This document shows, in pieces, positions 1-17,188 of a stretch of DNA of 17,188 nucleotides; the first letter of the stretch is position 1; each line of letters opens with the position of its first letter. Both the position numbers and the translations under genes were made by a program. The notes under the pieces are model-generated. The model was not told the DNA's origin and ran no database searches. It saw only the letters and a list, made by a program, of their open reading frames with translations. This DNA comes from Oligoflexus sp. GTDB taxonomy: Bacteria > Bdellovibrionota_B > Oligoflexia > Oligoflexales > Oligoflexaceae. The DNA lies in the NCBI GenBank assembly GCA_041736305.1, contig JBGSTX010000063.1, positions 1 through 17,188 of the forward strand. The letters run 5' to 3'.

Positions 1-68
1 TCTTCAAAGCTGATCCCGCGTTCTCGTTTGAGCTGAGTGTTCTTTGCCTCATCCCAGTTTACCCGCAT
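1..68 (-). CDS. BrnT-family type II toxin, 5' part (continues beyond window)
   Basis: Manual translation from ATG at 68: MRVNWDEAKNTQLKRERGISFE..., matching the BrnT N-terminal WDxxKNxxxxxxxGISFE pattern. GGAGG RBS 7 nt upstream. Confidence 0.75.
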   Translation of the reverse strand, partial: MRVNWDEAKNTQLKRERGISFE

Positions 69-97
69 GGACGATCCTCCTGCTTATCGGTAGGAAG

Positions 98-137
98 CAT
101 AACAGTTATTAGACTTTAATCATAACAGTTATGATTA
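98..137. promoter_or_regulatory. Tandem palindromic operator-like site upstream of the BrnT-like gene
   Basis: Perfect 10-bp inverted repeat TAATCATAAC-A-GTTATGATTA at 117-137. Its core CATAACAGTTAT occurs at both 98-109 and 121-132. Confidence 0.55.
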
Positions 138-217
138 TTTATTAATATATTGATATTAATGACATAAAAAACCAAACCTCATAAGCTTACAGTCACTTTA
201 GCGTACCTGAAATGCCG

Positions 218-275
218 GTGAGTAGACCAGAGGGATTTCACCTCTAGCGCCGGGTACAGAGGGCGCCTCTCGATA
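218..275 (-). mobile_element. Possible degenerate group II intron 3' end (domain VI, eroded domain V)
   Basis: Minus strand reads GCTAGAGG-TGAAAT-CCCTCTGG-TCT-A-CTC-AC, a DVI-type hairpin with bulged A and AY end. ATCGAGAGG upstream resembles a DV loop, but the DV stem is not intact. Confidence 0.45.
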
Positions 276-317
276 AAATGAAGCCCCTGGGTTGCCGAAC
301 TTAGTTCGTCACCTAAT

Positions 318-452
318 CTAGATTTTTTGCCTAGATCCGAATAGATAGTGATTGAGTCTGTTATTCTGAATCGTGAGTTTTTCGATTATTTGAAGGAGCT
401 CGTCTTTCGATAGCTCCGCTAAATTCTTTGTTTTTTGGATAGTCTTTTTCAT
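318..452 (-). pseudogene. tnpC: IS66 transposase TnpC, N-terminal fragment (44 aa)
   Basis: Manual translation MKKTIQKTKNLAELSKDELLQIIEKLTIQNNRLNHYLFGSRQKI*. Coiled-coil plus LFGxR motif typical of the TnpC start, directly after IS66 tnpB. DDE core absent. Confidence 0.7.
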
Positions 453-476
453 AGGCGAGTTTCTTAGCAGAGAAAC

Positions 477-836
477 TCAGTCTATGCTCGTAAATTCAAG
501 CGGCTGGTGCATTTTTATTTTGCTTAGATCGACTCCTTGGAGAAGCCATTTCAATTGTTTCTGTGAAATCATGAGTTTGTCATTTTCGCCTTTCTCTGGC
601 CATTTATAGGAGTCTTTTTCGAGTGCCTTGCTCCAGAGTGCAAACCCAGTAAGATCCCAGTAAAGCATGCGTATTCCGTTTCGACGGCGGTTCGAAAAGA
701 CAAAAAGACACCTAGCGTCGATAGGATTTTCTTTCAATACACGTTTTACGATAGAGGAGAGACCGTAGGCCTGTTTTCGGAAGTCGACGGCATCTGTGCA
801 CAAAAATATTTTTGAAAAGTTGCCGACATCTTTCAT
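477..836 (-). CDS. tnpB: IS66 family accessory protein TnpB
   Basis: Motifs VDFRKxxxGL, LFVFSNRRR, LYWDxTGFxLWxKxLE, QLxWLLQG. Confidence 0.95.
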   Translation of the reverse strand: MKDVGNFSKIFLCTDAVDFRKQAYGLSSIVKRVLKENPIDARCLFVFSNRRRNGIRMLYWDLTGFALWSKALEKDSYKWPEKGENDKLMISQKQLKWLLQGVDLSKIKMHQPLEFTSID

Positions 837-1102
837 AGCGGTATCTCCAGAAGAAGACCGTATGAGGTCGAGATGCGCAAGGTCCTGGCGGCAGGCTGAG
901 ACAAGCTTGTTTCCTCCATAACTTCTACAAATGAAAAGTTAGGCAGTGGTTTGGAGGATACAATATCTCTATTTTTCCTCAGCCAGTTATGAAAGGTAGA
1001 GATGCTAAGTGAGTGCTCACAGCAAAATTCCGCCTGAGTCAGACCACTTTTATGGAATTCTAAAATTATATTTTTAATCTGGGTTGGTGTTCTTTTCTTC
1101 AT
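833..1102 (-). CDS. tnpA: IS66 family accessory HTH protein TnpA
   Basis: SGLTQAEFCxEHSLSISTFHNW helix-turn-helix and FVEV motif. 4-nt overlap with tnpB. Confidence 0.88.
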   Translation of the reverse strand: MKKRTPTQIKNIILEFHKSGLTQAEFCCEHSLSISTFHNWLRKNRDIVSSKPLPNFSFVEVMEETSLSQPAARTLRISTSYGLLLEIPL

Positions 1103-1141
1103 GAGTTCCTTCCATCTTTTCTAGTGAAAAGATCTTATCAC

Positions 1142-2200
1142 TCAGAAGATCCCGATCGATAGCCGTCGCTTTATGAGGCGCTCACGGCCTTGCAGCTTGT
1201 AGAGTTTATTGCCGAACATCACTGTGTGATCCCTCCTGACTTTGCGTTCGTACTTCATGCAGAAAATATGGTCGAGATTAATTCCCTGGGCAAGCTGTCG
1301 GTAGCGGCTTTGAGGGTCACGTGCAGTTACGGTATTTCGCTCCAGCCAGTAGTTTGGTATAAAGTGTTTCTGTAAGTATTCGTTGGCAGCGCCCAGGGCT
1401 TTGATACCGTTAATTCGAAGTTCCGGTATCAGGCGGTCCTGGAACGTCTGCCACGTTCTTTCAATCCTGCCTTTAGCCTGGGCTGAGTTTGCAAAAATAA
1501 CCCTCACTTCTAACTCATCGCACGCCCGCCCAAACTGGAAGAAATGTTGTCTCTTTAAACCACCAAACCAACCGGCATGATCGACGTAAAGTGCCTCAGG
1601 AATGCCTCGAATCTCGATAATCCTTCGCAAGACTGTCATGCAGTTTATTGTGTCTTCACTACGAAAAAACTCAGCGTAAGGTATATCACTCGTTGCATCA
1701 TCAATAGCTGCTATCAAGACCCACTCGTCTTGTCCATTCCATTTATGGTGAGAACCATCCATTTGAAGCAGTAGCCCTTCGTTAGCAAGGCGCTCACGAT
1801 ACATGCGCTTTTTGCTGGCTCGCCGTCTCTTGCGCTTGCCAATGCCTGCAGCTCTACACCAGCTACGAAAACTTGAGTAGCTTACGGTTAAGCCATGAAG
1901 CTTTTGCAGCATCTCGAAGCAATGGGTCATATTGAAATCACTGTAAGAGCTAGAAGCTAGCTTGAGCATGGCTTCTTTGAGGCCTTCATCGATCTTGTTA
2001 TGAGGCTTAGACCGAGAGTTGCCGTGCTTAACACCTTCCATACCAAGCTCTCTCACCCTCTTTGCCTTTCTCTGTACTGACTTTTCAGACAGACCCAGGA
2101 GCATCGATGCCTCCTTTCGGGAAATTCTTCCCGCTCGGTAATCTTCGATGATCCTGAAGAGATACTGCTCGTTCTTTGACATTGAAATTGTCCCATCCAT
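1142..2200 (-). pseudogene. ISNCY/IS1202-family DDE transposase, C-terminus interrupted by IS66
   Basis: N-terminal HTH, then LLQMDGSHHxW, AIDDATS, ALYVD and QAKGRIER. The last ~14 codons (RERLIKRRLSIGIF) come from the IS66 end at 1185. Confidence 0.85.
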
Positions 2201-2234
2201 GGAACCTCCCTTTATCCAATGACTTTTTGGAATA

Positions 2235-2305
2235 AAGACAGATTCTAGCCTAGGGGACAGAATCGCTTGAGAATTAGAGGGGGACAGAGTCGCTTGCTAA
2301 TTACA
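2235..2305 (-). repeat. IS1202-type left end: TGT terminus with subterminal repeats
   Basis: Minus strand begins TGTAATTAGC at 2305. Plus-strand repeats GGGGACAGA(A/G)TCGCTTG at 2253-2269 and 2280-2296, with a degenerate third copy near 2235. Confidence 0.8.
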
Positions 2306-2439
2306 GTTTGACAGCCGAAGGAACGCCCGAACTAGCTCGTCTATCTCACCTTATTTATTAAACAATTCAGATGTTCTATGCGAAACCGCAAATAATGCCG
2401 ATGTATCTCAAGTAGCTCGTGATGCGACTGGGGAGTACT

Positions 2440-4152
2440 ATGCGACAAGAGTCTGGGAATATTACACTGGCCGTAGTCTTAGGGATTGCCGGGACGATAG
2501 GAGCCCTCTATCAGTTCAAGAGTGTGTCGCATTCTATCCGCGAAGTAGAGAGGCAAAGGGTCAGCTCTGAGGGCGAATCGCAAGTCCTTTCCAATCTCAA
2601 TCGCTATAGAGGTTTGCTCGGTTCGAACGGCCTCAATGCGTTTGCCATCTATCCCGAACCTTATCTGAAGGCGGATACGCAGCTAGCGCAGTTTGGGACT
2701 CACTTGGCTTTCCAAAGTAGCTTCAATATCGGCACGCAGACCGTCCAGCTCACGCAAGCTGAAAGTCGCCAAATCACAGAACCACAGCTCACCAGAATCA
2801 TGACCGGCGCGATGAAGCCTAATGATCTCTGCCAAGATGCTAATTGTGCGAAAAGCAAAATCAAGCTGATTAGCTTCAACCGTGACACCAGCGGAACAGT
2901 CCCTGAACGCATCCTCTCGGCCAACGTCGAAGTCAAAACCGAGGTGATCGATCCCAGAACAAAAAAGCCCGTAGAAAAAACCATGATCGCGCAAGTGCCG
3001 ATGGAGGCACCACAGGTTAGCACAGCAATTCTCCGACTGTCCGAAGCTCCGAAAGGGGTGGCTGGAAAACAGCTTGCAGCCGTAAACCTCAGCAGCAAAT
3101 CGCAAACGGTAAAAGTGGGAAGTCCTGAATTATCGGCAGAACTAATCGTCGGCGGAGTAGCTGTCTCTGCCGAAATATCAATCTTGGAGCAGAACAAAAC
3201 CTACAGCAGTGATGATAAGGACCAATGGGGCTTGGACGAAGAAGGTTTCCCAAAACATGGCGCTGTATCCATCAGAAACCAGGGCAGCAGGCTTGTGCAT
3301 ACCCCCGTCTTCACTGTCGAGCACGGAATACAATACACCATTGTCGGCCGTATCATTTCGGTCGATTCGAGTGCATCAAATCCCGAACTTCGCCTCATTT
3401 TGGATGTCGCATTACCCCCTCCTCCCGATCCTGCGACCTGTAAAAAAGAGTGCGCAGACAAAGCTCGCTGGTATGACGGCCCCTATAAAGGCAGCACTCC
3501 AGGCTCCTATGCTACGATGGTTCCCGGCAAATACAGTTGCATGTACAACGATGGAATCCCAGGCGGCGATCCTGTCTACTCGTTCGATCCAGCCAAAAAT
3601 TGCGAGAAGGAAGGCCCCATTGGCTTTCGCACGCCTGAAACTGGCTGTTTTGTGGGTAATACACCTATCCGCATGGCAGATGGTCGATACAGGCCCATAT
3701 CGGAAATCGTTGTAGGCGATATGCTTTGGAATCCAATTTTGAAGCGTGGATTTGCCGTCAAAAAAGTAATCGTCGGTCCAGAGACGGGCCAGCTTCTGCG
3801 TATCAGCTACGCAGGCCGGCGCGAGCTGCTCGTGACGCCGGACCATCCCTTTCTCGATCGTTTCGGGTCAGTTGTAGAAGCACGAAATTTGAGCAGCATC
3901 GTTACGAATGAAGGATTAAATTCGCCGCTTTCTCTGGAATGGGATCTCAATACGGAAGCGCAGGCCGTCTTCAACCTGGAAATGGATGCCCCTTCTTCCG
4001 ATCGTGACGCTCATTTCATCGATGCTAACGGAACGATCGCAGGGGATCATAGCTTGCAGAGCCAAATCAAATCTAGGAATGTCGAGGCATTTACTCCAGA
4101 CGCAGAGCGCTGGAGCACGCTCGATCTCGATTTCACTCGTTTAGAACTGTAA
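2440..4152 (+). CDS. PilX/GspK-like prepilin-anchored protein with C-terminal Hint (Hedgehog/intein) domain
   Basis: Likely start ATG 2440 (GGGGAG RBS). N-terminus MRQESG|NITLAVVLGIAGTIGALY is a class III-like signal without Glu5. Poly-Pro linker and 4-Cys region follow, then G|CFVGNTPIRMADG...I.EIVVGD, block B VTPDHPF, VFNL, FIDANG. Confidence 0.8.
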   Translation: MRQESGNITLAVVLGIAGTIGALYQFKSVSHSIREVERQRVSSEGESQVLSNLNRYRGLLGSNGLNAFAIYPEPYLKADTQLAQFGTHLAFQSSFNIGTQTVQLTQAESRQITEPQLTRIMTGAMKPNDLCQDANCAKSKIKLISFNRDTSGTVPERILSANVEVKTEVIDPRTKKPVEKTMIAQVPMEAPQVSTAILRLSEAPKGVAGKQLAAVNLSSKSQTVKVGSPELSAELIVGGVAVSAEISILEQNKTYSSDDKDQWGLDEEGFPKHGAVSIRNQGSRLVHTPVFTVEHGIQYTIVGRIISVDSSASNPELRLILDVALPPPPDPATCKKECADKARWYDGPYKGSTPGSYATMVPGKYSCMYNDGIPGGDPVYSFDPAKNCEKEGPIGFRTPETGCFVGNTPIRMADGRYRPISEIVVGDMLWNPILKRGFAVKKVIVGPETGQLLRISYAGRRELLVTPDHPFLDRFGSVVEARNLSSIVTNEGLNSPLSLEWDLNTEAQAVFNLEMDAPSSDRDAHFIDANGTIAGDHSLQSQIKSRNVEAFTPDAERWSTLDLDFTRLEL

Positions 4153-5019
4153 ATGTGGCAAAGGACAGGCAGGGTCGTTGCGCGGAAGATCGATCGTGAG
4201 GCCTGTCTCGTTAACGAGCGCCGCCATGGATCCGATGAGGAGATTAGATTGACTGATCTTCTCGCTCACCTCTGCAGCTTCCTTCGCCGAAACAGACTGC
4301 TGGCTTAGAACTTGGTTCAGGCCCTTGGCATTGCGCGCCTCGGAACGCGAGGTATCAAGAAGTGCAAGCTGCTCTCCTTCCTGAATATACTGAAAATAGT
4401 ACACGCGGTCGGAACCGGGTTCAGGGTTTTTCAAGACTTGGTTGATATCGGTCACTGCCGCTGTCGAACAGGAATTGCTGCCCCGGGAGTTGCTGCATAG
4501 ATAAAGGCCCAGGGAACGAGGTTCTGCCGTCTGCGTGGTTTCGGCTTTCCAGCGCAAGATAAACGCGGAATTCGTGATATTGGTAACATCAATCTTTTGA
4601 AAGATGAGATTCTTGCGCTTGCCCATATCTTCCAGACTCAGGGCTAGACTATTGGGACTGCGGCGCTTCTGATCGATGCGAATCAGGTCCAGATCGCCAG
4701 CCTCACATTTCTTCACTGTTGACTTGAATCGGACCTTCACTTCCCAAAAGCCATTTTTTTTCGCGAAGGGGAGTCTTTTGAGGCCGATTTGCCGCATGAT
4801 TCCGGCAATCTTTTGATCCTTGGCTCCTACGTCTGGCGACATGGAATTCGGAGCAGGGTCAGGTAAGATCTGCGGATCAACATCGGCAGCACTTGCAGGG
4901 CCCTTTTCAGATTGGGCAAGTTTCGGATTCTTGGCATCTTTATTGATGATCTTATTAAAAAAGCTCACGAGAAAAGCTACGAAGGACACTATAGCTACAA
5001 TCGTGAGTAACTTTTTCAC
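4141..5019 (-). CDS. Hypothetical N-terminally membrane-anchored protein (4 Cys)
   Basis: Long ORF (track 4141-5088). GTG at 5019 gives MKKLLTIVAIVSFVAFLVSFF, a basic tip plus TM helix. 3' end overlaps the Hint gene by 12 nt. No recognised family. Confidence 0.7.
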   Translation of the reverse strand: MKKLLTIVAIVSFVAFLVSFFNKIINKDAKNPKLAQSEKGPASAADVDPQILPDPAPNSMSPDVGAKDQKIAGIMRQIGLKRLPFAKKNGFWEVKVRFKSTVKKCEAGDLDLIRIDQKRRSPNSLALSLEDMGKRKNLIFQKIDVTNITNSAFILRWKAETTQTAEPRSLGLYLCSNSRGSNSCSTAAVTDINQVLKNPEPGSDRVYYFQYIQEGEQLALLDTSRSEARNAKGLNQVLSQQSVSAKEAAEVSEKISQSNLLIGSMAALVNETGLTIDLPRNDPACPLPHLQF

Positions 5020-5052
5020 AAGAACCCCATTTCTTTCTTTGTCTATTAAATA

Positions 5053-5061
5053 TGATATACT
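5053..5061 (+). promoter_or_regulatory. Possible extended -10 promoter (TGnTATACT) for the pilin pair
   Basis: TGATATACT in the AT-rich divergent spacer, about 45 nt before ATG 5105. Confidence 0.3.
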
Positions 5062-5104
5062 TATTTCAAACAGTCTTTCCAGTGCCAATCCCCAAGGAGA
5101 AAGA

Positions 5105-5800
5105 ATGGCGAAGAAGAGCCCAAATCTTCGGGGTCAAGATGGCTTTAATCTTGTGAGTGTTCTCGTGAGCCTAGGGCTCATATCTATGCTTGGGATGCTC
5201 GCAAGCCGCGCATACATCAGTTCCAAGCAGGTAAAACAGTCGTTAAAGGCTGGCGAAAGCTATGAGCAAGTGCAGGACGTTTTGGTCGATTCGTTGAAGA
5301 CCTTTGTAAAAACTAAAGTTTCCAAGTCGGACGATCCCTGCGCCGATCCCAGCGGATTTTTTGGTACGCATCCTTTCCTCAGGAAATTTGAGGGTAAATT
5401 CGAAACCGTCCGTTCAGCTCGCCCTTCTAGTGTCAATGCTAATGCCTGGAATGAGGTCTTCGGTAATGCTTTTAACGCCAAAAGCTTTGCCGGAACAGCT
5501 CTCAATCGCTGCTCTAACACAGAACTAGGAATCAACGGGCGCTTTCATTTTTGCCTAAGTGTTCAGCGCGACGAGAATGCTCCAACGGGGAGCATTTTGC
5601 GATCACCCTTCGCATTTGTAGAAGTCGCGGTGCAGCTTTTCGATTTGCAGGTAGGTACCCCTATCACTTGTTCGATGTATCTAGAAACTAGCCGAAAAAC
5701 AGCCGGCGCATCGGTCGATTATCTTATGTTTTGGCTCACCGAAAATGGCTCAAATCTGGATCTCAAGAAAAAGAATGGGTCGTTTTATGTCAGCAGATGA
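5105..5800 (+). CDS. Type IV prepilin-like protein (PilV-like minor pilin, Ser at +5)
   Basis: AAGGAG RBS, then MAKKSPNLRGQDG|FNLVSVLVSLGLISMLGMLA. 4 Cys in the head domain. The upstream part of track ORF 4820 is antisense shadow. Confidence 0.82.
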   Translation: MAKKSPNLRGQDGFNLVSVLVSLGLISMLGMLASRAYISSKQVKQSLKAGESYEQVQDVLVDSLKTFVKTKVSKSDDPCADPSGFFGTHPFLRKFEGKFETVRSARPSSVNANAWNEVFGNAFNAKSFAGTALNRCSNTELGINGRFHFCLSVQRDENAPTGSILRSPFAFVEVAVQLFDLQVGTPITCSMYLETSRKTAGASVDYLMFWLTENGSNLDLKKKNGSFYVSR

Positions 5801-6509
5801 TGAACGAGGTTTCAGCCTGATCGAAATGTTAGTCGCCACGCTCTTAGCTGGATTTTTAGCTTGGCTGGGATCTAGCTTTTTTACGAAGCAGCAAAAATTG
5901 ACAGCAAGCCAGGACGCGCGCGATGAAGCTGTAAAGACGAATAAGTACCTAGCCAACATTCTGCGGCGGGATCTGCTATTCGCGCTGGCGCCTGAAGATG
6001 TTGTCGTCAATTCTCTTCATGACATCACCATCAAGCGTCCCAAACGTCAGCTAAGCGGATCCAAGCCTGATCCTACCCAGATCTACGAGGTGAGGTATCG
6101 GGCTGTTTGCGCGAAGGTACCTCCCGATCTGACCACGACCTTAGGTAAGGCGAGCTTTACGACCGTTTCAAATAATGCGCAGACTCGAAGTAGCTGCCTG
6201 AAAACGGCGACTTTGAAATGCTCGGCAGGCACCTTCCCGCAGCTACAGATTGTCTTTCCTAAGGCGCCTGATATTCCGAGTTACAGCGCTTCGCTTTTCC
6301 CTGACTTGAGTGCTACGGGCAGTCGGATAAATCGAGGAATTGCTGGTGTCTTACCTTGTTTTCAACAGAACGGTAGTCAGATCACAGTGGGCTTGGACAC
6401 ATTCAACCTGAAACACGACGGCTCACAAGCTCAATCGCTGGATCTGGTCGCAGAGCGCCTCTTTTTGCTGGTCGGTAACGTCAGCGACATGGTCATCCTG
6501 CAGCAATAG
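5787..6509 (+). CDS. Type IV prepilin N-methylation domain protein (PilW-like minor pilin)
   Basis: MSADDERG|FSLIEMLVATLLAGFLAWLG with canonical Gly-1/Phe1/Glu5, then LRRDL. Overlaps the previous gene by 14 nt. Confidence 0.9.
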   Translation: MSADDERGFSLIEMLVATLLAGFLAWLGSSFFTKQQKLTASQDARDEAVKTNKYLANILRRDLLFALAPEDVVVNSLHDITIKRPKRQLSGSKPDPTQIYEVRYRAVCAKVPPDLTTTLGKASFTTVSNNAQTRSSCLKTATLKCSAGTFPQLQIVFPKAPDIPSYSASLFPDLSATGSRINRGIAGVLPCFQQNGSQITVGLDTFNLKHDGSQAQSLDLVAERLFLLVGNVSDMVILQQ

Positions 6510-6659
6510 AAAACTCAATGCTTCTTTTCCAATCTTAGAAACCTAACGCGCCGCCTGCAGGCACTTCGCAGACTTCCCGACCACACCCCTATCTTAAAAT
6601 CTAAGCTGAACCATCTTCCCTAGCTCATTGAATATGCCAACTCAAGTCATCCGTATGCG

Positions 6660-6810
6660 GGATGGCAGATAGCCGACCGCATGACTCAAAATCTCGTGTT
6701 GGAGGCACTAGATATGGCCGTGAAAGCGAGACGGCCTGCGTCTAGTCCATCATTCAGAACGCGGAAGCCAATACGTTTCCAGAGCCTATCAACGGCGCCT
6801 GTGGCGCTCG
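6660..6810 (+). pseudogene. IS3-family transposase (rve) internal fragment, frameshifted
   Basis: Manual translation GWQIADRMTQNLVLEALDMAVKARRP, frameshift near 6747, then HHSERGSQYVSRAYQRRL (IS3 HHSDRGSQY motif). Confidence 0.85.
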
Positions 6811-6932
6811 CCTCCCGAAGGGACTAGCTGAAGTCGCGATCAATGAACCCATTCGGCCCATTCGTAAGCAATCTTAAACGAACGCAGAAATACCTGATTT
6901 TCTAAGGTAAATTCAGCCGCTTTTTAATGGCT

Positions 6933-6959
6933 TAAGGTTCCAAGAAATCTGTCCGACAT
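6933..6959 (+). promoter_or_regulatory. Sigma28 (FliA)-like promoter
   Basis: TAAG-N15-TCCGACAT, about 65 nt before the GTG start of the large lipoprotein. Confidence 0.5.
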
Positions 6960-7024
6960 AGCTTCTTGTATGGAGAAAGTCCGAGCTTCATTCCTGTGGG
7001 ATGGAGCTCAACTGGGAGACAAAT

Positions 7025-10000
7025 GTGAAGAGAGACTTCCTCATATCTATCATCAAACATTTCCTAGCCGTCTTCCTCGGCTCGGGGCTCCTCTCTGCCT
7101 GCGCCGATGACGTTCGCATCAAGACTTACGGCGGTCAGAAGACTACTTGTAGTCAGGAAGCGAGCAACTGCCCGTCGATCACAGCGATCTCGCCGATTGT
7201 GGCCAAGCCTGGGGCCAAGGTTACGGTTTTTGGCAAGAACCTTCAGTCGAAGGGTACATTCTTTCTCGAAGACAAAGAGATCAGTGTCACTACCGTCGAC
7301 GATGGTACCGTCTTCTTTCTCATGCCTGAGGGCAAACCTGGACTTGCTGACCTTGAGGTAAGAAGCGGTAAAAAGTCCCTCCAAATTAATTCCAGCAGCC
7401 GAAAAATATTCCGGCGTCTGGAAGCTGCCTTTCCTGTAATGACTGCTGATCCCTCACTCGTCTGCAGCAATATTCCCTTCGTTGATGGAACAGGTGAGTT
7501 GCAGACAGGGACCAAAGACTGCTCGGGAAATTATATTGCTTGCCAGGAAGAAGGACAGACCGGATGCGTGCCGGCCACGAAGTTCCAAGCAATCCTGGCA
7601 AACGGACTGGCGCCGAAAATTGTTAGAGGACAGAAAGTGGCTGGCGTCGTCGGCGTGGGTGATGCTTATAGCCCCTGCAATGGCCCTCAGCAGGTAGGCT
7701 GCGTGACCAGCGAAAGCTATAAGTCTATGGATCTATCTGGTGCCTCAAATCTGAGTACAGATCTTACTAGCACTGGTTTTAATGGGGCACTCAAGTCGAA
7801 TGCTAGCTTTGAATTCTGGGATTCTGCGGGTCGCCGTCATCAACTCACAGGTCATATTGAGCTCAAGCCTGAGAACATCCTAAATGGCAAAACCTTGCTA
7901 GGAGTCGCGGGTACCGCGCTCCCTGCACCCCCGAGCTGCTCGAGCGATGGTGAGACGGGCTGCGTTGCGCAGAGTCCTAGCTATGCCGCAGCGGTGAAAG
8001 CTGGAGCTGAATTAAAGATTATAGCGGGACAGACTCTTGCTGGTGTGACAGGAACCGTAAGTTTGCCAGCGGCGAGCAAGGTCCTTAGCGGAACATCTTA
8101 CGGCGGAGGAGGTACAGCCTTAAGTGGAACTCTTTCCTTGCCTTTGGCCTCTAACGTGCGGACGGGTTCTTCGGCCTATGGCGAACCAGGTGCCCTTCTT
8201 ACTCCCTCTTATAGCCCTGATTTCCCCGCTCTTGCCAACGTGCGTGCCAGCGATACGGTCAATGGTGTTGCGGGCAGTCTCGGTGATTGCACAGCCGGCA
8301 ATCAGTCGGGTTGCGTTAGCACGGCTATCTATAAGTCAATGGATCTCAGCGCTGCGGGCACCTCTACCGGCCTTATAGCTGCAAATTTTAATGCCAGTAT
8401 CAATTCTGCCTCTACATTCGAATTTTGGGACGCGAGCGGCACCCGGCATAGTCAAGCGGGTGATGTGGATCTGACAGCAGCCAATATCAAAGATACGATC
8501 GATATTTTCGGAGTGACCGGTACGCTGTTAGGTGCACCCGCCAACTGCTCGAGTGATGGTCAAGGCAACTGTCTGGTAGATGGTGGTAGTTATGCGGCAG
8601 CGGATCTCTCAGGAGCTGCGAGCAAAATCCTCTCGGGGCAAACCCTCGCCGGAGTCGCCGGTAACATCACATTACCAGCGAATGCCAAGGTTCTTTCGGG
8701 AACAAGTTTTGGCGTGGGCGGTACGGGTTCATCGGGAAGTTTGACTTTGCCTCTGGCCTCCAGTGTTCTCTTAGGATCAGGTGCCTATGGTGATTCTGCT
8801 GCGCAGCTAACACCAAGCTATAGTCCCGACTACCCTACTGCCTCGAACGTTTTATCGAGCGATACGGTGAACAGCGTCGGTGGTACCTTGACTCTTCCCG
8901 CTGTCGGTAAAGTTCTTTTGAGCACAAGCTATGGCGTAGGCGGCAACGGTTCAACGGGAACATTAACGCTGCCTACTGCTTCTAACGTCCTCACGGGCTC
9001 AGGCGCTTATGGCGAACCTGGCTCCCAGCTGACCCCGAGCTATAGCCCTGATTTTCCGGCTCTCGCCAACGTGAGGAGCGGTGATACGGTGAACGGCGCC
9101 AACGGAACTTTAGCTGACTGCTCGAGCGATGGAGCTATCGGCTGCGTGGTCGTGGGTCCTACTTATGCAGCGCTTTTGAAGACCGGAGCTGAGGATAAAA
9201 TCATATCGGGGCAGACGATAGGATCGGTGAGTGGTAACGTCACCCTGCCCGCTGTAGGCAAGGTGCTTTTGGCTACAAGCTACGGCGAGAGTGGCACAAG
9301 TTTAACTGGTACGCTCACTCTGCCTGCGGCAGCGAATGTTCTGACGGGATCAGCTGCTTATGGCGATCCAGGTGCTCAGCTGACACCAGCCTATAGCCCA
9401 GACTATCCTACAATCTCAAACGTCCTCTCAAGCGATACCGTGAACGGTGCCGCCGGAACTTTAACTCTGCCCTTGGCCGCTAAAGTCCTCACGGGAACTA
9501 CTTATGGAGTGGCTGGCAACGACTCAACCGGAACCCTGACTTTGCCTGCAGCCTCGAACGTTCTCACGGGCTCTGGCACCTACGGGGAAACAGGCTCACT
9601 CTTGACGCCTAGCTACAGCCCTGACTTTCCCGCAGTCTCAAATGTTTTATCGACAGACACAGTAGATAGCGTCAGCGGAACCTTAACTCTACCTCTCGCT
9701 GCAAAAGTCTTGACGGGGACTAGCTATGGTACAGCTGGCAATGGCTCGACGGGAACTCTAACTCTGCCTGCAGCCTCGAACGTTCTTACGGGCTCGGGTA
9801 CTTACGGGGAAACAGGCTCTCTTCTAACGCCAAGCTACAGTCCTGACTTCCCAGCCGTGGACAACGTTCTTTCGAGCGATACGGTCAATGGCGCCGCTGG
9901 GACTCTTACGCTGCCTCTAGTTTCCAAAGTCCTGACGGGAACCAGCTATGGGGCCTCGGGCAACGGCTCAACCGGAACCTTAACGCTGCCTGCTGCTTCC

Positions 10001-11377
10001 AATGTCCTCACAGGCTCCGGTGCTTATGGAGAGCCTGGCTCGCAGCTAACCCCAAGCTACAGTCCCGACTTCCCGGCTCTCGCTAATGTAAGGACCATTG
10101 ATACAGTCAATGCCGCGGCCGGAACTCTAGCCGACTGCAATGCAGGTAACCTGGCAGACTGCGTCGCGACCTCGACCTACAAGACCATGGACCTCAGCGC
10201 CATGGGTACCGCAACCGGGCTCACCGCAGCTAACTTTGAAACACGCATCGCCACCGCCGCCAACTCGGAATTTTGGGATGCAGCGGGCGCCCGGCACTCG
10301 ATCACAGGCGACGCGGACCTCAGCGTGGACAAAGTCAAAGCTGGTGTTGTGATCCATGGCGTGACGGGCCAATACCCCTCAGCCAGCTATCCTTTAGCCA
10401 GTGATACTGCGGCCACCGATCTCACCAACTTCACCACCCAGCTCACCACCGATGGGAGCTTTGAATTCTTCGACAGCGCCGGCGCAAAATTCACCGGCAG
10501 CGGCGACAGTGAGCTCGTAAACAGTAATATTAAAAATGCCGTTGCGATCGAGAGCCTCAGCCTGACCGGCAACTATGTCGCAACTCTGACCTGCCCAACG
10601 GGCTGGATCAAAGTTCCCGGCGATAGCGCCTATGGAACAGGCGATTTCTGCGTGATGAAGTATGAAGCCAAGGATGTCTCGACTGTAGCAACTTCGCAGG
10701 CGGCCTCGACGCCTTGGGTCTCCATTACGCAGACCGCTTCGATTACGGCCTGCCGGGCCCTTGGCACAGGCCACGATATTATCTCCAATGCCCAGTGGAT
10801 GACCATCGGCGCTAACGTAGCCGGCATCAATGGCAACTGGACAGGTGGTACGGTTGGAAGTGGTTATCTCTTCGCCGGACATTCCGACGGTAGCCCCAAC
10901 TCAGCTTGCGCAGCTTCCAGCAATGACACTGACTTTTATGTTGAGACCAACTGCACGGCAGTCAGCTCGGGAGATGCGACTGAGCAAAGGCGAACCCTTA
11001 CTCTATCAAACAGCGCTGTGATCTGGGATCTCCCGGGCAATGTCTCGGAATGGGTCTATTACGTGAATGTTGGAGATAAACCCGGTGCGACTTATGCTTG
11101 GTATGAGTACACGGCCGTTACTGGAACCACGACAACTCCGCTCAAGGATCTGGTCCCCACAAACGCTGTCAAAACGTTTTGGATAAACACGTGGAACTCT
11201 GGAAACTTGATTGGCCAGTTTTACCCCGGGCCCAACGGTACTGGAGGCGTCCTCCACCGCGGCAGTGATTGGGGCGGTGGCTCGACAGCCGGGGTGTTCT
11301 CTGCGAATATGGTCGAAATCCCTTCGTTTTCGAACACGAACCTTGGCACCCGCTGTTCTAGGACAGCCTGGCCTTGA
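7025..11377 (+). CDS. Large repeat-rich lipoprotein adhesin candidate: IPT/TIG, fibre-like repeats, C-terminal FGE-sulfatase/C-type lectin domain
   Basis: GGGAG RBS and GTG 7025 (track start 7001), lipobox LSA-C. IPT/TIG: PSITAISP..PGAKVTVFGKNL. CxxDGxxxC and FEFWDxxG modules. From 10592: CPTGWIKVPG, FCVMKYEAK, PWVSITQ, IWDLPGNVSEW, RGSDW, GTRC. Confidence 0.85.
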   Translation: MKRDFLISIIKHFLAVFLGSGLLSACADDVRIKTYGGQKTTCSQEASNCPSITAISPIVAKPGAKVTVFGKNLQSKGTFFLEDKEISVTTVDDGTVFFLMPEGKPGLADLEVRSGKKSLQINSSSRKIFRRLEAAFPVMTADPSLVCSNIPFVDGTGELQTGTKDCSGNYIACQEEGQTGCVPATKFQAILANGLAPKIVRGQKVAGVVGVGDAYSPCNGPQQVGCVTSESYKSMDLSGASNLSTDLTSTGFNGALKSNASFEFWDSAGRRHQLTGHIELKPENILNGKTLLGVAGTALPAPPSCSSDGETGCVAQSPSYAAAVKAGAELKIIAGQTLAGVTGTVSLPAASKVLSGTSYGGGGTALSGTLSLPLASNVRTGSSAYGEPGALLTPSYSPDFPALANVRASDTVNGVAGSLGDCTAGNQSGCVSTAIYKSMDLSAAGTSTGLIAANFNASINSASTFEFWDASGTRHSQAGDVDLTAANIKDTIDIFGVTGTLLGAPANCSSDGQGNCLVDGGSYAAADLSGAASKILSGQTLAGVAGNITLPANAKVLSGTSFGVGGTGSSGSLTLPLASSVLLGSGAYGDSAAQLTPSYSPDYPTASNVLSSDTVNSVGGTLTLPAVGKVLLSTSYGVGGNGSTGTLTLPTASNVLTGSGAYGEPGSQLTPSYSPDFPALANVRSGDTVNGANGTLADCSSDGAIGCVVVGPTYAALLKTGAEDKIISGQTIGSVSGNVTLPAVGKVLLATSYGESGTSLTGTLTLPAAANVLTGSAAYGDPGAQLTPAYSPDYPTISNVLSSDTVNGAAGTLTLPLAAKVLTGTTYGVAGNDSTGTLTLPAASNVLTGSGTYGETGSLLTPSYSPDFPAVSNVLSTDTVDSVSGTLTLPLAAKVLTGTSYGTAGNGSTGTLTLPAASNVLTGSGTYGETGSLLTPSYSPDFPAVDNVLSSDTVNGAAGTLTLPLVSKVLTGTSYGASGNGSTGTLTLPAASNVLTGSGAYGEPGSQLTPSYSPDFPALANVRTIDTVNAAAGTLADCNAGNLADCVATSTYKTMDLSAMGTATGLTAANFETRIATAANSEFWDAAGARHSITGDADLSVDKVKAGVVIHGVTGQYPSASYPLASDTAATDLTNFTTQLTTDGSFEFFDSAGAKFTGSGDSELVNSNIKNAVAIESLSLTGNYVATLTCPTGWIKVPGDSAYGTGDFCVMKYEAKDVSTVATSQAASTPWVSITQTASITACRALGTGHDIISNAQWMTIGANVAGINGNWTGGTVGSGYLFAGHSDGSPNSACAASSNDTDFYVETNCTAVSSGDATEQRRTLTLSNSAVIWDLPGNVSEWVYYVNVGDKPGATYAWYEYTAVTGTTTTPLKDLVPTNAVKTFWINTWNSGNLIGQFYPGPNGTGGVLHRGSDWGGGSTAGVFSANMVEIPSFSNTNLGTRCSRTAWP
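8057..10126 (+). repeat. Seven 222-bp (74-aa) intragenic repeats in blocks of 1, 2 and 4
   Basis: Unit LTLPxxxKVLxGTSYG...TGTLTLPxASNVLTGSGxYG...LTPSYSPD(F/Y)PxxxNVxSxDTVNxxxGT at 8057-8278, 8666-9109 (x2) and 9239-10126 (x4). Confidence 0.92.
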
Positions 11378-11463
11378 GTGCGCACCTCTCTCGCTATTCA
11401 CAGTTTTAATTTTAGCCACTTAGCAAGTATTATGCAATTTGCTATATCGACAATACAAATTGC

Positions 11464-11481
11464 CTGTAGGAAATCCAAAGC
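11464..11481 (-). mobile_element. ISCR/IS91 oriIS-like terminus
   Basis: Minus-strand GCTTTGGATTTCCTACAG resembles the ISCR oriIS end (GCGTTTGAAxTTCCTAT). It lies about 200 nt downstream of the transposase stop. Confidence 0.6.
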
Positions 11482-11679
11482 ACACTACCGCTTTCGGCTA
11501 TTAATGGGAATTCCAGTTAAATTGCCGCAATCTTCCCCATTCTTCCGCGCAGAATCCTTCTTCTACGAAGTCAGAACATTGTGGTTATAGCTTTTGAAGA
11601 TTGATATTTCGTTGTATTTTCATGGCTTTAGATGGTTAGACAAAATTATTCAATCCAAGCAAGGCCCTTTTCGGCCCCC

Positions 11680-12448
11680 TCAGCACCACTCTTCATTCGC
11701 GACGCTCATTTTGACTCCAGCCCGCGAAGGCGGAGCAGCAGGCATGCCTGTATGTTTGAGATAACGTGCGATCTGGATAGGATCAAGGACCGCCGCAATG
11801 ATTTCCAGTTCACTCTTGCAGCGGGGACATCGTGAAACATCGATGGCGAAGACCCGCTTTAAGAGCCGCGCCCAACTGCCAGAGGTGACTTTGTTTTTTG
11901 TGGATTTTTCAGCGCCTTGTGGCCCCAGCGACACCTTGCGTTTACGCCTTCCACGAACCAGGATTATTTCATCACGGCGTTTGAACTTAGGAGCAAACAC
12001 CCCACCGTAGCGTACGAGCGGACTTGAACGGGGAGGTATCAGAGCGATCAGTTTTTCGATTAGCTCTGATGGGCTTAATTGAATGCCAATGGTGCTATCA
12101 TTCCAAGCGTCTTTAAGCTTATAAAGGATATCGCCAGTGGCTGTTCTCTCCAAGCGATCCTCGGCAATAGGAGGGCGGGCCATATAATTGATCAACTGGC
12201 TCAAATTCCGCCTTTCTTCACGGACCACCCCGGCGCGCAGCATGCAGACTAAAACCTGATAGGGCTATGCACTGGGGGCCCTTGAATTCCATGACATCCC
12301 CCTCCCGGCGAAAGCCGACTCGCCTCACCCGCTGGCCACGACGTTCCCCAAAGGCGATCTTTTGCGTTACCGAGGCGCGGCTCGCCGCCTCGACGCTCTG
12401 CAAATCTTCCGGGATGAACAGGGGAAAGTCCTTAGAATCAAATGGCTT
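11680..12448 (-). pseudogene. IS91/ISCR-family rolling-circle transposase, C-terminal fragment with frameshift
   Basis: GFSLHA, frameshift near 12240, then LxxYMARP, ELIEKLIALIPP..LVRYGGVFAP, WARLLKRVFAIDVSRCPRC. N-terminal zinc-binding and HUH parts missing. Confidence 0.9.
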
Positions 12449-12521
12449 TTAAGCTAAGCCTTTTAGCTCCATCTCAGAGGTAGCAACCTCACCTAGGTCT
12501 CCCCCAGTAGAAAATTTAGAC

Positions 12522-12548
12522 TCAAGTAATGACCTCGACTGCCGACAG
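12522..12548 (+). promoter_or_regulatory. Sigma28 (FliA)-like promoter
   Basis: TCAAG-N14-GCCGACAG, about 135 nt upstream of the second lipoprotein start. Confidence 0.5.
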
Positions 12549-12683
12549 GGTAAAACCTGCTCTTGTGCAATTTTAGAGAGCGTCTTCAGGTCCGTTTGAT
12601 ATTTTACAGCTACTTCTCCCAAATGAAGTGCAGTTGACGAACACGGACAATGTTAACGGCATGGATTGTTAAGGAGTTCAAAA

Positions 12684-15600
12684 TTGAACACTCCCAAAAT
12701 GCTACAATTAACTTTGACACTTCTCGTGATCATGCTCATCTCTCAAGCATGCTTCATCGTCAATTCCTCATCGGGTAAGGTCACCTATAGAAGTCCAAAA
12801 GCAAATGTTTTAAGCATTTCATCCACAAAAGATGATGCTTCGAAAGATGTGAGCATTTCTGTGCCCCCGGATTTACTCGAGCTGGCTGGGCAGTTGAATA
12901 TTGAAGAAGGGGCGACAGTCGCCAGCGAATCACTGGCAGCAGCTTTAAATATAGGCGAAGGACTTCAGAGCGCTGGTCCTTCGATCAACGTCTCGGCTCA
13001 ATCCTTCAGTGATGTTTCCCAGATTGGTCGCCTTGAGCTTTCGATTCCCTACACTCAAGTTGCTTCCCTGGCCTTAGCCAGCGGCTTTCTTGCCATCGTC
13101 TACCAGGTCTTAGACCTTGATGGCAAAGTGCTCATCGGCCTTATTCCCTCTTCGAACTTTGCTGTACAAGAAAGCTTCATCAAGTTTAAAATGCTCGGCC
13201 TTGGCAGTTACCAGGTGGTCCGTGTTCCTGTAGAAATCAAAGAAGAGATTAAAGTTAAGACCGAGGAAACTAAGATCCTGACCAAAGTCGAGCAAGAAGT
13301 CCTGCCCGCTCTCAGTCTCGCGAGCATCAACCCCATAATCGCCAGAAAGGGTGAGCCGATCAGCATTAGGGGGCAGAACTTCCGCGCCACAGTGAAACTA
13401 GCCTACCTTGGTCGCCCCTTAACTCAGATTCAGATAAAATCCGATCAGCTACTCACCGCCGTGATCGAGGATGCCCCTCGGCGTGGACAAGCCATGCTTT
13501 ATGCAAGCCAAGATGGGGTGGAGAAGGTGATGTCTCTAGCTTTTGCTGGCGCCGCGGGGGACTTTCCCTTGATCACACTCGCTGCCAATGAGGTCTGCTC
13601 GGGACAAAAGTTTTATAATGCCAATGGAGATCTGCTTGAAGGCAGTAAGAGTTGTGGCTTGGCTACTGCCTGTTCGAGCGATGGCCAAACGAATTGCACG
13701 GCGAGCACCTTGTTTCCGGCAGTACAGTCGAGCTTGGTCAGCAGCAAATGTATGCTTGGTGAATCGCTAGGCGGCTCGACGGGAGGGGTGACTTTGCCCT
13801 TGGTATCCAAGGTTTTAGTGGGCACGAGCTATGGTGTTTCAACTTCAAGTTTGACCGGTACGCTCACGCTGCCTCTAGCGGCAGATGTAAGGGCGACGAG
13901 CGCCGCTTATGGTGATCCCACAGCATTGCAGACACCAAGCTACTCGAGTGGTGGAGCTTCGAATTGCAACATTGATGGCGATGTATCTTGTCTAGTCGAT
14001 GGCACAAATTTTAAAGCAGCCCTGATTGCAGGAGCGGCTGCGAAGATTATTACAGGCCAAACGCTGGCTGGGCAGAACGGTACTGCAGCTGCAGCACCAG
14101 CAAACTGTGGGACGAACGGCGGGCAGTCCTGCGTGGCGACCGGTGCCTACTTTGCTGCTACAAGCTGTTCGGCTAATGGTTCAAATTGCTTTTTGCCGCA
14201 GTTCGTGACTTCGACTCAGCCCTTGAAGGCGATCAGTTATGATGCCATAGACGCGGGTAAAGCTTCAATTCGTAGCTCGCTCACGCTTTCCGGTATCACC
14301 GGGACGCTGGTCAACTGCTCGGCGGGCGGTGAGACCGGATGTGTAACGAACAGCACCTTTAAGTCTATCAACCTCAGTTCTCAGGGGAGCAATAGTTCCT
14401 CGGGCCTTACTGCTGCCAACTTCAATACAAAACTGGCTACGACAGGTAACTTCGAGTTTTGGGATGCGAGTGGAACCCGCCATGAGAAGGCAGGCGACAC
14501 GGACCTTGCAGCGGCGAATATCGCCACTAGCGTTGTGATCCATGGCGTCATCGGATCGGCTGATCTCGAATCGCATAGCGCGTGTGGAGCTGCGAATCAG
14601 ATGGGATGTGTAGCAACCAGTACGTACAAAACGATGGACCTTAGTACTGTGGGGGCCTTCACAGGGCTTACCGGGAGCAACTTTCCAAGTCGCATCACGA
14701 ACGCGGATAGTAGTGAGTTCTGGGACGCGACCGGTAACAAGCACAGCTTCGCTGGTGATCCAAATTTGACTGTTGAAAATATCAAGTCTACTGTAACGAT
14801 TCTCGGCGTGACGGGGCAGTATCCTTCCGCCACCTTTCCTTTGGCTGCCAATACTAGTGCGCCGGATCTGACTTCGCTTGAAACACAGCTCAAGATGGAT
14901 GGACCTTTTGAGTTCTTTGACAAGACGGGTGCTGTCTACAACGGAAGCGGTGATAGTGACCTTCTGGATTCGAACATTAAAAGCTTGGTAGCCATCGAAA
15001 ACCTCTCTTTAACGGGAACTTATGTCGCCACTCTTAGCTGCCCTTCCGGGTATATAAAAGTCCCTGGCGATAGTAACTATGGTACGGGTGATTTTTGCAT
15101 CATGAAGTACGAAGCCAAAGATGTCTCAGGCACGGCCACACCCCAGCCGGCAAGCGCCCCGTGGGTGAATGTGACTCAAGCGAATTCTTTGGCCGCATGT
15201 CGTTCTCTTGGACTGGGATATGATCTCGTCAACAATACTCACTGGATGAGTCTCGGCGTGAATGTCGCGAGTGTCGCTAGCAACTGGGTAGGTGCTAGCG
15301 TAGGGTCTGGTCTACTCATATTAGGTCACTCAGACAACAGTCCCAACTCCGCTTGTGCTGCCTCCAGCAATGACACTGAGTATTTTGTAGAAAGTACCTG
15401 CACTCCTCTTAGTACAGGCGATACCGCGGATCAAAGACGAACCCTTACTCTCACCAATGGCAATGTGATCTGGGATCTCTCGGGCAATGTGGCAGAAAGG
15501 GTCATTTACTTCAATTTGAATGACAAGCCGAGCCCGTTAGAAGGTTTCGTTGAATATACAGCTATCACAGCGACTGATTCGACTCCCCTTACGGACCTGA

Positions 15601-15824
15601 TCCCGGAAATTGCCGTTACTAACACGTGGAATTCTTTGCAGGGGATGGGTCAGTTTTATTCAGGACTTAACGGTACGGGAGGCACTCTCAAACGTGGAGG
15701 GTATTGGCTCGATAATATGGGAGGTTCAGGTATCGCTGGGGTATTTCATGCCTATATGAACGATTACCTAACTGATACCTTAGCTGAAACTGGCTTTCGC
15801 TGCATTGCCCCCCCAAGCCCCTGA
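12684..15824 (+). CDS. Paralogous large lipoprotein adhesin candidate: extra N-domain, IPT/TIG, Cys/fibre modules, FGE-sulfatase/C-type lectin tip
   Basis: AAGGAG RBS and TTG 12684 (track start 12666). Signal peptide ends ISQA-C. IPT/TIG: LASINP..GEPISIRGQNF. Same FEFWDxxG and NIxxxVxIxGVTG modules as the first paralog. From 15039: CPSGYIKVPG, FCIMKYEAK, IWDLSGNVAE, RGGYW, GFRC. Confidence 0.85.
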   Translation: MNTPKMLQLTLTLLVIMLISQACFIVNSSSGKVTYRSPKANVLSISSTKDDASKDVSISVPPDLLELAGQLNIEEGATVASESLAAALNIGEGLQSAGPSINVSAQSFSDVSQIGRLELSIPYTQVASLALASGFLAIVYQVLDLDGKVLIGLIPSSNFAVQESFIKFKMLGLGSYQVVRVPVEIKEEIKVKTEETKILTKVEQEVLPALSLASINPIIARKGEPISIRGQNFRATVKLAYLGRPLTQIQIKSDQLLTAVIEDAPRRGQAMLYASQDGVEKVMSLAFAGAAGDFPLITLAANEVCSGQKFYNANGDLLEGSKSCGLATACSSDGQTNCTASTLFPAVQSSLVSSKCMLGESLGGSTGGVTLPLVSKVLVGTSYGVSTSSLTGTLTLPLAADVRATSAAYGDPTALQTPSYSSGGASNCNIDGDVSCLVDGTNFKAALIAGAAAKIITGQTLAGQNGTAAAAPANCGTNGGQSCVATGAYFAATSCSANGSNCFLPQFVTSTQPLKAISYDAIDAGKASIRSSLTLSGITGTLVNCSAGGETGCVTNSTFKSINLSSQGSNSSSGLTAANFNTKLATTGNFEFWDASGTRHEKAGDTDLAAANIATSVVIHGVIGSADLESHSACGAANQMGCVATSTYKTMDLSTVGAFTGLTGSNFPSRITNADSSEFWDATGNKHSFAGDPNLTVENIKSTVTILGVTGQYPSATFPLAANTSAPDLTSLETQLKMDGPFEFFDKTGAVYNGSGDSDLLDSNIKSLVAIENLSLTGTYVATLSCPSGYIKVPGDSNYGTGDFCIMKYEAKDVSGTATPQPASAPWVNVTQANSLAACRSLGLGYDLVNNTHWMSLGVNVASVASNWVGASVGSGLLILGHSDNSPNSACAASSNDTEYFVESTCTPLSTGDTADQRRTLTLTNGNVIWDLSGNVAERVIYFNLNDKPSPLEGFVEYTAITATDSTPLTDLIPEIAVTNTWNSLQGMGQFYSGLNGTGGTLKRGGYWLDNMGGSGIAGVFHAYMNDYLTDTLAETGFRCIAPPSP

Positions 15825-15949
15825 TTTCTGATCATATTAGACGGGGGATCGTAGTCCAAAACATATTTAGCAAAGCTCATACGTGCCCGCCAGGCTTAAG
15901 GGCAGAATTTAGAATGCTACCGCTTGCCAATAGTCCCTTTTTCATCCAA

Positions 15950-16100
15950 CTGCCGCTCCAAAAAACCTATGCAGACCTAGATCTACATAGTATTTGGTAC
16001 TTCGCTCTCCGTTGATGTCCGTTTCCGGCGTGCAACTGGAGTCCGGGAGGGGCGGTTGCGCTCCAAGGGAGCGCTAACTCCTCCGTTGGCAGTTGATCTA
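15950..16100 (-). ncRNA. Probable TnpB omega RNA overlapping the tnpB 3' end (boundaries approximate)
   Basis: Minus-strand stem-loop CTCC-A-GTTG...CCG-GAAA-CGG...CAAC-GGAG at 16041-16007. This is the known position of TnpB guide scaffolds. Confidence 0.5.
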
Positions 16101-17188
16101 GCAAGCAAGATGGCTTTCACTTCTTTGAAGGAAGTAAATAGGCTGATCTCAGCATCATCAGCTCTGTGCTTGATATTAACTGCAGCGTTTGTGTCCGCAT
16201 GCGAAACATCCCCATCTGCATGGTGAAATTTATCTCCAACCCGCCTTCCTTCCAGACGACCGGTCTTCGAGTCCACTTGTGATGTATAAGCCGCGTTCAC
16301 AACTCGCAGGCAAGAACCTCTTGCCTTGCTCACTGAATCTAATGCCTCTGCCAGTGAGCCTTTTGCCCATCCTGACATTGTTCGATTGAATTTTTTCCAC
16401 TTGTGCTTGCTAGCAAAAGCTTTTGTTAAATCCTCGGCTCGGATTTCTTTGGCTTGATCGACGAGCGCATGAGCAGCTTGGAAAGCTATATTTCTAATCC
16501 GAAGCCTTTGCAAGTTTTCTTGGGCCTCGAGCTTTTTTCTTCCTAGATTTCGGCGACGGATATTCTGAGCCTTATGCACCTTTTTCTTACTAAGCTGATA
16601 GAGCTTATTTCTGGCCTTCCCACGGGCATTTATTTTTTCAGTGCCTTTGCTCAAGACTGGACCTAGATCGACTCCATAAAAGCGTCCCTCAGAATCAGCA
16701 AAGGCTTCGCTATAGCCTTTGTCGACACCGATGACTTCATCGCCGTGGGCCCTATATGTTTTCTGGTCTATCGTATAGTGAACGTAAACCACGCCCTTCT
16801 TCAAAATTAGTCTTAAGCAGCCATGGAGGCGAACCTTGGCGTTTAACGGTACGCATATTCTTTTGCCCTTGTTAAAACTAGGTATTTTCAGCCAAGTATT
16901 ACCATTTTTGCCGGTAAACTGGCTGTAGACGCCGGTTTCAAGGATGATTTGATTTCGGACGCGAGTTCTTCCGTGCTTTTTATGCCTTCGCATCTTCCTA
17001 CGTAAGTAGGAGTTGTTCTTCCACGCCGTCGTCTTAAGCGCATCAAAAAGTGTAGTTCTTAGTGCCTTATCAGAAGTTCTCTTTAAGATAGCAGCTTTCA
17101 CTAACTTCTTGGCAGCCTCTTCATACATTAGAATGTCGTCGAGCACGTCACGGAGCGTCTCTTTCCAGGCTTTGGCGGGAAGCGGGCT
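15983..17188 (-). CDS. tnpB: IS200/IS605-associated TnpB-like RuvC nuclease (5' end outside window)
   Basis: Frame stays open to the window edge (SPLPAKAWKETLRDVLDDI...). RuvC motifs VIGVDKG, AEDL, VNAAYTSQ, ADTNAAVNI. Confidence 0.9.
   Translation of the reverse strand, partial: SPLPAKAWKETLRDVLDDILMYEEAAKKLVKAAILKRTSDKALRTTLFDALKTTAWKNNSYLRRKMRRHKKHGRTRVRNQIILETGVYSQFTGKNGNTWLKIPSFNKGKRICVPLNAKVRLHGCLRLILKKGVVYVHYTIDQKTYRAHGDEVIGVDKGYSEAFADSEGRFYGVDLGPVLSKGTEKINARGKARNKLYQLSKKKVHKAQNIRRRNLGRKKLEAQENLQRLRIRNIAFQAAHALVDQAKEIRAEDLTKAFASKHKWKKFNRTMSGWAKGSLAEALDSVSKARGSCLRVVNAAYTSQVDSKTGRLEGRRVGDKFHHADGDVSHADTNAAVNIKHRADDAEISLFTSFKEVKAILLARSTANGGVSAPLERNRPSRTPVARRKRTSTESEVPNTM

Follow-up and report, generated by a model that had tools for sequence, protein, structure and literature searches.

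A 570-residue protein encoded in the window (the whole 17,188-nucleotide stretch of DNA that was analyzed) carries a pilin-like domain at its N terminus and a Hint domain at its C terminus. It belongs to a family of Oligoflexus-type bacteria that is large and uncharacterized. On balance, we take the protein to be the precursor of a minor-pilin-like subunit that lacks Glu5, and its body, once cleaved from the C-terminal Hint domain, probably joins a tip or priming complex.

The open reading frame ends with a stop codon after its 570 codons. The placement of the ribosome-binding site makes ATG 2440 preferable to GTG 2419 as the start (Table 1). Translation of 2440-4152 bore out all of the sequence features listed in an earlier, sequence-only reading of this DNA. 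The predicted fold has four parts, modeled with high confidence: a pilin-like helix/beta domain, an Ig-like domain, a four-cysteine module, and the C-terminal Hint domain. No RNA holder is listed for 2440-6509, and a promoter and terminator scan of 2200-7000 found no more sites than in shuffled sequences.

Table 1. Features of the gene for the pilin-like Hint protein and of its neighbors (positions within the window)
Feature	Position	Strand	Basis or remarks
Ribosome-binding site GGGGAG	2430..2435	+	5 nt ahead of ATG 2440; read from sequence
Pilin-like Hint ORF	2440..4152	+	Full-length orthologs at 51% and 39% (BLASTP) and 37% (phmmer) identity
Polar leader MRQESG, ending at Gly6	2440..2457	+	Putative prepilin-peptidase site G/N, presumed to be cleaved
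Pilin-like domain	2458..3009	+	Helix (residues 8-60) and beta sheet to residue 187
Ig-like beta-sandwich domain, residues 193-326	3016..3417	+	Generic Ig-like matches in VIA-align, Z 6.9-8.4
PPPPDP linker and 4-Cys module, ending ...RTPETG402	3415..3645	+	Sequence, family alignment
Hint (bacterial intein-like) domain, C403-D536	3646..4047	+	HMM, profile, Foldseek, VIA-align
C-terminal tail, residues 537-570 (34 aa)	4048..4149	+	HSLQ (Q540 invariant), helix to 551, variable end
Conserved partner gene, ~295-315 aa	4141..5088	-	Start uncertain, 5025 or 5088
Pilin-like gene, ...RGQDG/FNLVS	5105..5800	+	Ser at +5, without Glu5; weak NCBIfam match, E 0.063
Canonical prepilin-type gene, ...DDERG/FSLIEML	5787..6509	+	ORF open from 5745

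The assignment of C403-D536 to the Hint fold is confirmed. The HMM search that had been recommended for this domain succeeded with NCBIfam TIGR01445 (27.2 bits against a cut-off of 24.5), whereas the Pfam Hint models alone stayed below their gathering scores (Vint at 22.5 bits against 27, and no other Hint model at E <= 1). When 62 family members were searched at E <= 0.01, 45 matched Pfam Vint, 22 matched PT-HINT, and 8 matched Hint_2. The family profile matched the solved bacterial intein-like (BIL) domain of Clostridium thermocellum (E 9.1e-11). Foldseek returned 54 PDB matches to the Hint domain at E <= 0.001; among those listed, nearly all were inteins, BILs, Vint, or Hedgehog, and the best was Tetrahymena BIL2 (E 1.4e-9, TMt 0.75). 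VIA-align placed 30 intein, BIL, Hedgehog, and Vint chains at Z of at least 8.7, and it aligned 128 residues with 2LWY (Z 18.3, rmsd 1.6 A). An ESM Atlas search with residues 331-570 also confirmed Hint look-alikes.

The sequence-only reading had described a Hint domain that keeps its N-terminal catalytic set and lacks the terminal Asn. This is what we found, and there is no +1 nucleophile either. The domain begins within an ETG/CF motif (the slash marks the putative cleavage site), in which the TGT codon of Cys1 (C403) starts exactly at 3646 (3646-3648). Block B is TPDH (residues 466-469, with T466 and H469), and block F supplies N512 and H525. In an alignment of 62 family sequences, C388, P432, H469, A481, V510, and Q540 are invariant, and C334, C338, C367, R397, G402, C403, T466, H525, G535, and D536 are conserved in at least 90%. 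One divergent paralog has Ser at the Cys1 position. The domain ends in ANGTIAGD (residues 529-536), with G535-D536 in place of the intein His-Asn. Many inteins were aligned by VIA-align with residue 1 on C403 and their last residue on D536. The residue after D536 is His or Leu in five orthologs, and none has Cys, Ser, or Thr there.

Block F position 4 is Asn512, which is conserved in at least 90% of the 62 sequences. According to an excerpt of PMC4031507, inteins mostly carry Asp at this position, where it assists step 1, so N-terminal activation may differ or be weaker in this family. The same excerpt indicates that an Asp at the terminal position could in principle cyclize, with a cut on the C-terminal side. 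D536 might be able to do this, so the view that the domain performs N-terminal cleavage only stays unproven.

It had also been suggested that the tail behind the Hint domain might select the nucleophile, and this was not supported. The part past GDxxLQ ranges from about 3 to 35 residues across the family, shows no conservation, and ends with low confidence in the model (pLDDT about 50). An adduct-selecting region was rejected on account of this variability. Structural alignments to inteins stop at D536, the terminal-Asn position. The GDxxLQ motif is better understood as this family's form of the final intein block, running on into the first residues of a helix.

At the other end of the protein, the leader MRQESG is followed by NITLAVVLGIAGTIGALYQF, which puts Ala rather than Glu at +5 after the Gly. 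A class III prepilin-like N terminus without Glu5 had been proposed here, and the family upholds it. G6 ahead of the hydrophobic helix is kept in at least 90% of a 60-sequence alignment. Scored by eye, the N termini of 22 of 25 relatives consist of a polar leader, then Gly, then approximately 20 hydrophobic residues, and Glu is absent from +5 in all 22. Pilins without Glu5 are known, GspK among them, as exceptions to the rule. Residue +1 is Asn or Ser in most family members, and Asn at +1 is unusual in prepilin-peptidase substrates. The window's genome encodes a Peptidase_A24 protein (78 bits), T2SSE ATPases, and secretins.

In the AF2 model (pLDDT 89.4 for the pilin-like domain), residues 8-60 form a 53-residue helix, and its first approximately 20 residues are hydrophobic and include no Glu5. 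The best six of 48,161 chains compared with this domain in VIA-align were pilins or pseudopilins (Z 6.3-4.7). Pilins made up 13 of the best 50, all at Z < 8, which may reflect no more than a common arrangement. The nearest folds were GspI-like and small minor pilins (Z 5.0-6.3), with XcpX (GspK) at Z 3.5. An ESM Atlas search with residues 1-330 scored 0.79 to a PilV-type cluster, which is under the trusted level of 0.9. Foldseek found no match to the domain at E <= 0.001, and Pfam N_methyl (PF07963) matched none of 62 family members at E <= 0.01. The pilin families of Pfam and NCBIfam, including GspK/PilX, did not match this protein at E <= 1. Farther along the protein, the PPPPDP linker occupies residues 326-331, and the four Cys of the following module are the conserved C334, C338, C367, and C388.

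The combination of pilin-like and Hint domains is not a one-off. The survey of homologs that the sequence-only reading called for found the same architecture again and again: of 131 genomes from the phylum, 95 carry the large paralogous family, with several paralogs apiece. Among 20 relatives, those with names are Pseudobacteriovorax antillogorgiicola and Oligoflexus sp., plus two MAGs, and the culturable, harmless Oligoflexus tunisiensis carries an ortholog. The family was revealed solely by an exhaustive HMMER search. Word-index searches returned only the protein itself and two orthologs, and with residues 390-548 alone they returned only the query.

The two genes downstream had been read as pilins, and both assignments fit what we found: one is pilin-like and the other is of the canonical prepilin type. 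The canonical gene matches Pfam N_methyl (23.5 bits, cut-off 21.2) and TIGR02532 (21.2 bits, cut-off 16.3), and the Oligoflexus ortholog of the pilin-like gene matches N_methyl with 26.6 bits. We extended the analysis to two genomes of the same genus, the window's genome and a complete one. Seven of the eight full-length family members in them are no more than 2 kb from an N_methyl pilin gene, and 12 of the 29 N_methyl matches are no more than 2 kb from these seven pilin-adjoining family genes. One member in each of two genomes of the genus adjoins trpA (L005-L007), with no pilin gene in the approximately 1.5-kb flanks that were read. The pilin-Hint clusters stand outside pilus-machinery operons.

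A conserved partner gene adjoins a family member in 7 of the 11 loci read. In the alignment, its product shows a membrane helix at the N terminus, four invariant Cys, and LP.NDP.C as a C-terminal motif; Pfam and NCBIfam gave no match. Complex prediction for the Hint protein with this partner scored 0.72, against 0.38 for the best control. Among reference cases, 58 of 80 solved complexes attained this mark, as did 2 of 110 mismatched pairs, counts that hold only approximately here because custom alignments were used. At least 64% of contacts agreed between runs, and the pLDDT of the partner was at least 74. The predicted interface comprises residues 78, 148-156, 242-270, and 296-306. Most of it is on the Ig-like domain, and none is on the Hint domain. 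This places the predicted partner contact on the pilin/Ig body, and binding to the Hint domain was rejected because the predicted interface falls on other residues.

Most likely, an N-S acyl shift followed by cleavage at G402/C403 would free a Glu5-less minor pilin. After export, the leader would probably be cut at G6/N7 by the prepilin peptidase of the genome. The Hint domain would then bring about the N-to-S acyl shift at Gly402-Cys403, with the participation of Cys1, Thr466/His469, and His525, and the thioester would be resolved, most simply by hydrolysis. This would shed the 168-residue Hint domain and tail, and the mature body of approximately 44 kDa, ending at Gly402, would consist of the pilin domain, the Ig-like domain, and the disulfide module. 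The body, the partner of approximately 300 amino acids, and the two neighboring pilins would then assemble into the tip or priming complex of a type IV pilus or of a pseudopilus. Cleavage, peptidase processing, and tip location are steps that we infer. The cluster in the window has two Glu5-less pilin-like genes (2440-4152 and 5105-5800), which does not fit the simple picture of a single Glu5-less tip subunit.

As for known minor pilins, the protein is like those of the GspK/PilX type in having Gly ahead of a Glu5-less hydrophobic helix, in being larger than its neighbors, and in lying beside minor pilins. Unlike them, it has no pilin-family sequence match, its Z to XcpX (GspK) is 3.5, and it adds Ig-like, Cys-rich, and Hint domains. 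In weighing our explanation, we counted against it the weak pilin matches, the +1 Asn, Asn512, D536, the cluster location, and the paralog with Ser for Cys1.

The Hint domain is most readily compared with BILs, which, according to the excerpt of PMC4031507, are marked by the absence of a +1 Cys, Ser, or Thr nucleophile past the Hint domain. Here +1 is His or Leu, and the best sequence and structure matches are BILs. Like the C. thermocellum BIL (2LWY, type A), the domain has the Hint fold, Cys1, the block B Thr and His, and no +1 nucleophile. As with BILs, its host is a nonessential, paralogous, exported bacterial protein and not a conserved enzyme. Unlike the C. thermocellum BIL, it has a Gly-Asp end, lies at the extreme C terminus with a short variable tail, and is fused to a pilin-like domain. 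Type A BILs end in His-Asn, and type B BILs have no likeness to block G (same excerpt). The domain is not of type A, its Gly-Asp end being shared by at least 90% of the 62 sequences, nor does it clearly belong to type B. ANGxxxGD still opens with the Asn-Gly of block G, and its structural alignment extends as far as the final residue of inteins; Hint_2 matched only 8 of the 62 members. Nor is it a canonical class 1 intein by the definitions in that excerpt, given the G535-D536 end, the +1 His, and the nonconserved 34-residue tail.

A mobile intein was rejected, as there is no host enzyme, endonuclease, or C-extein. The pretoxin Hint of a polymorphic toxin was rejected also, as there is no toxin domain and only the 34-residue nonconserved tail lies downstream. 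Oligoflexus has traditionally been grouped with Bdellovibrio as a related lineage. C-type BIL domains with a PPS-1 domain are attributed to predatory bacteria in a sentence of PMC9185962 that cites Dori-Bachash et al. 2009 (Funct Integr Genomics 9:153), and the family possibly shares its Hint subtype with these proteins. Both self-cleaving Hint domains and minor pilins are familiar on their own, but no description of the two combined turned up in the literature searched. Within this scope, the earlier statement that no type IV pilin-Hint fusion has been characterized held up.

Instead of being hydrolyzed, the thioester might be attacked by an amine or hydroxyl, so that Gly402 becomes covalently joined and the tip cross-linked or "armed." We consider this outcome, which the sequence-only reading had already put forward, unlikely. 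Possible attackers are a Lys on the partner or on a neighboring pilin, the head group of a lipid, peptidoglycan, and a target-cell molecule. The best Foldseek match is suggestive here, because Tetrahymena BIL2 attaches a ubiquitin-like domain to its substrates with no need for ATP, making an isopeptide between the Lys epsilon-amine and the C terminus (according to an excerpt of PMC8616854, section 2.4). BUBL BIL2 (6TMM/6Y75; crystallized as C1A-N143A, according to the PDB entry title) sets a precedent in which a Hint domain drives isopeptide ligation of an upstream domain's C terminus. Unlike the pilin-like Hint protein, it has a terminal Asn and lies between ubiquitin-like domains. The G/CF motif, a Hint domain C-terminal to its cargo, and the lack of a terminal Asn are also likenesses to Hedgehog/Hog (1at0, Z 15.7), which frees its cargo via a thioester, the route that we propose for the pilin-like Hint protein. 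Also, the conservation of G535, D536, and Q540 exceeds the needs of a mere leaving group. However, we found no conserved acceptor, and the predicted partner interface is on the pilin/Ig body, distant in sequence from G402/C403. The protein further differs from Hedgehog/Hog in being bacterial and having a pilin-like cargo, and its variable tail is nothing like a sterol-recognition region, with no conserved adduct recognition region after the Hint domain. It is more doubtful still that the Gly402 thioester is a built-in, enzyme-free ligase that attaches the C-terminal end of a tip pilin, through an isopeptide or an ester linkage, to a neighboring subunit, the conserved partner, or a molecule on a contacted cell.

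It is improbable that the protein has no part in a pilus. In that case, the hydrophobic helix would serve as a membrane anchor that stays uncleaved or as an ordinary signal sequence, and the Hint domain would just shed or mature a periplasmic or surface protein, such as an assembly or regulatory factor. This would fit the failure of the pilin HMMs to match, the missing Glu5 with mostly Asn or Ser at +1, structural matches to pilins at no more than Z 4.7-6.3, and the trpA-adjoining members with no pilin gene in the flanks. However, at least 90% of sequences keep the Gly ahead of the helix, a 53-residue helix packed on a sheet is pilin architecture, pilins fill the top six places among 48,161 chains, and seven of eight members adjoin N_methyl pilin genes. 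Very unlikely is a catalytically inactive Hint domain that acts only as a structural or binding module: three assisting or catalytic intein positions are replaced (F:4 by Asn, G:6 by Gly, and G:7 by Asp) and an oxidizing periplasm could tie up Cys1, but there is strong purifying conservation precisely on the step-1 residues G402, C403, T466, and H525 (at least 90%) and H469 (invariant), and the divergent paralog shows a change from Cys to Ser and not a loss.

The minor-pilin-like precursor with a C-terminal Hint domain thus represents a fusion that recurs as a family in most genomes of the phylum, in pilin clusters, with a conserved partner. Cleavage, if confirmed, would add a new step to the maturation of pilus subunits, and thioester ligation, if it takes place, would be a novel means of building or arming a pilus tip. 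Were the thioester a ligase, a Gram-negative pilus tip would be covalently locked or covalently adhesive, and the several paralogous clusters per genome would be alternative tips.

The 570-aa product of the first cluster gene contains every sequence feature listed for it by an earlier sequence-only reading (see table). That reading also proposed a C-terminal Hint domain, and the domain is genuine. Pfam Vint scored below threshold (22.5 bits versus a cut-off of 27), and NCBIfam TIGR01445, the intein N-terminal splicing region, passed its cut-off (27.2 versus 24.5). A family profile matched the solved bacterial intein-like (BIL) domain of Clostridium thermocellum (E = 9.1e-11). An AlphaFold2 model built from 62 family sequences had a mean pLDDT of 87.1, and Foldseek returned 54 PDB matches at E of 0.001 or less. 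Tetrahymena BIL2, the gp41-1 intein, the C. thermocellum BIL, and DnaB inteins ranked best, with Vint and Hedgehog behind them. VIA-align superposed 128 residues on 2LWY (Z 18.3; rmsd, 1.6 Å) and paired residue 1 of many inteins with C403 and their last residue with D536.

Features of the Hint protein and its surroundings (intein residue names follow review PMC4031507)
Feature	Position	Strand	Remark
Hint protein ORF	2440-4152	+	570 aa; first of four cluster genes
Ribosome-binding site GGGGAG	5 nt 5' of ATG at 2440	+	read from sequence
N-terminus MRQESG/NITLAVVLGIAGTIGALYQF			+5 is Ala, not Glu
PPPPDP	residues 326-331
Four Cys	residues 334, 338, 367, 388
ETG/CF	Cys codon TGT at 3646
TPDH	residues 466-469
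ANGTIAGD	residues 529-536		then 34-residue tail
Cys1	C403		inteins: Cys/Ser
Thr B:7	T466		inteins: Thr
His B:10	H469		inteins: His
F:4	N512		inteins: most often Asp
His F:13	H525		inteins: His
G:6	G535		inteins: His
G:7	D536		inteins: Asn
+1	His		inteins: Cys/Ser/Thr
Partner gene (~300 aa)	4141-5088	-	opposite to Hint gene
Pilin-like gene, ...G/FNLVS	5105-5800
Canonical prepilin gene, ...RG/FSLIEML	5787-6509		N_methyl, 23.5 bits; TIGR02532, 21.2 bits
Giant protein, 1458 aa	7001-11377	+
Giant protein, 1052 aa	12666-15824	+
Mobile-element genes	477-2200, 11680-12243, 15983-17188

The catalytic positions, with His at +1 and with Gly-Asp where inteins have His-Asn, therefore rule out an intein. 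The domain is BIL-like, with the machinery for step 1 kept. Type A BIL domains end in His-Asn, which this one does not, and type B gives no clear fit. Because Asp-ending inteins can cleave on the C-terminal side through cyclisation, as described in PMC4031507, such cleavage may occur here by analogy. There is no conserved C-extein, so it would be of little consequence. The sequence-only reading had suggested that the tail selects a nucleophile. However, beyond GDxxLQ the tail varies from about 3 to 35 residues across the family, shows no conservation, and has a pLDDT of about 50. Therefore, that role is not supported.

In 7 of the 11 loci read around family members (the window, the Oligoflexus tunisiensis locus L001, L003, L008, L010, L012, and L016), the Hint gene lies beside a gene for a conserved partner of about 285-316 aa; the partner was not found beside it in the short flanks of L004-L007. 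The partner has an N-terminal membrane helix and no Pfam or NCBIfam family match. Invariant among seven sequences are C107, G110, D111, D113, G173, C177, C186, F211, L280, P281, and C287. We predicted a complex of Hint protein residues 30-570 with partner residues 65-294. It scored 0.72, versus 0.38 for the best control. Among solved complexes, 58 of 80 come up to that mark, as against 2 of 110 mismatched pairs (with our own alignments, these benchmark counts are only rough). At least 64% of contacts agreed between runs, and partner pLDDT was at least 74. Confident contacts on the Hint protein fall at residues 78, 148-156, 242-270, and 296-306, and the predicted interface involves the pilin and Ig-like domains, not the Hint domain. 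The prediction supports a putative binding of the partner to the Hint protein body.

Most likely, and we hold this with modest confidence, the precursor would be exported, and the Hint domain would form a thioester at G402-C403 and be shed. The Glu5-less minor pilin left behind, ending in Gly402, would then join the partner and the neighbouring pilins. From the observed fold, residues, family, and context we infer the cleavage, the peptidase processing, and the tip location. Alternatively, the thioester might serve ligation. The best structural match, Tetrahymena BIL2, is a precedent, making a Lys-to-C-terminus isopeptide (PMC8616854, section 2.4), but no acceptor was identified, and we consider ligation unlikely.

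The sequence-only reading had described a prepilin-like N-terminus lacking Glu5. The Gly preceding the hydrophobic stretch is at least 90% conserved among 60 sequences. When 25 relatives were read by eye, 22 had a polar leader, Gly, and a hydrophobic stretch of ~20 residues, none with Glu at +5; the others were two fragments and one lipoprotein-type start. In the AlphaFold2 model, residues 8-60 form a 53-residue helix packed against a sheet, and residues 1-199 modelled alone gave a pLDDT of 89.4. With these 199 residues, the top six of 48,161 chains in VIA-align were all pilins or pseudopilins: Streptococcus sanguinis PilA (Z 6.3), EpsI (6.0), GspI (5.4), XcpV (5.0), and, from Thermus, two pilins (4.8 and 4.7). 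Pilins make up 13 of the 50 rows listed, and all these Z scores are below 8. Foldseek gave no match for this region at E of 0.001 or less. The genome encodes a prepilin peptidase, secretins, and T2SSE ATPases. These genes, the Gly, the N-termini of the relatives, the helix on a sheet, and the pilin ranking favour a pilin-like N-terminus, whereas the low Z scores, the Foldseek result, and the absence of any Pfam N_methyl match among 62 family members weaken it. A membrane-anchored protein that is not a pilin is still less likely than ligation.

The strongest argument for a pilin association is gene context. The four-gene cluster is also together in O. tunisiensis. Two genomes, that of the window and a complete one of the same genus, were mapped for the Hint family, the partner, and N_methyl. 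Of eight full-length members, seven have an N_methyl match no more than 2 kb away, and 12 of the 29 N_methyl matches are that close to these seven genes. In the 7.6-Mb genome, five members with 2.5-kb flanks occupy about 0.45% of the sequence, and this portion holds 7 of its 15 N_methyl matches (about 0.07 expected by chance). The clusters stand outside pilus-machinery operons.

The 5105-5800 product also has Ser at +5 instead of Glu, and the O. tunisiensis ortholog (G/FSLIS) likewise lacks Glu5. Two members of the cluster are therefore Glu5-less, an unusual number for tip complexes. In the two giant secreted-looking proteins, an IPT/TIG domain is accompanied by long series of 'TLTLP...SYG' repeats, each of ~40 residues, and by Cys-containing 'C..DG..GCV' units; a C-terminal domain of ~250 aa is common to both. 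Comparable proteins are encoded directly upstream of the orthologous O. tunisiensis cluster (L001 4575-9841). Such proteins may serve the Hint-cluster system as cargo or adhesins. The flanking mobile-element genes comprise an IS66 Orf2-like TnpB (107.9 bits), a small HTH transposase ORF, a sub-threshold match to an rve-type integrase, and a Y2_Tnp fragment; a Cas12f1-like_TNB (TnpB-type) gene crosses the window end.

The Hint protein belongs to a family and is no isolated case. Run exhaustively against 1.84 billion representatives, HMMER matched 776 proteins at E of 0.001 or less, 272 at 1e-10, and 4 at 1e-30. With phmmer, three were full-length orthologs (37-52% identity), including those of O. 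tunisiensis ('Hint domain-containing protein') and Pseudobacteriovorax antillogorgiicola, plus a 282-aa fragment (53%). Most remaining HMMER matches are confined to residues ~380-546 and stand at the very C-terminal end of proteins of 500-700 aa. Across the phylum, the profile (E of 1e-5 or less) matched 95 of 131 genomes, 61 of 83 of high quality, and 43 of 55 genera; in the window's genus, a single genome can hold as many as 11 matches. Two more full-length paralogs are encoded in the genome of the window itself.

In the 62-sequence alignment, C388, P432, H469, A481, V510, and Q540 are invariant, and Y75, P191, C334, C338, C367, R397, G402, C403, T466, N512, H525, G535, and D536 are at least 90% conserved. 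Given such conservation, an inactive Hint domain is the least likely alternative; one of the two paralogs in the window's genome, a divergent protein of 508 aa (G000:C214; L004 1246-2772, minus strand), has Ser at the Cys1 position and Asp at -1, as read from an ungapped extension of a BLASTP alignment. It lacks the 4-Cys module and the GDxxLQ end, and two N_methyl pilin genes adjoin it. By majority consensus, the cleavage site reads C-G-C-F, with a second Cys at -2 where the window's protein has Thr; speculatively, the Cys(-2)-Cys1 pair might act as a redox switch that governs periplasmic cleavage. In three genomes of the genus (L005-L007), a conserved member of ~607-631 aa is always downstream of trpA and adjoins a lipoprotein-like ORF of ~150 aa with a C..C.SCHN motif; the short flanks read held neither pilin nor partner gene.

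Dori-Bachash et al. (2009), possibly relevant prior work on this family, reportedly dealt with predatory bacteria, describing their C-type BIL domains and a PPS-1 domain. The titles and abstract openings covered gave no description of a pilin-Hint fusion; the fusion of a Hint domain of known, BIL-like kind to a pilin-like protein is without found precedent in the literature searched. The 401-aa relative P0024 carries its Hint domain on a lipoprotein-type N-terminus (LALAC) and a Gly/Asp-rich low-complexity region, with no pilin-like body. This relative shows that other exported scaffolds carry the Hint module as well.
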